Positions 1 through 64,000 of a DNA stretch of 64,000 nt are shown here, piece by piece. Under the pieces are notes generated by a model. That model saw only the letters and a list, made by a program, of their open reading frames with translations, was not told where the DNA came from and made no database searches. The position numbers were made by a program, and so were the translations under genes. Source of the stretch: Methanobacteriota archaeon (GTDB lineage: Archaea; Thermoplasmatota; Poseidoniia; Poseidoniales; Poseidoniaceae); contig PSPR01000021.1 in the NCBI GenBank assembly GCA_004195515.1, forward strand, positions 867 through 64,866, written 5' to 3'. Each line of letters opens with the position of its first letter. Positions within the stretch are counted from its first letter, which is position 1.

Positions 1-620
1 CAAGCCCCTGGGCTTGCCAGCCAATCAAAATGGGTGCTGACCTAGTTATCCATTCGACCACAAAATATCTCGGCGGACATTCTGATATCGTCGGTGGAGC
101 TGTGGTAGGAAGTGCGGATTTGATAGCAAAAATGTTCATCAAAAAGGTACATTTCGGTGGCTGCCCAGATCCACACAATTGCTTCTTACTCGAGCGCGGA
201 ATGAGAACCTTGGCGGTACGAATGCCGGTCCATTGTTCCAATGCGGCTGAAATTGCAACAAGATTGGAAGCGCATCCAAAGATAGCAAGTGTGAATCATC
301 CAAGCCTCGTTAGCCACCCAGATTATGATGTCGCTCAAAGAATAATTCCAAAAGGAACCGGAATGATTGCATTTACTGTAAAGGGTGGAGATGAAGCCGC
401 GCTTAAATTCATGCGTGGCTTAGACATGATTTTTGAAGCAACTAGTCTCGGCGGAGTTGAGAGTTTGATCGAATGTCCATTCAACTCAAGCCATATGTTC
501 ATCCCAGAAGATGTTAGGATAGCAGCTGGCCTCGGACCAGGTTTGGTTCGCATCTCGGTTGGTATTGAAGACGTTGAAGACCTATGGACCGATATCTCAA
601 ACGGATTGAATTCTCTTTGA
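1..620 (+). CDS. Cys/Met-metabolism PLP-dependent enzyme (cystathionine gamma-synthase/beta-lyase / O-acylhomoserine sulfhydrylase family), C-terminal part; 5' end lies outside the window
   Basis: The reading frame of ORF 30..620 stays open back to base 3. 'GADLVIHSTTKYLGGHSD' is the PLP-lysine motif of the trans-sulfuration family, and 'RISVGIED' is the typical C-terminal motif. Confidence 0.85.
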   Translation, partial: SPWACQPIKMGADLVIHSTTKYLGGHSDIVGGAVVGSADLIAKMFIKKVHFGGCPDPHNCFLLERGMRTLAVRMPVHCSNAAEIATRLEAHPKIASVNHPSLVSHPDYDVAQRIIPKGTGMIAFTVKGGDEAALKFMRGLDMIFEATSLGGVESLIECPFNSSHMFIPEDVRIAAGLGPGLVRISVGIEDVEDLWTDISNGLNSL

Positions 621-630
621 GGGATATCTT

Positions 631-1227
631 TTGGAATTGTCAGAACTCGGTATTACAATAGGATTCATGTTCTTGATGTGTTGGTCGCCAGGGCCAAACA
701 CAATTCTTTGTGCGGCTCATGGAACAATCCATGGTTTCAAATCTACATTGAAGTTGATTTTTGGGCAAGGTGTGGGTTTCTTTTTGGTTGGCATGGCAAT
801 CGCATTGAGCATGGATATAATCGAAAATTATTCCGGAGTAATGTTTACTCTAAAATATGTAGGCGCAGCCTACATTCTCTATCTATCAGTAAAAATTGCC
901 AAGAGCCCAGTTACCAAATCAGAACAAACAAATGAAGACTTGTTAGGATTCAAAACCGGGGCAACAATGCAATTAGTGAATCCAAAATCCTTTGTATATT
1001 TCACCCTATTAATTTCAATATACTCAACCAGAGTCGGCGAGGGCGTCTCAATAAAAATCATGATAATCTGTATTTCAACAGTAATCGGCATAGCCTCGGT
1101 ACTGTTCTGGGCATATTTTGGCTCGAAAATAAAGAAACTTCTATCGGATCAAAACAAAGCAAAAAAAATGAATATTACCCTAGGGGTATTACTAGCCTTG
1201 GTCGCAGTAAATATCCTATTCCAATAA
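631..1227 (+). CDS. LysE/RhtB-family amino-acid exporter
   Basis: 198 aa with about 6 TM segments and an N-terminal 'SPGPNT' motif typical of LysE/RhtB translocators. The start codon is TTG. Confidence 0.7.
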   Translation: MELSELGITIGFMFLMCWSPGPNTILCAAHGTIHGFKSTLKLIFGQGVGFFLVGMAIALSMDIIENYSGVMFTLKYVGAAYILYLSVKIAKSPVTKSEQTNEDLLGFKTGATMQLVNPKSFVYFTLLISIYSTRVGEGVSIKIMIICISTVIGIASVLFWAYFGSKIKKLLSDQNKAKKMNITLGVLLALVAVNILFQ

Positions 1228-1240
1228 TTAATAATTAATT

Positions 1241-1357
1241 TTAATTTTGTTTATCTTCTTGGTATTCTTTCAACTTCGCTTGGTACTCTTCATCGGTTAG
1301 GCCGTGCCATCCTTTGCAAAATCCTGTTGGCGATCTGCCGCATCCACATTTGTTCAT
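1241..1357 (-). CDS. Small Cys/His-rich protein (38 aa), CDGSH-like cysteine spacing
   Basis: Hand-translated: MNKCGCGRSPTGFCKGWHGLTDEEYQAKLKEYQEDKQN. GGAGG lies 8 nt upstream of the ATG at 1357. The ORF is below the 60-aa cutoff of the ORF track. Confidence 0.45.
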   Translation of the reverse strand: MNKCGCGRSPTGFCKGWHGLTDEEYQAKLKEYQEDKQN

Positions 1358-1482
1358 AAGTTTTATTCCTCCCCATTTGGTCCTAACAACCCACCCTATT
1401 AATAAAATAAATTACAAATTAACTACTCAGTAACAATATAGTAACCACCTTATTCTTAAGAAACCTATAGCTAGAGGCAGGT

Positions 1483-2433
1483 ATGAAGCAAACCGATGTA
1501 CAAGCAGCGGCATGGACAAAAAGCTTTGAATCGGGGAAATTCGTTCGAAAATCAAGTGAATTTCGTGACCAAATTGAAACCGGTGGCACCTTTGATGTTG
1601 AAAGCGACCGCTATCATCTCTACATATCCCACGCCTGCCCGTGGGCCCATAGAACACTAATCACCAGAGCCTTATTGGGTCTTGAAGACCACATCACCGT
1701 AGATGTGGTTGATTGGCATATGAATCGCGATGGATCGTGGTCTTTTAATTCCGAAATAGAAGGGGCGACCGCCGATACCATCAACGGCCAAAACAGCCTT
1801 GAAGGAGTTTACAATCGAGCATTTGATGGCTGGAAAGAGAGCCAAAGAATCGGCACAGTCCCGGTTTTATGGGATAAGAAACATGCTACCATAGTGAATA
1901 ACGAAAGCAGTGAAATTATCAGAATGCTCGATATATTAGCCCAATCGGGTTTAGGTAATGGTACAACCTTATGCCCACCAGAACTTAAAGACGAAATCGA
2001 TGCCATGATCGCTGCTAATTATGAAAGTGTCAACAACGGCGTTTACAAATCAGGTTTCGCTCGGACCCAATCCGCATATGATGAAGCTGTGACTGGTTTG
2101 TTCAACCGACTCGATGAGCTAGAAACCCATCTCGAAGGCCGTGATTGGTTGGTTGGAGCCGAAAAAGGCCAACTTACCGAAGCGGATATTTGCTTGTTCC
2201 CAACCTTGGTGCGTTTCGATTTGGTTTATGTGGTTCACTTTAAATGTAACCTTAGACGAATTATCGATTATCCAAATCTTCAAGCCTTCATCGAACGGAT
2301 GCTCAATCAACCAGGGTTGCGCGACACCTGTCATTGGGACCATATCAAAGGGCATTACTTTTGGTCACATCAGAGCATAAACACCTATCGAATCATACCG
2401 CTTGGGCCGCTTGAAGGTGCGCATACAAAGTGA
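1483..2433 (+). CDS. Glutathionyl-hydroquinone reductase (Xi-class GST, YqjG/ECM4 family)
   Basis: 'YHLYISHACPWAHRTLI' carries the CPWA(H)R active-site motif of Xi-class GSTs, and the 316-aa length is typical. Confidence 0.8.
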   Translation: MKQTDVQAAAWTKSFESGKFVRKSSEFRDQIETGGTFDVESDRYHLYISHACPWAHRTLITRALLGLEDHITVDVVDWHMNRDGSWSFNSEIEGATADTINGQNSLEGVYNRAFDGWKESQRIGTVPVLWDKKHATIVNNESSEIIRMLDILAQSGLGNGTTLCPPELKDEIDAMIAANYESVNNGVYKSGFARTQSAYDEAVTGLFNRLDELETHLEGRDWLVGAEKGQLTEADICLFPTLVRFDLVYVVHFKCNLRRIIDYPNLQAFIERMLNQPGLRDTCHWDHIKGHYFWSHQSINTYRIIPLGPLEGAHTK

Positions 2434-2441
2434 GCCAGGTC

Positions 2442-2448
2442 TTTTTTT
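2442..2448 (+). terminator. Oligo-T (T7) run directly after the GST stop codon; candidate archaeal terminator
   Basis: The sequence is 'tgagccaggtcTTTTTTTaa'. Archaeal termination commonly uses oligo-T tracts. The run overlaps the stop codon of the convergent cyclophilin gene. Confidence 0.35.
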
Positions 2449-3106
2449 AATTTGAAACTACAGCACTGTAAAGCACGACTGGAACCACGGGCCTATCTCC
2501 ATCATCGGTTGCAACTTCAGAAATTGTAGTTACATGTTCACACCCCGAAACGATTTCACCAAAGACGGTATACTCTCCATCTAGGAATTCATGGTGTTCA
2601 ATGTCATCTGGTATGAGGAAAAATTGTGATCCAGCCGAATTCGCTTGAGCGGTTTTAGCCATCGACATAGTACAAGAAAAATGTTTCAATCCATTATCTG
2701 CTTCATCGGGGACATTCCAATTTGTCTGGTCGGGGCAATCCTCTACCGTAGCAATAGATCCATTGCAAATCCCGTACCAATCCGCCGCATATCCTCCGGT
2801 TCCATCATAATTTTCAAAATCTCCGCCTTGAATCATAAAATCATCGATGATTCGATGAAATTGAGTAATATTATAATTTCCTGCTTCAACATGCTTGTAG
2901 AGATTATCAGCGTGATTAGGAGCGGCTGTATGGTTTAATTTAATTTTTATTTCAAAGGTTGCTTCTGCCTCTTCTAGGCTTTCACCATGGTAAATATTGA
3001 ATGTTACATAACTGCCAACGCCAGATAAGTCTTCTGACGAATCAGGATTACCAACGCATCCAGATAAGAAAAAAACCATCATCATAAAAAGTGCTTTGAT
3101 TCTCAA
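2447..3106 (-). CDS. Exported cyclophilin-type peptidyl-prolyl isomerase, putative lipoprotein
   Basis: 'FHRIIDDFMIQGGDF' and 'GSQFFL' are cyclophilin motifs. The N-terminal signal peptide ends in the lipobox-like 'FFLSGC'. Confidence 0.85.
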   Translation of the reverse strand: MRIKALFMMMVFFLSGCVGNPDSSEDLSGVGSYVTFNIYHGESLEEAEATFEIKIKLNHTAAPNHADNLYKHVEAGNYNITQFHRIIDDFMIQGGDFENYDGTGGYAADWYGICNGSIATVEDCPDQTNWNVPDEADNGLKHFSCTMSMAKTAQANSAGSQFFLIPDDIEHHEFLDGEYTVFGEIVSGCEHVTTISEVATDDGDRPVVPVVLYSAVVSN

Positions 3107-3197
3107 ACCAACAACTCCTAAATAGGCCGAAGAGGTCTTCAGATATGAATTATTTTAATAATACATTATTTCAATACCAGCGCCTCATGGACATCTA

Positions 3198-4106
3198 ATG
3201 GGGACACACGAGTACCAGCAAGACCCGCGCAATGAGAATGTCTGGATATCGATAAATGGAGAATTATTTCGCCGTCCAGATGCGAAGGTGTCCGTGCTAG
3301 ACGCAGGATTCCTACTAGGGGATGGCGTGTGGGAAGCCTTTCGACTGCACGATGATGTTTTGGTGTTCTTAGATGATCATATCGATCGTCTATTTCGTGG
3401 AGCTGCTGTAATTTCACTTGAGATTCCAAATAAGCGCGCAGAAATTATTTCTGAGATTCAAAAGGCAATCAAGGCCAATGATATGCACGACCAGGTGCAC
3501 ATTCGCCTGATCATCACCCGCGGGTTGAAACCCACGCCTTATCAAGCACCTTGGGTCATTTCTAGCGACCCCACGATAGTTATCATTCCAGAACACAAAA
3601 AAGCCAATATTGAACGTAGCATCAAAGGCATATCTTTGGTTACTGTAGATATAATTCGTGGACCTCATAATGTTCAGGACCCCCGAATCAATAGTCTATC
3701 TAAACACAATTGTATTGCAGCCTGTATCGATGCAGCCAATAAGGGAGGAGAGGAAGGCTTGATGTTGGATCCAAATGGATTTGTCAGCACTTGTAACTCA
3801 ACTCATTTCTTCATGGTCAAGGATGGAGAAGTTTGGACTTCAACTGGCGAATTCTGCCTTGAAGGCATCACTCGTCAGAAGATAATAGATATCTGTAATG
3901 ACAACGGAATTCCCTGTTTCGAGAAGAATTTCACTCCAGCAGACGTGGCTGATGCAGATGAAGCCTTCGTTACTGGAACATTTGCTGGATTGACCCCTGT
4001 TATCGAATATGATGGACGGCCAATGGGAGCCGGAATAAGAGGACCAATCGTTGAGCGATTGCAAACATTATACCTAGAATTAATCAGTAGGGAATGTCAT
4101 GTCTGA
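3198..4106 (+). CDS. Class IV (fold type IV) PLP aminotransferase (branched-chain / D-amino-acid aminotransferase or ADC-lyase-like)
   Basis: 302 aa. The 'EAFRLHDDVLVFLDDHIDRLFRGA' and 'GITRQKIIDI' regions are typical of class IV aminotransferases. Confidence 0.78.
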   Translation: MGTHEYQQDPRNENVWISINGELFRRPDAKVSVLDAGFLLGDGVWEAFRLHDDVLVFLDDHIDRLFRGAAVISLEIPNKRAEIISEIQKAIKANDMHDQVHIRLIITRGLKPTPYQAPWVISSDPTIVIIPEHKKANIERSIKGISLVTVDIIRGPHNVQDPRINSLSKHNCIAACIDAANKGGEEGLMLDPNGFVSTCNSTHFFMVKDGEVWTSTGEFCLEGITRQKIIDICNDNGIPCFEKNFTPADVADADEAFVTGTFAGLTPVIEYDGRPMGAGIRGPIVERLQTLYLELISRECHV

Positions 4107-4830
4107 AACTAGAATTGCAATGTGGTCCGGGCCACGTAATATCTCGACTGCGATGATGTATTCATTTGATAATCGACAGGATTCTTATTGCAGCGATGAA
4201 CCATTATATGCCCATTATCTAGATAGAACAGGAATCACCCACCCTGGGGCGCAAAAGGTAGTTGATAGCGGTGAGACCAATTGGGAAAAGGTGGTCGATT
4301 CCCTTTGTGGAGAAATTCCGAATGGAGCTGAGATTTGGTATCAGAAACACATGACCCACCATCTCCTACCCCATATCGGTCTCGATTGGATTTCGAAACT
4401 CACCAATTGTCTTCTGATACGCGACCCTAGGGAAGTGCTACTTTCGATGTCGAAGAAGACAGACCAAATCGACGTCATGGCAACAGGCATTCCTCAGCAG
4501 AATCGTCTTTTTAACCATCTTCTTGAAACAACCGGAGAGGTGCCAACAATTGTCGACTCTAGAGACATTCTGAAGAATCCGGAGAGAATGCTTTCCAAGT
4601 TGTGTGATGTGTTGGAGATTCCATTTGACAAGTCAATGCTTTCTTGGCCGGCGGGTCCAAGAGAATGTGATGGGGTTTGGGCAGAATATTGGTATGATGC
4701 AGTATGGGAATCAACTGGTTTCGCACAATACAGGCCACGAATTGGAGAATTGAGCCCAGAATACCAGGTGTTTTATGATGAATGCCAGATTTTCTATGAT
4801 CGGTTACACTCTTATCGAATGAAATTTTAA
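4099..4830 (+). CDS. Uncharacterised P-loop/sulfotransferase-like protein
   Basis: 243 aa with an N-terminal 'WSGPRNISTAMM' degenerate P-loop. The ATG overlaps the upstream aminotransferase gene by 8 nt. The family assignment is tentative. Confidence 0.4.
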   Translation: MSETRIAMWSGPRNISTAMMYSFDNRQDSYCSDEPLYAHYLDRTGITHPGAQKVVDSGETNWEKVVDSLCGEIPNGAEIWYQKHMTHHLLPHIGLDWISKLTNCLLIRDPREVLLSMSKKTDQIDVMATGIPQQNRLFNHLLETTGEVPTIVDSRDILKNPERMLSKLCDVLEIPFDKSMLSWPAGPRECDGVWAEYWYDAVWESTGFAQYRPRIGELSPEYQVFYDECQIFYDRLHSYRMKF

Positions 4831-4929
4831 ATTCCCAATCCTTTCCACCAAATTATCCGATCATAGAGCTACAATACCTTTGATTTCTTGCCGGGTCTAA
4901 CTTTATAACAAAATATCCGCCGGTTAACT

Positions 4930-5715
4930 TTGATGTGGAAAACCCCTTTTGCGGTTTTGATTCCTGTGCTACTTCTCACAGGATGCGTCGGCATTAATGA
5001 GCCACCAGAGCCTACAATCGATACGATATTTGGCCTCGATGGGGCGGATTGGGCGAATCACTTTGAAAAAGATGAAAATAATCAAACCGAGGCCCACCTG
5101 AAACAACTCTCCATAGAATTCGACTCGAAATCATTGATTAACAAAACCATTGTTGAATATTGGTTGGACCCTGGCGATGGCAGTGAAACGATACGAATTG
5201 ACGCAACTCAGGGCAATGTGATCAATTATACCTACACTGGGTATGGCGCGTTTATGGCTCGGTTTGGAGCCGTGGATGATGCTGGAAATACAGATACAAT
5301 GCCCCGTTCTGTCTATGATTGGCCAGCGTTACTCCGACATGGAGAATATTTCCTGAATGAAACATTTGTTGACCAACCTAGCAATCTGTACATCGATTCT
5401 CCGAATCCTAACTCTGTAGGCTCCCCAGAAAGGATAAGTATTGAATCAAGAATTGCGAATCTTTGGGGTTGGCCGATAATTTCTGAATCTGTTGATATTA
5501 CTTGGCTTTTAATCGGCCCAGATGGCGAAGAAGTGGCTTCTCACACCGAGACGATTCAAGGTGGTAATGATTTCACTTGGGAATTCAACCTTGAAAATCC
5601 AGAACGAGGAAGTTGGGAGTTGATTATAGATAGTTCAGTGGATTCTAGTTTGAATCAAGAAACCTTTTTCCGCCTAGGATATGGTGGATTTGTGTACGAT
5701 ACAAGTGAATTATAA
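4930..5715 (+). CDS. Secreted lipoprotein with a PKD-like domain
   Basis: The signal peptide carries the lipobox 'LLTGC'. 'WLDPGDGSE...YTYTGYGAFMARFGAVDDAGNTD' matches the PKD-domain signature. Confidence 0.55.
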   Translation: MMWKTPFAVLIPVLLLTGCVGINEPPEPTIDTIFGLDGADWANHFEKDENNQTEAHLKQLSIEFDSKSLINKTIVEYWLDPGDGSETIRIDATQGNVINYTYTGYGAFMARFGAVDDAGNTDTMPRSVYDWPALLRHGEYFLNETFVDQPSNLYIDSPNPNSVGSPERISIESRIANLWGWPIISESVDITWLLIGPDGEEVASHTETIQGGNDFTWEFNLENPERGSWELIIDSSVDSSLNQETFFRLGYGGFVYDTSEL

Positions 5716-5744
5716 ATCCCCACTCCTTTCCACCATCGACCGCC

Positions 5745-6608
5745 TCAAGCAGTCGGAGAACCCATTTGGAATTGGGTCATCCCCAAGTCCTGATAGATTT
5801 GCGGCATTACGCCGTTTTTAGAATAGAGATAAAGAGCAGTAACCGCAACTTGCTCGGCAGCATTGGTCCAAGCGATTGCAATGGCGACTCCACATACTCC
5901 GAGTGCTAATCCGACGTACCATAGTGGACCTAATACGGACATCAACACAAACGTAAGGATTACGATCACAACGACGAAAAATCCCCCGATTAGACCAATT
6001 CCTAGGCCCGAGGTAATATTTTCTCCCCAAGATTTGTGAAACATTTGCTTACTTGATTTCAGACTTTCACCAACACTTTTGTTTTCGATAATCATGTGCG
6101 GTATCATGAAAAAGGTCATCATCCACCAAACCGCGGCTCCAATTGCGGTCAGAATCATTGCAAATATTGCAGATCCACCTTTCTGATTTCTCGCAGCCTG
6201 GTTCAAAACCTTCAGCAACAAACCGACCGTTCCGGCAATTACTCCCCAGACAATAATAATATGAATTTTGCTCATTGCTGCCGACACGCCATCCATAAAT
6301 TTGGGGTCTCCTCCTGTAAGCCTAATGTGTGAATTGGCCACTATTGCACTATTCCAAAAAGTCACGACGATCGAGAGGGTCATATATCCAACAAATACGA
6401 ATCCCATATACGCAGGCGTCATCTGTTCTTGAGAATCTATCGCCCATGATTGCTTAAGATATTGAGGTGCACTCATCCCAATCATTGCTATTAGGCTCAT
6501 AAATCCACAAATAAACATGTAAACGATTAGTTCAGGATCTTTCTTAACCACAGACATGCTCAACTTGCTCATTTTCCAGCCGCGGCCAATCGTGTCAAAA
6601 AATCCCAT
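5745..6608 (-). CDS. Multi-pass membrane protein (DUF6159-like)
   Basis: 287 aa with about 6 TM helices. The N-terminus 'MGFFDTIGRGWKMSK' resembles the DUF6159 family as I recall it. Confidence 0.55.
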   Translation of the reverse strand: MGFFDTIGRGWKMSKLSMSVVKKDPELIVYMFICGFMSLIAMIGMSAPQYLKQSWAIDSQEQMTPAYMGFVFVGYMTLSIVVTFWNSAIVANSHIRLTGGDPKFMDGVSAAMSKIHIIIVWGVIAGTVGLLLKVLNQAARNQKGGSAIFAMILTAIGAAVWWMMTFFMIPHMIIENKSVGESLKSSKQMFHKSWGENITSGLGIGLIGGFFVVVIVILTFVLMSVLGPLWYVGLALGVCGVAIAIAWTNAAEQVAVTALYLYSKNGVMPQIYQDLGMTQFQMGSPTA

Positions 6609-6681
6609 AGTTGGCCTAGGTAGAGCCGGGGTTTTTGTGACTACCGGTAAATTTCCACGCAGAAATAAATTAAGCGGTCAA

Positions 6682-7128
6682 CTAAATATTGAGGGCCTTG
6701 ATCGGATTTTCTATCCAAGAACTATCGGTTTTCCAATCTATTTCGGGACAATCGATGTACAATTCTAATTCATTACCATCCGGGTCTTTGACATAGATAC
6801 TTTTGGTAATTGTGTGGTCGGTTATTCCATCGATTTGTATCCCTGCTTTAATCAGTTGATTCTTGGCTTGAATTAATTGTTCGAGAGTATTACCGATACA
6901 CCACCCGACATGGTAGAGGCCCAGTCTTCGACCTGCTAACGGCCCTGGCGCTGGCCCAACTTCGATCAATAATAATTCGTGATGGGTTCTGCCACTTGTG
7001 AGAACAGCCGCCTTTCCATTGAAAATAGTACCATAACTTTCGAGTCCGAGAAGGTCCGAATAAAATTCAACCGACCTTCTCAAGTTTTCGACATAAAGTA
7101 CGACATGGCCGAGGTGTTCAACCTTCAT
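6682..7128 (-). CDS. VOC-family protein (glyoxalase / extradiol dioxygenase-like)
   Basis: 'LGHVVLYVENLRRSVEFYSDLLGL' and the C-terminal 'DPDGNELELY' are typical VOC motifs. Confidence 0.8.
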   Translation of the reverse strand: MKVEHLGHVVLYVENLRRSVEFYSDLLGLESYGTIFNGKAAVLTSGRTHHELLLIEVGPAPGPLAGRRLGLYHVGWCIGNTLEQLIQAKNQLIKAGIQIDGITDHTITKSIYVKDPDGNELELYIDCPEIDWKTDSSWIENPIKALNI

Positions 7129-7151
7129 GGTGATTGCAACCTTCCGGTATA

Positions 7152-8825
7152 TTAGAAGGTTTCAATTTGGCCACAGGCCACTCTTAACTTTTCTAAACAC
7201 CCTGAATAATCGTTTTCTTGGTCTTCGACCAAAGCCTTAGCATCCTTCCAAGCGATAATTGTTGCACCGCTCCAAACGCTCCCCCGGTCACGCGCATTTG
7301 GAGAAAATTGCCAATCTTGCCCCGCCGATCTACCAGCGGCAACCAACCAAGCCCAAGCGCTTGCTTCTTTGTCTATGTCTCCCTTTTTGGATAGGGCCAA
7401 TTTTTCAGCGGTCCCCATTCCATCGACCAAGGCGGTGAGAATTAAATCGTTAATATAACCAACCGCACCGGGCAATTTCCCACGCTTATATGGAAATTTA
7501 GAGGCGACAGAAGCTTTGGATCTCTTTTCGCTTAATTCACGTAGAAATTTACCGAATGGGCGCATTTTTACCAATTGAGCCGACCACAACTCTTCGGCTT
7601 CATCAGCGGCTAATCCGTATTTTTCCAATCCAGCTTGGCCGTGGTCCGACCATAATGCGGAGAGAACGTCGTTCAAGGATTTCGCAGAAATTTCTACCGC
7701 ATCCCCATCTCGCTCGTGGAGGTCTCCTCTTTGAGAAATTCTTACACCGCTTCCTTTAGCAGAGTTCAAGAGAATCAAAGCCAATTCTTTTTCAGCAGTA
7801 GAACCTTTTAGTTGAGTTATTCCTTCTTCAGCATTAGCGAACCATTTTTCAGCCACAACAAACCCCTCATCAAGATTTGCCAAAACTGCAATCTTTACTC
7901 TTTGAGCGATCGAACCTTCATTCAGGGTTAATCCGACCCACCCATCTAAAACCCGATCAATAGACTCTCTTGCTCCATCTTGTGAGCAGCCTTCAGGAAC
8001 CCATATTGCATCAGGGGTCATTATTGTAGAGAGATTTGGTGGTAGCATCGAGAGGGCTAAATCGTGAACGAATGATTTTTTCCCTTTGATGGTACTCAAG
8101 GTTTTGAAGTCGATTCCGACCTTACTACCATCGATGAAATTTAACAAGAGGTAGCCATCTGCACACATCTCATTATCCTTAACTTTGTCAAAGTCAAGGC
8201 CCTTTGTTATCCAAATATTCTCTCTTTTGGTAAAACTAAATCTCGATTTATCAAGGACTTCGTCCAACCAACCTTCAGGGATTGTTGGGATTGGGCCAGA
8301 GCAAACAAATCCGCCCCTCCAAGAGAAAAAGTGGTATCCAGCCCGGGCATGAGTTTCCCAAGGGATCATCCTTAGCGTTGGCATGTGATGATTTTGAACC
8401 CCGGCCTGATACGCAGGTTTTCCATCTCCTCGGCGAACGAATGACGCCGAACCAAAAGATTGGTGTTGATAATTTCCAACGATAGAAATTTCTGTATCAT
8501 GTGCGGCCATGAGGGCTCCGGCAAGCGCCTTGGCAATATTGTCGCCACGCTTTGCCATCATCTTTTTACCAAGCCATTTTTTGTTATGCCGATTATCGAG
8601 GACTTTTCTTAGACTTGCTAATGTTTTGGTAACAGGGTCGATTCGACCCCACTTTAATTTTCCTGTCCAAGTCATTGCCGGTAAGAGTTCTTCTCCGCGG
8701 TCCAATAAAGTATCAAGGTTTTTCCTCAACCGCTTTTGAGTGTCGAGGTTGGCCTGTTTGGTCCCCCGCATACGCATGCGCTGGCGCTTTTTCCCAGGAA
8801 ATTCTACTTGTGAAGGACCTGCCAT
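7152..8825 (-). CDS. Hypothetical 557-aa soluble protein with a strongly basic N-terminus
   Basis: A long ORF with no competing frame. I recognise no motif. The N-terminal 40 aa are Lys/Arg-rich ('GKKRQRMRMRGTKQANLDTQKRLRK'). Confidence 0.6.
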   Translation of the reverse strand: MAGPSQVEFPGKKRQRMRMRGTKQANLDTQKRLRKNLDTLLDRGEELLPAMTWTGKLKWGRIDPVTKTLASLRKVLDNRHNKKWLGKKMMAKRGDNIAKALAGALMAAHDTEISIVGNYQHQSFGSASFVRRGDGKPAYQAGVQNHHMPTLRMIPWETHARAGYHFFSWRGGFVCSGPIPTIPEGWLDEVLDKSRFSFTKRENIWITKGLDFDKVKDNEMCADGYLLLNFIDGSKVGIDFKTLSTIKGKKSFVHDLALSMLPPNLSTIMTPDAIWVPEGCSQDGARESIDRVLDGWVGLTLNEGSIAQRVKIAVLANLDEGFVVAEKWFANAEEGITQLKGSTAEKELALILLNSAKGSGVRISQRGDLHERDGDAVEISAKSLNDVLSALWSDHGQAGLEKYGLAADEAEELWSAQLVKMRPFGKFLRELSEKRSKASVASKFPYKRGKLPGAVGYINDLILTALVDGMGTAEKLALSKKGDIDKEASAWAWLVAAGRSAGQDWQFSPNARDRGSVWSGATIIAWKDAKALVEDQENDYSGCLEKLRVACGQIETF

Positions 8826-8853
8826 GTAAGTTGGCCGACAAGCCCCCCCCTGT

Positions 8854-9702
8854 TCATTGCTTCGTCCAACGGATTAGGGCTTTTTGCTCGACTTCACTAA
8901 GTTTTGCCGGGATTACCAAGCAGTGCAAGCCGCCGGTTTCACAAATGTGTAAATCCTTCAAAGGAAGATAAGAAATCGATTGATTTTTCCCGCCCATATC
9001 AGTACAAATAACGACATCTAAGTCATTGAGTTCAGCAATGATTTTTTGTGATGCTTCAAACTTTAATCGTTGAAGATTTGAATCGTTAATATCCTCATCA
9101 ATCGAATCTTCTAATTTTTTTGCCATTGCCATGATAGCTGTTTGCGCATCTTCAGGCTGCATCGGTTTTTGATTTCCAGTCCCGGCCCCGGTTGGGTCTA
9201 AGTCGAGCAAACATAGAGTGTGTAATCCTTGAATTCTATTGAGGGCGATTACCTCTAGCGGCGAGGTCGCAATCCAGCCCCCGTAGGGGTAGGTCAAGGT
9301 GGTTTGTCGACCAAATTTATAATTTGACAAACCGACAGCCCCAGTCACCAACCCAGTAATCGAAATACCGTGGATAATTTCACAATCGATTCCAGCCTCT
9401 TGAGCCTGCAATTGTAAATCGACATGGGTGGTTGCCTGGAGCGGATCTCCAACAACCAGTAAGGCTACAGACTTTTCTTTCGCTAAAGAAAGCATCTGTG
9501 ATGGCTCTTCAACCTCAGGACGCATCACTTTGGTAATTTCACCGATTTCCGTTTCTAGTTGGGCTAGAGCAGATTCACTCCAAAGCGCGGTATAGGCTTC
9601 GTACAACCTAATATCGGCTTGAGTGGCCGCCGAAATCGCCGCCCGAGTCATGTTAGAAATGCCACTAGGACCCAATCCGATCAGAATCAATCCAGCCGTC
9701 AT
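8854..9702 (-). CDS. dphB: Diphthine synthase
   Basis: Tetrapyrrole-methylase fold with 'LILIGLGPSG', 'VALLVVGDPLQATTH' and 'GLHTLCLLDLD'. I chose the start at the internal ATG at 9702, which has a GGAG/G-rich SD-like sequence upstream, instead of 9765. Confidence 0.85.
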   Translation of the reverse strand: MTAGLILIGLGPSGISNMTRAAISAATQADIRLYEAYTALWSESALAQLETEIGEITKVMRPEVEEPSQMLSLAKEKSVALLVVGDPLQATTHVDLQLQAQEAGIDCEIIHGISITGLVTGAVGLSNYKFGRQTTLTYPYGGWIATSPLEVIALNRIQGLHTLCLLDLDPTGAGTGNQKPMQPEDAQTAIMAMAKKLEDSIDEDINDSNLQRLKFEASQKIIAELNDLDVVICTDMGGKNQSISYLPLKDLHICETGGLHCLVIPAKLSEVEQKALIRWTKQ

Positions 9703-9739
9703 GCTCAAACCCCCCGCTCCCTTGGCCTTGGCGAGTATC

Positions 9740-10783
9740 ATGCGCCACTTGAGCGTGCCGAGCAAGCAAACCGCCCATTGGAGGCAATATTTAGCAAGTC
9801 AAGGGTGGCTTGCTTCAGGCTTCGGCATTCATAATTTGGACTCGATGCGAGCGATACCTTTGAACGATAGCGCACCGAATAAAATCGATATTTTCACGAT
9901 TGTTGATTTAGAAGCGATCAAAGCCGGGCCAAAGCATTGGACCGACCGCCTAGATAAACAGTTATACGATTTGCACCCAGAATTATGGCCGCAATCCCAC
10001 GACCAAATTGGCGATATAATCATATTGAAAATTCCTGAAAAATTGAATCCTTACCGAGGAGCAATTGGTCAAGCAATTTTAGAACAACATAGCAATGTTC
10101 GCGCGGTATGTGCTGATGAAGGGGTTCAAGGGGAATTCAGGATAAGAAAATTGGACGTTATAGCTAGTGGAGACGGTTCGATCTCAACCCAAACCAGAGT
10201 GAGGGAACACGGTAACCAATTTTATGTCAATCCCCAAACGGCATATTATTCACCAAGGTTGGCTACCGAGCGGCTAAATACATTACAAGTTGCAATCGAT
10301 CTAAAGGCATATTTGGGCCGACCAATCGATATTTGCGACCCATATGCTGGAGTTGGCCCCGGCCTGGTCCCTCTAGCAAATAGCACAGGGCTCTGCAATA
10401 GTATTACAGCAGCAGATATCAACCCTGGCGCGGTTGAATTACTCAAGCAAAATTTGCCTGGTCATTGGGCCGAATGTAGAGATGCCCGCGAATTATCAAA
10501 TGAGAAACCAGAGTGTGCAGATCTATTGTTGGTAAATTTACCACACGAGAGCATAGAGCATTTGCCTCACTTAATCCCATTATTAAAAACGAATTCAAAA
10601 TCAATTATTAGGGCATGGGCGATTTTAGATCAATCAATTTTAGGAGAAATTGAACTCAAATTAAGAGAAATATTGTCCAAGGAAGAAATAATATCGCTCA
10701 AATTAACCGCTACAAAATCCTATTCGCCTAGCGATGCATATACTTGCATCGAGATTCATTTGATGCGTCAATCTCATCAATGA
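9740..10783 (+). CDS. trm5: tRNA (guanine37-N1)-methyltransferase, Trm5/TYW2 family
   Basis: 'DPYAGVGPGLVPLA' is the SAM motif I and 'VNLPH' is the NLP catalytic motif. The start is uncertain: the ORF is open from 9623, but that would overlap dphB. Confidence 0.7.
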   Translation: MRHLSVPSKQTAHWRQYLASQGWLASGFGIHNLDSMRAIPLNDSAPNKIDIFTIVDLEAIKAGPKHWTDRLDKQLYDLHPELWPQSHDQIGDIIILKIPEKLNPYRGAIGQAILEQHSNVRAVCADEGVQGEFRIRKLDVIASGDGSISTQTRVREHGNQFYVNPQTAYYSPRLATERLNTLQVAIDLKAYLGRPIDICDPYAGVGPGLVPLANSTGLCNSITAADINPGAVELLKQNLPGHWAECRDARELSNEKPECADLLLVNLPHESIEHLPHLIPLLKTNSKSIIRAWAILDQSILGEIELKLREILSKEEIISLKLTATKSYSPSDAYTCIEIHLMRQSHQ

Positions 10784-10929
10784 CAAGCCTCTCGGGAGTA
10801 AATATGCTAACCCGTGTCAAGTGTGTTTGTGGAGCCGAATCTGACATTTCTGGAGTCACACCTCGTCTGAATGGCATTGAAGTGTATTGCAAAGTTTGCG
10901 GCGCGGTTACCACACATTTCGACGAATAA
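10780..10929 (+). CDS. Small zinc-ribbon protein (49 aa)
   Basis: Contains 'CVCG...(23 aa)...CKVCG'. Its ATG overlaps the trm5 stop codon (ATGA at 10780-10783). Confidence 0.5.
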   Translation: MTSLSGVNMLTRVKCVCGAESDISGVTPRLNGIEVYCKVCGAVTTHFDE

Positions 10930-11934
10930 TTATTCTTCGTCTCGCTTGGTAAAAGCAACGAAAGCGATGATTAGAGATATTTCTAAAACGCCTACAGGAT
11001 AAGGCAATACAGAATCTTCACCATTTTCAACATCTTTTGTTTGCACTTCGTTGAAGTCTTCTTCCATTATCATAAACCACGCTAAATCACGCGGAATGTC
11101 CTCGGTCAAAAATTCGTGACCTTCTTGGTTTACCAAAAAATCATCTTCGATTCTAATACCAAACCAGCCATCGTGGTAAATCCCCGGCTCGATTGTTATC
11201 GCATCATATACCATCAAGGGTTGTTGGTTATAGGTAAGCCCAAACAAAGGGTCATCCGTGCCGCTGGAGAGCAACGGTGGTTCGTGTACACAGACGCCAA
11301 AGCCATGGCCAACGCTGTGGATGAATAGGTCGCCATAGCCCTGTTCTTCGATATGGGTTCGGGCAATATCGTCAGGAAGCCAAGCGGGAGTGCCTGCTTC
11401 AATGACCGGGAAAGTCAGATTTTGGGCATCGTAAACCGCCATATAAGAAGAGATAATGGTTTCATTTTCCGTCCCTCCAACCACATATGTTCGAGTGACA
11501 TCACTTACCCAATCGTTTACTCTTGCTCCAAGATCTACTACGACCACATCACCGATTTCAACAATTTTTGGTCCTGCTCCATCAAAATCTCCATCGCCAT
11601 GAGGAATTGCCCCATTTGCACCAGAGGCGATGATGGTTTCAAACGATTGCCAATTTGGATTGGACCCCGCTTCGACCATGACCCGGTCGACCTCATCGGC
11701 AATTTCTCTCTCACTATAATTAGCGCCCATCAGCACTTCCCACAGCATATATCGGGCGGTTTCTTGGCCGAGTCCAGCGATTCGTGTGGTTTCGCGAATC
11801 GATTCATCCTTATCAGGGGAGATTCCTGTCGGCGAAGGAAAAAACCCGTTGGCAGCACGAGCAACTTCGGTTTCACACGCAGTTGTTAAAGGACTGAGCA
11901 AAATGAGCAAAATTCCGACCGTCAATAGGCGCAT
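10930..11934 (-). CDS. Exported, C-terminally membrane-anchored M24-family peptidase (Xaa-Pro aminopeptidase/prolidase-like catalytic domain)
   Basis: 'HSVGHGFGVCVHEPP', 'TIEPGIY' and 'IRIEDD' are M24 metal-ligand motifs. It has an N-terminal signal peptide ('LTTAC') and a C-terminal TM ending in 'KRDEE'. Confidence 0.8.
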   Translation of the reverse strand: MRLLTVGILLILLSPLTTACETEVARAANGFFPSPTGISPDKDESIRETTRIAGLGQETARYMLWEVLMGANYSEREIADEVDRVMVEAGSNPNWQSFETIIASGANGAIPHGDGDFDGAGPKIVEIGDVVVVDLGARVNDWVSDVTRTYVVGGTENETIISSYMAVYDAQNLTFPVIEAGTPAWLPDDIARTHIEEQGYGDLFIHSVGHGFGVCVHEPPLLSSGTDDPLFGLTYNQQPLMVYDAITIEPGIYHDGWFGIRIEDDFLVNQEGHEFLTEDIPRDLAWFMIMEEDFNEVQTKDVENGEDSVLPYPVGVLEISLIIAFVAFTKRDEE

Positions 11935-12006
11935 ATTGTATGCTCAAAGCCCTCTCATTCAAGAACAATTCGCAACAGCAAAATCCCCTGCAGTCTGTTG
12001 ATTAGG

Positions 12007-12078
12007 CGCCCGCGCCGGGAATCGAACCCGGGTCGAGGCATCGACAACGCCTCATGATAACCGCTACACCACGCGGGC
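12007..12078 (-). tRNA. tRNA-Asp (anticodon GUC)
   Basis: Hand-folded cloverleaf: acceptor GCCCGCG/CGCGGGC, anticodon arm AGGCG-TTGTCGA-TGCCT, T arm CCGGG-TTCGATT-CCCGG. Only CC of CCA is encoded. Confidence 0.9.
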
Positions 12079-12102
12079 AGCAACTCGTCGAGCAACAACC
12101 CC

Positions 12103-12110
12103 TATTTAAG
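12103..12110 (-). promoter_or_regulatory. TATA-box-like element (TTAAATAG) about 26-28 nt upstream of the tRNA-Asp 5' end
   Basis: The plus strand reads 'cctatttaag'. The spacing to position 12078 fits the archaeal TATA-to-TSS distance. Confidence 0.5.
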
Positions 12111-12141
12111 CCGCGCTCTGTGCCCTCATCGGGGAGAGAAC

Positions 12142-13539
12142 ATGGCCGGTCCAAAGACATCAGTTCAAAAGGCACGAGACGAAGCTAATTTGGCAGCAGC
12201 AGACAATATGTTCGGCAGCGCATTCGACGGGGTAGAAGACATTACTGCGCCCCCTACCCCTTCTATTACATCGGAACCGGAAGAAGAAAAAATCCTTGAA
12301 GAGGTTGAGGTAATCGAAGATGAATCGAGCGAGGAAGAAGTCGCCGAAGAAGAGGCTCTAGAACCTGAGACTCCTAGTGGCCCCCCAACCCCTCCAAGCA
12401 ATCCTCCTTCCGCCGGCCCACCAAGCGGTCCACCGGCCCCCCCTAGCGACCCCCCCTCCGGCCCACCGACGCCACCAAGCGGTCCACCATCTCCTCCGAG
12501 TGGACCACCGAGTAAGCCTCCAAGCGGACCTCCGTCCGGACCCCCTTCGCCTCCAAGCGGGCCCCCGAGTAAGTCTCCAGGCGGACCTCTATCCGGACCC
12601 CCTTCGCCTCCAAGTGCCCCACCTTCGGGCCCACCAGCTGCACCAGAAACGGTTGATGAATTAACCGAAAATCTTCCAGAGCAACAAGTAGAATCTGTTG
12701 AAGAGCAAATCGAAGAAGAAGAAATCGAAGAAGAAGAAATCGAAGAAGAAGTGATCATCAAACAGGTCAAAACTATTTCTTCACCACCCGATGTTGCAAA
12801 TCGTGCTCAAGCGGCGCAAAAAGAGATCATAGAATTGGCTACCGAAGTAAATTCGTTGCGCACCTCCCTCTCGGGAGCGGCAGAAGTGATCGAAGAATTA
12901 GAAAATCCTCCAATGCCGCCTGCGGTCTTCTTGGACATTGTAGTGCCGGACCATTTGGTAGCAGATCTAGCACGGTTGGCTCGCCAACTAAGTCGAGATA
13001 AATTGGTATCAGCCAATATGGGAATAATTTCAATGCTTCATCCAGGAATGCCTGGTGTAATGATTTCAACCAAGAAAAACACTTTACTTCCAAGGTTGAA
13101 TGAACGCGGGATCACCGGGGCACGCCTCGGACAAGGCGCACCGGAAGAAGGCCCAGATGAATGGCGTCTTCTCGAGGTATTACTCGCTTCAACCTCTTTA
13201 GAAACCGGCGGACCTGCAGCTTGTATCCAGATGCACGGACCTTATACTACCGCTGCCAGTTGTGAGAAAGATCTAATTTTATGCAGTCCAATCGACGAGA
13301 TTGGAAAGAAGATGCTTGGAAAGATCATCATCGTAGATCCCGATGATGAAAACCCAGACGATTTCCTTCGTCAAACCGCAGAAGCTCTCAAGCAAGGTGG
13401 TGGCCGATGTGTAGTCATCCGCGGCCATGGAGCATTTGTAGTTGGAAAAGACCTTGACGATGCTTGGGCAAATGCTGCAATGCTAGAACATAGCATGCAA
13501 ATTGTATTATTGGCGCGCCAGGCAAACCTCAAAGTTTGA
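12142..13539 (+). CDS. Class II aldolase/adducin-like domain protein with a long acidic and Pro/Ser-rich disordered N-terminal half
   Basis: The C-terminal 'VVIRGHGAFVVGKDLDDAWANAAMLEHSMQI' and 'IQMHGPYTTAAS' resemble class II aldolase (FucA/MtnB) motifs. Residues ~75-170 are (PPSGPPxPPSG)n. Confidence 0.65.
   Translation: MAGPKTSVQKARDEANLAAADNMFGSAFDGVEDITAPPTPSITSEPEEEKILEEVEVIEDESSEEEVAEEEALEPETPSGPPTPPSNPPSAGPPSGPPAPPSDPPSGPPTPPSGPPSPPSGPPSKPPSGPPSGPPSPPSGPPSKSPGGPLSGPPSPPSAPPSGPPAAPETVDELTENLPEQQVESVEEQIEEEEIEEEEIEEEVIIKQVKTISSPPDVANRAQAAQKEIIELATEVNSLRTSLSGAAEVIEELENPPMPPAVFLDIVVPDHLVADLARLARQLSRDKLVSANMGIISMLHPGMPGVMISTKKNTLLPRLNERGITGARLGQGAPEEGPDEWRLLEVLLASTSLETGGPAACIQMHGPYTTAASCEKDLILCSPIDEIGKKMLGKIIIVDPDDENPDDFLRQTAEALKQGGGRCVVIRGHGAFVVGKDLDDAWANAAMLEHSMQIVLLARQANLKV
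12511..12624 (+). repeat. In-frame tandem duplication, 2 x 57 nt (19 aa: SKPPSGPPSGPPSPPSGPP / SKSPGGPLSGPPSPPSAPP)
   Basis: Units 12511-12567 and 12568-12624 differ at about 8-9 of 57 positions. They sit in a wider degenerate PPSGPP repeat (about 12365-12650). A separate 15-nt repeat (atcgaagaagaagaa, x2.9) lies at 12709-12751. Confidence 0.85.
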
Positions 13540-14133
13540 TCATTGAGAATCTCGGGCCTTTTTGCAAGCCTCAACGAAGTTTTCAAACATTTCTTTTCCG
13601 AATTCGGAATCGTTAACCTCAGGGTGGAATTGTAAGCCAAAACGGTCGCCGTTTTCGTTTTCCATACCTTGAACTCCACAAGAAGGCGAAGATGCGGTGA
13701 TGAAGAATCCATCAGGAATTATATGAACTTCGTCATTATGACTTTCCCAAACGGTTTGAGTTTCATCGGTACCGGCAAAAATCACTCCACCATTCTCGAC
13801 TAGTTTGATCTCCATAGCACCAAATTCGGGTTCGGGTGACTCTCGAGCATCCCCCCCATAGTGTCGGGCCATGAATTGATGACCGGCACAAATTCCTAAA
13901 ATTGGAATTTTCAACTCGAGATATGCCCCACAATTACCTAATTCACCGGTGAGGCCAACCCGGGCTGCTCCACCCGAGAGCAACAAACCGTCCAATTGGC
14001 GCAATTTGTCTATTGGCGTGGTATTTTCAATAATTTTTGTGTCGATGCCGAGATATCTCAACATTCTCCACTCGCGGTGAGTCCATTGGCCGCCATTATC
14101 AACTACATCGATGACTAACTTGGCCTCTGACAT
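13540..14133 (-). CDS. guaAA: GMP synthase, glutamine amidotransferase subunit (split archaeal GuaA)
   Basis: Class I GATase with 'GICAGHQFM' (nucleophile Cys) and 'LQFHPEV'. I chose the start at the internal ATG at 14133 ('MSEAKLVIDVVDNGGQ'). Confidence 0.8.
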   Translation of the reverse strand: MSEAKLVIDVVDNGGQWTHREWRMLRYLGIDTKIIENTTPIDKLRQLDGLLLSGGAARVGLTGELGNCGAYLELKIPILGICAGHQFMARHYGGDARESPEPEFGAMEIKLVENGGVIFAGTDETQTVWESHNDEVHIIPDGFFITASSPSCGVQGMENENGDRFGLQFHPEVNDSEFGKEMFENFVEACKKARDSQ

Positions 14134-14228
14134 GGTTTGTGGCGGTCGCGCGACACCCATGAACATTACTTTTGCCAAAGGACACCTTCAAAGAGGGGTG
14201 GCTGGTCGCGCAGGTTGGATTGAGTACC

Positions 14229-14396
14229 ATGTCTGACGACTCTGTTGACTACAAGTGCGCCAATTGTGGCACCATCCAGAACTTTACCCGCGACCGAGAA
14301 GGTAAGTGGCAACCAGCCATGACCTGCAAGGTTTGCGGAACCCGTATTTTCGCTAAACTTCGCCGTACTGGCCACAAGATCCTCGACGCAGAGTGA
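14229..14396 (+). CDS. rpoP: DNA-directed RNA polymerase subunit P (Rpo12/RpoP)
   Basis: 'YKCANCG...(24 aa)...CKVCGTRIFAKLRR' matches the RpoP zinc-ribbon pattern. The start was chosen at the internal ATG at 14229. Confidence 0.7.
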   Translation: MSDDSVDYKCANCGTIQNFTRDREGKWQPAMTCKVCGTRIFAKLRRTGHKILDAE

Positions 14397-14450
14397 TCGC
14401 ATAAAACCCATCACAAGGGTTCAAAGACTTCGTCTTGACTATGCTGTAAT

Positions 14451-15578
14451 ATGGCGAGTTGGCTGGAGACATATGCTCCTCGCCGATTTAGCGATTTAGC
14501 GATTGCAACCCCGGCAAAGGAAGCCATCGAAAGAGTCGCCCTCAAATCAAATCTACCGCATCTTATTCTCGCTGGCCCATCGGGTGTTGGTAAAACCGCA
14601 GCTTGGAGATTGATAGCCCGCCAAGTCCTAGGGCCGGGCTGGAAAAACACAACCCACGTTCTTCAAGCAAGAGATTTGGCGCGCAAAGCAGGGGCTATGA
14701 AAATCTTCGAGGAATTTTTACGACCGGCCGGAAATAATTCCGGCGACACCTTAGCTAGCAGATCGAGCCTCGACTCTTTCGATTCCAACATTACCGTCGC
14801 CCAAACCGGGGACATCGCTCCCGCAGGAGTGGAAAACAACCAGGTATTGGGCGAGGGCATCCAACCGGTTTCTCGACTCATCATAATAGAGGACGCAGAC
14901 CATTTAGGGATGACTCGCCAGCCATATTTGCGCAGAATGATGGAATCATCCTCTGCCACTTCTAGATTTATCTTCACCGCTCGTTCGCCATCAAGAATTA
15001 TCGATGCTCTGCGATCGAGAACACAACAAATTAGAATTCCACTCTGCGACCGTGAGATAATCACCGCTAGATTAGAGGAAATCTCGAGCGCCGAAAAACT
15101 CAATCCGGTCAGAGGGATTCTTGGAGATATAGCCCATGTTGGGAACGGAAATCTTCGCCATGCAATATTTTTACAAGAATTATTGGCTAGAAGAGGACAA
15201 TTAGATAATCGAAAAAACCTCCAAGAATTAATCGCATCGACAACCCTCGTCGGAGTGCAACACGTTCTCGAAGAGGCCATCCGGGGAAGAGTCCACGATT
15301 GGCGTTGGGAAAAGAAAGCTGGGAGAAATAAGCGAATGCTCAAAGGAGCCCTTGGAGCATTGGATGATATGATGAATGAACATGCGCTTGAAGCCGACGA
15401 TGTAGTGAACCATATGCACAAATTATTAACAACGGGCCGCCTCTTATTGGAAGAAAACATGCTGTGTGACCTCTTGGTAGCACTCGCTGATTGCGATGTG
15501 AGATTACAGAGGTCGATGCACGGGCGCATCCAATTGGAAGAATTTCTCCACCAAGTAAAAGAGATCGCTACAATTTGA
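14451..15578 (+). CDS. rfcS: Replication factor C small-subunit homologue (AAA+ clamp loader)
   Basis: N-terminal 'WLETYAPRRFSDL', Walker A 'GPSGVGKT', Walker B-like 'IIIEDADHL' and sensor-1 'LRSRTQQIRI'. It contains an extra low-complexity segment of about 40 aa. Confidence 0.75.
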   Translation: MASWLETYAPRRFSDLAIATPAKEAIERVALKSNLPHLILAGPSGVGKTAAWRLIARQVLGPGWKNTTHVLQARDLARKAGAMKIFEEFLRPAGNNSGDTLASRSSLDSFDSNITVAQTGDIAPAGVENNQVLGEGIQPVSRLIIIEDADHLGMTRQPYLRRMMESSSATSRFIFTARSPSRIIDALRSRTQQIRIPLCDREIITARLEEISSAEKLNPVRGILGDIAHVGNGNLRHAIFLQELLARRGQLDNRKNLQELIASTTLVGVQHVLEEAIRGRVHDWRWEKKAGRNKRMLKGALGALDDMMNEHALEADDVVNHMHKLLTTGRLLLEENMLCDLLVALADCDVRLQRSMHGRIQLEEFLHQVKEIATI

Positions 15579-15598
15579 GACTGAGAATCGCTAGGATT

Positions 15599-15771
15599 TG
15601 TATCAAAGTCTCAACCGTCGCGTGAACATTAGATATGCTGGAGAATGTACAGTTCACGCTTGGTTCGAATCCTGCCAGGTCCTAATGTATCAAAGTCTCA
15701 ACCGTCGCGTGAACATTAGATATGCTGGAGAATGTACAGTTCACGCTTGGTTCGAATCCTGCAGGTCCTAA
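15599..15771 (+). repeat. Non-coding tandem direct repeat (87 nt + 86 nt), each unit with an 8-bp hairpin and a tRNA T-arm/3'-acceptor-like tail
   Basis: Copy 1 (15599-15685) and copy 2 (15686-15771) are identical except for a 1-nt indel (cctgCCagg vs cctgCagg). The hairpin is gcgtgaac(15620-27)/gttcacgc(15652-59). The tail 'GGTTCGAATCCTGCC' is identical to 15 nt of the adjacent tRNA-Arg. Confidence 0.9.
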
Positions 15772-15789
15772 ATTGCATTATGTTGAGAG

Positions 15790-15863
15790 CGGACACGGCA
15801 GGATTCGAACCCGCGATCTGTGGCTTAGGAGGCCACCGCCTTATCCAGCTGGGCCACGTGTCC
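15790..15863 (-). tRNA. tRNA-Arg (anticodon CCU)
   Basis: Hand-folded: acceptor GGACACG/CGTGTCC, anticodon arm GTGGC-CTCCTAA-GCCAC, T arm GCGGG-TTCGAAT-CCTGC. 74 nt, CCA not encoded. Confidence 0.9.
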
Positions 15864-15924
15864 AAGCGGCTCGACCAGCCACCCTTTGAACAACCTATCG
15901 CAATACCCTCTAACCCAAAATGAC

Positions 15925-17490
15925 ATGAGGGCAACCCGTCTGTGGTCTACTAAGATGGAAGGAAAAGGGGAGGACAAGAAGGTCGTCGCCGGCGCCGGTG
16001 AATCATTGCCCAACCCCTATGGAGGTGGATTTGATGATGCGGCAGACGAACTTGAAATATCTCGCCGAATGTGGTCCCAAGCCGAAAACCAGCGAATTAC
16101 GATGGGCAATTTTGCAAGCAAACCATCCATCTTGTTTCTTCGGCAGCTAACTGGAGTCTTGATGGCATTAACCGCGCTGGCAGGCGTGATAGTACCAAGC
16201 CAAAAACCAGCGGCTACCGTTGCTTTTTTCATTCCATTATTGGCACTAAGTATCGTCCCTGCATTATTGGCTAGCGAAAAATCGATTTCGGCAATGGTCT
16301 TACGTTCATCGCTTTGGAAACAAGGGGCATTTATCGAAGGTCTGAGCAGAGACATGATGGCAGAACCAGGGATGGACCGCATCAAAGCAGGAATTAATGA
16401 CGCCCGCCGCCATAATGCAGTCGCAGCAATTTTAGCAGGCGTTTCCACGCTATTGCTAGTCTCATCCGCGGGTTTAGAAACCGACAGCCTCGCCTATAAT
16501 CTCGTTTTATTGGTAACGATGGCAACCAGTCTCGGCCTTGCGTTTCATGCGGTTTTCACCACCGATGAAATCCGCCGTTTAGGCGATAGATTACCATATC
16601 TCATCCTCCATGCACCAACCCATCACCCAACCCAATTAGATACGATTCTAGGGGATTTAGTATTGGCTCATCTGGACCCAGATTTAACACAAGCGTGGAA
16701 ACTTTGGGAGGAGGATTTAGGCGAGGCAATATTGACGGGAGTCGATAGAAGGCAAGCTCGCGAGCGCCTCCTCTACCTATTACATCTCAATAATTCAGGT
16801 GCTTTAAGCGATGAGGAAACCCTAGGTGAGATGAAGGAATTTATCAAACCGATGAAGTTGGAGACTATTCTTTTTGATGAGAATTCAGAATTTAATTGGC
16901 GAAGATTGCAAAGATTGATTCAACATGCGAGATCTTGGCGCACAGAGGTATTTGATTTACTTGATAGACTCCAAAACGATCTACTGTCTGGTTCAGCAGC
17001 GGTAACCAGAGATGATTGGCGAATGGATTTGGCATTAGGGAATGTTTCAAACGATGGAACCGGCCACCTTTTCATCGCCATCAATAACCAAACATCTGAG
17101 AATCGCCATTTACGAGTCGAGGTAATCGTCCCCGGAGGAGTGCCGGAGTCTCAAAATCATAGATTTGAATTATCGGCTTGTCCCGGCCCTAAAAGTTCAC
17201 TAGCCTTGGCAGATTCATTATTGGAAGATGCTTTGGATTGGATGCCGAGATATTTAGAAAAAGGTGTGATTTTATGGATTGGTTTGGCCTGGAAGAACAG
17301 GTCTAGAAAACAACGAAATATCCAGGTTATTCTTCGGGATGATGAGGGGGTCGTTTTAGACTCCAGAATAATCACTTCAGAGGGCGTAGCAACCGAATCT
17401 CAATTGGAAAATCGCCGATTAAAACGGATGTTGGGTGCCAGATCTATCGGCGAATCAGATTTACCAACACCAACCCTACAGACAGCATGA
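15925..17490 (+). CDS. Hypothetical membrane protein (N-terminal multi-TM region, large C-terminal soluble domain)
   Basis: A long ORF with several hydrophobic helices in residues ~80-230 and no recognisable motif. The start is uncertain (TTG 15886, ATG 15925 or ATG 15955). Confidence 0.55.
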   Translation: MRATRLWSTKMEGKGEDKKVVAGAGESLPNPYGGGFDDAADELEISRRMWSQAENQRITMGNFASKPSILFLRQLTGVLMALTALAGVIVPSQKPAATVAFFIPLLALSIVPALLASEKSISAMVLRSSLWKQGAFIEGLSRDMMAEPGMDRIKAGINDARRHNAVAAILAGVSTLLLVSSAGLETDSLAYNLVLLVTMATSLGLAFHAVFTTDEIRRLGDRLPYLILHAPTHHPTQLDTILGDLVLAHLDPDLTQAWKLWEEDLGEAILTGVDRRQARERLLYLLHLNNSGALSDEETLGEMKEFIKPMKLETILFDENSEFNWRRLQRLIQHARSWRTEVFDLLDRLQNDLLSGSAAVTRDDWRMDLALGNVSNDGTGHLFIAINNQTSENRHLRVEVIVPGGVPESQNHRFELSACPGPKSSLALADSLLEDALDWMPRYLEKGVILWIGLAWKNRSRKQRNIQVILRDDEGVVLDSRIITSEGVATESQLENRRLKRMLGARSIGESDLPTPTLQTA

Positions 17491-17549
17491 GTCTTGGTTG
17501 GGAAGCGCGGTGCTTATGACATGGCTTCACTTGGGCCAACTCACCAGAG

Positions 17550-19187
17550 GTGGAGTATGTGGAAGCATGGGACATCATAGTCATCGGAGACGGGCCAGCA
17601 GCACTACGTGCTGCCGCGAGCGCAGCTAAAGCGGGTAGTTCTACTCTAATGATGGCTGCAGACACATTGGGGAGCGGCGACTCATCAGCATTTGATGGCA
17701 TTGCAGCACCCTTGAAAGAAAGCACCACCAAATCTCATCGAGATGATACTATTCGTGCCGGTGGATTCCTTTGCGATCAAGATATCGTTTCAAAAAGAGT
17801 TTCTCAAGCCACAAGGCAAGTCGACCTCCTCGAGCGATGGGGGGTAATTTTTCGGCGCGACTCAGATGGAATTCCATTTGTCCGGCGCGGACCGGGCCAT
17901 ACCCTCCCTAGATTGACCGGTGCAGGCGATGCTCTAACCAGAGAATGCCAACAGGTATTGGAAGAACAATGCATTCGCCATGGCGTGGTTAGAAGAGGAA
18001 ATCAAATTCCGATGGAATTGGTTCATACAGATAATGCAGTTCATGGAGTCATAGCTTTAGATATGTCATCAGGAATTCTAAATTCTATTCAAGCCAAAGC
18101 GATTATCATCGCTGATGGCGGCTATGAAGGGGTTTGGACCGGAACTGCAACAGGCCTTGGTTTAGATTTGGCAATGAAGGCCGGATTGGCAGTAAAAAAT
18201 CTTGAATTTGTAGCATGGGCTCCTTTAGCCGTTAAGGGAACAAATATTGTTTTACCACTTGGAATGATGGCTGATGGTGCAAAGTTGCACCTTTCGTCCG
18301 GGGCTGAACTCGATGTAGATCAATATTCTGACACGACCTCTCTTGCAAATGCAATTGGGTCCAATTCCGATGCTGTTTTAGACGCAAGACACCTTGGCGA
18401 TTCGAGCATCTGGTGGGCGCAAACCGCTGAGTTAATATCTACTAGATTAGGAATTGATATCAATCGACAAACCATCCCACTCCACCCACGGGTTGCAACC
18501 ACCCTAGGTGGGATTGCAACCGATGAACACGGCCGGGCAATCATTGGAAAATGGTCGCGCTGGTTCACCGGATTATATGCTGCAGGTGACGCAGCATCTT
18601 CTGGATTGCACGGGGCAGGCATGGTTGCCGGAAACAGGCTACTGGATGCGATGGCAGGCGGAGCGGCAGCGGGTGAGCACGCAGCGAACTTTACTAGCAA
18701 GGCCGATTTTACTGGCAGATCTGCTTTGGAAACAAGCCTAGGAGCTTGTGAAGCAGATTTAGATTTAGATATGGAGGGTGCTGAAGGCGAAGTTCTGAGA
18801 ACATCGCCGTTATTTTCAAAATTGAGCGATATCATGAATGAAAAAGTTTCGCATCAAAGGGACGCAGAAGGACTAAGCAAAGCATTGAGGACACTCTTAT
18901 CATTACAAGAAGATAGTAAAAAAATTCATCTTGATGACCATAGCAGATTATTCAATACCAACCTATTAGAGGCAACTAGGCTAAAAGCAGGAATTCGTCT
19001 TGCTATCGCTACCACTCAAAGCGCACTTGCTCGTACCGAGAGCAGAGGCACGCACCAAAGGACAGACTTCGACCAAACCGACTCTGATTGGCTTCACCAT
19101 TCACTCGTCGACGGCGAAGGAAACACCTCCACTCTAGCAATACGCAAGGGCTCGGCAGGCAACTGGATCCTCGCACCTGAGGCTTGA
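17550..19187 (+). CDS. FAD-dependent flavoprotein of the L-aspartate oxidase / succinate dehydrogenase-fumarate reductase flavoprotein family (NadB-like)
   Basis: 'DIIVIGDGPAALRAA' is a dinucleotide-binding motif. 'GLYAAGDAASSGLHGAGMVAGNRLLD' and 'RTESRGTHQRTDF' are family signatures. The start codon is GTG. Confidence 0.75.
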   Translation: MEYVEAWDIIVIGDGPAALRAAASAAKAGSSTLMMAADTLGSGDSSAFDGIAAPLKESTTKSHRDDTIRAGGFLCDQDIVSKRVSQATRQVDLLERWGVIFRRDSDGIPFVRRGPGHTLPRLTGAGDALTRECQQVLEEQCIRHGVVRRGNQIPMELVHTDNAVHGVIALDMSSGILNSIQAKAIIIADGGYEGVWTGTATGLGLDLAMKAGLAVKNLEFVAWAPLAVKGTNIVLPLGMMADGAKLHLSSGAELDVDQYSDTTSLANAIGSNSDAVLDARHLGDSSIWWAQTAELISTRLGIDINRQTIPLHPRVATTLGGIATDEHGRAIIGKWSRWFTGLYAAGDAASSGLHGAGMVAGNRLLDAMAGGAAAGEHAANFTSKADFTGRSALETSLGACEADLDLDMEGAEGEVLRTSPLFSKLSDIMNEKVSHQRDAEGLSKALRTLLSLQEDSKKIHLDDHSRLFNTNLLEATRLKAGIRLAIATTQSALARTESRGTHQRTDFDQTDSDWLHHSLVDGEGNTSTLAIRKGSAGNWILAPEA

Positions 19188-19651
19188 AGCGCCTTCGCGA
19201 CCTGGTGAGAACCTTGGTTGAACAAACTTTGTTCGAACGGATAATTTCAGAAGAAATTCCTGCCAACTTCATTGCTCGAGGAGATGATTGGTCAGCTTTC
19301 TTAGATGTCTTTCCTAGAAGGCCAGGTCACACCTTGGTTGTGCCACACTTACCGGTGATGAGATTGATCGATTTGCCGATAAATAATCTCGCATCATTAA
19401 TGAAAGGGGTACAGATCACTCAAAGAAAATTAAAAAAATATTTTGGTAACGAGGACTTTTCGGTCGTTTTACACGACGGCCCGATAGCAGGCCAAGAAAT
19501 TCATCACCTCCACTTTCACGTCATCCCCCGGCAAAAGGACGATGGCGGCCAAACATTACTTTCGATGTGGCCAGAAACAAAACAATCTTCTCAACCGGAT
19601 TTTGCAGGACTTGCTAGTCTTTGTTCTGCCATCGGGGGGGCGAATAAATGA
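19184..19651 (+). CDS. HIT-family (histidine triad) nucleotide hydrolase/transferase
   Basis: 'HHLHFHVIPR' is the histidine triad. It overlaps the upstream gene by 4 nt; a GTG at 19205 is an alternative start. Confidence 0.8.
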   Translation: MKRLRDLVRTLVEQTLFERIISEEIPANFIARGDDWSAFLDVFPRRPGHTLVVPHLPVMRLIDLPINNLASLMKGVQITQRKLKKYFGNEDFSVVLHDGPIAGQEIHHLHFHVIPRQKDDGGQTLLSMWPETKQSSQPDFAGLASLCSAIGGANK

Positions 19652-21165
19652 CTCCGGATGGGGTGCGAGACCACCATGGGGAGCTGGTCCCTGAACTTTC
19701 AAAATCCGCAAAAAAAATGAATTATGAAAGGTTGTTGAACACACCCTTACCATCCTATGATTCAAATTATCCGGGTTCACCATTTTGGATGGAGTTTGGA
19801 TACTTTGGCTTACGAAGAACCCAAAGTTGTATCTTCAGAACCCTAGAAATAACCGGGACGGAAAAAATCCCAACCGATAGGGGGACATTGTGTGCCGCAT
19901 GGCATACAAATGGCCTCATCGATATAATTTCTATTTTCCTTTCTCATCCCAATAAATTTGTTATTGGGGGCCGTCACGATTTGGTCACCCGATCGATATT
20001 AGGCTTCTGGGCTCGAAAATTTGCGGTTCAACCAGTAATCAGGAAAGCCGAGTTGCTCAGAGGCGGTTGCAGCGAAGAAGAGGCCATCAAATTGAATGGT
20101 AGATCTTTATTGAGTTTAGCGACAGGAATCTCTCATGGTTATGCTTGTGCACTTTTCCCTGAAGGAACCAGCCATTCTGAAAGCCATTTAATCCGGCTCA
20201 GAACCGCCGCCCACGCCAAATCGATTGAATCCACCCCCCCCGTAATAATCCCGATTGGGCTTCATTTTAGAATTAGACACAAATTCAGAACCGATGCTTG
20301 GATAGAATACGGTGAGCCAATTCAGGTTCCTTATAAAAATCTAAACCAAGAATTAGTCGAGGCCGTCAAGAACGGAGATTGGGTAGAACCACCAGCTGAA
20401 GATGTGATCGCTCTTAGAGATGAATTAGAAGCTAAACTTTCACCTTTAACTCCGGCAAAACCGACATATTCAGAGTATAGGGCCGACCAATTGATCGCTC
20501 ATGTTAAGGCCAGAATCTCCAAAACCCCTTTGGTTTCTTGGCGCAAAGAGGTACTAGCTGCAAGAAGGGTAAGAGATAATCCACCCTCGAATGAGATCTT
20601 ACAACTATCTGAGAAAATAGGAGAACGACTACACAATTCAGGATTGGATGGTCGAGATGTCAATAAAAACGCTACCGGGTTGAGGGGCTTTTCTCCAGGG
20701 GGGGCACTAACCGGCTCGATAAAAACGCTATTTGCATTGGCGATGCTTCCACTTATTCTTCTGAGCCAATTTCCTCAAATAATGTTAGGGCGGGTCCTAG
20801 GCGATAGCACCGACGAAGGCGAAGATGCTAGGGTGTCGTTCCAATTTTTAGCAGGGATGTTTGGCTCTTTATTCATATGGCCAACATTGTCGATTTTAAC
20901 TATTTTAAGTCTAATTTTATTCAGTAATAAAATCAATTCAACCTTTGGTGTTGATTGGCTGAACCTTTACGGCGGTTCACCAATCTATCAATTGGCGGCC
21001 ATTTTGTTGATATTTGTATTCAATATAGTTTCATATTGGCTCGCAGGACGCGCTTTTGCATGGGGGTGGGATCCAATTTCTGACACGGCAAAATTTGGAA
21101 GAAGACTCAAAAACGGTACAAAATTCAAAAGTGATTTAATTAAATTAAGGGAATTGATGGAGTGA
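19648..21165 (+). CDS. PlsC-like (lysophospholipid/glycerol-phosphate) acyltransferase with a C-terminal multi-TM extension
   Basis: 'AWHTNGLIDI' (an H-x5-D variant of the HX4D block), 'FPEGTSH' (block III) and 3-4 C-terminal TM helices. ATGA overlap with the HIT gene stop. Confidence 0.7.
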   Translation: MTPDGVRDHHGELVPELSKSAKKMNYERLLNTPLPSYDSNYPGSPFWMEFGYFGLRRTQSCIFRTLEITGTEKIPTDRGTLCAAWHTNGLIDIISIFLSHPNKFVIGGRHDLVTRSILGFWARKFAVQPVIRKAELLRGGCSEEEAIKLNGRSLLSLATGISHGYACALFPEGTSHSESHLIRLRTAAHAKSIESTPPVIIPIGLHFRIRHKFRTDAWIEYGEPIQVPYKNLNQELVEAVKNGDWVEPPAEDVIALRDELEAKLSPLTPAKPTYSEYRADQLIAHVKARISKTPLVSWRKEVLAARRVRDNPPSNEILQLSEKIGERLHNSGLDGRDVNKNATGLRGFSPGGALTGSIKTLFALAMLPLILLSQFPQIMLGRVLGDSTDEGEDARVSFQFLAGMFGSLFIWPTLSILTILSLILFSNKINSTFGVDWLNLYGGSPIYQLAAILLIFVFNIVSYWLAGRAFAWGWDPISDTAKFGRRLKNGTKFKSDLIKLRELME

Positions 21166-21199
21166 ACGGTTCAAGTTAGTCGACCGTTTGGGAGTGAAT

Positions 21200-21832
21200 A
21201 TGTCCGCCGACGAGATAGCCACCAATGTCCGCCAATGGTTGGAGGGTGAACGTATGGAGATTCGCGAACAAAAGGACGATCGTTCCCATCTTCATTTATT
21301 GTGTAAATATCCTGCTGGGAAAAACGGTCACATGTTTGCAATCGTTATACCAAAAGGAAGAGACTTACTAGCGATATCTTCTATGACAAGAGTCGATGGC
21401 GGTCAGCAAAATTCTATGCAAAAACTGATCGACGAAGAAGAGGACGAATGGGTAACATGGGCCCATGACTGTCGAATGCAATTGATTGCATCAGGTGCAG
21501 ATTGGGCGATTCATATGGGCCATTCTAAGAAAAAGGCAGGTGGTCCTCTTCAAGCTTTCAATGTAAGCGAACCAATTTGGTTTGATGGTTTAACCAAGAA
21601 CGAATTAATGCAAACCCTTCGCCGGCTATGGATGGCTAAATTAGGAGTTATCCTTGAAATCAAATACACCTTTGGCCCAGGAACCGGAAAGGCGGGCCCT
21701 GTTGATGATTGGGTAAAGAAACAAGGCCAAAAACGAACTACTGCGGCCCAAAAAGCAGAGGACGTCAAAGAGGTCCACACCGATGATTCGATGTCGTTTG
21801 GTACTGGATTTGACCCCTCAGAATGGGTCTGA
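21200..21832 (+). CDS. Hypothetical cytoplasmic protein
   Basis: The ATG at 21200 is preceded by GGAG. No motif was recognised with confidence. Confidence 0.55.
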   Translation: MSADEIATNVRQWLEGERMEIREQKDDRSHLHLLCKYPAGKNGHMFAIVIPKGRDLLAISSMTRVDGGQQNSMQKLIDEEEDEWVTWAHDCRMQLIASGADWAIHMGHSKKKAGGPLQAFNVSEPIWFDGLTKNELMQTLRRLWMAKLGVILEIKYTFGPGTGKAGPVDDWVKKQGQKRTTAAQKAEDVKEVHTDDSMSFGTGFDPSEWV

Positions 21833-21927
21833 AAACCGTTAGTTTTTCCCAGTAGGGTTTTGACCTGAAAGGGTCGCGGTTAAGTAGGAAGAAGTAAACG
21901 AAACTTTGTATTTAAGAAGGTGTATCT

Positions 21928-24900
21928 ATGGGACAGAAAACAAAGTCGATTTCGCTAGCGGCAATAATGCTGCTTTCTACATTATCAGCAATATTGATTG
22001 CAGCGCCAGCTGTAGCAACACAAGTAGTAATTACCGAAGCGATTCAAATCGTTGATAGTGGTTCTGCAAACGACCGCATGGCAGCAGTGGCTTCCGATTC
22101 AGAAGGAAACATACACGTGATCTGGAGTCGATCGGCTCAACATCTTTACTATTCGATGGTTTCACCTCGAGGCGAGGTATTGATCGATGCGACCCAAATA
22201 ACAAGTTCGGGTTTACATAAAATCTATCACCCCGACATGGTAATCGATGAATTGGACAATGTTCATATCGTTTGGGCAGACCATTCCGGCCAATACAAAA
22301 TCATGTATACGGCTTTGTCCCCATTTAAAACACCGATGGATGGGTCCGCTTCAGTTGATAGCGAGTTGTCAATTATTGAAGATACCATCATCGCCCAACA
22401 TTCAAACAATCGCGACTGGCCCGCAATCGATGTTGATAGTAATGGCAATATCCACATCGTTTGGGAAGACAATTATGATTCATTAGATCTGTTTTTCCAG
22501 CAACCGCAAATTTACTACTCTATGATCCAACCCGACTATGGGTCTAATAGTGCACTCGTAATGTTCGATGATACACTACTCACTCCAATCATTGGCCACA
22601 AAGGACACCCCGATATCGTAGTAGATGCTGACGATTATGTTCAAATCGCATGGGATGACACCAGAGGCGGCAAAGTGGAATTGGTATTCGTCGTAGATAC
22701 ATCGGGATCGATGTATTCGGAATGGGCTGATGTCTGTACGGTAATTTATGGCGGGTCTTTCCAGTCAGGTACAAATTTCAAAGGGATTAAACCAATGCTA
22801 GAAGAAGGAAACATGACCGTTTATGAGACCATTTATGGACTTGGCAACACCTTACCCGGCGCTGCTAATAGTGGAAACTGTGCTTCGCACAACAAGAATT
22901 CTGGGCCAAGAAACACCCCCCTTGGCCAAACACCAAACGATGATTCTGGTGGCCTACGAACATTGCCCGGAACCATTTACAATGGCGCAACCTATTCTGG
23001 ATACTCGGGCGAAGACTGGGGCCCCGGATCAAATTGGGCTTGTTTGTCTTGGAGAGATTCGAGCAATAACGTACCAGGAAACCCACCGACCTCTGCGGAC
23101 CACAAATGGAATCCAAATGCAACCAAGATTGTCTTACCGGTTTCCGATGAAGGGCCAAAAGACGGCGACCCTTCCCAACAAGCCGATGACACACAATCCA
23201 TCAACGAAGCCCACGATAGTTGTGTCAATGCAGGAGTTATCCCGGTTGGATTATACGGCCAGAGTTACGGCGGTGCAAATAACATTCAATCACATATGAA
23301 AGATCTAGCACAATGTCCTAATGGCGTAATTTCAACCGCGACAAGAAATTGTCCTGGAAGTACACAGCGCTCCACCGACGCTGGAGGCCAAGCCTACGAA
23401 TTCCCTTCCGGGAGTAGCGGCGTTAGCCAGATGCAACTTTTGGTCGAAGCTATGGTTTACATATCAACCAATAACTCTCGAGAAATCTTCATGACGGTTT
23501 TAGACCCATATGGAAAGATGGCTAACGATGACTCTTGGGTCATGGGAGAACCTGGCCACACCACAAATGGCAATTCGTATAGTGAGGACACTGGCCGTGG
23601 AAGCGAAGGTCACTTAGTCGTGGTAAACGACACCCGGGTCACTATTGACGACGCTTTCTCACTTCACCCATCCATCGGAGTTGATAATATGGGCAATACC
23701 CATATCGCTTGGATGGATGGAAGAGATTATGGATTTGAAAAAGGTGTTCCATATGAAATATATTATACAAAACTTCGCCTGCAAGGAGCAGGTGAATGGG
23801 ACGGAGTTCCAAACGGCCTTTCGACCTATGCGATCAAGAGAATCGAGGATACTCCAATTTCAACAGTAGAAGGTTGGGGCGCTGCAAGTAGCGGCTGGGC
23901 TGGAGCGAGTCAAAACTCAGCTTATCCATCTCTGTTGACCGACGACCAGAACAATATCCACATCGCTTGGCTCGATTTTGCAAACGCAAGCACCGGCCAA
24001 GAGATTCTCTACACACGATTGAATTCAACCACTTTAACCGGACCTGGTAATACCTCATTGGACCCATGGAATTCATCTTCAATCACCCCCTGGGAGTCAT
24101 ATAAATTAGGCCCAAATCAATTATCTAAACCTTCTTTAGGTCAGCCACCGGCATTTTCGAACGACTTGGGAAGCGGTGCGCACGTCGCTTGGTCTGACAC
24201 AAATAAATGTGGTGAAGAATCAAATAATGGTAGATGGACGATTTGTTATTCTCACGTTTTGACCGGACAGGTCGATATCGAATTTGACGATGGTGAAACC
24301 TATTATCACGTTATAGAGCCTGGAGAGCAAACAATTTACAATTTAACCATTAATAATACAACTCCTGGGCCAAAGGATTTGGTTGCAGATACCTACAATC
24401 TCAACCTAACCGGCATTCCAGAGAATTGGACTGCTAACCTATACTTTGCAAATAACCACACATCTATCTTCGCAGATACTCCACTCTTCTTAGAAGGCGG
24501 AGAGATGGCTAGAATTTACTTGAGGGTAAGAGCTCCTTCTATCTATCAAGCAAATGGAGACCAATTAGCAGAAATTGTTATTTCAGCAACCTCAAATAAA
24601 GACCCAGCCATTAGATCGGACCGGGTTACATTGACCTTGATGGACGTGGTTCACGGAATCGATTTGGATACAAGTCATAGAATGGCAGATGTCGAGCAAG
24701 GGCAAACCGCAATTTTCTCGATTACGATTACCAATACGGGCAATGTACACGATTCCTTTGCGTTTTACGATCCTAGTGGCCTCGAAGGTCAACAGGAATG
24801 GCTCTTACCATTCGGTTGGCAAATCGACTTCCCATTACAGGTTTCTTTAGACCCAGGGCAATCGATAACCAAGAATCTTGAGATCAGCGTTCCAACGAGC

Positions 24901-26931
24901 CAAGATCCAGGAACCTTCGTTCTCTATGTCAAAGGATGGTCCGAAGGCGAACCGCTCAAGTCGATAGAAAAAGGCACTTATGATGTATTGGAATTGTGGG
25001 TTAACGTTTCAATCCGCTCGATAGGAAATATCGTATTCGAAATTTATGATACCAGTGAGATAATTCTACCTGGAGCCTGCGCTGAATATGACATCAATGT
25101 TTTGAAGAATTACGAAGCAGGCTACCTCGCCTTCACCACCCCTGGTTCTCCTGAAGCAAAGCCCGATGAAGTGGATTTGAATTCTTGGAGACAAGACCAT
25201 TGGACTCTTGAATTGGATTTCAGCAATGCACCGAGTGCACGAGATATCGATGACCCTGCCAGTCCGAGATTATGGCCTATTGAAACCACATATGCTGTGG
25301 TAGCTTCGATATGCGCGCCATATAATGCAAACGCAGGCCTTGGCCCAGCAGTTACTGTCAAAGCACACTTGGAAGGATACCCACGGGTTGCAGATTCGGT
25401 AATTTTGTCAACAAATGTAATCCACGTATTCTCGTTGGATACTCAGACAGAGACCACTGAGATAAGTGCTAATCCGAGAGATTCATGGATTATTCCAACA
25501 ACCGTTACCAATACCGGAAATGGCCCAGATCGATACGATTTACGCCTTGGCAGAGTCTATGATGAAGCAGGAATCGACGTTCTTTGGGACGTAGATGTCC
25601 CGCGTAGTATATTGACAGAATTGAGCAGAGATACCGCACAGACAGTCGATATTACCATCAATGTACCAAACCAAGTTCCAGCCGGAATATATACTGTTGT
25701 CATCCAGTCCTTCAGCGAAGAGGATTATCCAGATGCAACCGGCCATAGAACCCGCCTGCGCAGCGAGATTTCAATTATAGTAACCGTCAACGAATTCTAT
25801 GACATGCAAATCAGTATGGATCCAATGCACGACAACCCTGTAAAAACCAGTGCTCCCGGAAGGATTGTAGAATTCATGGTTAACATCACCAACGGTGGAA
25901 ACGTTGTAGACACACCAGCTCTACACAACCACACTTCCTCAAAGGATGGTTCAACCGGACAAGCCATTTGGAATACGCTACCAGGGATGGGCGCTCTTTC
26001 AGACTGGAGTGTAGAATGGAAGATGGTCAACTTTGTAGGTTCTGATCTCAAGGTTGAAACCGAGTGTGTTGAAATGTTATCTACCGCTGAAGAATTCCCT
26101 GAGGATGTATGTGTTCGCTTGACCGATATAGATGAATGGAGATTACCAGAGATGGATCCGTACACAACCCATATGATGATTGCAACAATCCATGTTTCGA
26201 CCGACGCAAAACTCGATACCCGATACATCGGTCTCAAAGTAACCAGCCAATCCGGTGGAATGCTAGACGATGGCGACCACGATGACAGCCCAGAATGGGC
26301 TGGTGATCTATTGGATAGCAATGAATTAATCTTAACCCTCCGCTTGCGGGCGCCAAACTTGGTGATTTCAGAAGTTTCTGTTTCAGAGACTAGCGGCGAT
26401 GTTGGAACCACTATACCTGTACGTGTAGTGCTCCAAAATACTGGAAATGTTCATGCGTCCAATATAGATTTGGTCCTTTGCCAATTCAGCAATTTCGACG
26501 ATGATATGAGACAGAACTTACGCGATGAAGGTTGCCCTGACAATAGCGTGGTAGCACGCCGTACAATCGGTGCGCTCCTAGCTCCTGATGCGAGCGAAGA
26601 TTCGAAGGAGATCGAAATTTACCTTCTGTATCCGGTTTCGGCTGGAAGTTATGACGTCATAGTTTTCGTTGACCCAACCAATGAAATCGTTGAGGTTAGC
26701 GAATCCGATAATCTCAGAGTGGTTGGAGAAGAACTTTCGAGCAGTTCTCCTTTCCTAGACGTAGCGGGTCAAGTCGTTTCGAATTGGGCTTTACCGTTCG
26801 GAGTGGTCATTTTGACCTTCTCTTTATTCGGAGTTCTTTACGCAGTCGGTAGTGGCCGTCGAAGTGAAGTCAAGAATAGAATTGCCGAGCAAAGTAGTTT
26901 GATCAGCGTTCTATCCGACGATGACATTTAA
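21928..26931 (+). CDS. Giant (1667 aa) cell-surface protein: signal peptide, beta-propeller-like repeats with a nested VWA domain, multiple CARDB/NEW3-like Ig-fold domains, C-terminal TM anchor
   Basis: Signal peptide 'LSAILIAAPAVA'. Seven 'xxHIxW.D' repeats. MIDAS-like 'VFVVDTSGSM' (about nt 22690). Repeated 'ITNTGNVHDSF / VTNTGNGPDRY / ITNGGNVVD / LQNTGNVHAS'. C-terminal TM 'FGVVILTFSLFGVLYAV'. Confidence 0.85.
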   Translation: MGQKTKSISLAAIMLLSTLSAILIAAPAVATQVVITEAIQIVDSGSANDRMAAVASDSEGNIHVIWSRSAQHLYYSMVSPRGEVLIDATQITSSGLHKIYHPDMVIDELDNVHIVWADHSGQYKIMYTALSPFKTPMDGSASVDSELSIIEDTIIAQHSNNRDWPAIDVDSNGNIHIVWEDNYDSLDLFFQQPQIYYSMIQPDYGSNSALVMFDDTLLTPIIGHKGHPDIVVDADDYVQIAWDDTRGGKVELVFVVDTSGSMYSEWADVCTVIYGGSFQSGTNFKGIKPMLEEGNMTVYETIYGLGNTLPGAANSGNCASHNKNSGPRNTPLGQTPNDDSGGLRTLPGTIYNGATYSGYSGEDWGPGSNWACLSWRDSSNNVPGNPPTSADHKWNPNATKIVLPVSDEGPKDGDPSQQADDTQSINEAHDSCVNAGVIPVGLYGQSYGGANNIQSHMKDLAQCPNGVISTATRNCPGSTQRSTDAGGQAYEFPSGSSGVSQMQLLVEAMVYISTNNSREIFMTVLDPYGKMANDDSWVMGEPGHTTNGNSYSEDTGRGSEGHLVVVNDTRVTIDDAFSLHPSIGVDNMGNTHIAWMDGRDYGFEKGVPYEIYYTKLRLQGAGEWDGVPNGLSTYAIKRIEDTPISTVEGWGAASSGWAGASQNSAYPSLLTDDQNNIHIAWLDFANASTGQEILYTRLNSTTLTGPGNTSLDPWNSSSITPWESYKLGPNQLSKPSLGQPPAFSNDLGSGAHVAWSDTNKCGEESNNGRWTICYSHVLTGQVDIEFDDGETYYHVIEPGEQTIYNLTINNTTPGPKDLVADTYNLNLTGIPENWTANLYFANNHTSIFADTPLFLEGGEMARIYLRVRAPSIYQANGDQLAEIVISATSNKDPAIRSDRVTLTLMDVVHGIDLDTSHRMADVEQGQTAIFSITITNTGNVHDSFAFYDPSGLEGQQEWLLPFGWQIDFPLQVSLDPGQSITKNLEISVPTSQDPGTFVLYVKGWSEGEPLKSIEKGTYDVLELWVNVSIRSIGNIVFEIYDTSEIILPGACAEYDINVLKNYEAGYLAFTTPGSPEAKPDEVDLNSWRQDHWTLELDFSNAPSARDIDDPASPRLWPIETTYAVVASICAPYNANAGLGPAVTVKAHLEGYPRVADSVILSTNVIHVFSLDTQTETTEISANPRDSWIIPTTVTNTGNGPDRYDLRLGRVYDEAGIDVLWDVDVPRSILTELSRDTAQTVDITINVPNQVPAGIYTVVIQSFSEEDYPDATGHRTRLRSEISIIVTVNEFYDMQISMDPMHDNPVKTSAPGRIVEFMVNITNGGNVVDTPALHNHTSSKDGSTGQAIWNTLPGMGALSDWSVEWKMVNFVGSDLKVETECVEMLSTAEEFPEDVCVRLTDIDEWRLPEMDPYTTHMMIATIHVSTDAKLDTRYIGLKVTSQSGGMLDDGDHDDSPEWAGDLLDSNELILTLRLRAPNLVISEVSVSETSGDVGTTIPVRVVLQNTGNVHASNIDLVLCQFSNFDDDMRQNLRDEGCPDNSVVARRTIGALLAPDASEDSKEIEIYLLYPVSAGSYDVIVFVDPTNEIVEVSESDNLRVVGEELSSSSPFLDVAGQVVSNWALPFGVVILTFSLFGVLYAVGSGRRSEVKNRIAEQSSLISVLSDDDI

Positions 26932-26958
26932 ATCAAAGAGTTATATTGATGAAAAAAT

Positions 26959-26995
26959 GAGAAAGGGTGGGGCGCTTAGCGCGCTGCTCTTTCTC
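26959..26995. terminator. Stem-loop between the convergent giant-protein and ArsR-like genes
   Basis: gagaaag(26959-65)/ctttctc(26989-95) encloses an inner GCGC..GCGC stem. Its role as a terminator is an inference. Confidence 0.35.
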
Positions 26996-27738
26996 TAATT
27001 TCCAAGGCTTGCCCACCAGGGCAATTCAGCAGCTTGTGGTGCTGCGATTAGGTTATTTGATCGATCAGCTAATTGTCTTACGACTCGAACCCGTACTTCA
27101 TCCATTAGTTTTTCAGTCGCTTCCGCACCTAATTGTAGTTCTCTTGCAAAGGATTTGAAATCGAATTCAGATCGTGGTGATTCCAAAATATTGTGGATAA
27201 CCAACCGCTGTTCATAAGAATCGAAATCCGTATCAACCGTTGCGGAAATCCTTTGTTTAACCTGTTGATGTAATGCGATTAAAGCATCTCTTTGCTCATC
27301 GAGCTTCTCTAGATCTGTTGCGATTTTTGCGAGGTGATATGCACCTTCTCCGACTGAAATTTTCTTGCGCCCACTCACATGTTCTGCAACACTCACCGAA
27401 TCGCCTTGTAAGCGATTAGAGAGTTTTAACGGACCACCAGATGGTAATTTTCTTTGTTCACAATGGAATAGATCGGGCCCTAAATCAATTCTCAAGGAAA
27501 TTGCTTGCTGAACCGAATAAATATTCTTAGGCGGGCCGCCTTTAATGCTCGCAGCCTTCATTTTCACCACAAATCCAGCTTGTTCAAGCAATTTTAGGTG
27601 TTTCATAACCGCCTGTTGTGAAACTCCGATCTGATTCGCCAATTGTAAAGGGTAATGGGGTTCCCTCACCAAACGCTCTAAAATAGCCCGACGTGCTTTG
27701 TTTTGCAGCAAATTGAGGGCAGTATCAAGGTCCACCAT
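26995..27738 (-). CDS. ArsR-family winged-helix transcriptional regulator with a long C-terminal coiled-coil-like extension
   Basis: 'NKARRAILERLVREPHYPLQLANQIGVSQQAVMKHLKLLEQAGFV' is a canonical ArsR/SmtB HTH. Confidence 0.75.
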   Translation of the reverse strand: MVDLDTALNLLQNKARRAILERLVREPHYPLQLANQIGVSQQAVMKHLKLLEQAGFVVKMKAASIKGGPPKNIYSVQQAISLRIDLGPDLFHCEQRKLPSGGPLKLSNRLQGDSVSVAEHVSGRKKISVGEGAYHLAKIATDLEKLDEQRDALIALHQQVKQRISATVDTDFDSYEQRLVIHNILESPRSEFDFKSFARELQLGAEATEKLMDEVRVRVVRQLADRSNNLIAAPQAAELPWWASLGN

Positions 27739-27796
27739 GACTTCACAACCAGAGGTTAACTACTACAGGTTACCTATGAATGCGTCGCTTTCTACC

Positions 27797-28663
27797 TCAG
27801 CCTTCGTCCCAACCTTTCCACGAATCATCGGTAGGCGGTTGCTCAGCAGTGAAATTCGAGGCGACATTGGTAGAGCCGCCAGTCTGTTTTTGAGGAACCA
27901 CTTGTTTGCGAGTATCGGTATTAGCAAACGGAGAAGGAATATCATCATCTTGGCTGATTTCAGGAATCTTGCCACGCATCAGGTGGTAGATTTGGTCGGT
28001 GGTCAACATTTCTCCAGTTGGAATCTCAGTAACCTCCTCACCGCTTGGATCCATCGATTGATCGATTTGATTTTGAATCAATTGAACCTCAACGGTTTTC
28101 CCCCCATTTATCATCATTAATATCCAGCCAAATGGAATAAGCAAAAATCCCAAACAGCAAAGCGTTATGCTAACTAAAAACCAAACGTTTGACAACAACG
28201 CCATCACCGATTCATCATCGTGATTTAGATGAATCACAACATCATCACATTCATCACATTCGATCGAGAGATAATAGGTACCGCTCTCTTTTATTTCGAA
28301 TGAAGTTATCTTAGAAAAATCATTATTGGATTCGTAATTATGTTTGCAAGTAGATAATGATTCAGAGGTCGTATTTACTGAATTTCCATCACTTGGATTA
28401 AGTTTTAAATCAATTTCAGACCCGTCCCCTTCGACACTTGCAATCCAACAACCAGCGCCCAAATCGACAATTTGATCCCCACCGTTTTGAACATGAAATT
28501 GAGCGGATTCGCTAGGATCGTAAAAAGAGAGAATCTCTTCGGATTGAGATGCATAGATTCCAAAGCCAATGATTGACAGAATCACACCGACAATCAAAAT
28601 CCGTTTAGGCCACGGAGATACTGTTGAAGCCGCGTCCATCAAGACGATGGGGGAGCCACTCAT
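27797..28663 (-). CDS. Hypothetical bitopic/2-TM membrane protein with an extracytoplasmic Cys-containing domain
   Basis: TM helices at about aa 22-40 and 160-185. No motif recognised. It lies between the top6A and ArsR-like genes on the same strand. Confidence 0.5.
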   Translation of the reverse strand: MSGSPIVLMDAASTVSPWPKRILIVGVILSIIGFGIYASQSEEILSFYDPSESAQFHVQNGGDQIVDLGAGCWIASVEGDGSEIDLKLNPSDGNSVNTTSESLSTCKHNYESNNDFSKITSFEIKESGTYYLSIECDECDDVVIHLNHDDESVMALLSNVWFLVSITLCCLGFLLIPFGWILMMINGGKTVEVQLIQNQIDQSMDPSGEEVTEIPTGEMLTTDQIYHLMRGKIPEISQDDDIPSPFANTDTRKQVVPQKQTGGSTNVASNFTAEQPPTDDSWKGWDEG

Positions 28664-28680
28664 CCTTCAAGCAAACGGAA

Positions 28681-29781
28681 TCAAATCAATCCCATCTCGC
28701 CCAATTTTTCAGGCAAATATGTATCGGTTACGAAATCTAGACCATACTTTGCTAAAGATTGCTGCTCCGCTTTTTGACCGAGATCTAGCATCATATTGAT
28801 TTGATCTTGCCACCAACCATCTGCAAAACGAGGATCTGTTAATTCGGCTTCGAGTGCTTCAATATCCTTCTTGGATAAATCATCAGATGGCAAATCATAA
28901 GCCATGATATCGTCAGCAGTAATGCCTAGGTATGAAGCAGAGGGTGTAGCTAGATATTCAGAAATATGTGCGGTTTTAATCGCCCCATAAGCGATTGAAG
29001 CAAATATTCTGAACGACCATGGATCACCGTCGAGGAATACGACGACAGGTATATCCCACTCTTCATTCATCCTTTTGATAATTCGTCTTGTCGACCGAGC
29101 AGGTTGTCCTTTCAAATGGATTAATGCGCAGTCATATGCTTCATCAAAGCCATTTTCGATCAAACGATCAAACATTCCACCAGTTTCGATTGCCATCAAA
29201 AACTTTACATCGTGCTCAATCAATTGAATCTTTTCGACTTCGACATTATATGGCACTCCATACCCGGAATCTCCGACATCGTCACGGGCATTTATTCGCA
29301 TCCATTGACCGCGCCTGTTCAATTCTTCCAGAGTGATATTTCCAATCATTCGCGCACCATCTTCCTCTGGTCGAAGTTTGAAATCTTCGCGTAAACAAGA
29401 GGTCACAACCTCTAGGTCTTCGGCCAAATTATTCGAATCGTTTTGAGAAGCAAATTTACCATAACCCCACCCTTCTGAAATATAATACATCTCTCTTAAG
29501 GTAGAAGATTTTCCTGCTTCGATCATCTCTTCAATGAATTCGACAACATGGAGAGCTCTGAGTAAATTTTTGGCAGAACGCAGATTGGTTGCGTCCCTAG
29601 TCGAGCGCTTTTTACCGTACTTGTAAACACCGAGTTTTTTATCAAAACCAATATTTGTTTTGGTCCTTACCGGCAAAGTCATCGTCGGTGGCTCGCCTTT
29701 GACTATGCGATCGTACATCTCTTCTACAACCGCGTGTAAACGCTGTTTTGTTAATTCGGGATCATTGACTCTAGACATCAT
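28681..29781 (-). CDS. top6A: DNA topoisomerase VI subunit A (Spo11 family)
   Basis: 5Y-CAP region 'STLREMYYISEGW'. Toprim motifs 'AIETGGMFDRL' and 'VFLDGDPWSFRI'. Confidence 0.9.
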   Translation of the reverse strand: MMSRVNDPELTKQRLHAVVEEMYDRIVKGEPPTMTLPVRTKTNIGFDKKLGVYKYGKKRSTRDATNLRSAKNLLRALHVVEFIEEMIEAGKSSTLREMYYISEGWGYGKFASQNDSNNLAEDLEVVTSCLREDFKLRPEEDGARMIGNITLEELNRRGQWMRINARDDVGDSGYGVPYNVEVEKIQLIEHDVKFLMAIETGGMFDRLIENGFDEAYDCALIHLKGQPARSTRRIIKRMNEEWDIPVVVFLDGDPWSFRIFASIAYGAIKTAHISEYLATPSASYLGITADDIMAYDLPSDDLSKKDIEALEAELTDPRFADGWWQDQINMMLDLGQKAEQQSLAKYGLDFVTDTYLPEKLGEMGLI

Positions 29782-31826
29782 TGTTCACCTCCAAATAAAG
29801 TGGCTTGGCCAGGATTACCTTCGACCGTTGAAGGCAAATAATCCTCTTCTTCATCCTCTTCCTCAGGCAATTCAATCTGGTTTAGAGCCGCTTCATCTGC
29901 CCGTATTTGCGTCAACATCTTTTCATCTAATTTGGTTGCCCCAATTACATCTTGTGAACCTCTGAAGAAGACTTCAGTCTCGGTCCAATCGCCTTTTTCA
30001 AGTCCGGTTAGAGAATATTCAATTAGCGCTTTTTCACCAGGCTCTAAGGTTTCTATTTTCCAACCCCAGATGCCCATCGCTTCTTTGCGGCCACCTCGTT
30101 CGTTTTCAGTTATTTCAGCACCTGCTTTTTCTGGCCAATTTACCAGAATCGAGTAAGATCTGGCCCGCGAGGTATAATTGAATAGAGTGATTTTGACATC
30201 GGTAATCTTGGTTTCTCGATTCCATTCTGTTTCTTCTTCACAGATTACCGCACTCATTATTTTGGTAATCGAGCCTGATAATGCAGGCACTGGGCGGTTT
30301 AGAATGGCTGCAGACTTTGCAGCAATCGCCGGTAAAATATCGTTGATCAATTCGAATTTTTCACGGGTTTTTGCCATTTTCTTCTTCTTTTCTAAATGCT
30401 TTCGAAGCCCTCTTCCCATCTCAAGCATCGCTTTGCGGGTTTCTTCGAACACAGATTCATTATCAGATAATGCTTCCTTGGCTTCGCTAGTGAATTGGAC
30501 ATTTGTACTCGCAAGATGGATCAAAATTGCAGCTTGCCCTTTTGGAACACCTCTTCCTCCTGCTTGGTCGAGACCATATTGTCGCCAATCGATACTTTCA
30601 ATCGCCTTTGTCAACAGACATCCACCTTGTTGATACATCAAAGGGACTCGGTTTGCAAATCTTAGAATTTCAACCGGTTTATCTCCACCCAATCCTTCGC
30701 CAAATATCAAACCGACTTCAACCTGAAAGGGATTACCATGACTCACATTAGGAACTCTGGTCATCGTGGCGATGAATTTTGAATCAATGGTTTTTGATAG
30801 GCCCTTTTTGATTAAAATTTCCTCGATAGGAGAGAGACAATTTGTAGGCGGTGCCAGTAATTTAACCGCCTTTCCATTATTAGTTCGCTCACCTTGGAAT
30901 GATTCTAATAACGCTCTGACATGGTCTGGTTTAAGCAAGCGCGGTTTTGCGCCGACATCCAAATCTGCAGCGTCACATAATTCTTTAGCAGCCCTCATCG
31001 ATACTCCGGAAAAATTTTGGCGCAAGAAAACCGTCATTCTTGAATCAGAAGAATCTTTACACATTCTTTGCAATTGCCCCAATTCAATTCCGTGAGGGTG
31101 GGGTTTGATAGAATCAACTTTCGTAGGAAGTTTTTCACTGACTCTAGGCCAATGGAAGGTTTCACCTTCGGGATCGGTAAATGTAATAGAAGCATGAGGG
31201 TTGACAATACTAGTCATACGTAAATATTGGAAAACCGATTGACGCCCTCTTTGATACTTGCCTTTCATCCGAGTTATTACCCTCAAACCGTGCTCGATTA
31301 TCGAACCATCATCATCTTCCCAAATCATTCTATCTTGATTTGATTTAATCGCTTTATTTTTCCGAGTGTCAATACCTATATCGACGACTGCGGCGGTGGA
31401 TTCACTAGCGATTTTTGAAATTACATGGGTTGGCTTGCCGGTCGTTAATTGACCATACATTACCACGCCGGTAATTCCGATACCCTGTTGGCCACGAGAT
31501 TGACGAATCGCATGAAATCTTGAACCAAATAAAAGTTGACCGAAAACTTTCTCGATACTTTTTTGAGGAATTCCCGGGCCATTATCTTGGCTTTGTAATT
31601 CTAAAATATCCCTTTTCATGTCGACTTTGGTTATTTTAATATTGATATCTGGTAAAATCCTTGCTTCTTCACAAGCATCAAGGGAATTATCAACCGCTTC
31701 CTTAACCGCGGTAATAATCGAGCGCTGAAGGGTATCGAAGCCTAAAAAATGCTTATTTTTTTCAAAGAATTCAGATATCGCAATTTGTTTTTGACCCTTC
31801 GCCATTTTGGTTGCGATGCCTGACAT
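29778..31826 (-). CDS. top6B: DNA topoisomerase VI subunit B (GHKL ATPase) with an acidic C-terminal extension
   Basis: Bergerat-fold motifs 'EAVDNSLDA', 'DNGPGIP' and 'GQQGIGITG'. 4-nt overlap with top6A. SD GAGG lies 4 nt upstream of the ATG. Confidence 0.9.
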   Translation of the reverse strand: MSGIATKMAKGQKQIAISEFFEKNKHFLGFDTLQRSIITAVKEAVDNSLDACEEARILPDINIKITKVDMKRDILELQSQDNGPGIPQKSIEKVFGQLLFGSRFHAIRQSRGQQGIGITGVVMYGQLTTGKPTHVISKIASESTAAVVDIGIDTRKNKAIKSNQDRMIWEDDDGSIIEHGLRVITRMKGKYQRGRQSVFQYLRMTSIVNPHASITFTDPEGETFHWPRVSEKLPTKVDSIKPHPHGIELGQLQRMCKDSSDSRMTVFLRQNFSGVSMRAAKELCDAADLDVGAKPRLLKPDHVRALLESFQGERTNNGKAVKLLAPPTNCLSPIEEILIKKGLSKTIDSKFIATMTRVPNVSHGNPFQVEVGLIFGEGLGGDKPVEILRFANRVPLMYQQGGCLLTKAIESIDWRQYGLDQAGGRGVPKGQAAILIHLASTNVQFTSEAKEALSDNESVFEETRKAMLEMGRGLRKHLEKKKKMAKTREKFELINDILPAIAAKSAAILNRPVPALSGSITKIMSAVICEEETEWNRETKITDVKITLFNYTSRARSYSILVNWPEKAGAEITENERGGRKEAMGIWGWKIETLEPGEKALIEYSLTGLEKGDWTETEVFFRGSQDVIGATKLDEKMLTQIRADEAALNQIELPEEEDEEEDYLPSTVEGNPGQATLFGGEQ

Positions 31827-31914
31827 TTTTCCTCAACTCTGCAAGCGGGTCCTCCTCCGTCCAAATGACGTCGGGCCCGCTAACGAGGCATGCCCATCGC
31901 TTGAGGTTCTTGAA

Positions 31915-32577
31915 TCATACCCGTGTTTCAGTCGAACCAAGGTCAATATGAGTGAGTGTGATTTTTCTCAGATGGACGATTAACCATGCGGTTAAAGCTA
32001 ATGATGCGATAATTGCCGCCCAATAAGTCCAATCTTTTGAGCCTTCGATTGCATCACCAATGCCGGCGGCTTGAGATCCCCACCAAGCATAAAGCAATCC
32101 TGGGACGATCATCCCAATATTTCCTAACAAGTAATCCTTCCAACTAACATCAGTAACGCCATAGCCATAATTTAGCACAGCATATGGTATGACCAAACTC
32201 ATCCTCGTCAGGGCAACACATCGCAAACCGTCCTCTCCAACGGCCTGTTTCAATGCATTGATAGTCGGTTGGTGTTCTAATTTGTTGCTCATCCAACCAT
32301 GGAGGTATTTTCTTGTGATAAAGAACGGTAAAATTGCCCCTAAACATGCTCCGGTAAATGCGATTGCCCAACCACCCCAAAACCCGAATAAAACCCCACT
32401 GACAAATTTGTGAAAACTAGCAGGAGCAACCAATAATGCAAGAATTACATAAAGTCCCAAAAAGGCGAGAACTCCGATGATTCCATTTTCGGGAAACCAG
32501 GTCATAACCGAGATTAATGGCTCGAGAATTGTTTGGGTCGCAATAATTCCAAATGTGGCTTTATTGATTAAAGCCAT
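31915..32577 (-). CDS. TVP38/TMEM64 (DedA-related, SNARE-associated) family membrane protein
   Basis: 220 aa with about 5 TM helices. 'FHKFVSGVLFGFWGGWAIAFTGACLGAILPFFITRKY' is typical of the family. Confidence 0.7.
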   Translation of the reverse strand: MALINKATFGIIATQTILEPLISVMTWFPENGIIGVLAFLGLYVILALLVAPASFHKFVSGVLFGFWGGWAIAFTGACLGAILPFFITRKYLHGWMSNKLEHQPTINALKQAVGEDGLRCVALTRMSLVIPYAVLNYGYGVTDVSWKDYLLGNIGMIVPGLLYAWWGSQAAGIGDAIEGSKDWTYWAAIIASLALTAWLIVHLRKITLTHIDLGSTETRV

Positions 32578-32586
32578 TTTAACAAC

Positions 32587-34572
32587 TCACTGGAAAAGTC
32601 CGTTTGACCAAGCGGTAATTTTTCCGGCAAATGCGCTTGCTGCGACCGTTAATGGGCTTGCAAGATAGAGGCTCCCTGGCCCAGATCGGCCTTGAAAATT
32701 ACGATTTATTGCAGATACAGTAACTTGATTCGATTCGACAGAAACTCCAGGCCCAGCGCCTATGCAAGCACCGCAACCCGGGTTGATGACGTTGACGCCA
32801 ACCCTTTCAAATAAATCGTGCCACCCATTTGCTACAGCCAAATCTTTAACTTGGCCACTACCATATTGAATGAAAAATTTAACATTATTATCAACGCTGA
32901 GACCGGCAGCTTCTGCAGCAGCACAAACCTCTGCATAATAGGCAACATCGTCGGCTTTGCCCGCAGTACAAGACCCACCATATGCAATATCTATTTTCAC
33001 ATCACCGATGTCGGAAACATTCGCTCCATTTGTTGGGTCGGACGGAATGCCCTTGTCGGGATTTCCAGGATCTGCTACCATTGGAACGATATTACCCATG
33101 TCGATTTCGAAAACCCCGCCATCATAAACCGCGCCTTCGTCAGGAGAAACAGCCATGGATTCCATTAGGGCCCGGTCGGTATTTTGTTGGGCTTCCATCC
33201 AATCGAATAACGCATCATCCGCTTCACAAATCCCCGTTCTTCCACTACATTCGGTTGCCATATTACAAAGGGTAGCCCGTTCATCGATGGAGAGGGTAGA
33301 CAATCCAGAACCGCCAAACTCCATCGATCGGTTTAGGGTTAATTCCTTTCTAGCATGATCTGCTAAAATAAATAAGATCACATCTTTAGCAGTGCAGCCT
33401 TGGCTTAATTGGCCCACCAATTCAAACCTGATAGATTCAGGTACTTTTACGAAAGTAAATCCAGAATAAATTAAACTCGAATATTCGGTCGAGCCAACTC
33501 CGTAGGTCAGTGCATTTGATGCCCCACCCATACAGGTGTGTGAATCGGTAGCTTGGATGAAATCTCCAACCTCGATAAACTCCTCTCTTGCGACCTGGTG
33601 GCAAATCCCTGGAGAAACACCGTTTATTGCAGAATAGTCTCGTACGCCAGTGTGCTTTTGAAATTCGACCTGAAGGTCCCTTAGTTTTTGCACTTTAGAC
33701 ATATGTTTTACAAATTTTGGATTGTGATGTGCATAGAGCAAATGATCTTCGAAAACCGCAAATTTAGCAGGGTTTGGTAAAGAATAATCATCGCCGTATT
33801 CCTTAGCCAAAAAAGTATGAACTTGAGCGGTGGTAAATTCGTGACTATAACCGCCTTGAACTTGGGCGATGACAGGGTCGTGTGGTTTTACACATTGGCC
33901 TTCAGGCTGGCCAACCAAATTACGGGCGATAATTTTTTCAGCCATCGTCATCGGCCCATTGGGCGTGTTTAATGAGGGAAGATTTAGTGTTCCGGATTTT
34001 AATTGAGATGCAAAATTGAATAATCCTCCATTTTCAATAATTAATTTTGTAACCGGGTCATATCGAGAAGTGAATTCATCTAGGGGTATGGATTCCCCTG
34101 CTTGTAATCGTTGAAGCATGGCGTGATCCCCCATCAATTGGCCGAGATTGATATTGTTCCTTTCGTGAATTGGTGCGAACGACGAAGCGATCACAATTCT
34201 AATTCCAGCCCATCTCTCACATTGAGCAGCGGTCTCTCTTGAAGAGCCAGTGCCTTTTCTCTGGCCGGAGACAATAATTTCGAAACCACCGTTGATCAAG
34301 GCCTTTTCACTAAAAACTCTGATTCCATCTAACATCAGACCAGCGTAAGCATTTTTGGCAATTTCAGCGGGTTCGTGGTCAAAACAAACCCACGCCGGAG
34401 TCATCGCATCCGTATTGATATCGTCGAGTAAATCATCGCAGGATAAATCGGACATTTTTAGGTCCAAACCATCATATAATTGTCTCTTTATCAACCCTAA
34501 ATCCTTGGTGAGAAATAAGACTCTTTTTCCGGGGCTCAGGCTGACGTTTTTGGGGGGCAAAATCACCGTCAT
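32587..34572 (-). CDS. Aconitase-superfamily hydro-lyase with permuted domain order (swivel/LeuD-like domain N-terminal to the Fe-S catalytic domains)
   Basis: N-terminal 'GQRKGTGSSRETAAQ...FAPIHERNNINLG' (small-subunit/domain-4 motifs). It is followed by 'DSHTCMGG', 'GGSCTAGK' and 'NPGCGACIG' (cluster-ligand motifs). Confidence 0.8.
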   Translation of the reverse strand: MTVILPPKNVSLSPGKRVLFLTKDLGLIKRQLYDGLDLKMSDLSCDDLLDDINTDAMTPAWVCFDHEPAEIAKNAYAGLMLDGIRVFSEKALINGGFEIIVSGQRKGTGSSRETAAQCERWAGIRIVIASSFAPIHERNNINLGQLMGDHAMLQRLQAGESIPLDEFTSRYDPVTKLIIENGGLFNFASQLKSGTLNLPSLNTPNGPMTMAEKIIARNLVGQPEGQCVKPHDPVIAQVQGGYSHEFTTAQVHTFLAKEYGDDYSLPNPAKFAVFEDHLLYAHHNPKFVKHMSKVQKLRDLQVEFQKHTGVRDYSAINGVSPGICHQVAREEFIEVGDFIQATDSHTCMGGASNALTYGVGSTEYSSLIYSGFTFVKVPESIRFELVGQLSQGCTAKDVILFILADHARKELTLNRSMEFGGSGLSTLSIDERATLCNMATECSGRTGICEADDALFDWMEAQQNTDRALMESMAVSPDEGAVYDGGVFEIDMGNIVPMVADPGNPDKGIPSDPTNGANVSDIGDVKIDIAYGGSCTAGKADDVAYYAEVCAAAEAAGLSVDNNVKFFIQYGSGQVKDLAVANGWHDLFERVGVNVINPGCGACIGAGPGVSVESNQVTVSAINRNFQGRSGPGSLYLASPLTVAASAFAGKITAWSNGLFQ

Positions 34573-34746
34573 ACCTGTGTCCTCAACCCCTTTGAGGAGC
34601 CGAGGAGGTATAACGGGTTCGGAAACAAGCGAACACCTACCTTCGGCGATTCATATGATTCATACTTAGTCCTTTTGGCAAAGGAATCTATTCGCTGTAC
34701 TGCGCTAACATTATTAGTCAAAGATATTAACCGTGTCGGCGAACGG

Positions 34747-34754
34747 TATAAATA
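34747..34754 (+). promoter_or_regulatory. TATA-box-like element (TATAAATA) upstream of tfb
   Basis: It lies 73-80 nt upstream of the ATG at 34827. GGAGGG SD is at about 34815. No transcript data. Confidence 0.3.
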
Positions 34755-34826
34755 CCCCCTGTTTTCAGGTAAGCCCATAGATTCCAGAGAAGCCTTTGGG
34801 CGAGGGAATCGATTGGAGGGATTAAA

Positions 34827-35756
34827 ATGGACAATAACCAACAAGTTGAGGATATAGTAAAATGTAGTGATTGCGGCTCTCGAGCACTCACTCGTGACGA
34901 GACCCGTGGTGAAGTCGTCTGCGACGACTGTGGGCTTGTCTTAGAGGACAACGTAATCGATCAAGGAGCGGAATGGCGAGTTTTCTCCCCAGAACAAGGC
35001 GATCAAAGAGCTCGAACCGGAGCACCGATGACAGTTATGCTCCACGACAAAGGATTGTCAACCGATATCGATTGGCAAAACAAAGACTATTCTGGAAAGA
35101 CCATCAACTCCCGTTACCGTTCTCAGTTTTACCGCATGAGAAAGTGGCAGAAGCGATCTCGTGTCTCAAATGCTACAGAGAGAAATCTTGCAATGGCATT
35201 AGCGGAATTGGATAGAATGGCAAGCCGTCTTGAATTACCAAAATCCGTACGTGAAGCAGCAGCTGTTAACTACAAAAAAGCGGTCGAAAAGCGATTGATT
35301 CGTGGCCGTTCTATCGAAGGGGTTGCAGCAGCATCACTCTATGCGGCTTGCCGCCAATGCGGAGTTCCAAGAACTCTTGACGAAATCGGCCAGGCTAGTA
35401 GAACCGGAAGAAAAGAGATCGGCCGAACCTACCGCTTCATGGTTAGAGAATTAAAGATGAAGATCATGCCTACAGGGCCAGAAGACTATATCTCAAGATT
35501 CTGTTCCGGACTTGGCCTAGATGCAGAAGTTGAAGCAAAAGCTCACGAACTCATCAAGGCAGCTCAAGAGAAGGAACTTACCAGCGGGCGAGGCCCAACA
35601 GGAATCGCAGCATCGATTATCTACATCGCAAGCGTACTATGTGGTAAGCGTAGAACCCAACGTGAAGTTGCTGAAGTTGCAGGTGTAACCGAAGTTACAA
35701 TCCGAAACCGATACAAAGAACTCATCCTAAATCTAAACATCGAGTTAGATATTTGA
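34827..35756 (+). CDS. tfb: Transcription initiation factor IIB (TFB)
   Basis: N-terminal zinc ribbon 'CSDCGS...CDDCG'. Two cyclin-fold repeats ('[17 protein letters not shown]', '[15 protein letters not shown]'). Confidence 0.93.
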
Positions 35757-35765
35757 GGATTTTCA

Positions 35766-36089
35766 ATGATTTTAGACCAGCGGGCGATTTCGCTCGCGGA
35801 CTTAGGGTTGGCTGTTGATATCCTAAGTGATGTTAAAGCCAAAAAAATGTTTGGAGCTAACGCCTTTGCTCATCAAAATAAAGTATTTTGTATGGTCGCA
35901 AAAACCGGTGAAATGGTTTTCAAATTCGATGTTCAAGAAGTGTATGATAGAATGGTAACAGATTTTGAGGCGAAACCATGGAGCCCTACAAAACGCTCAT
36001 TTGGCAATTGGCTAGAATTGCCTAAAACCTATTGCGATGATCAAGATATAATTCTAGAATGGGCAGCCCTTGCCCATGGATCGATTTGA
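35766..36089 (+). CDS. TfoX N-terminal-domain protein
   Basis: 'KKMFGANAFAHQNKVFCMVAKTGEMVFKFD' matches the TfoX/Sxy N-domain pattern. It starts 10 nt after the tfb stop. Confidence 0.55.
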   Translation: MILDQRAISLADLGLAVDILSDVKAKKMFGANAFAHQNKVFCMVAKTGEMVFKFDVQEVYDRMVTDFEAKPWSPTKRSFGNWLELPKTYCDDQDIILEWAALAHGSI

Positions 36090-36104
36090 AATGGAGGCGA
36101 AAAT

Positions 36105-37574
36105 ATGTCAAAGAGCAGAAGTAAAGTTTCCGATCAAGTGATGGAATCTCTAGCGACAGCCTTAGTAAAAGCGATGGAAAAAGGCTGTTTGGCTTGGCCA
36201 TTACCCCAACCTCCGGTCTTTGATGCCGACTTCCCCCCTATCCATCCAAAAGATTCGAGGGAATTGCCTGAGATTGCTTTGGCTTTGTTGAGGGCAGACC
36301 GGGGGATGTTCGATAGTCATCTGGCTATCACGGTTGATTTGATTGTACCTCACCGGATGAATTTAACCGATGATCCATTTGAGGTTCATGAAAGATGGTT
36401 ATTACGTCGCTTGAGTATTTTAACCGAGCGCCTTTTATTTTCAATAGCGACAGAATGGCTCGCCCACGCACTCGATAATGAGTGTCCAAATTCAGATAAA
36501 TGGTGGCTAGCCATTTCCTTATTGAATGGTTTGAGCGACAAACCCCACGGCCAACCGGTCCACCAAGGTTACCATTTGGTCGAATCGATCGCTCTCGGAG
36601 AAAGACCAGGAACTTGGCATACCCAACCAGAGGTCACCAATGCAAACATGGATTGGAATCCGCATGGCATGGTGCCAAGAACCACTTCAGTCACCGCGCA
36701 TGAAGGTGGAAGCGAAGCCGCGATTTGGATGTTAACACAACTTGAACAAGGTGATGAAAACAGAAGACTTCTGTTGATTGAATGGTGCAGATTATTACTC
36801 GAAAGAAAAGAATTACTCCCTGCTCTTGGAATCGCAAACATTCTCAAACGCAGATCAGCAGACCCTTCAGCAGAGGTCGCGAGCCGGGTGGTCGGTTGTT
36901 TGGCACGATTGATCGAAGGCGATAGAGAGAAGGGTTTAGGATGCGTTGAGATTTTATCAAAGCGAAAAGACATTCAGGTTCGGCGAAATATGGCCGATGT
37001 TCTAACTCGATTATTTCGCCGTATCGGCGAGGACGCAGTCGATTTACTCAATATAATGCTAGCCGACGAAGACGAAAGCGTCCTCGCAGCAGCTAGTGCA
37101 ACGGTTGGAGATTTGCGTTTTTTGGACGAATCGATGTGGGCGGATAAAATTCTTGAATTATGCAACCATCCAAATCGAATCGTAAAACGAAATTTAGTGT
37201 ATACTTTACGCGATTACCTTAGTGCATTTCCCGCCGACCAGCGAAAGATTATTCCAACTTTATGGGCAGTAGGCGATGAGGTGCTTCTCACTAGACTGCG
37301 GGAACTTTTGATCCGGATGGAAGAGGTCGACCATGACCGATTCGCTTCAACTTTGATCGCACTAAAAGACCTTGATCTAGATAATCTGTGGGCGCCGATG
37401 TTGATTAGAAACGAAGAGCGAACCCAGGAATGGAAAGATTGGCTTTACAAAAACGAAGACCAACCGGTCGCAAGGGAGCAATCCACAATACACATTTCGG
37501 ATAAAACCGAAACCGAAATTCCAGATTTGGCAGATGCACTCGATACATTGGGCGATATGGGCTTCCTCGATTGA
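36105..37574 (+). CDS. Hypothetical HEAT/ARM-like repeat protein
   Basis: Predicted all-helical, with repeated '..V(R/K)RN(M/L)...L..' units in the C-terminal half. No catalytic motif. Confidence 0.45.
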   Translation: MSKSRSKVSDQVMESLATALVKAMEKGCLAWPLPQPPVFDADFPPIHPKDSRELPEIALALLRADRGMFDSHLAITVDLIVPHRMNLTDDPFEVHERWLLRRLSILTERLLFSIATEWLAHALDNECPNSDKWWLAISLLNGLSDKPHGQPVHQGYHLVESIALGERPGTWHTQPEVTNANMDWNPHGMVPRTTSVTAHEGGSEAAIWMLTQLEQGDENRRLLLIEWCRLLLERKELLPALGIANILKRRSADPSAEVASRVVGCLARLIEGDREKGLGCVEILSKRKDIQVRRNMADVLTRLFRRIGEDAVDLLNIMLADEDESVLAAASATVGDLRFLDESMWADKILELCNHPNRIVKRNLVYTLRDYLSAFPADQRKIIPTLWAVGDEVLLTRLRELLIRMEEVDHDRFASTLIALKDLDLDNLWAPMLIRNEERTQEWKDWLYKNEDQPVAREQSTIHISDKTETEIPDLADALDTLGDMGFLD

Positions 37575-37612
37575 CCGTCATCATAATTTGTGTGGAGCCA
37601 TGTGGCATAACT

Positions 37613-39460
37613 ATGCGCAGCAATCTTATCTTGGCCCTTCTCGTTTTGTTGAGTGGTTTTTCTGCATTAGCAAGCGCAGATTTTCAAACAAGCCCGGTTT
37701 CGACATTTACCGCAACATTTGACACCGAATCGGAAGAAACACTAATTTCAATTCAAGTCATAACCACCAATGATGCCGATTTGTTAGATTCGCTTAAACA
37801 AGCGAAATGGAACCTAACTCGAAATGGTGCGATCGTTCTTTCTGAGATTTCGCTATGCTCGGTTGAAATGTTAAATTCAGAATGTTCAAGTCGCTGGGTC
37901 AATCTATCGATCACTCCACCACCGGGTGTCGATGAAAGCGCGGTTTACGAATTGAACGGGGAAATATTTGCAGGTTCCGATTCAACGACGGAAACCACCT
38001 CTGAAATATATGCGGTAGAAAATTTACAAGCCGTTTATTTAAATGATATAACAACCATTTCTTGGGATTATCCCCTGGGAATTCCAATGAACCATAGTCT
38101 GGCAATATATCGCCATAATGAGGCAGCAACCGGTGATAATTGGGGGTCTTTGACCAAGGAACTTCTTCAATTAGGGCTTAGTGCAGGATCGACTAATTTT
38201 ACCATTGATTATAGTGAAGAAGACGTAGAGACCCTCTATTATTATTCGGTTACCATAGTCTATGCTACTTCCGAGGATACGAGGTTCTTAGGCTCAAACA
38301 CATTGAGTGAGCCATTGGTTGAAGACAACACCGCCCCGATTTTTATTGGAGAATTGAGTGCAACATTTAACTCAACTACAGACACAACACTTCTAGATTG
38401 GGGCGAGGGGGTCGACGAAGCAGGTTTGGTAATCAATATTTATCGCTCATCGATGGAAATGGAACTATTGTATGAATTTGACCAGGTTGCAACAGTAGAA
38501 GCTAGCCACTCAAACCATGAATTGATGATACCTTTCTCAGAACATAGACAATCTTGGTACGCAATAACCTTGGAGGACCAAATAGGAAATGAGGTATTAT
38601 TGTTGAGTGAATCTTCACCGAGCACCGGTCCAATAATAGAGACCACTATTGACTCATCTACAATTACAGATTTAGCCGCCGAACGATTACAAAATGGAGA
38701 CATCTCTCTAACGTGGTCTGACTCGACCGGAAATTCAGATTCGATTGCAAGAGTTTGGCGTTCGATTTCAGGACCTATCGAGGGTTTTGATGACGTTGAA
38801 GAATTACCTCCTACAAACGTTGGTGCGATCGCTTATACCCACGACCCATTGGATTCGGTTCAATCGGCATGGTATGCCATTACAATCGAAGGCGCTTGGG
38901 GCTCGCAACAAATTCCTTGGCATGATGAAACATTGATTCCAGACGTAAATTCATTATCGGCTCCGGTCGATGAGACAGAGGAAGTTATAGTTGAGACAGA
39001 AGCAAATTTTACTGTAAAAATTCAAGCTGAGGGCGGGCAGGTATGGAATATCAACGATGGCTCAAAGAGAATTCTAGGGGTTCTAGAACCCGGCAATATC
39101 GTATGGATTTGGACAACTCCTGAAGTCCATTCAATAACCTACGGCCAAGAAAACCAAACCATCGGCTCACCGATTGGTCAAAACGGCTCATTCGCACTCA
39201 AAGTAATTCAAACAGATAATTATTGGATTTTGGTTCAACAAGGAGATCAGGATATTTTCTTTGAAGTATCTTGGACGGTCATCGAGGCGACTGAAGAACC
39301 ACAAATCGATGACCCAGAGCCGAAGACTACGGTTGAAGGACATGAGCCGGCTCAAGAAAGAACGATCGCTGTTTACATCATTGGAACCTTGATGATAATT
39401 CTATTCGGTTTCCTAATCGTGATGTTAAAACAACCTGAATACTTAGAGGAAGAGGAGTGA
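37613..39460 (+). CDS. Secreted surface protein with FN3-like repeats and a C-terminal TM anchor plus acidic tail
   Basis: The ATG at 37613 gives the signal peptide 'MRSNLILALLVLLSGFSALASA'. Recurrent 'W(S/D)...WYAIT(L/I)E' modules. C-terminus 'IIGTLMIILFGFLIVML..EEEE'. Confidence 0.6.
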   Translation: MRSNLILALLVLLSGFSALASADFQTSPVSTFTATFDTESEETLISIQVITTNDADLLDSLKQAKWNLTRNGAIVLSEISLCSVEMLNSECSSRWVNLSITPPPGVDESAVYELNGEIFAGSDSTTETTSEIYAVENLQAVYLNDITTISWDYPLGIPMNHSLAIYRHNEAATGDNWGSLTKELLQLGLSAGSTNFTIDYSEEDVETLYYYSVTIVYATSEDTRFLGSNTLSEPLVEDNTAPIFIGELSATFNSTTDTTLLDWGEGVDEAGLVINIYRSSMEMELLYEFDQVATVEASHSNHELMIPFSEHRQSWYAITLEDQIGNEVLLLSESSPSTGPIIETTIDSSTITDLAAERLQNGDISLTWSDSTGNSDSIARVWRSISGPIEGFDDVEELPPTNVGAIAYTHDPLDSVQSAWYAITIEGAWGSQQIPWHDETLIPDVNSLSAPVDETEEVIVETEANFTVKIQAEGGQVWNINDGSKRILGVLEPGNIVWIWTTPEVHSITYGQENQTIGSPIGQNGSFALKVIQTDNYWILVQQGDQDIFFEVSWTVIEATEEPQIDDPEPKTTVEGHEPAQERTIAVYIIGTLMIILFGFLIVMLKQPEYLEEEE

Positions 39461-39862
39461 TTATTCTTCTTCATCAACACCTAATGGTCCCGCAGCAACC
39501 ATCCAAACATAGAACCCATTAGTGAATATCAACATGCCGATCACCGATAAGACCAAACCCGTGGGTTCTGGAGCAAATGGAGTTCTTCCAAGAATATAGG
39601 CGGACAAAAGAATCGCAGCCCCTCCTAGCATGACATACTTTGAAGTTTGTCGAGGATTCGACCAACGGTCGATGGTTGGAACCAATCCTTCACCAAATGT
39701 AATTCTAAACCATTCTAGGTAGATTAATGCAAGTCCAAACAAGCCAAGAGCACCGGAAGTAAATGTCGAATCATTCCACGGCCCCGCCGGTGCTAAATCG
39801 GTAAATGTAGAGCCAACAAAAACAACTCCGAGAAAGCCGCGCCAGCTATATTTTGCCCCCAT
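39461..39862 (-). CDS. Small 4-TM membrane protein
   Basis: 133 aa, hydrophobic, ending in 'GVDEEE'. No family recognised. Confidence 0.5.
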   Translation of the reverse strand: MGAKYSWRGFLGVVFVGSTFTDLAPAGPWNDSTFTSGALGLFGLALIYLEWFRITFGEGLVPTIDRWSNPRQTSKYVMLGGAAILLSAYILGRTPFAPEPTGLVLSVIGMLIFTNGFYVWMVAAGPLGVDEEE

Positions 39863-39915
39863 ATCTTACCCGACAGCCGATTTGCTTGAAAGCATAGAGG
39901 CTTCTGAACCCTCTG

Positions 39916-40773
39916 ATGGCAGTAGTTGAGGACGCGGTTATTGTGGCTGGCGGCATTGGTACGAGAATGCTTCCGGCGAGTGCAGCGGTAGCAAAAGAAG
40001 CCCTTCCTTTGGTCGATATCCCCGCGCTTACCCACCTGGCTAGAGAGGCGATAAATGCAGGAGTGAAGCGAATCCACATCATCACCTCGCCACGCAAGGA
40101 TTTCTCAAATTTGGTCGCTGATAATTCATGGCTCATCCCAAAAGCCAAAGCAATAGATCCAAAACTCCTTTCTCCATTTGAAGAGGCCGAAGTGTTGATT
40201 CATGTTCAAGAGATTCCCAGGGGTTTTGGAGACGCTCTCTATTGTGCATTACATGCTATCAGCGGTCCATTTTTAGTGCTTCTAGGTGATAATTTATTAA
40301 TGGATCAACATGGCGATTCACATAATTATTCTGCTTCAAATGCTAGTAAAACCTTAGTGGAAGTATTCAGCCGAACCGGTTTACCTTGTGTTGGCTTATG
40401 TTCGGTCGAAGATCCAGAAAATTACGGTGTTGTTACCATGGATGGTGAAAAAATCCTCAATATCATTGAAAAACCACCCCGCCAAGATGCCCCTTCAAAT
40501 TTGGTATTATGTGGCCGCTATCTCTTCACACCCGATACTGCAAGCCTTTTGGAAAAGTACGATTTTGAAAACCACGGTGAATTGCAATCGATCGCGCTAC
40601 AATCTCATTGGATGAATAATGATGGATTGATTGGGGTTGAGTTGAATGGTTATCAGTGGTATGATTCCGGGGCGCCATTGCCGTGGTTAAAGAGCCAAAT
40701 CGACCACGCGCTCAGGCGTGAAGATATGTCGACAGAATTGCGAAACTGGTTGAATGAAAGACTTCAACGTTGA
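39916..40773 (+). CDS. Sugar-1-phosphate nucleotidylyltransferase (UTP--glucose-1-phosphate uridylyltransferase-like)
   Basis: 'AVIVAGGIGTRMLPASAAVAKEALPLVD' is the GalU-type N-terminal motif. Confidence 0.72.
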   Translation: MAVVEDAVIVAGGIGTRMLPASAAVAKEALPLVDIPALTHLAREAINAGVKRIHIITSPRKDFSNLVADNSWLIPKAKAIDPKLLSPFEEAEVLIHVQEIPRGFGDALYCALHAISGPFLVLLGDNLLMDQHGDSHNYSASNASKTLVEVFSRTGLPCVGLCSVEDPENYGVVTMDGEKILNIIEKPPRQDAPSNLVLCGRYLFTPDTASLLEKYDFENHGELQSIALQSHWMNNDGLIGVELNGYQWYDSGAPLPWLKSQIDHALRREDMSTELRNWLNERLQR

Positions 40774-41294
40774 CCTGGTTTCCAAAACGAAAGTCCGAGA
40801 GGAACCTCATCGTTTGCAGCCCTGATCGCAAGATGGTCCGCCCGTTCATTCCAGCGATGACCTCGGTGGGCCCTGACATGTTGCCAACTTATTTTCCGAA
40901 GACCCGAAACCTCGCTCCAGAGCCCTTGAACATGTTTGACCAAGGATTTGTTAGCTTTTGTCTTCCAAACCCCAGTGGTTTGATTACCAGCATATTGAGA
41001 ATCGGTTTTTATGATGACTTCACTATCATTACCTTCGACTAAAACCCATCTTAAGGCTTGAGCTATCGCGGTTAATTCAGCGGTATTATTGGAGCCGACT
41101 TCAGCACCAATAAATTCATCTGAGTCCGGATTTGTGATAACCCTGCCAGAAAATTCGTGAACGATTTCCCCATTACCTCGACCCAAGTCATTGGATCCAG
41201 AGATAATTACCACACCCCAGCCCGCAGGGGTTTCATCATCGACGTTCTGATTGCCTAAGCAAGACCCGTCAACATAGATGTGTAACAAGGACAT
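40764..41294 (-). CDS. rnhA: Ribonuclease H, type 1
   Basis: DEDD residues in 'VDGSCLGN', 'NNTAELTA', 'KTDSQY' and 'HRGHRWNERADHLA'. Confidence 0.85.
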   Translation of the reverse strand: MSLLHIYVDGSCLGNQNVDDETPAGWGVVIISGSNDLGRGNGEIVHEFSGRVITNPDSDEFIGAEVGSNNTAELTAIAQALRWVLVEGNDSEVIIKTDSQYAGNQTTGVWKTKANKSLVKHVQGLWSEVSGLRKISWQHVRAHRGHRWNERADHLAIRAANDEVPLGLSFWKPGQR

Positions 41295-41296
41295 AT

Positions 41297-41680
41297 TTAC
41301 TCGCCGATTTCAGATTTATAATCAGCCGGTGACATCATGTCGGACACAGCATCCGGGTTTTCCAAACGCATTTTGAGAATCCATCCCCTTCCATACGGGT
41401 CTTGGTTCATCAATTCCGGCTCATCTTCGAGATCTTCATTGACCTCGGTAATTTCTCCAGCCAAAGGAGCAAAAATTGGTGAAGCCGATTTAACCGACTC
41501 TACGATTGCGATTTCACCCATGTCTGGATGAGACTCTCCAGCTTCTGGTAATTCGATATAGACGATGTCGGTCAAAGCGTTTTGCGCGTGGTCGGTAATA
41601 CCTATCATGACCTCATCCCCTTCGATTTTCATCCATTCATGCTCTTTGGTATAGTACAAACCATCTGGAATTTCGCTCAT
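41297..41680 (-). CDS. gcvH: Glycine cleavage system protein H
   Basis: 'YTKEHEW' and the lipoyl-lysine motif 'VESVKSASPIFAPLAGEI'. Confidence 0.88.
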   Translation of the reverse strand: MSEIPDGLYYTKEHEWMKIEGDEVMIGITDHAQNALTDIVYIELPEAGESHPDMGEIAIVESVKSASPIFAPLAGEITEVNEDLEDEPELMNQDPYGRGWILKMRLENPDAVSDMMSPADYKSEIGE

Positions 41681-41733
41681 TGAACAACCTCCTCGATATT
41701 CCTGTGGCGGAGGTTAAACCAATCAAACCTTTC

Positions 41734-42234
41734 TCATAAACGGGTTTGACAATTCGGACAAAGAACCCAGTCGTTTTCCACTTGATGATTGCACGTCGAG
41801 CAGTTTTTGGATTGGTTATCTGAGATGAGGACAGAATCGTGCATTATTGTATCGCCAACATTTCCAATATTGACAATGGGTTGGGTCTTTTCAAGAAATT
41901 GTTGGCGGACCCGTCCTGCTTGGTCGAATGCTCCGGCTTCCTGATAGGCCTTTGCAGCCCCTTCAAAATCCCGAGCCCGCTCAAGGTTTTGTGCTTGTGA
42001 AAGTATATTGGTTTCAGAGGGTTGTTGAATTTGAACCGGTTGTCGAATAGGCTGAGCCAGTTGTTGAACCGGAACGTACACCGGTTGAGGATTTTGAATT
42101 ATCACTATTTTTTTCTTTTTCTTAGTGCTGAAGAATACGATGATTCCAATCAACAATAAACAACAAAATAATGAATATAATTCTGCCAAAAAATCACTCC
42201 TGCTCCAATTCATTAGAAAGCATCGATTCTTCAA
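41734..42234 (-). CDS. Membrane-anchored protein with a C-terminal zinc ribbon
   Basis: N-terminal TM helix, poly-K stretch and C-terminal 'CSTCNHQ...CPNCQ'. Confidence 0.45.
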   Translation of the reverse strand: MKNRCFLMNWSRSDFLAELYSLFCCLLLIGIIVFFSTKKKKKIVIIQNPQPVYVPVQQLAQPIRQPVQIQQPSETNILSQAQNLERARDFEGAAKAYQEAGAFDQAGRVRQQFLEKTQPIVNIGNVGDTIMHDSVLISDNQSKNCSTCNHQVENDWVLCPNCQTRL

Positions 42235-42526
42235 GATTAGCCCATGCGTCGGTAATGTGCAGGTCTTTTTGTTGAATCATCAAATCAGATTCAACTCTAG
42301 ATACCATTTCTTTTCTCGATTCGTCAGGGAAATATTTGGACAATTTTCCGCCCTTTTCGAGTGAACTAGCCAAATAAACCGATAAAATAGCCAAGGCTGG
42401 AATAATCAAAGACGGTCCCAATTCTGTTAATGATAACATGCCAGACATCAAGCCTAAACCACTTGCAAGAACCAAGCCCAAACCAGTCCCTCGAAGGATG
42501 CGCTTGGCAGAAGCAGCCGGGCTCAT
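42194..42526 (-). CDS. Small hypothetical membrane protein
   Basis: 110 aa with two TM helices. It overlaps the downstream ORF by 41 nt. Confidence 0.4.
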   Translation of the reverse strand: MSPAASAKRILRGTGLGLVLASGLGLMSGMLSLTELGPSLIIPALAILSVYLASSLEKGGKLSKYFPDESRKEMVSRVESDLMIQQKDLHITDAWANLEESMLSNELEQE

Positions 42527-42570
42527 GACCTGCCGATTACCTCAAAGGGGATGAACCCAGCGCCTACCAA

Positions 42571-43155
42571 TCAGTAGGTTTCTCGCATTAGTTTGTGAAT
42601 CTTATACGGCAAGAGAGCCCGGTTAACCGGCGTAACCTCTAGGATTCTTGCATCATCTCTGCGCCGAATATCTTGAAGAAGAGGATGACGGCTTTTCTTG
42701 TGAAGCGCGAGTAAAGTAGGTTTGTCTTGCTCCAAAGCCGACCTAACCATATTGACAAATTCTTCGGATTCGACTGCAAATTTACCAATTTCATCGATCA
42801 CAATGACCTCAGAGTAATCTCGGGCATGCTCTATTGCAGGAATTGCGACAGCTTCCAATGCTTCGAGGTCAATGCCGTAACCCAAAACCCTCAATCTACT
42901 ATCGATTTCTTTGTGGGCAATAATGCCCTCGGCTCCAGTTTTGATATCGATTACCTTGTAACCCACACGTTCGGAGTTCACTACCACGGGTTCGGTTCTC
43001 ATTCCACCGATGATATCAGTGCCATAGCCATCCCCGCCTCTTGCGGAAATTTCACGGCGCCGTTCATCTTCTAACATCTCAAGAACTTTGGCAAGAACTG
43101 CAGATTTACCAGAACGAGGTAAGCCTGTAATGCCGATCTTTGGATGTATTCCCAT
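42571..43155 (-). CDS. THEP1/MJ1559-type nucleoside-triphosphatase
   Basis: Walker A 'GLPRSGKS', Walker B 'VIVIDEIG', and a size typical of archaeal THEP1 NTPases. Confidence 0.72.
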   Translation of the reverse strand: MGIHPKIGITGLPRSGKSAVLAKVLEMLEDERRREISARGGDGYGTDIIGGMRTEPVVVNSERVGYKVIDIKTGAEGIIAHKEIDSRLRVLGYGIDLEALEAVAIPAIEHARDYSEVIVIDEIGKFAVESEEFVNMVRSALEQDKPTLLALHKKSRHPLLQDIRRRDDARILEVTPVNRALLPYKIHKLMRETY

Positions 43156-43281
43156 GTTATTTCTCTCCCGTGTCTGCGATAACCTGTGGTGCTCTGATTA
43201 TGTCGAGGTATGTTCTGATAATAAGTATGAGGGGTGCCTTCTCAAAAATTGGCTCTAAAAGAATGGAGAAGTTTGAACCCA

Positions 43282-45348
43282 TCAAACGATTGTTGCGAGT
43301 GCAGATATTGCCAAATTAGGCGCGATTAGTGGTAACATTTCCAATTCATAATTATTGACATTATTATTCGCCGCCCAACAACGAGCCCAAATATCTAGGT
43401 TTTCCTCATTTAATAAACCGCAAAGCCAAGATAATCCTTCCTTCAAAGAAGAATTATTCAATGCTAAAAATTCCTCACTAGCTTTGGATAATTCGATATG
43501 ATTAACACTATTTCCAAGCACGCTGCCTTCATCGATCAGAGCCCAACGCAATCTGCGTTGCTGCTTTGCATTTACAATCGCTTGACAAGCAAGTCTTGGC
43601 CCGTGAAATACATCTGAAGATCCAGTCCACATCGATAATTGTCGTTCGGCAGCCCTAGAAGGAATACTCGAATCAAATGCGGGGTGATGAATAAATATTT
43701 CACCGTTCTCTTCGGTAAAATGGACCCCTCTGATAAAAGGTCTCGATTTTTTACTCTTTACCCAAGTTTGAATACTGGAAGAATATGAGTTTTGGTCGAT
43801 TTCACCCACTCTAACTCTGATGCTATCACCGCCTCTAACTAGCCAATGATCGCTATCGCCAAGCCGTGGATTCTTTGCCATTTGATCAATAATTTTCAGA
43901 ACGTTTTTTCGCTCGTAAGTATTTTTTGGCAACCTCGGCACAGCCCATGTATTTCTGGTCCAATCGTGCCATTGAGACAATGCTAATTCGTAACTTTGCA
44001 CCTTCGGTGCCAATCCAGCACCTTTTCTTATCAAATCATTTCTTTGGATAGGGCCCTGAATGGTAAGGGAATTGGTAATACCTTTAGATGATACTGAAAT
44101 AACTACAGCCCCTTGGGTAATTCCAGGAAATAGTAAATTTGCCTCTTCGATTGCCCAGACATTATTCCAAGAATTAGATTTCACCAGCAATTCTCGCAGA
44201 GGCGCACTCGATTGTTCCCTCAATAAGGAATCTGGGGCGATCAATCGTAAGGTTCCTCCAGGCTTAAGAATCTGCAATCCTCGTTCAATAAATAGTCTAT
44301 ATAAATTGACATTTCCTCGCATTGTTGAAAACCGACGGTGCCCACTTTCATCGACCAATTCTCTTAATTTCTCGCCCAATTCTCTACGAAGTTGAGAACC
44401 GTCTTCATGGCCTCTAAATCGGTCTTTGATCCGTAGCCACGGGGGATTTGTAATCACCAATCTAGGCGCCTCTTGCCAAGGCCAATCGTCTTGTAAACTA
44501 TCACAAGACTTCACGCTTTGTTGCAAAATTTCTAAAACCTCGGTCTGGGATAACTTCCCCGGAACCGCCTTACCGATGGTTGCAAGGTTTTGTCGAACCG
44601 CTTCCAAATGGATTCGTATTTTTGCGGTTGCAACAATAAATGGATCGATATCGACCAATTGCAGATTCGAGAGCAATAATCGAGTATCATCTTCAATCAC
44701 ACAATCATCTTGATCTTTTAGTGCCTCACTGTGGAATCTCAATAGTCTTGCAACAAAAAGGCCCCCTCCACAAGCAGAATCCGCAATTGGCAATGGGATT
44801 CCACTAATTGTACGGATGTTGTTTTCAACATCTTCCTTTGCTTGATCAAATTGGGAAGTATTTGGTTCCTCAACGATGGAAGTTAGGTTAAATTTTTCTA
44901 AATGGGCTCTAAAGCCAGGGGGCAATGCATCCAATGGCATTTTTGGATTTATCTCTTCTTCAACTTGAATTAAAGCCGGTTCTAACATTTCAGATTTGAG
45001 AATGGCGTCTGCTAATCGAGGAGGGGTTGGATGGGCTCCACGGGGGGAACGGCCATCGGTCTCGGCATCCAATCTAGCGAGTAAATGATCGAGAACATGA
45101 CCGGGGTCAGTCAGAAGATTTGCAGGTAAAGTAGGCCAATCAGCAGGCAGTAAAGCAGCAACTGGCTTCCTTGCAGTCAGCGAGTTAGACCAAGCATTTG
45201 TCCAAATGCCGATTTGGGATTTACGGTCGGAGAGGGTTCTGTCCAATCGTGCATACCACCCGCTGACCCCATTATGCAAGCACTCACCCCGGCCGGCCGG
45301 AGCGAAACCCATCTTTGAGGGTGCCGGCCGATTATAGGATGCCTTCAT
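43282..45348 (-). CDS. N6-adenine DNA methyltransferase (gamma class, Eco57I/TaqI-like) with a large C-terminal (target-recognition?) region
   Basis: Motif X 'HPTPPRLADAIL', motif I 'IADSACGGGLFV', motif IV 'VITNPPW'. The start is uncertain (TTG 45390, ATG 45348 or ATG 45312). Confidence 0.8.
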   Translation of the reverse strand: MKASYNRPAPSKMGFAPAGRGECLHNGVSGWYARLDRTLSDRKSQIGIWTNAWSNSLTARKPVAALLPADWPTLPANLLTDPGHVLDHLLARLDAETDGRSPRGAHPTPPRLADAILKSEMLEPALIQVEEEINPKMPLDALPPGFRAHLEKFNLTSIVEEPNTSQFDQAKEDVENNIRTISGIPLPIADSACGGGLFVARLLRFHSEALKDQDDCVIEDDTRLLLSNLQLVDIDPFIVATAKIRIHLEAVRQNLATIGKAVPGKLSQTEVLEILQQSVKSCDSLQDDWPWQEAPRLVITNPPWLRIKDRFRGHEDGSQLRRELGEKLRELVDESGHRRFSTMRGNVNLYRLFIERGLQILKPGGTLRLIAPDSLLREQSSAPLRELLVKSNSWNNVWAIEEANLLFPGITQGAVVISVSSKGITNSLTIQGPIQRNDLIRKGAGLAPKVQSYELALSQWHDWTRNTWAVPRLPKNTYERKNVLKIIDQMAKNPRLGDSDHWLVRGGDSIRVRVGEIDQNSYSSSIQTWVKSKKSRPFIRGVHFTEENGEIFIHHPAFDSSIPSRAAERQLSMWTGSSDVFHGPRLACQAIVNAKQQRRLRWALIDEGSVLGNSVNHIELSKASEEFLALNNSSLKEGLSWLCGLLNEENLDIWARCWAANNNVNNYELEMLPLIAPNLAISALATIV

Positions 45349-45790
45349 CGCCCGGGATTGGGGTTGCGATGATTTTTCTACCTTCGGCAACCCCTTTCCA
45401 ACATTTTGAAACCCAATTCAGAACCATTGACATTTTTGATTTTGAAAGCCCGCCAGCATCTGCGATTTTTTTGAGAATATCCAACTCCATTTCGTCGTAT
45501 TCACCATCGACTGAAGCAACGATTGCACCATCTCTAAGGGCCAATCTAATCGCAGCCTCTTCCATGCCTTCGAGAATAGAATCCAATTCTGGTGGCTCAG
45601 TCAGCAATTGGCGAACCTCTTCACGACTTTCAGGATGAAGCATCATCGCACCCATCGCCGCTTCGATCGCGGCCATTTCTTCACGTACCAAGGTTCCATC
45701 AGCCGCTGCGACCAGTACTAATATGCAAGCGATTTTTCGGCGTTGTTCCTCCTCGAGAGCGAGAAGCGCATCCGGGAACAAGAGAATCAC
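45332..45790 (-). CDS. TerB-like domain protein (152 aa)
   Basis: 'LVLVAAADGTLVREEMAAIEAAM' and 'GAIVASVDGEYDEMELDILKKIADAGGL' match the two TerB 'A..DG....E' helical motifs. The GTG start overlaps the upstream stop (GTGA). Confidence 0.6.
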   Translation of the reverse strand: MILLFPDALLALEEEQRRKIACILVLVAAADGTLVREEMAAIEAAMGAMMLHPESREEVRQLLTEPPELDSILEGMEEAAIRLALRDGAIVASVDGEYDEMELDILKKIADAGGLSKSKMSMVLNWVSKCWKGVAEGRKIIATPIPGDEGIL

Positions 45791-46218
45791 CTTGAAAGGT
45801 CATTCAATAACTCATATCCGGATTGCATCCATGAATACCCTTCCACAGTCCAAGCCAATAATCGGTTGATAGCATCTGGTGCTAGGTCAAAATGTTTAGC
45901 GATTTTATCCAATACCTCTCGTTCATCCTCATCGACAGTCCCATCGGCTGCAGCCATCAAGACCGCATCTCTAAGAGCCAAACGGCCAGATTCAGGGCCT
46001 AGGCCGGCCAAACAATCATCGAGAGATGGTGGTGACTTGAGTGAAGCACGGATTTTATCTCGTTGTTTGGGCGAGAGCAAAGCGGTTCCGAGTCTTTGTT
46101 CGAACATAGCCATCTCCTCAACGGTTAATTCGTTATCAACCCGAGTCATATGCGCTAATAATAAGGCATAGGCGAATCTTTCGGACCGAGGCAATTTGTG
46201 AACGGTGTCTGGCAGCAT
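45787..46218 (-). CDS. TerB-like domain protein, paralogue of 45332..45790
   Basis: 'LLLAHMTRVDNELTVEEMAMFEQRL' and 'DAVLMAAADGTVDEDEREVLDKIAKHFDL'. I chose the start at ATG 46218 to avoid overlap with the divergent glutaredoxin gene. Confidence 0.55.
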   Translation of the reverse strand: MLPDTVHKLPRSERFAYALLLAHMTRVDNELTVEEMAMFEQRLGTALLSPKQRDKIRASLKSPPSLDDCLAGLGPESGRLALRDAVLMAAADGTVDEDEREVLDKIAKHFDLAPDAINRLLAWTVEGYSWMQSGYELLNDLSR

Positions 46219-46299
46219 GTAACATCCGTAGTCGTTCTTAGACTTCAATCCAACGCCGACATAAAGGGTTTGAAATGGTAGAGCAAGACACCCGTAATC

Positions 46300-46620
46300 A
46301 TGGCGGTAGTGGAGATTTACACCAATCGCGGTTGTGGGGCTTGCGTTCGAGCAAAACAACTCCTCGATAGAAAAGGAGTTTCTTACGAGGAAAAAAAGCT
46401 CGGTAAATCCAAGAAGGTCGATGCCGAATTTTCAATTAGGACCAGGGGCGCCAAAAGCATCCCCCAGGTATTTATTGATAATCAGTGGATTGGAGGATTC
46501 GACGATTTGGTGAAATATGATCGGGATGGAGAATTAGATTGGCGATTAGGATTGGAAAAAAAACCAACCATCGGAATCGGCAAAAAAATTATTCGTCTGT
46601 TGAAGGGGGAGAAATATTGA
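46300..46620 (+). CDS. Glutaredoxin-like protein with an atypical CGAC active site
   Basis: 'VEIYTNRGCGACVRAKQLL' and 'SIPQVFIDNQWIGGFDDL' fit the glutaredoxin fold. The active site is CGAC instead of CPYC. Confidence 0.75.
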   Translation: MAVVEIYTNRGCGACVRAKQLLDRKGVSYEEKKLGKSKKVDAEFSIRTRGAKSIPQVFIDNQWIGGFDDLVKYDRDGELDWRLGLEKKPTIGIGKKIIRLLKGEKY

Positions 46621-47011
46621 TGTTTTTGAAGGCGATTTCTCGTTGTCCAATATAATTCAATACCCCCCATAAGGCAGAATTTAAAATCCAAACCAATCGC
46701 ACATTTAGCCCAATAGAAACAGACCCAATATAGTAGCAAGCGGTAGAACCGACCCAGCCAACAGTATAGACCGACATCGAAGCCGGAATCGTCCAACTGG
46801 TATCTCTATTGGAATCAAACGTCCACTTTCGATGGGTCCAATGGGCAAAATATGAGCCAACCATCCATGCGATTGCCCAAGAGACAGATGGCCAATAAGC
46901 ATCGTTGGGTAAGAGCTGATAACACAATTCCCACACCATGTAAAAAAAGGCGCTATTCAGGGTGGCTGTAATCATATATTGACGAAAAGTGCCAGAATTT
47001 CTGAGCATCAA
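46589..47011 (-). CDS. GtrA-like small membrane protein (glycan synthesis associated)
   Basis: 140 aa, 4 TM helices, co-directional with and overlapping sugar-nucleotide genes. The family call is tentative. Confidence 0.5.
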
Positions 47012-47829
47012 TCATCCCCCGTAATAACATCCGAAGCAAGCCCGGTTTGGATTTGTCTCAATCTTGAGTTATCGTTTTGGATTGCATTGAGAATCTCATA
47101 ATCAACACCGAGTGATTTAGCAAAATTTTTCAAGGCGAGTGTATCCTTCGGTAGACATTTACCACCAAATCCTCTCGACAATCCCATCATAGGTTCAAGA
47201 TGAGAAGGCCCAATCATTTGGTCTTGTGGTGCTGTGATAATGTCTTTAATCACACTCCACTCAACACCCAATTTTTGACAGATATCGTACATCTGATTGG
47301 CAAAAATCACCTTGAGTGCATAGTAATTATTTTTTGCATATTTTACTAATTCTGCCTCGGTAGAACCAACAAAAAACGTTTGGTCACCCTTTAAAACCCC
47401 GGCTTCTTTATGTTGTAAAAACACCATATCAGCGACCTCTTTATGTGAACTACCAACCACTAATATTTTTTGGTTTGAAAAATTCTCAATTCTATTTCTT
47501 TCGACTAAAAATTCGGGTGAAAATGCTAATTTCAAATCTGGATATTTATCTTGAAGACGAGCGGTCGTTCCCGGGATAACCGTGCTTTTGATCACCGCAA
47601 TAAATCCGTTTGGTAATCGATCTAGTACATCCTCAACAATGCTGGTATCACACGAACCATCGGGACCGGGTGGCGTTGGAACTGCAATATATGCCATTCC
47701 AACATTATCTGTTACATGGGTTAACACCGTTCCCCTAGTTGGATCATGCACATACAAATCATGAGCACTTGAAAAACAATGTTCGATTGTGCCGCCGACC
47801 ATTCCGGCTCCAATTATTCCTATTTTCAT
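47008..47829 (-). CDS. UDP-glucose/GDP-mannose dehydrogenase-family protein, short form lacking the C-terminal domain
   Basis: Rossmann motif '[13 protein letters not shown]' and catalytic-Cys motif '[10 protein letters not shown]'. It is only 273 aa, versus about 400-450 aa typical. Confidence 0.68.
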
Positions 47830-48540
47830 TCAGAAATCCCTCCAAGGAGTCTCGAACAAACCGTCCTCTACCATTTGGCCTGCGCGCGCTATGCTTTCAG
47901 GAGTTCCACAATCTATCCAAGTATTTTCTCCAACATTAATTGTTTTTGCAGATCCTTCTTGGATATATTGGCGAGTTATATTGGATATCGAAAACGATGT
48001 GTCGTCCATGGTTGAATCCAAGCGGCGCCAAAATGATGAATCAAAGAGGTAAATTCCGCCGATTGCAAGATTACCGACATTGTTTTTTGGCTTTTCGATC
48101 ACATCGATTATCGAATTATCTTTCATTATTGCAATACCGAACGATGAGGGGTCATCAACTTCTCGAGTGAGCAAAACAGCCCCTTTGCTGAAATTTTCGA
48201 CGGCCCCCAACAAATTTAAATTAGTAATATTATCTGAAAACCAAATTAATAACGAACAATTTTCATTACCTTTTCTAGCCAAATTCAATGCTGCAGCGAC
48301 CCCTTTAGGTTCAGGTTCTAACACATAACTTACATCATCACCAACATGTTTGCGGATTTTATCGATGAACTTGTTTCCAATAATGGTGATATCCCGAATG
48401 CCTGCTTGACGGATAGTAGCCAGAGCATAATCGATAAGGGGTTTACCAAATAATGGCAATAAAGTTTTGTGAGTCTGATTGGTTAGTGGAAACAATCTCG
48501 AACCATGGCCACCGGCGACGATGATAGCCTTGACCGCCAT
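47830..48540 (-). CDS. Sugar-1-phosphate nucleotidylyltransferase (RfbA/glucose-1-phosphate thymidylyltransferase-like)
   Basis: 'AIIVAGGHGSRLFPLTNQTHKTLLPL' is the NTP-transferase signature. Confidence 0.8.
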   Translation of the reverse strand: MAVKAIIVAGGHGSRLFPLTNQTHKTLLPLFGKPLIDYALATIRQAGIRDITIIGNKFIDKIRKHVGDDVSYVLEPEPKGVAAALNLARKGNENCSLLIWFSDNITNLNLLGAVENFSKGAVLLTREVDDPSSFGIAIMKDNSIIDVIEKPKNNVGNLAIGGIYLFDSSFWRRLDSTMDDTSFSISNITRQYIQEGSAKTINVGENTWIDCGTPESIARAGQMVEDGLFETPWRDF

Positions 48541-48570
48541 ATCATCCCCTCAAGTCGGGGGTTTATGGAT

Positions 48571-49260
48571 TCACCCGGAATCTTCATCCGGATTCGCTAC
48601 CTTTGAGAACGCCCCTTCTTCGGCATTTTTCTCAAAATAATCTGTTTTGACCAAATCACCTAATTTTTCAACGCCATATTCAATGATATCAGGGTCGTTT
48701 GCTTCAGCACGCTCCCATCTTTTTTGAGCATATTCCGCATAGACATCATCAGCACCTGCGACCATTATTTCACCGTCGGTCAATCTCCCTTCAAGATCCT
48801 TGAATACCACACCTTCTTTGATAGCATCTCTTCTCTCTGGCTCATGGCCCATCTTAAAATCAGTTTTCCCCCAATCAGGGCCTCGTTCATCAGATGGTCT
48901 TGCTAAAACAGGAACCACAGTCATAGATTTTTCGCGGATCCTTTCTGCTAAAATTCTTTGATAATGAGCAAATCTTATTTCTTTATCGGGAATATCAAAC
49001 ATTTCTGTCATATCGAATTGCTCGATGAATTCATTCTCAATTTTCCGTCTTCTAAATAGCGAAAAAACAGTAAAAATAAAAAATGTTGATGAAAAATAAA
49101 CTGTGATTATCGGTATACCTTTTAGAATAAATAAAGCGATAAAACCCAAAGGAGGCAAGGTTGAAAAAATACTGAGTAATTGGTTTTTCAGTAAACGCCC
49201 CTTCAATCCATCCAATGTTTCATCGGCTCGAATCTCAGATTCTTCAACACTTAACGGCAC
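48571..49260 (-). CDS. Hypothetical protein with 2 TM helices and a charged soluble C-terminal domain
   Basis: A clean ORF with no recognisable motif. Confidence 0.5.
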   Translation of the reverse strand: MPLSVEESEIRADETLDGLKGRLLKNQLLSIFSTLPPLGFIALFILKGIPIITVYFSSTFFIFTVFSLFRRRKIENEFIEQFDMTEMFDIPDKEIRFAHYQRILAERIREKSMTVVPVLARPSDERGPDWGKTDFKMGHEPERRDAIKEGVVFKDLEGRLTDGEIMVAGADDVYAEYAQKRWERAEANDPDIIEYGVEKLGDLVKTDYFEKNAEEGAFSKVANPDEDSG

Positions 49261-49274
49261 CGGCCTTATTCCAC

Positions 49275-49856
49275 CTAGCCAAGCATGGCTATAACGTCCT
49301 CAGACATCGAAGGACATGAATCCTGCGCCTCCTGCATTAGTACAGAGTCACGCATGTTGATAGATTGGCGTGGTTCAAGTGCTAGTTTTTCTAATACCGC
49401 GGTTAAAACTTCTTGCATTCTTGCGGTTTGACTACCCTGGGAGATGATCATTCTTTCAAGTGATTCTAGAGTTTCTATCGAACGGGTACCACTCATTTCA
49501 ATTGCTTTTTTCTGGGCTTTAATAGCTTCTTTTTGAGTGCTTAATAATTTTCTAGCCGCAGGTGAGCCAATCGAATCGCGTCGTTCGAGTTCGACCAAGG
49601 CCTGGCGAAGATTTTCATCGGTCCGATTCAAGATATTTCCAATCTGATTTATCCGACTACTGGCGAGATTTAATTCGGTTTGTAATCGTCGAGCTCGTTG
49701 TTTTAATTGTTTTCGGACATTGGATTGAATTACAGAATCTGAAAAAAATGCGACCAATACCGCTATTCCAAGAGCAAAATCTTGCGGGCCACCAATTATT
49801 CTTATCGTCATCCATGTCGCGGTTCCCATCAGTGCAGACCTTGCTATTCCCATCAA
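49275..49856 (-). CDS. Hypothetical membrane-anchored coiled-coil protein
   Basis: N-terminal hydrophobic helices followed by about 130 aa of heptad-like charged sequence. Confidence 0.5.
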   Translation of the reverse strand: MMGIARSALMGTATWMTIRIIGGPQDFALGIAVLVAFFSDSVIQSNVRKQLKQRARRLQTELNLASSRINQIGNILNRTDENLRQALVELERRDSIGSPAARKLLSTQKEAIKAQKKAIEMSGTRSIETLESLERMIISQGSQTARMQEVLTAVLEKLALEPRQSINMRDSVLMQEAQDSCPSMSEDVIAMLG

Positions 49857-49921
49857 CCATTAATTAGGTGTTCACCCTATATGTTGGTCCGAGAGGGGTG
49901 CCCATGGGACCCCATTCAAAA

Positions 49922-50536
49922 TCACTCATCTGGAATGAAGCAGTCATCATCTATTTCGTGAAGTTGCCCGGTTGAAATTAAATGGTCTAACGCTTCATCA
50001 CATTCAACGGGGTCGATTCCATTTTCCAATAATGGAGTATAGAGGTCGGATAAATCCGCCCAATTAGCCCCGGTGCCAATTTTGTCATGGGCAGCCATCA
50101 TCATCATCTGGGCGGTAACAGCTAGAAGCGGATCATCGCATGATTCATCGGATGTAAAGCCGAGGAATGAGCCAGCGGGATGAGGTTCTTGGTCCAACAT
50201 ATTTTCGATTCGTTCGGTGAGATGTTTTAGAGGGTCAGGTACATCAAAACAATCAAACAAATTCGTTTGCCCTTGGGGAAATTCTCGAATATCTTCCGGT
50301 GCCATTCTGGATTTGATGGTTTCCAATCTTTTCAAACGTTGTTCGAGTTGAATCTTTTCCCTTACCAAATCGGCATTTATCAATGTCAAATCCTCTTCGG
50401 CTTTCATCACCAACCATTCAGTCAAATCAAAACCGGGGTCGATGGCAAGCATCGTATCGACCAATAATTTGACTTTTATTGGCATGTTGTCAATATGAAT
50501 CTCGCCTTCGGAATTCTCGTGACTCTCATCAACCAT
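49922..50536 (-). CDS. Hypothetical acidic cytoplasmic protein
   Basis: A clean ORF, highly acidic, with a central coiled-coil-like segment. No motif recognised. Confidence 0.5.
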   Translation of the reverse strand: MVDESHENSEGEIHIDNMPIKVKLLVDTMLAIDPGFDLTEWLVMKAEEDLTLINADLVREKIQLEQRLKRLETIKSRMAPEDIREFPQGQTNLFDCFDVPDPLKHLTERIENMLDQEPHPAGSFLGFTSDESCDDPLLAVTAQMMMMAAHDKIGTGANWADLSDLYTPLLENGIDPVECDEALDHLISTGQLHEIDDDCFIPDE

Positions 50537-50724
50537 ACTTTCGGTCGGTGTATTGGCGCCCCATAAATATACACACTCCCCCGATAACCTATCTTTCGAT
50601 TGGAGAGATAGATTACTGCGCGGCTATAACCCATTTTGATAACCTCCAGAGGTAATCAACCCCGTTAACCAACCGATTCTACCACGGGGGCGCGTTCATG
50701 TAGGGGGGGCCGTTCGTGAGATTC

Positions 50725-51906
50725 ATGAGCGACTACCGTATCGCAGTCCTGCCCGGAGACGGAACTGGAAAAGAAGTCGCGGTAGAAGCGATGCGCATTC
50801 TAAACACGGTTCAAGAACATACCAATCATGGTTTTGAACAGACTATTATTCCTTGTGGAGGAGAACATTATCTCAATACTGGAGAGGAATGGGCAGAGGG
50901 TTCTTTCGAGTTTTGTCGGGATGAGGCGGATGCGATTTTCCTTGGGGCGATTGGCCATCCTGGTGCAGTTCTTCCAAATGGCGATTTAGCTGGCGGCTCG
51001 GTCATCCTTGGGATGAGAAGTGGTTTCGATCTTTATGCGAATGTTAGGCCGATAAAACTCTATGAAGGAGTACCACATAAAGTCCATGGCAAATTCACTC
51101 AAATCTGGGAACCTGGAATGGTTGACATGACCGTTTTGAGAGAGAACACCGAGGGGTTGTATCATTCATTGCTGCGTCGATCCGCCGATAGAGCATCTGG
51201 TAGAGATCCTTACGAGCCAGTTGAGATGAAGTTCCCTGGTTTGGAGGGTGAAATTGCTTATGATCCTCGTCCGATTTCTCAAAAAGGAAGCGAAAGATTG
51301 ATTCGAATGGGATTTGAAATTGCAGAGACAAGAAACGGCGCTCCTGGAGATGGCGAGAAAAGAGTTTCATGTATCGATAAAAGCAATGTGCTTAGAGGAT
51401 GTCAATTATTCAGAAAAACATTCGATCAAGTTGCAACAAGTTATCCTAATACCTCACTTGATTATGGCTATATCGACGCGTTCACTCAATGGATAACTCG
51501 CAATCCAGAACATTATGACGTTGTGGTTACCCCGAATATGTTTGGAGATATTGCTACCGACTTGGGGGCGGTCCTCCAAGGTGGAATGGGAATGGCGGCT
51601 TCAGCAAATATTGGGGATAGCCAAGCATTCTTTGAACCGGTCCATGGCTCTGCTCCAAAATATGCTGGGCTGAATAAAGTAAATCCAATCGCTAGTATTA
51701 ATTCTATTCAGATGATGTTGGATTGGCTAGGTAGAAAACAAGGAAACGATGACTTGTTAATGATATCTTCATTGATTGACCAAAGCGTTGCAGACCATTT
51801 GAAGGATGGAAGATTGCTAACCTATGATTTGGGTGGGGATGCAGGATGTTCCCATGTTGGAGAATCCGTTGCTGCACGACTTGGCGAAAAACTTTCACAA
51901 TTGTGA
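50725..51906 (+). CDS. Isocitrate/isopropylmalate dehydrogenase-family enzyme (3-IPM / tartrate dehydrogenase-like)
   Basis: 'IAVLPGDGTGKEV' and 'NMFGDIATDLGAVLQGGMGMAASANIG'. Confidence 0.8.
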   Translation: MSDYRIAVLPGDGTGKEVAVEAMRILNTVQEHTNHGFEQTIIPCGGEHYLNTGEEWAEGSFEFCRDEADAIFLGAIGHPGAVLPNGDLAGGSVILGMRSGFDLYANVRPIKLYEGVPHKVHGKFTQIWEPGMVDMTVLRENTEGLYHSLLRRSADRASGRDPYEPVEMKFPGLEGEIAYDPRPISQKGSERLIRMGFEIAETRNGAPGDGEKRVSCIDKSNVLRGCQLFRKTFDQVATSYPNTSLDYGYIDAFTQWITRNPEHYDVVVTPNMFGDIATDLGAVLQGGMGMAASANIGDSQAFFEPVHGSAPKYAGLNKVNPIASINSIQMMLDWLGRKQGNDDLLMISSLIDQSVADHLKDGRLLTYDLGGDAGCSHVGESVAARLGEKLSQL

Positions 51907-52407
51907 TCAGCGTGATTCGGCCATAATTCGATCACTCCAAGCAGTTTCAAACTGCAACCACATTTCGGCTTCGATTTTCTGTCGTAATTCCGCTTCGAGA
52001 ACCGGTTGCAATCTTCTGGTTTCAGCAGCTACAATTCTGTCTATTTCTTTGAGAAGGCGACTCACTACCTCCAGTTCCCACTCTTCATGTGGATTTGGTA
52101 AACTAATTCTTGAAACTTCATTTTTTAATGTCTGAACAATCCTTGCCTTCACCGGATTTCCTACGGCAAAATTATGAGCGCCAGAGACAAAGCCAACCAG
52201 GGAGTCCAACCATTCTTTTTCACTAATTTCGTGACCACAACCCGGGCAAGCCGCTTCTTTTGAAGTTGGAGGTTTTCTCTTTGGCTTTCGACGAGGAGGT
52301 CTTCTCTTGGTAGGAGATTCAAAACCATCGATGTCGAATGCGACCGAGGTTCCAAAACCCACCTTTTCCATCGAGCCAAGACTTCTGCCTTCTTTCACTT
52401 TAATCAA
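51907..52407 (-). CDS. Hypothetical protein with a basic Pro/Arg/Lys segment and one CxxC
   Basis: Contains 'KRRPPRRKPKRKPP...CPGCGH'. No family recognised. Confidence 0.45.
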   Translation of the reverse strand: MIKVKEGRSLGSMEKVGFGTSVAFDIDGFESPTKRRPPRRKPKRKPPTSKEAACPGCGHEISEKEWLDSLVGFVSGAHNFAVGNPVKARIVQTLKNEVSRISLPNPHEEWELEVVSRLLKEIDRIVAAETRRLQPVLEAELRQKIEAEMWLQFETAWSDRIMAESR

Positions 52408-52452
52408 AGGGAAGTTCTTCGTTCAACTTGATAAAAATTTCCCCTGCAGAAG

Positions 52453-53202
52453 TCACAAAAAGATATTATTTCCCATCGATTTGACAATGTGGTCAAGAGC
52501 GGATTGCAATCCCACATTGTTATTCCACTCCTCGACATCGGGTTGTTTTGGTATTATTTCGATTAAATTATTAGCAACTCTTGACAACTCATCAACCATC
52601 GTAACCGAGCCCATTTTTGCAGAACGCGAAAGTGGATTAAGATCGATGACCAACACCTGCTTCCCCATCGAAACCAATGCTTCACACCGATCACCGTCTT
52701 CAAGAGGAACCAATATCACATCACAAGCCAAAATTCCAGCAGCGTGACACTTCGCGCGCGGCCCTTCCAAACCCGGAATTTTTCCATCTGGAGAAGCCCC
52801 CAGAATTTCGACATTTAAATTTAATTCATCGCTCAACCCATTCAAATGATCGAGCAACGCCTTCATTCTTTCAGGTGTGCGATAAAAAATATTTATCTCC
52901 ACTGGGCATTTGAGAAGGGCCGCTATTCTCAACATTTCTTCTCCAGCCAAGGCAACAACATTTCCATTGAGGGATATTATTGGATTTTTAGCGGCTACCA
53001 ACCTAGCAGCAGCAGCCTTGGTGGCTTCGTATGCCGAAGGAATTGTTTGTTCCCCCAGCAAGTAGTCAAAGGCTTCACCTCGACCGTGTGCAATCATCGC
53101 CGATCCTGCGAGCATGCCTTTTTCAGCAGCTTCTTCCAATCTATATCTCATCAAGAGTGAACGATATCTCGGATGGGATGGGTCAGCAGCATGTTTGCCC
53201 AA
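52453..53202 (-). CDS. 4-phosphopantoate--beta-alanine ligase (archaeal phosphopantothenate synthetase, DUF137/COG1701)
   Basis: 'AHGRGEAFDYLLGE' and the 249-aa size match archaeal PPS as I recall it. Confidence 0.72.
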   Translation of the reverse strand: MGKHAADPSHPRYRSLLMRYRLEEAAEKGMLAGSAMIAHGRGEAFDYLLGEQTIPSAYEATKAAAARLVAAKNPIISLNGNVVALAGEEMLRIAALLKCPVEINIFYRTPERMKALLDHLNGLSDELNLNVEILGASPDGKIPGLEGPRAKCHAAGILACDVILVPLEDGDRCEALVSMGKQVLVIDLNPLSRSAKMGSVTMVDELSRVANNLIEIIPKQPDVEEWNNNVGLQSALDHIVKSMGNNIFL

Positions 53203-53213
53203 AAAAACCCCGC

Positions 53214-54102
53214 CTATGCATCGTTTACCAACATCGAAATGTCAAGAGGTTGACAACCACGATTGATTGCACTAGTAGATAATACGTCGATTCCACACTG
53301 TTTCCAGTCATCCAAATCTCCTAAGATTATTCCACCACTAGCTTCGAGCCATACGTGTTCTCTTAAGCCCATTACAACAAGTTCATCACTGACACTTTTG
53401 CATCGTTCTGGGCCGAAATTGTCCAGCATGAGGGTGATTTTATCGCAACCATCGACCATTCTTTTTTCGTCGCTTCTTTTTCGGTTCGAACCTCTATTTC
53501 TAAAAATGCACCATTTTGAGTTTGATCATCTTCAGAAATGAATCGAGCAATCCTTGCTCCATGTGTGTCGAGTTCAGGATACAGACTAGCCAGATCATTT
53601 TCCTTTAACATTCTAGCATCTGATTTTGATAATCTATGAGTTAATCCACCGCCGAGTTGAACCGCCCATTTATCGAGTAATCCCCAAATTGTTTTTCTGG
53701 TGCAAGCGATTTGCTTCGGCGCCTTGGTCGACCATTTCCTCGCTTCGGTAGCGATGCCTGAAAGTTGGCCTAAGATGTTTAATATCGGGCGTTCCATGAC
53801 TAAAATGGCTTCTCTATCACCCTTTAAACGGGCGATTTCATCACCAGAACTAACCTTCTCCCATCGCCAAACGGTAACATATGGTCGACCGCTGCACAAC
53901 CGGCTAATGTCCCTTCGGTTCTTGAAACAATTTTTGCTTCTACCGGTGTGGTTGAGCCCATCAATGGCATATCGACACCATCGTCGGCTAGAATTGCGCT
54001 GGTCCAGCGATCAAAACTAGAAATTAACAATCTGGTTGGACCAGAGGAATGATCCCATAACATGGCGCCCCGATTATGAGGCGGCCGGGATTTCTCTGCC
54101 AT
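53214..54102 (-). pseudogene. nadC: Nicotinate-nucleotide pyrophosphorylase (quinolinate phosphoribosyltransferase) disrupted by two frameshifts
   Basis: Three overlapping ORFs in different frames together cover NadC in order: 54102-53824 ('ADDGVD..VEAKIVSRTEGTLAG'), 53899-53372 ('ERPILNILGQLSGIAT', 'CTRKTIWG..GGGLTHR') and 53459-53214 ('MLDNF', 'LEASGGI'). Confidence 0.75.
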
Positions 54103-54156
54103 GTTCTTGCCTGAGGGGACGAGGACTTCATGGTTCGCTTTGGTTTGGACTTAGGT

Positions 54157-55017
54157 ATGCGGAGGGTGCTGGTGGTTGGTTCTGGCATTGACGGTTTGGT
54201 GACCGCAGTCAAAAATCACCTCGATGGCAATCAAGTCATTATCCTTGAAAAAAGGTCAACCGGATTTCAATTAGAACACGGCCCTCATCTTCTTTTGAAA
54301 GGGGGACCGCTCCATAAAATGGTCAAAAAGGTGAGCAGAGTAAAATTATCCCTTCGTCCGATAAGGCCGCAAAAAATCCAAATTGTTAGCCATGGATTAT
54401 TATGGCCAATAAATAGCCCGAGAAAAATTTTAGCTTACAAGCGTGGCGAAGATCCGATTAGAGAATCCGCAATGAAATTAATTTCTTCGTGGGGACTGGA
54501 TATTCCAAATCGAGAAAAGGCTTTACTCAATGGAAACCTTTGCGTTGTTGGAGAGGGCTGGGCAGGGATTATTGGAAGATTAGCATCAACCTTGGAAGAG
54601 GTTGGTGTGCCGATTCAAACGAAAACAGAGGTGGCCGAGGTAATCGATGGAGGGGTATTATTGTCCACCGGTGTCAAGGTTGAAGCCGATGAAGTACATT
54701 TGTGTCGAGGAAGTAAAAATTCTGATTCGGTCATTGTTTCCACATTGGACGTAGTATTGGATTACCAACCATTGGATGGCTTACATGGATTGGTAGACGG
54801 CGATGTTGCAATTTTAGATTTGGCCGCGATTCATAGTGGTAAAGCTCCTGGAATGTCTCACCTTTCTTGCATTTCACTCAAAGGGGGATTGGAAGCGATT
54901 GAAAGTTTACTCGATGAGCGATTATCGGGCTGGCGATCTCACATTTTGGTAAAAAGAGAAAATAAAAAAATTATTTTATCCGGGCAAAGAAAGACTCTTT
55001 CCGATGGATTGATTTGA
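54157..55017 (+). CDS. FAD/NAD(P)-binding oxidoreductase-like protein
   Basis: 'RVLVVGSGIDGLVTAV....VIILEKR' is a dinucleotide-binding motif. The rest is unassigned. Confidence 0.5.
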   Translation: MRRVLVVGSGIDGLVTAVKNHLDGNQVIILEKRSTGFQLEHGPHLLLKGGPLHKMVKKVSRVKLSLRPIRPQKIQIVSHGLLWPINSPRKILAYKRGEDPIRESAMKLISSWGLDIPNREKALLNGNLCVVGEGWAGIIGRLASTLEEVGVPIQTKTEVAEVIDGGVLLSTGVKVEADEVHLCRGSKNSDSVIVSTLDVVLDYQPLDGLHGLVDGDVAILDLAAIHSGKAPGMSHLSCISLKGGLEAIESLLDERLSGWRSHILVKRENKKIILSGQRKTLSDGLI

Positions 55018-55043
55018 ATAACCGTCGCTTCAGACCCGTATTC

Positions 55044-55817
55044 ATGCGAATCGCAACTTGGAATGTCAACGGGATGAGGGCGGCGATTCGAAAGGGCATC
55101 GACCGCTTTTTCGATGAGATCGATGCCGATGTGTGGTTGTTACAAGAAACAAGGGTTTTGGAGCAACAATTGCCCAAGGATTGGCAATTGCCAAATGGTT
55201 ACGAATGGATCTTACACCCTGCTCAAAAGAAGGGATACTCCGGTGTTGCAACCCTATCTAGAATACCGATGGAAGAATTAGGCCGAGGCAAAGGCGGACA
55301 GGTTGATACAAATGATTCCGAGGGCCGCGTATTGATAACAAAACACGATGATTTAATTTTGGTAAATACCTACCTTCCGAGCGGTTCATCAAAAGAAGAA
55401 CGTCAGAATTACAAGGAAGCCTGGATGGCGGAATGGCGCGAGTTTGGGAAAAAATATGTAAACATGAAAACTCCAGTAATAATGGCTGGAGACCTAAATA
55501 TCGCTCATACAGAAGCCGATATTTGGAATCCGAAAGGCAATAAAAAAACCAGTGGATTCTTACCCCAAGAGAGGGAATGGTTTGATGAATTACTTGCAGA
55601 TGGCTGGTGTGATATGTTCAGAGAATCGGTAGGGCCCGGCGAAAAAACATATTCCTGGTGGTCTAACCGAGGCCAAGCAAGAATCAAGGACAGAGGATGG
55701 AGAATCGATTATTTATTAGGGAATTCAGCTGCAAAAAAAATGTTGAGATCCTGCAGAATCGAAAGGCGAGGAGGTCTTGAGATTTCCGATCACGCACCGG
55801 TGATATTAGATATTTAA
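55044..55817 (+). CDS. xth: Exodeoxyribonuclease III (AP endonuclease)
   Basis: 'MRIATWNVNG', 'LLQETR', 'GDLNIAH' and 'ISDHAPV'. Confidence 0.88.
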   Translation: MRIATWNVNGMRAAIRKGIDRFFDEIDADVWLLQETRVLEQQLPKDWQLPNGYEWILHPAQKKGYSGVATLSRIPMEELGRGKGGQVDTNDSEGRVLITKHDDLILVNTYLPSGSSKEERQNYKEAWMAEWREFGKKYVNMKTPVIMAGDLNIAHTEADIWNPKGNKKTSGFLPQEREWFDELLADGWCDMFRESVGPGEKTYSWWSNRGQARIKDRGWRIDYLLGNSAAKKMLRSCRIERRGGLEISDHAPVILDI

Positions 55818-56032
55818 TCAGAATCTTCTTCTTGACCAAATAAGGCTAGAACCTCATCTACGATAGTTCGTAATCGTTCGAGAGATTCGCATTTTATAGT
55901 TACAGAAAGCGTTGCTAAATCGCCTTCGATAATTAATTCGGATTTTAATCCAGGTGGAACTGAATTTGCTAATTGGTTTCCCATTTTGGCCGAACCAGTC
56001 CAATCGATTTTGGTCGAGTGGGTTTCTGCCAT
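55814..56032 (-). CDS. Possible KEOPS subunit Pcc1-like protein (72 aa)
   Basis: 'LSVTIKCESLERLRTIVDEVLALF' resembles the Pcc1 C-terminal 'I.A.D...LR...NS.LRWI' pattern. I chose the internal ATG at 56032 to avoid overlap with hflX. Confidence 0.35.
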   Translation of the reverse strand: MAETHSTKIDWTGSAKMGNQLANSVPPGLKSELIIEGDLATLSVTIKCESLERLRTIVDEVLALFGQEEDSD

Positions 56033-56115
56033 AACATCCAATAAATCGCTCTTCTCAAAAAACTTTGCTACTTCATCAGAATCATTCTTGGGCTCAATCG
56101 TCCACCATCTAACCA

Positions 56116-57435
56116 ATGGAGAAGCATATACCAATTCTAGCCGGCGCCGGTGGCGTTGGTTTAGGGGAAAGTCGGACCGACCATTCAGGTCGGAAGGCGA
56201 TACTGCTAGTCAGGGAAGGCGATTCAGCGGAGTTATCTGCATTAGCGGCAACGATGGGGATTGAAATCGTCGAAGAGATCTACCAGCCAGGGCGCCCGGA
56301 CGCTCGTGGTTTTTTTGGAAAGGGCCGATTACAAGACGTAGCTGACGATGTTTCTTCAATTATAGATGGCCATCCTTGGAAGGGGGTAGATTTAGTGATT
56401 ATACACTCCAACGCGACCGCTGGGCAATTGGTAAACATTCACAATGTAGTCGGGATTGAAATCTGGGATAGAGTAAGATTATTGCTAGCACTTTTCACTT
56501 CTCACGCCTCGAGTGTCGAGGCTCGAACCCAAGTGCGAATCGCCCAACTACAAGCTGATAGAACAATTTTGAGAGAGGTTGCAAACCAGCAGACTAGCGG
56601 GGAGAGAGCCGGATTTGGCGGTGGTGGACAGCAAGCCCTTCAAGGCGTAATTTCAACTGTTTCAAGGGAGATTGTTCAATTGGGAAAACGCCGGGCTAAG
56701 CATGCGAGAGCCCGAGGTGAAAGACGGCGCCAGCGCCGTAGAGGAGGGGCGAGAACCGTGGGCTTAGCCGGTTATACAAATTCGGGAAAATCGTCATTGT
56801 TTCGAGTATTATCGGGCAAAGAGGTCTTGGTGGAGGACAAATTATTCTCGACATTGGAGACTACTGTTGGCCGAATGGAAGCAAGCCCTAGGATATTATT
56901 AGCCGATACTATCGGATTTATTGATGAATTACCATCAGACTTGTTAGATGCATTCAACGCAACTCTCGATGAGGCACTAAAATGTGATTTACTCCTATTA
57001 TTGGCCGATTCAAGTGATGATGAGGTCGAGTTGAGGAGGAAACTTGAAACCTCCCAAAGAGAGGTATTCGAGAGAACTGGTGACGAACCTTTAGAGATGA
57101 TTGTGGTATTGACCAAATCCGATAAGTGTGGTGATTTAGAAACTTGTGAAGAAATCATCGATTCACTTTCCTTACCAAAACCAATTCATATATCGGCACA
57201 TTCAGGCGAAGGAATGAATCTTTTACGAGATAAAATTCTAAAATCACTTTATGTAGAGAAAAGAACAATCGTAATATCAAACGATGGAGATCGTGCAGTT
57301 GAATCGATTATAAGCGAAGTTTATGGTCTGGGAATCGTAGTCGATAAAACCGCAACAGAAATGACAATTTGGTGCGATTTGTCCGAATTAACAAAATTAA
57401 TTTCGAAGACCAAAGGACGCATATCCCTCAAGTAG
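56116..57435 (+). CDS. hflX: GTPase HflX
   Basis: G1 'GYTNSGKSSLF', G3 'DTIGFI', G4 'LTKSD', plus the HflX N-terminal domain with a Gly/Arg-rich linker. Confidence 0.88.
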   Translation: MEKHIPILAGAGGVGLGESRTDHSGRKAILLVREGDSAELSALAATMGIEIVEEIYQPGRPDARGFFGKGRLQDVADDVSSIIDGHPWKGVDLVIIHSNATAGQLVNIHNVVGIEIWDRVRLLLALFTSHASSVEARTQVRIAQLQADRTILREVANQQTSGERAGFGGGGQQALQGVISTVSREIVQLGKRRAKHARARGERRRQRRRGGARTVGLAGYTNSGKSSLFRVLSGKEVLVEDKLFSTLETTVGRMEASPRILLADTIGFIDELPSDLLDAFNATLDEALKCDLLLLLADSSDDEVELRRKLETSQREVFERTGDEPLEMIVVLTKSDKCGDLETCEEIIDSLSLPKPIHISAHSGEGMNLLRDKILKSLYVEKRTIVISNDGDRAVESIISEVYGLGIVVDKTATEMTIWCDLSELTKLISKTKGRISLK

Positions 57436-57456
57436 TTCGCCTCTCTAAGCCTATGC

Positions 57457-58326
57457 ATGGCCGACCTATTGGAGGATGTTAGTTCTCTTCCTGAGGAAGA
57501 AGCCCCCCAATTCAGTTCCTCGGGCCGAGTGTTTGAGGTCAATAGCGAAGATGGGCATCCGATGTTGAAAGCAATCGGTATTTTCGTTATTATTATCTCT
57601 GGTTTTGGAATGGCAAATGGTCTTGATTATATCAATCCTCATTCGGGATTGGTAAGGCCGCACGAGTGGATCTATGCGATGAGTGAATCGGCTCCATTAG
57701 AGTCTTCTACCTTTTATGGCACGGTACTTTCTGGTGATGAACCGGTAGCTGGTGCATCGATTACCATCAGCATGAGAGGTTATCAGGGCATGAGGGTTTT
57801 GGTCGATACCGAAACAGATTCAAATGGTTTTTTTGAATTCACAAATGTATCACCTGGTTTGACAACCATCAAAATAATTCGTTGGCAAGCCGGTGGAGAA
57901 CACGATGCGGTACAACATAGAATGCTGATTAATCCCCCTACATTATTCGAGCCGATCGGCTTTACGAAGATTAATTTTGATTTACCGGCTGAAAAGGAAT
58001 TTAGCAATTTAAATTGCCAAGACCTCGGAAATGGGTCTTGCTTGAGAGAGATAAATTTTCAAGAACAAGAGATGGAATTCCCATTGTTGGACGGCTCAGC
58101 TGCGGGGATGTATATTTTGGTTGGTTGGGGAATTATTGGGCTTTCAACAATCGCTTTAGGCTTTTCAATTATTGGTATGAACAAAGGAAGTAGGGGGATG
58201 ATTCGAACTGGAGCAGTTCTTGTAATCTTCACGATGGGTCATTATTATAGCGCCTGTATTTTGGGACTGATGGCCTTTGCCCTAACCTTCTCAATTCCAG
58301 CTAAACGCATAATATTGGATGCTTGA
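57457..58326 (+). CDS. Membrane protein with a carboxypeptidase-regulatory-like (CarboxypepD_reg) beta-sandwich domain
   Basis: 'YGTVLSGDEPVAGASITI...TDSNGFFEFTNVSPG', flanked by TM helices. Confidence 0.5.
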   Translation: MADLLEDVSSLPEEEAPQFSSSGRVFEVNSEDGHPMLKAIGIFVIIISGFGMANGLDYINPHSGLVRPHEWIYAMSESAPLESSTFYGTVLSGDEPVAGASITISMRGYQGMRVLVDTETDSNGFFEFTNVSPGLTTIKIIRWQAGGEHDAVQHRMLINPPTLFEPIGFTKINFDLPAEKEFSNLNCQDLGNGSCLREINFQEQEMEFPLLDGSAAGMYILVGWGIIGLSTIALGFSIIGMNKGSRGMIRTGAVLVIFTMGHYYSACILGLMAFALTFSIPAKRIILDA

Positions 58327-58347
58327 GTCCGACATGCTCATGTTTGA

Positions 58348-59391
58348 GTGGCCATAGGACCCGGTATGGATTTGATGTCGGCCGCCTGGATGGTGCGAGA
58401 ATTGGGTCAACCTGTAAGCGCTCTTCATTTGGGCAAAGACGGTTCGATAATCGCTGGAGGCTGGGACGGGATGGTAAAATCCTGGGATGGCGAGGGCACT
58501 ACTTTGTGGCAAGTGGAATGCGGCGATAGGGTGGAGGCGATCTTAGTGGTGAATGACTTGACATTTCTGACTAGCGGTTTGGAGGTGGTTTGTATCGAAA
58601 ATGAGAAAATTAGTTGGACTCATGCCTTGGAAGGTTCTGCTGACATGCTTTGTCTTCACCAAGACAATCTCATCGCAACTTCAAGTGTATACGACATCGA
58701 GCATGGAGATTTCATGGAGAGTGCGATCTGGCGTTTTGCATTTGCTGGTGAACTTATCTCCGTTGATAGGATGGACGAGCGCCCTTGGTTTGTCGAATCA
58801 AACGATAGTTTAATCCTGGGTCTTGGACGTCCCCGCTGTGGAATTTTATTGGATGAAAAACACATCGAATTAGCAACCGAATCCCCGGTTACTTGTGGAG
58901 TAACAGGGCGTAGTATGACCCTTTTAGGCCATGCTGATGGAACGATTTCACAAAGCGATGGTGAACTTGTTTCGGTTGAAGAATCAACGGTGGATTCGAT
59001 AATCTGTGCAGAATATGGCTTTGTTTCAGCTTTAGAAAATGGAAATTTAATCGCCAGAAATGCTGACGCATCACCACTTTGGTCTGCTACCGGTTCAACC
59101 ATCACTTGCCAAACCGAGGGCTTTGACCAAACTCATTGGGTTGGAAGATGGCAAACTATTTCTGGTATTTTGGAAGTTAGAGATAGTAGCGGAGAGATCA
59201 TCACTAAAATGGAAACAAGCAAACCAAGAGTAGCAGTCAATGAAAGCGATCGGGTTGGATTTGGATTTGACGATGGCCAAATTTTGATATGGGATAAAGA
59301 ATTGTTCTTACGTCGAAAAGCGGCAGAAAAACCAGCGGCAAATTCTGCAAATTCAGCATTGGCAGCAAGATTGAGATCTTTGCGGAAATAA
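58348..59391 (+). CDS. WD40/PQQ-like beta-propeller repeat protein
   Basis: 'IIAGGWDGMVKSWDGEG' and repeated Gly/Asp-turn blades. GTG start; ATG 58366 is an alternative. Confidence 0.6.
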   Translation: MAIGPGMDLMSAAWMVRELGQPVSALHLGKDGSIIAGGWDGMVKSWDGEGTTLWQVECGDRVEAILVVNDLTFLTSGLEVVCIENEKISWTHALEGSADMLCLHQDNLIATSSVYDIEHGDFMESAIWRFAFAGELISVDRMDERPWFVESNDSLILGLGRPRCGILLDEKHIELATESPVTCGVTGRSMTLLGHADGTISQSDGELVSVEESTVDSIICAEYGFVSALENGNLIARNADASPLWSATGSTITCQTEGFDQTHWVGRWQTISGILEVRDSSGEIITKMETSKPRVAVNESDRVGFGFDDGQILIWDKELFLRRKAAEKPAANSANSALAARLRSLRK

Positions 59392-59499
59392 TGTTATTTA
59401 TCGATTAATAATTCCAGTAGATTCAGTGGAAACTATCAGCGCAGACCCTCGTTTCCGATGGAAAAGAGACCTAATTAACCGTAAAGTTTATTTGCCCCC

Positions 59500-60145
59500 T
59501 CCTCCCAAAGAGAGATTGTCGCTCCCCCGGGAGTGATGGAGGACCCTCCGGGGTCTTCTGGGACCCTTGCCAACTGGCTCTTTAGCCCGAACTGGGTAAA
59601 GTGTTGGTCACAATGTTTGGAGACGAGCAGAAGTGAGGCGAAATAAAGCAAAGAAAATCTTCGGATATGACGAGCTTCATTTCACCCGCAGGAAGATCCA
59701 CCCGCTTCGGCAATGGTGGTGAAGCTGGCAGAACTCCTGCAAAGGAGGTCTGACAGAAATGAGGAAATGGGTTTGCGGCCTTCTGGGCTTAGCGAATAAA
59801 ATCTCAAAGACTGTGAAACCGTTGGACAAAGTGCTAATATGGGCGAGACAGATGTTTACTCATCGACTTCAACCTAAGTAACTGGACAACACCCCGGCTG
59901 TCGAGAAGAGGGCCGATTCTGGCAACAGGATTAGTTAACGATCTAGGAAGATATTCTCCTTCGGGAGAATTGTCGGAATAGTGAAGGCGACTCGGCAGCC
60001 ATCAGCGGAGGCTGGCAGGGGGGCGGATATCCCACCCGGATGAAACCCCCCTGCCAGTTCTCCCACCCTGCTCACACAGGTAATTCAGGGTCCTTTCATT
60101 CCGCTTATGATTCTTGAGGGCGCGGATTACTCGCGCGCCCCGGTT
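59500..60145 (+). ncRNA. Candidate large structured non-coding RNA of unknown family
   Basis: It lies in a 764-nt gap with no ORF of 60 aa or more in six frames. There are three C(UUCG)G hairpins (59657-66, 59698-719, 59953-70), a perfect 12-bp helix 60012-23/60046-57, and a GC hairpin 60118-40. Boundaries and strand are provisional. Confidence 0.4.
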
Positions 60146-60155
60146 TGGAAACCAT

Positions 60156-61547
60156 TCAATTAGAGCCAGTCATTTCCTCAGGTTTAACCCAAAGATCGAA
60201 TTCTTCATTGGTTAAATATCCTAATCCAAGAGCAGACTCTCGCAGCGTCAACCCATTTTGGTGGGCGTTTTTTGCTATTTTTGCAGCATTATCATAACCG
60301 ATGTGATTATTGAGAGCGGTTACCAACATCAATGAATTTTCCAAATGATTGGCGATAACTTGTTCATTCGCCTCTAAACCTTCAACACAGCGGGTTGTAA
60401 ACGAAGTCATCGAATCCGAAAGCAATCTAATACTATGCAAGAAATTATGAATCATCATTGGTTTGTAGACATTTAATTCAAAATTTCCTTGACTGCCACC
60501 AATGGTGGTCGCACTATGGTTCCCCATGACTTGAGCACAAACCATGGTCAATGCTTCGGCTTGAGTTGGGTTGACCTTGCCCGGCATTATCGACGAACCA
60601 GGTTCGTTAGCAGGTAGGGATAACTCGCCGAAACCACAGCGTGGGCCCGATCCAAGCCAGCGGATATCGTTGGCGATTTTCATCAAACTCACAGCTAAGG
60701 TATTGAGGGCGCCACTAGCTGAGACAATCGCATCATGAGCGGCCAATTGGGAAAATTTATTCGGTGCACTAACAAATGGCAAGCCGGTCTTATCGGCGAT
60801 AGCAGCAGCTACTTTTTGCGCGAACTCAGGATGGGTATTGAGCCCGGTTCCAACCGCGGTTCCCCCTAGGGCTAATTCCAAGAGGTCAATACTGGCGAAT
60901 TCGATTCTACGAATATTTGCTTCCAATTGAGCAACCCACCCGGAAACCTCCTGGCCTAATGTAAGCGGCACTGCGTCCATCAAGTGAGTTCTACCTATTT
61001 TGACGATATCTTTCCATTCATTTGATTTTATATGCAACGCGTCCTTTAACGTGCAAAGGCTTGGCAATAAGGCATCGGTAATAGCCTCAGAAGCAGCGAT
61101 ATGCATTGCGGTAGGAAAGGTGTCATTGGATGATTGAGCCCGGTTGACATGGTCGTTTGGATGGACAGGAGTTTTGCTTCCCAGCACACCACCGGCCATT
61201 TCGATTCCACGGTTTGCTATCACCTCATTGCTATTCATATTGGATTGAGTCCCGGAGCCGGTTTGCCAAATTTTCAAAGGAAAGTGTTCATCGAGTTTGC
61301 CTGAGATAACCTCTTCTGACGCAGCGATTATCAATTTTGAAACATCGGGATCTAATTGGCCCAATTCGCAGTTAATCATGGCTGCAGCCTGCTTGAGAAT
61401 GCCAAAAGCACGAATCACTCCTCGTGGCATCAAATCATCACCAATATCGAAGTTTATCAGTGATCTTGCAGTTTGGCAACCGTAGTATTTTTCAGCAGGA
61501 ACTTCGAGTTCACCCATAGTGTCTGCCTCGACACGCGTCTCGCCCAT
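60156..61547 (-). CDS. fumC: Class II fumarate hydratase
   Basis: '[13 protein letters not shown]' is the fumarate-lyase signature. '[10 protein letters not shown]' is also present, and the length is 463 aa. Confidence 0.93.
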
Positions 61548-61626
61548 GATGTAAAGGGGGAGGGCGATGGAACATGTCCCTTTCTATTCACAAGCGTGAA
61601 AGAGGGGTGACCTCGAGCACAAGTCG

Positions 61627-62364
61627 ATGAGCGGATATCGCTTGGTATGGTTCCAACACTTGCACAAGGCCGCAGGCACCTATGTCATCCGGAGGGCTAT
61701 GGCTAACGGTGAAACCTTTTGGCCAAATAATGAGAATGGCAACCCGGTAGAAAACGAAAAAGTGATCCCACTTTGGAAGTTCGACCCGACTCAATTAAGA
61801 GAATTTGTAGACAGATGTGAAAAAGACGGAATTACATTTGTTGCTTGTGAGTGGGGTGGTCCGGAATACGACGTACTCGCAAGTGATGAAAGGGTTATTC
61901 TTCTCACCAGCTTGAGGGATCCCGTCAAGCGCTTGGTATCGAATTATAATTACGATCATTATTGGATGTGGACCAAAGCAACTTCATATTCAGAATATTT
62001 ATCCGAAGGAAATTTGCACTCATCACCTGAATATTATACTCGAATATTTTCTAGAGAAATAGATTTATCAAATTCGATAAAAGAAGTTCATTATACCCAA
62101 GCCATGGATAATTTAAAGAAATTTGACCATGTGATCATCGCAGAAAATGGAATGGCTGCACTAAATGAATTCGGATGGATAAAAGAATCGGATACGACCC
62201 ATCCCACATTTGGTAATAGGATTAGAATTTTGCATTTATTGAGGAAATTAAGATTTAAACGCGGTTGGAATTATTTCAAGCAGAAAAAACATCTTCCTCC
62301 GAGCGAATTAAATATCGAAGAATTAAATAAATTCGACATTTCACTTTATAATAAATTGAATTAG
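61627..62364 (+). CDS. Sulfotransferase-family protein (Sulfotransfer_2/3-like)
   Basis: The 5'-PSB-like 'FQHLHKAAGTYV' and 3'-PB-like 'SLRDPVKRLVSNYNY' motifs. Confidence 0.6.
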   Translation: MSGYRLVWFQHLHKAAGTYVIRRAMANGETFWPNNENGNPVENEKVIPLWKFDPTQLREFVDRCEKDGITFVACEWGGPEYDVLASDERVILLTSLRDPVKRLVSNYNYDHYWMWTKATSYSEYLSEGNLHSSPEYYTRIFSREIDLSNSIKEVHYTQAMDNLKKFDHVIIAENGMAALNEFGWIKESDTTHPTFGNRIRILHLLRKLRFKRGWNYFKQKKHLPPSELNIEELNKFDISLYNKLN

Positions 62365-62373
62365 GTGTCAAAA

Positions 62374-62544
62374 ATGAAAGATGGTTATGATGCAAAACCG
62401 ATGAAATCTCCTAATTTGGCCGGATTGGTGATGGGCCGAGGTTGGGAAGAAGCAAAAATAATTCGCGTTGGGTTGGTTTTAGAAAAAGAGTTTCCGCGCC
62501 AATTACCACCGAACCATGTCGACATCATGGGCCAATTGCAGTAA
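62374..62544 (+). CDS. Possible small ORF (56 aa), unlisted
   Basis: Hand-translated: MKDGYDAKPMKSPNLAGLVMGRGWEEAKIIRVGLVLEKEFPRQLPPNHVDIMGQLQ. AGGTG lies 6 nt upstream of the ATG. It overlaps the 3' end of the convergent asparaginase gene by 20 nt. Confidence 0.3.
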   Translation: MKDGYDAKPMKSPNLAGLVMGRGWEEAKIIRVGLVLEKEFPRQLPPNHVDIMGQLQ

Positions 62545-63460
62545 AGATTTCACCGTTTCGATAACTCCCTCGATACATCAACATCGTTTGGAATGGAAGT
62601 TCGATATTACCCTTGGAATCTATTGCAATCACTCCACCTCTCCCGCCGAGGGGCTCGACCATTTCCAACATTGAGTTACATGCTTTTTCAAGATTTTGAC
62701 CTAATCTCATTCGGGTTGAAATCTCATGAGCAGCACAAGTTCGAATGTAAGCTTCACCAACACCGGTGCAAGAAACCGCAACTGAAGGATCACACCAAGT
62801 CCCCGCCCCAATGATAGGGGTATCACCAATTCGGCCATCGGGCTTCCCGGTCATCCCGCCAGTACTGGTCGCAGCAGCGAGATTTCCTTCTTTATCCAAT
62901 GCGACCGCACCGACGGTGCCCATACCTTGGTCACCGTCGTGGTCCAAGATTACAGAGTCGTCTTCATCGGTTGAACCCGGTCTTGAATTTGCATCTTTCC
63001 ATTTTTGCCATTGGGCTTGGCGCAAATCGGTAATAAGCCATTCTTGTTCGACTTGTTCGACGCCATTTTCGAGGCCGAATCTATCCGCGGCTTTGCCATT
63101 CAACATAACTGGCCAGCCTTTTTGAAGAATTTTTTGAGCAACCCTAATCGGATGACGAGACTTTTGGATATTGACTACGGACCCAACTGCACTATCACGA
63201 CCTCTCATGATACTCGCATCCATGGTTACAGATCCATTAGCGGCGATTACCGAACCCTTACCCGCATTGAACAAAGGTTCGTCTTCGAGCATTTCAACCG
63301 CAATAGTCACCGCTTCCTCAGCACAGATGCCAGATTCTAACATCGATCCAACCGTCGAAAGTACAGATTCCATGCAAAGAATTCTTACAGGATCCAAATC
63401 GGTTGGGCCCTTCCAAGGGCCATCACCGCCAGCACCACCGTGGATGGCAAGGCGAGGCAT
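62525..63460 (-). CDS. Isoaspartyl peptidase / plant-type L-asparaginase (Ntn hydrolase)
   Basis: 'LAIHGGAGG', the autocleavage site 'GTVGAVALD' and 'TSTGGMTGKPDGRIGDTPIIGAG'. I chose the start at ATG 63460. Confidence 0.85.
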   Translation of the reverse strand: MPRLAIHGGAGGDGPWKGPTDLDPVRILCMESVLSTVGSMLESGICAEEAVTIAVEMLEDEPLFNAGKGSVIAANGSVTMDASIMRGRDSAVGSVVNIQKSRHPIRVAQKILQKGWPVMLNGKAADRFGLENGVEQVEQEWLITDLRQAQWQKWKDANSRPGSTDEDDSVILDHDGDQGMGTVGAVALDKEGNLAAATSTGGMTGKPDGRIGDTPIIGAGTWCDPSVAVSCTGVGEAYIRTCAAHEISTRMRLGQNLEKACNSMLEMVEPLGGRGGVIAIDSKGNIELPFQTMLMYRGSYRNGEIFTAIGP

Positions 63461-63467
63461 TTTTGTA

Positions 63468-63953
63468 TCACTCACATCTAGAGACCGAAACGATTCGTTG
63501 AGGTTGAGTTGGACGGTCTCCCGGCATTTTTTGGCAATTTTCAATCGCCTTTACAATGTCCATTCCCTCAACGACTTCGCCGAAAACTGCGTGGTTTCCA
63601 TTGAGCCATGGAGTTGCGACCGTGGTTAGGAAGAATTGTGAGCCACCAGTATTTGGTCCAGAATTTGCCATCGAGAAAATCCCAGGACGGTCGTGCTTCA
63701 TATCTAGAGCGGATCGCTCACAAGGGATTTTCCAACCCGGGCCGCCGGTACCGGAGCGTCGACTCATAGGATCTTTGGAGTGAGGGCATCCACCTTGAAT
63801 CATGAATTGCTCGATAACACGATGAAAGTGAAGTCCATCATAGAAGCCCATGTCAACCAATTTCAGGAAATTTCCTGTGGTCTCAGGTGCTTCATCTGTA
63901 AACAGATTAATCTTGATATTTCCAGCGCTGGTTTCCATCATGACGTGGGTCAT
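63468..63953 (-). CDS. ppiB: Cytoplasmic cyclophilin-type peptidyl-prolyl isomerase
   Basis: 'FHRVIEQFMIQGG', 'GSQFFL' and 'HAVFGEV'. Confidence 0.88.
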   Translation of the reverse strand: MTHVMMETSAGNIKINLFTDEAPETTGNFLKLVDMGFYDGLHFHRVIEQFMIQGGCPHSKDPMSRRSGTGGPGWKIPCERSALDMKHDRPGIFSMANSGPNTGGSQFFLTTVATPWLNGNHAVFGEVVEGMDIVKAIENCQKMPGDRPTQPQRIVSVSRCE

Positions 63954-64000
63954 GTTTACTGGCTGGTCAGCGCCCGTTGATGACCCTTTCCACCAATTGA

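Follow-up and report, generated by a model that had tools for sequence, protein, structure and literature searches.

Few structured RNAs exceed about 400 nt in length, and almost every one studied has proved to be a ribozyme or to form the heart of a fundamental machine. Such large RNAs include rRNA, RNase P RNA and the self-splicing introns, with an unsolved remainder exemplified by OLE, GOLLD and ROOL. To our knowledge, every large orphan RNA described to date comes from bacteria or phages. GOLLD and ROOL, giant ornate RNAs of such hosts, assemble into homo-oligomeric cages (PMC12286853). In Marine Group II (MGII, Poseidoniales) archaea, canonical, Rfam-detectable RNase P RNAs of 292–306 nt and SRP RNAs of 305–315 nt have been described (Hou et al. 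2016, PMC5069720). The same study reported Tan1 (Thalassoarchaea ncRNA 1), a 229-nt RNA with "complex secondary structure" that reached high abundance in a Red Sea metatranscriptome, with only five BLASTN homologues, 75–79% identical and all from Thalassoarchaea (PMC5069720). Tan1 is the only orphan structured ncRNA earlier reported from Marine Group II, and Hou et al. 2016 alone turned up when the MGII/Poseidoniales literature was considered for a prior description of the RNA presented here.

Here we analyze a long spacer between convergent genes in a Poseidoniales genome. We conclude with good confidence that it is a stand-alone, Poseidoniales-specific gene for a large ncRNA, read from the plus strand under its own promoter and most likely acting in trans.

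The locus and its conservation

The window, that is, the whole 64,000-nt stretch of DNA analyzed here, contains in its ORF scan an ORF-free spacer of 764 nt (59392–60155) with convergent flanks. Upstream, the plus-strand ORF of a WD40-like gene ends at 59391, and downstream the minus-strand ORF of fumarase C (fumC) ends at 60156. The largest ORF within the gap is 58 aa, so none reaches 60 aa. The next-largest spacers in the window measure only about 200–310 nt by a rough reading of the list of ORFs of at least 90 aa, and two of them contain tRNA genes. Both the ORF-free convergent gap and its unusual size had been pointed out in the initial annotation, and both observations were reproduced.

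We obtained 68 distinct full-length copies of 634–913 nt from Marine Group II MAGs and metagenomes, the window copy being the shortest found. Most homologues were gathered with a pattern drawn from the long hairpin near the 3′ end, and copies found by synteny agree with them; the apparent conservation of this hairpin is inflated, because the search pattern came from it. The pattern search returned 26 GTDB contigs, all from Poseidoniales or MGII MAGs, together with 77 metagenome contigs, whereas viral contigs gave no match to the RNA. Assemblies were often seen to break at the hyper-conserved hairpin.

All 79 of 79 full copies sit between the WD40-like gene and fumC, and in each genome examined the RNA is single-copy at this one fixed intergenic locus. 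The spacer and its flanking genes are retained in relatives in which identity of the WD40-like protein falls as low as 44–79%. The long hairpin remains 93–97% identical where identity of the neighbouring protein is only 51–63%, and the core blocks of the RNA are more than 90% identical across the order. The conserved 5′ and 3′ domains always occur together and in constant order, and the long hairpin lies 97 nt from the fumC stop in nearly all copies. In more distant MGII lineages the RNA is missing at the equivalent locus, which was the only locus examined there; in some of these only 1 nt separates the WD40-like gene from fumC. Absence from close relatives, or variable junk in its place, had been named at the outset as an outcome that would refute a structured RNA; we found instead syntenic, conserved copies with covarying helices.

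Covariation and coding strand

We built an RNAalifold alignment of 39 sequences sharing at most 96% identity. It yielded 137 consensus pairs, 72 of which show compensatory (both-side) changes. Shuffled alignments gave a mean of 41.2 such pairs (0 of 500 shuffles reached 72), and controls with slid partners gave 17–29. Paired cells amounted to 96.8% compared with 89.0% in shuffles, and 443 cells were changed on both sides compared with 32–72 in the slid-partner controls. These compensatory changes beyond the controls are what is generically expected of a structured ncRNA gene. A BRE/TATA of its own at fixed spacing, with promoter activity inferred, combined with strand asymmetry, is a second such hallmark. 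The asymmetry fixes the plus strand, because G-U cells outnumber A-C cells 621 to 55; canonical pairs make up 96.8% when the alignment is read as plus and 86.0% when read as minus. The window sequence alone would not have been decisive, because, folded by itself, it outdoes shuffled sequences only modestly and to the same extent on each strand (z about −3.4).

The data thus establish an RNA with conserved structure, and the main proposal of the initial annotation, a large structured plus-strand RNA of unknown class, is supported by the covariation, the G-U strand bias and the conserved promoter. Its choice of strand had rested on UUCG loops and agrees with the G-U excess. All hairpins that it listed were located in the window sequence. 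Homologues also have the UUCG-capped, GC-rich and 12-bp hairpins, and those in conserved regions covary.

A covariation scan supported only local helices, an ACAG/CUGU helix and the closing helix of the 3′ domain. Two alignments led RNAalifold to conflicting long-range helices (CCUUG/CACAGG, CAGG/CCUG, GUUGG/CCAGC and GG/CC). Among these, CCUUG/CACAGG was rejected since it clashes with the covarying ACAG/CUGU helix. K-turn, H/ACA and C/D-box readings of the conserved loops were considered by eye and were unsupported.

Architecture of the RNA

The RNA consists of conserved 5′ and 3′ domains and a variable middle with UUCG-capped expansion hairpins (Table 1). The GNRA tetraloops GAGA and GMAA are conserved, whereas the peripheral UUCG hairpins vary in number.

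Table 1. Features of the spacer and of the predicted RNA (window positions; helix numbers follow the consensus structure)
Feature	Positions	Strand	Evidence or remark
T-rich stretch TGTTATTTATCG	59392..59403	+	right after the stop codon of the WD40-like gene
Upstream element 1, TTCCAGTAGATTCAGTGGAAA	59412..59432	+	conserved alignment columns
Palindrome TTTCCGATGGAAAA	59452..59465	+	upstream of the putative promoter; nearly invariant among aligned homologues
Putative BRE + TATA box, CGTAAAG TTTATTT	59480..59493	+	fixed spacing to 5′ hairpin
RNA gene	59518..60146	+	predicted transcript of about 630 nt, G59518 to T-run 60143–60145
5′ terminal hairpin, GUCGCUCC/GGAGUGAU	59518..59537	+	helix 1: 99.7% of cells paired, two invariant G-U
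Hairpin 2, GGAGGACCC..GGGUCUUCU	59538..59559	+	helix 2: both-side changes at 6/8 pairs
Highly conserved junction with GGGACCCUUGCCAAC, small covarying hairpin, AAAG and GUUGG	59560..59607	+	helix 5
Helix UCAC/GUGA around hairpin with invariant GAGA (GNRA) tetraloop 59620–59623	59608..59636	+	helices 7, 8
Long hairpin with tip C(UUCG)G 59657–59666	59637..59686	+	basal helix 9
Helix GCAG (59688–59691)/CUGC (59737–59740) around UUCG hairpin 59698–59719	59688..59740	+	helix 10
Variable central region	59741..59895	+	alignments; copy lengths 634–913 nt
3′ domain, closing helix 59896–59905/59991–60000	59896..60000	+	helices 20, 21, 23
Near-invariant 57-nt long hairpin	60007..60063	+	helices 24, 25: 100% paired
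Conserved 3′ tail, CACCCUGC..CACAGGUAA..CGCUUAUGAUUCUUGAGGG	60064..60120	+	conserved columns; pairing poorly resolved
GC-rich hairpin 60118–60140 and short T-run 60143–60145	60118..60146	+	window sequence; probable transcript end

In the 5′ domain, the window's own C-to-U change in helix 1 is offset by a G-to-A change on the other side (CG:38, UA:1). The junction hairpin (59585–59597) reads GCCC-GAACU-GGGU here and occurs as GCUC/GAGC, GCCC/GGGC and GUCAG/CUGAC. The partner of the junction's GUUGG, either CCAAC (59570–59574) or CCAGC of the 3′ domain, is unresolved because both candidates are invariant. All five pairs of helix 8 covary, giving the top score in the covariation scan, and all four pairs of basal helix 9 are compensatory (GGCG/CGCC, GGUG/CACC, GAUG/CAUC, AGUG/CACU); the tip above helix 9 reads AUC(UUCG)GAU. 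Helix 10 is part of the conserved CACAGGA motif and occurs as ACAG/CUGU, GCAG/CUGC, GUAG/CUAC and AUAG/CUAU. The hairpin that it encloses is CCACC..GC(UUCG)GC..GGUGG.

The central region has a mean identity to the window of 0.19 and is up to about 280 nt longer in relatives, which carry extra UUCG-capped hairpins with purine-rich linkers of the GGAAAC type between them. Its UUCG-capped hairpins covary (helices 12–19); the window-specific fold of this region comes from constrained MFE only.

Within its closing helix, the 3′ domain contains a hairpin (59911–59936) with a GNRA loop (GCAA, 59922–59925), a conserved AACGAUC and a UUCG hairpin (59950–59974) with the segment AUUCUCC(UUCG)GGAGAAU at 59953–59970. 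Helices 20, 21 and 23 have 4, 5 and 5 pairs, respectively, with both-side changes. The long hairpin that follows is built of GGAGG and a GC-rich 12-bp helix, which is perfect (60012–60023/60046–60057), a CGGA/AAA internal loop, an inner stem UAUCC/GGAUG and a CACCC loop. Two of its pairs show compensatory changes from G-C to A-U, and in the inner stem U-A is replaced by A-U. A model that includes the 3′ tail, R1, matches 59988–60120 with 156.6 bits. The sequence of the GC-rich hairpin beyond the tail is not conserved in homologues.

Putative promoter and inferred transcription unit

An invariant BRE/TATA, CGTAAAGTTTAT, precedes the 5′ hairpin at exact spacing in 60 of 60 evaluable distinct copies, with 31 nt from TTTAT to the first G of the hairpin and CG(T/A)AA(A/G/C)N ahead of TTTAT. 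We infer that this is a promoter from the known layout of archaeal promoters; its activity was not measured. From its spacing, the 5′ end of the transcript is inferred to lie at or beside G59518. For the 3′ end, the least certain boundary, the inference rests on the T-run, which lies some 10 nt away from where fumC stops on the opposite strand. The terminator signal is weak in the window copy (TTT); homologues have a run of T3–T6 at 63–84 nt past the long hairpin. No expression data are available for either end.

Three conserved elements lie upstream of the putative promoter. Transcription in archaea terminates at oligo-T, and the T-rich stretch, whose ATGTTATTT is kept in aligned homologues, is probably the oligo-T terminator of the WD40-like gene, a role that we infer from this general knowledge. 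Upstream element 1 reads TTCCAGTGGA..CAGTGGAAA in most relatives, and CAGTGGAAA is found nowhere else within the window. It may be a regulator binding site or a 3′-UTR hairpin, a function inferred without test data. For the palindrome, whose exact TTTCCNNTGGAAA likewise occurs once in the window, roles at the DNA and RNA levels cannot be separated because both halves are invariant and show no covariation. A regulon for the upstream palindromes was rejected, as there was no other occurrence within the window.

That the spacer yields a single transcript is also an inference, made without expression data. The initial annotation had allowed for two adjacent RNAs, and the 5′ and 3′ domains could indeed be independent genes with a variable spacer between them: conservation of the middle is poor, and no helix proven by covariation joins the two conserved domains, the candidates (GGGACCC with the 3′ tail, and GUUGG/CCAGC) being invariant or inconsistent. 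Because of this missing helix a single RNA is not proven, and the two-gene arrangement is not excluded. We nevertheless consider it unlikely. There is one invariant BRE/TATA, at fixed distance to the 5′ domain only, and in 67 of 68 copies the stretch from the 5′ hairpin to the long 3′ hairpin holds no TATA-like hexamer; none of the 68 has an internal T5. The middle is not junk, given its covarying hairpins, and the two domains are never found apart or in another order.

Alternatively, the spacer might act in cis, for instance as an extended and structured 3′ UTR belonging to the WD40-like gene, or as a structured block that insulates the convergent genes or terminates their transcription. It does lie directly downstream of the WD40-like gene on the same strand, and its position relative to the fumC stop is fixed. 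This reading is less likely than a trans-acting RNA and, on the evidence, decidedly improbable. The T-rich run after the WD40-like stop codon and then the conserved BRE/TATA come before the structured part, the lineages in which the two genes are 1 nt apart manage without the RNA there, and an RNA of 630–910 nt with over 20 helices and internal loops that hardly vary goes far beyond what a terminator needs.

Comparison with known RNA families

We searched Rfam 15 (4,227 models) at the gathering threshold against the whole window and six homologous loci, and at relaxed thresholds against the gap (E ≤ 10) and two long variants (E ≤ 1). At these thresholds no family matched the RNA in the window copy or in seven others, including RNaseP_arch, Archaea_SRP and the large ncRNA families. 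The only matches in the window were two tRNAs, both outside the gap. The RNA is therefore not a member of a known family, in keeping with the unknown class initially assigned to it.

The size of the RNA, its GNRA-rich modular architecture resembling that of self-splicing introns, and a middle that gains and loses modules could suggest a remnant or domesticated mobile element, such as an ORF-less group I or group II intron or a transposon-associated guide RNA. We give this very little weight: no Rfam match to group I or group II introns or to omega/bridge-RNA families was obtained, the RNA is intergenic and single-copy at the same locus in every genome, no gene is interrupted, no transposase, RT or nuclease gene is nearby, and viral contigs lack the RNA.

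A very divergent, expanded RNase P or SRP (7S) RNA had also been proposed. Its length and its density of helices are roughly what such an RNA would have, and strings partially resembling CR-I/CR-V and SRP helix 8 are present; no RNase P or SRP RNA occurs elsewhere in the 64-kb window, which is expected by chance at that size. The archaeal RNase P model (RF00373) gave no match at the gathering threshold, at E ≤ 10 on the gap or at E ≤ 1 on the long variants. Neither the archaeal SRP model (RF01857) nor any clan model matched the plus strand, even at E ≤ 10 on the gap or E ≤ 1 on the long variants, the sole SRP-clan match being a 23-nt hairpin on the minus strand (E = 0.17, 16.4 bits against a gathering threshold of 65). 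The P4 strands of RNase P (GGAAAGUCC ... ACAGAAnnnGGCUUA) are not conserved. The RNase P-like strings noted earlier do exist, but most of these resemblances are not conserved among homologues: ACAGAAA...GGCUUA is not kept, and in AGGAAGAUCC only CAGGA is invariant, the remainder being partly conserved. The invariant motifs of the RNA match no universal RNase P or SRP motif. The RNA shares with archaeal RNase P RNA a large structure, GNRA loops and a putative promoter of its own, yet it is two to three times longer and not universal even within MGII, being absent at the equivalent locus in some lineages. With archaeal SRP RNA it shares long GC-rich helices and a stand-alone gene but lacks the helix-8 GNAR loop or symmetric-loop signature. 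MGII also has canonical RNase P and SRP RNAs (PMC5069720), and we reject this reading as scarcely tenable. A new RNA class, the remaining option of the initial annotation, is favoured over both it and the two-RNA arrangement, given the covarying structure and the lack of a known-family match.

The Rfam models of OLE, GOLLD, ROOL, HEARO/omega RNA and raiA gave no match at any threshold used. In kind, the closest analogue is OLE RNA of Bacillota, a stand-alone RNA of about 600 nt with many helices and interspersed, very highly conserved nucleotides, which is likewise confined to one lineage and whose function cannot be deduced from context. The two differ in that OLE is bacterial, belongs to a conserved operon and has the adjacent partner gene oapA, whereas the present RNA is archaeal, lies between convergent genes under its own putative promoter and has no counterpart of oapA. 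GOLLD and ROOL resemble it in their large size, their several domains, their conserved tetraloops and peripheral hairpins that vary, and this RNA too could work as an RNA-only assembly, although no oligomerization data exist. Unlike them, the RNA has a fixed chromosomal locus and no match in viral contigs. Tan1, at 229 nt, is far shorter than the 630–910 nt of this RNA. If the two were the same, BLASTN with Tan1 should have given more and closer matches, because the core blocks are so highly conserved across the order. No sequence comparison was made, and identity of Tan1 with part of the RNA is possible, neither shown nor excluded.

A protein-coding gene or decayed pseudogene overlooked by the ORF scan is effectively refuted: gene callers do place ORFs here in some assemblies (113 and 107 aa at locus L001; 42 clusters in all) and some homologues have minus-strand stop-free frames of up to 269 codons, but the ORFs of the gap itself have no Pfam match, the long frames are inconsistent in strand, frame and length and arise because the plus strand has only 16.6% T, variability by codon position shows no third-position excess (0.447/0.409/0.388), 97 of the 107 pairwise indels have lengths not divisible by 3, and the compensatory changes and G-U asymmetry point to an RNA on the opposite, plus strand.

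Proposed role and implications

In our model, the RNA would be transcribed from its own BRE/TATA on the plus strand, beginning at or beside G59518 and ending most likely at the short T-run just before the convergent fumC, with a predicted length of about 630 nt for the window copy and as much as about 910 nt in relatives. It folds into more than 20 helices, with a conserved 5′ domain, a middle that gains and loses UUCG-capped hairpins and a 3′ domain built round the near-invariant 57-nt hairpin. Such a molecule would most likely be stable and compactly folded and act in trans, supplying the scaffold or the active RNA for a lineage-specific ribonucleoprotein, or forming an RNA-only assembly. 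Action in trans is inferred, and the function is proposed by analogy with other large structured RNAs. The most likely role is that of a trans-acting RNP scaffold or a ribozyme-like RNA; the biochemical function is unknown. We regard it as evenly balanced whether this RNA is the founding example of a class of very large, ornate ncRNAs new to Archaea, with a near-invariant core that is a ribozyme or the RNA heart of an undescribed RNP.

An order-wide RNA of 630–910 nt in Marine Group II, a group that ranks among the most abundant archaea of the surface ocean, would extend the category of orphan large RNAs to Archaea and would be one of the first examples from this domain of a very large "ornate" RNA whose function is unknown. 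Its core is more strongly conserved than the neighbouring proteins, it has a putative promoter of its own, and its periphery is modular and expandable. It offers RNA biologists a concrete target.

The locus also bears on annotation, in that gene callers sporadically lay spurious hypothetical proteins on the RNA. The 42 clusters of called ORFs that overlie it are sporadic and inconsistent in length, and their sole annotation is one "hypothetical protein" label. The short contigs carrying the RNA that were found through these ORFs are ordinary genomic fragments with the flanking genes.

A conserved and covarying structured RNA between convergent genes

The gap at window positions 59392–60155 lies between a plus-strand ORF ending at 59391 and a minus-strand ORF ending at 60156 and contains no ORF of 60 aa or more, in agreement with the initial annotation, which had proposed that this interval between convergent genes encodes a large structured RNA of unknown class on the plus strand. 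Each of the hairpins it had listed was located in the window sequence at the coordinates given. The upstream ORF encodes 347 aa and has no Pfam domain itself, its homologues showing weak PQQ/WD40 beta-propeller matches, and the downstream ORF is fumarase C (fumC; Lyase_1 plus FumaraseC_C). The G+C content of the region was 0.48–0.56 versus 0.39–0.43 in the DNA immediately upstream. Rfam 15 detected two tRNAs and nothing else in the entire window, and relaxing the threshold to E ≤ 10 brought no credible match for the gap. Folded alone, the window copy gave z of about −3.4 on the plus and minus strands alike, which is suggestive of structure and neither proves it nor selects a strand.

We fetched DNA around homologues of the upstream protein with 79%, 63%, 55%, 51%, and 44% identity; homologues with a named source were labelled Marine Group II (MGII), Poseidoniaceae, or Thermoplasmatota. 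All five loci had the same gene order, with a gap of ~800–1000 nt before fumC, exceeding that of the window. Across these loci the spacer retained long near-identical blocks at its two ends, with a variable stretch between them.

RNAalifold predicted 137 pairs in an alignment of 39 representatives (≤96% identical, 962 columns), and 72 of these showed at least one compensatory double change, compared with 41.2 ± 3.0 in column shuffles (0 of 500 reached 72) and 17–29 when the 3′ partners were slid by 1–3 columns. The corresponding values were 443, 112.6 ± 10.6 (0 of 500), and 32–72 for cells changed on both sides, and 96.8%, 89.0%, and 39–46% for paired cells. With 621 G–U versus 55 A–C cells, pairs were 96.8% canonical on the plus strand and 86.0% on the minus strand, an asymmetry that confirms the strand previously inferred from UUCG loops; several pairs of the consensus structure were invariant G–U. 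The element is a structured RNA on the plus strand.

It is not protein-coding. Pfam gave no match for ORFs of the gap or for those placed here by a gene caller in a relative, and the longest stop-free frames varied in strand, frame, and length from homologue to homologue, reaching 269 codons on the minus strand because the plus strand is only 16.6% T. Variability along such a long frame was 0.447, 0.409, and 0.388 at codon positions 1, 2, and 3, with no third-position excess, and 97 of 107 pairwise indels were not multiples of three. A database search with a pseudo-protein from a long frame returned no more than 42 clusters, sporadic and inconsistent in length, annotated by nothing beyond a single "hypothetical protein" label, compared with 240 consistent matches for the genuine neighbouring WD40-like protein. 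Hypothetical proteins of 107–271 aa called sporadically over the RNA on either strand (L001:5355-5696, L001:5689-6012, and L002:5301-5696 in homologous loci; protein clusters P0121–P0162) look like misannotations owed to the T-poor plus strand.

Distribution and synteny

A degenerate pattern built from the long 3′ hairpin matched 26 contigs among GTDB species representatives, all of them Poseidoniales or "Euryarchaeota/Methanobacteriota archaeon" MAGs (some labelled MGIIa or Poseidoniaceae, one Thalassarchaeaceae), and 77 metagenome contigs, with no match in viral contigs. The 68 distinct full-length copies were 634–913 nt long, the window copy being the shortest. Wherever enough flank was available (79 loci), the WD40-like gene and fumC bracketed the element; the distance from the end of the long hairpin to the fumC stop was exactly 97 nt in nearly all of these loci, and the window holds one copy.

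The gap was missing in three more distant lineages (WD40-like protein 40–45% identical), where a covariance model of the 3′ core found nothing. In one distant MGII lineage, the WD40-like gene and fumC are 1 nt apart (L041:5080-5082), and at other distant MGII loci (among L039, L041, and L043) the WD40-like gene has different neighbours; the RNA is absent from these loci. Its distribution thus implies a gain in one clade, or else loss or relocation in others.

Two contigs of the PL36311bin_9 MAG (L022 and L023) each carried the RNA, probably because the bin contains more than one strain rather than because the RNA is genuinely present twice. Pattern matches in contigs L056, L060, L069, L074, L088, and L100 began 1–30 nt from the contig end, and the near-invariant long hairpin coincides with the start or end of many metagenome contigs. 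Like rRNA genes, it seems to be a point where assemblies break, presumably owing to its identical sequence in MGII populations that occur together.

Promoter and transcript boundaries

The stop codon of the upstream gene is followed by a T-rich run and two strongly conserved elements, which occur nowhere else in the window and could be where a transcription regulator binds. After the second comes CG(T/A)AA(A/G/C)N-TTTAT, which we take to be a BRE/TATA from the general archaeal promoter layout. In all 60 copies that could be evaluated, the TTTAT is exactly 31 nt 5′ of the G that opens the 5′ hairpin and that itself follows a T, a placement that would put the transcription start at or next to G59518, the first base of this hairpin. 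A local example of such promoter spacing is tRNA-Asp on the minus strand: its clear TATA box, TTAAATA (12103–12109), has its centre ~28 nt before the 5′ end of the mature tRNA.

Within the RNA, 67 of 68 copies had no TATA-like hexamer and none of the 68 had a T5 run, while a T3–T6 run occurred 63–84 nt past the long hairpin (in the window, TTT at 60143–60145, behind a GC hairpin). Given one promoter-like element, almost no such internal signals, and the 3′ T-run, we read the element as a single predicted transcript of ~630 nt, from 59518 to ~60146; without expression data this gene anatomy is partly inferred, and the 3′ end is its weakest boundary. The initial annotation had also allowed for two adjacent RNAs. 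This is unlikely but not excluded: no helix linking the 5′ and 3′ domains showed real covariation in two alignments, but the single BRE/TATA and the near absence of internal signals between the domains speak for one transcript.

Architecture

Features of the predicted RNA gene and its upstream region (window coordinates)
Feature	Position	Strand	Description
Upstream element 1	59412–59432		TTCCAGTGGA..CAGTGGAAA; 5′ of BRE/TATA
Upstream element 2, palindrome	59452–59465		TTTCCGATGGAAA (= TTTCCGNTGGAAA); 5′ of BRE/TATA
5′ domain	59518–59740	+	Begins with two hairpins
5′ domain junction			GGGACCCUUGCCAAC ... AAAG-GUUGG; almost invariant, includes small covarying hairpin
5′ domain after junction			GNRA (GAGA) hairpin, then long UUCG-tipped hairpin, then conserved CACAGGA helix
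GAGA-loop hairpin	59614–59629		Among best-supported helices
Long UUCG-tipped hairpin (support refers to its base)	59637–59686		Among best-supported helices
GCAG/CUGC helix	59688–59691 with 59737–59740		Among best-supported helices; variants ACAG/CUGU, GCAG/CUGC, GUAG/CUAC, AUAG/CUAU
Variable middle	59741–59895	+	Relatives add up to ~280 nt
Variable-region hairpins			Many among best-supported helices
3′ domain	59896–60120	+	Closing helix round GNRA hairpin, AACGAUC strand, UUCG hairpin
3′-domain closing helix	59896–59905 with 59991–60000		Among best-supported helices
Two inner hairpins of 3′ domain			Among best-supported helices
3′ domain continuation	60007–60063		57-nt long hairpin, then conserved tail

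In copies identified purely by synteny, with a flanking protein of just 51–79% identity, the long hairpin and its flanks matched the window at 93–97% identity; for the most distant copy the figure was 77%. For long-range helices the two alignments were in conflict, and GUUGG is able to pair with CCAAC or with CCAGC. The additional middle sequence of relatives consists of UUCG-capped hairpins separated by purine-rich GGAAAC-type linkers. At the centres of the long variants L017, L019, and L068 (A3 columns ~390–560), a purine-rich motif (GGAAACCG / GGAAACGGAC / GGAGACGGACC), absent from the window copy, recurs 3–5 times in the stretches separating the inserted hairpins, a pattern suggestive of modular duplication. 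In the variable arm of the window, UAUGG (59838–59842) and CCUAAG (59873–59878), which the predicted helix places roughly face to face, correspond to both strands of the classic 11-nt GAAA-tetraloop receptor; this may be chance, since the flanking pairing is weak and the motif is missing from L001, the nearest relative.

Class and possible role

The proposal of a large structured RNA of unknown class stands on the covariation, the strand asymmetry, and the lack of an Rfam match. The RNA appears to represent a new class of high interest for RNA biology and marine microbiology, tempered by missing expression data, an unresolved global fold, and an untested relation to Tan1, an orphan 229-nt RNA of Thalassoarchaea with five homologues of 75–79% identity, all from Thalassoarchaea (Hou et al. 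2016, PMC5069720). These reported properties are at odds with the strongly conserved blocks of the window RNA; judged from them, without sequence comparison, identity of Tan1 with part of it is improbable but not excluded. A full-text literature search found no description of the RNA other than this possible relation. An intron or mobile-element RNA is unlikely, as the element matches no such model, occupies a fixed intergenic locus in single copy without associated genes nearby, and is absent from viral contigs. A divergent RNase P or SRP RNA, also considered initially, is excluded because no model matched at permissive thresholds in the window copy and two long variants (nor at the gathering threshold in six homologous loci), the motif resemblances are mostly lost among homologues, some MGII lineages lack the element at this locus, and MGII has canonical, Rfam-detectable RNase P RNAs of 292–306 nt and SRP RNAs of 305–315 nt (Hou et al. 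2016, PMC5069720).

The RNA is conserved, intricately folded, and lineage-specific, with conserved GNRA loops, near-invariant internal loops and stems, and an expandable periphery; that it has its own promoter and is a stable trans-acting RNA is inferred. The same combination of features occurs in compactly folding large RNAs that act as ribozymes, RNP cores, or RNA assemblies, such as RNase P, OLE, GOLLD, and ROOL, the last three forming homo-oligomeric complexes (PMC12286853). The closest analogues are bacterial orphan large RNAs and not any archaeal family. The most likely role would be that of a trans-acting RNP scaffold or ribozyme-like RNA, with low confidence in any specific biochemistry. 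Both strands of the perfect 12-bp helix in the long hairpin are invariant, suggesting a constraint beyond pairing, possibly recognition of the specific sequence by a protein or the need to form alternative pairs.
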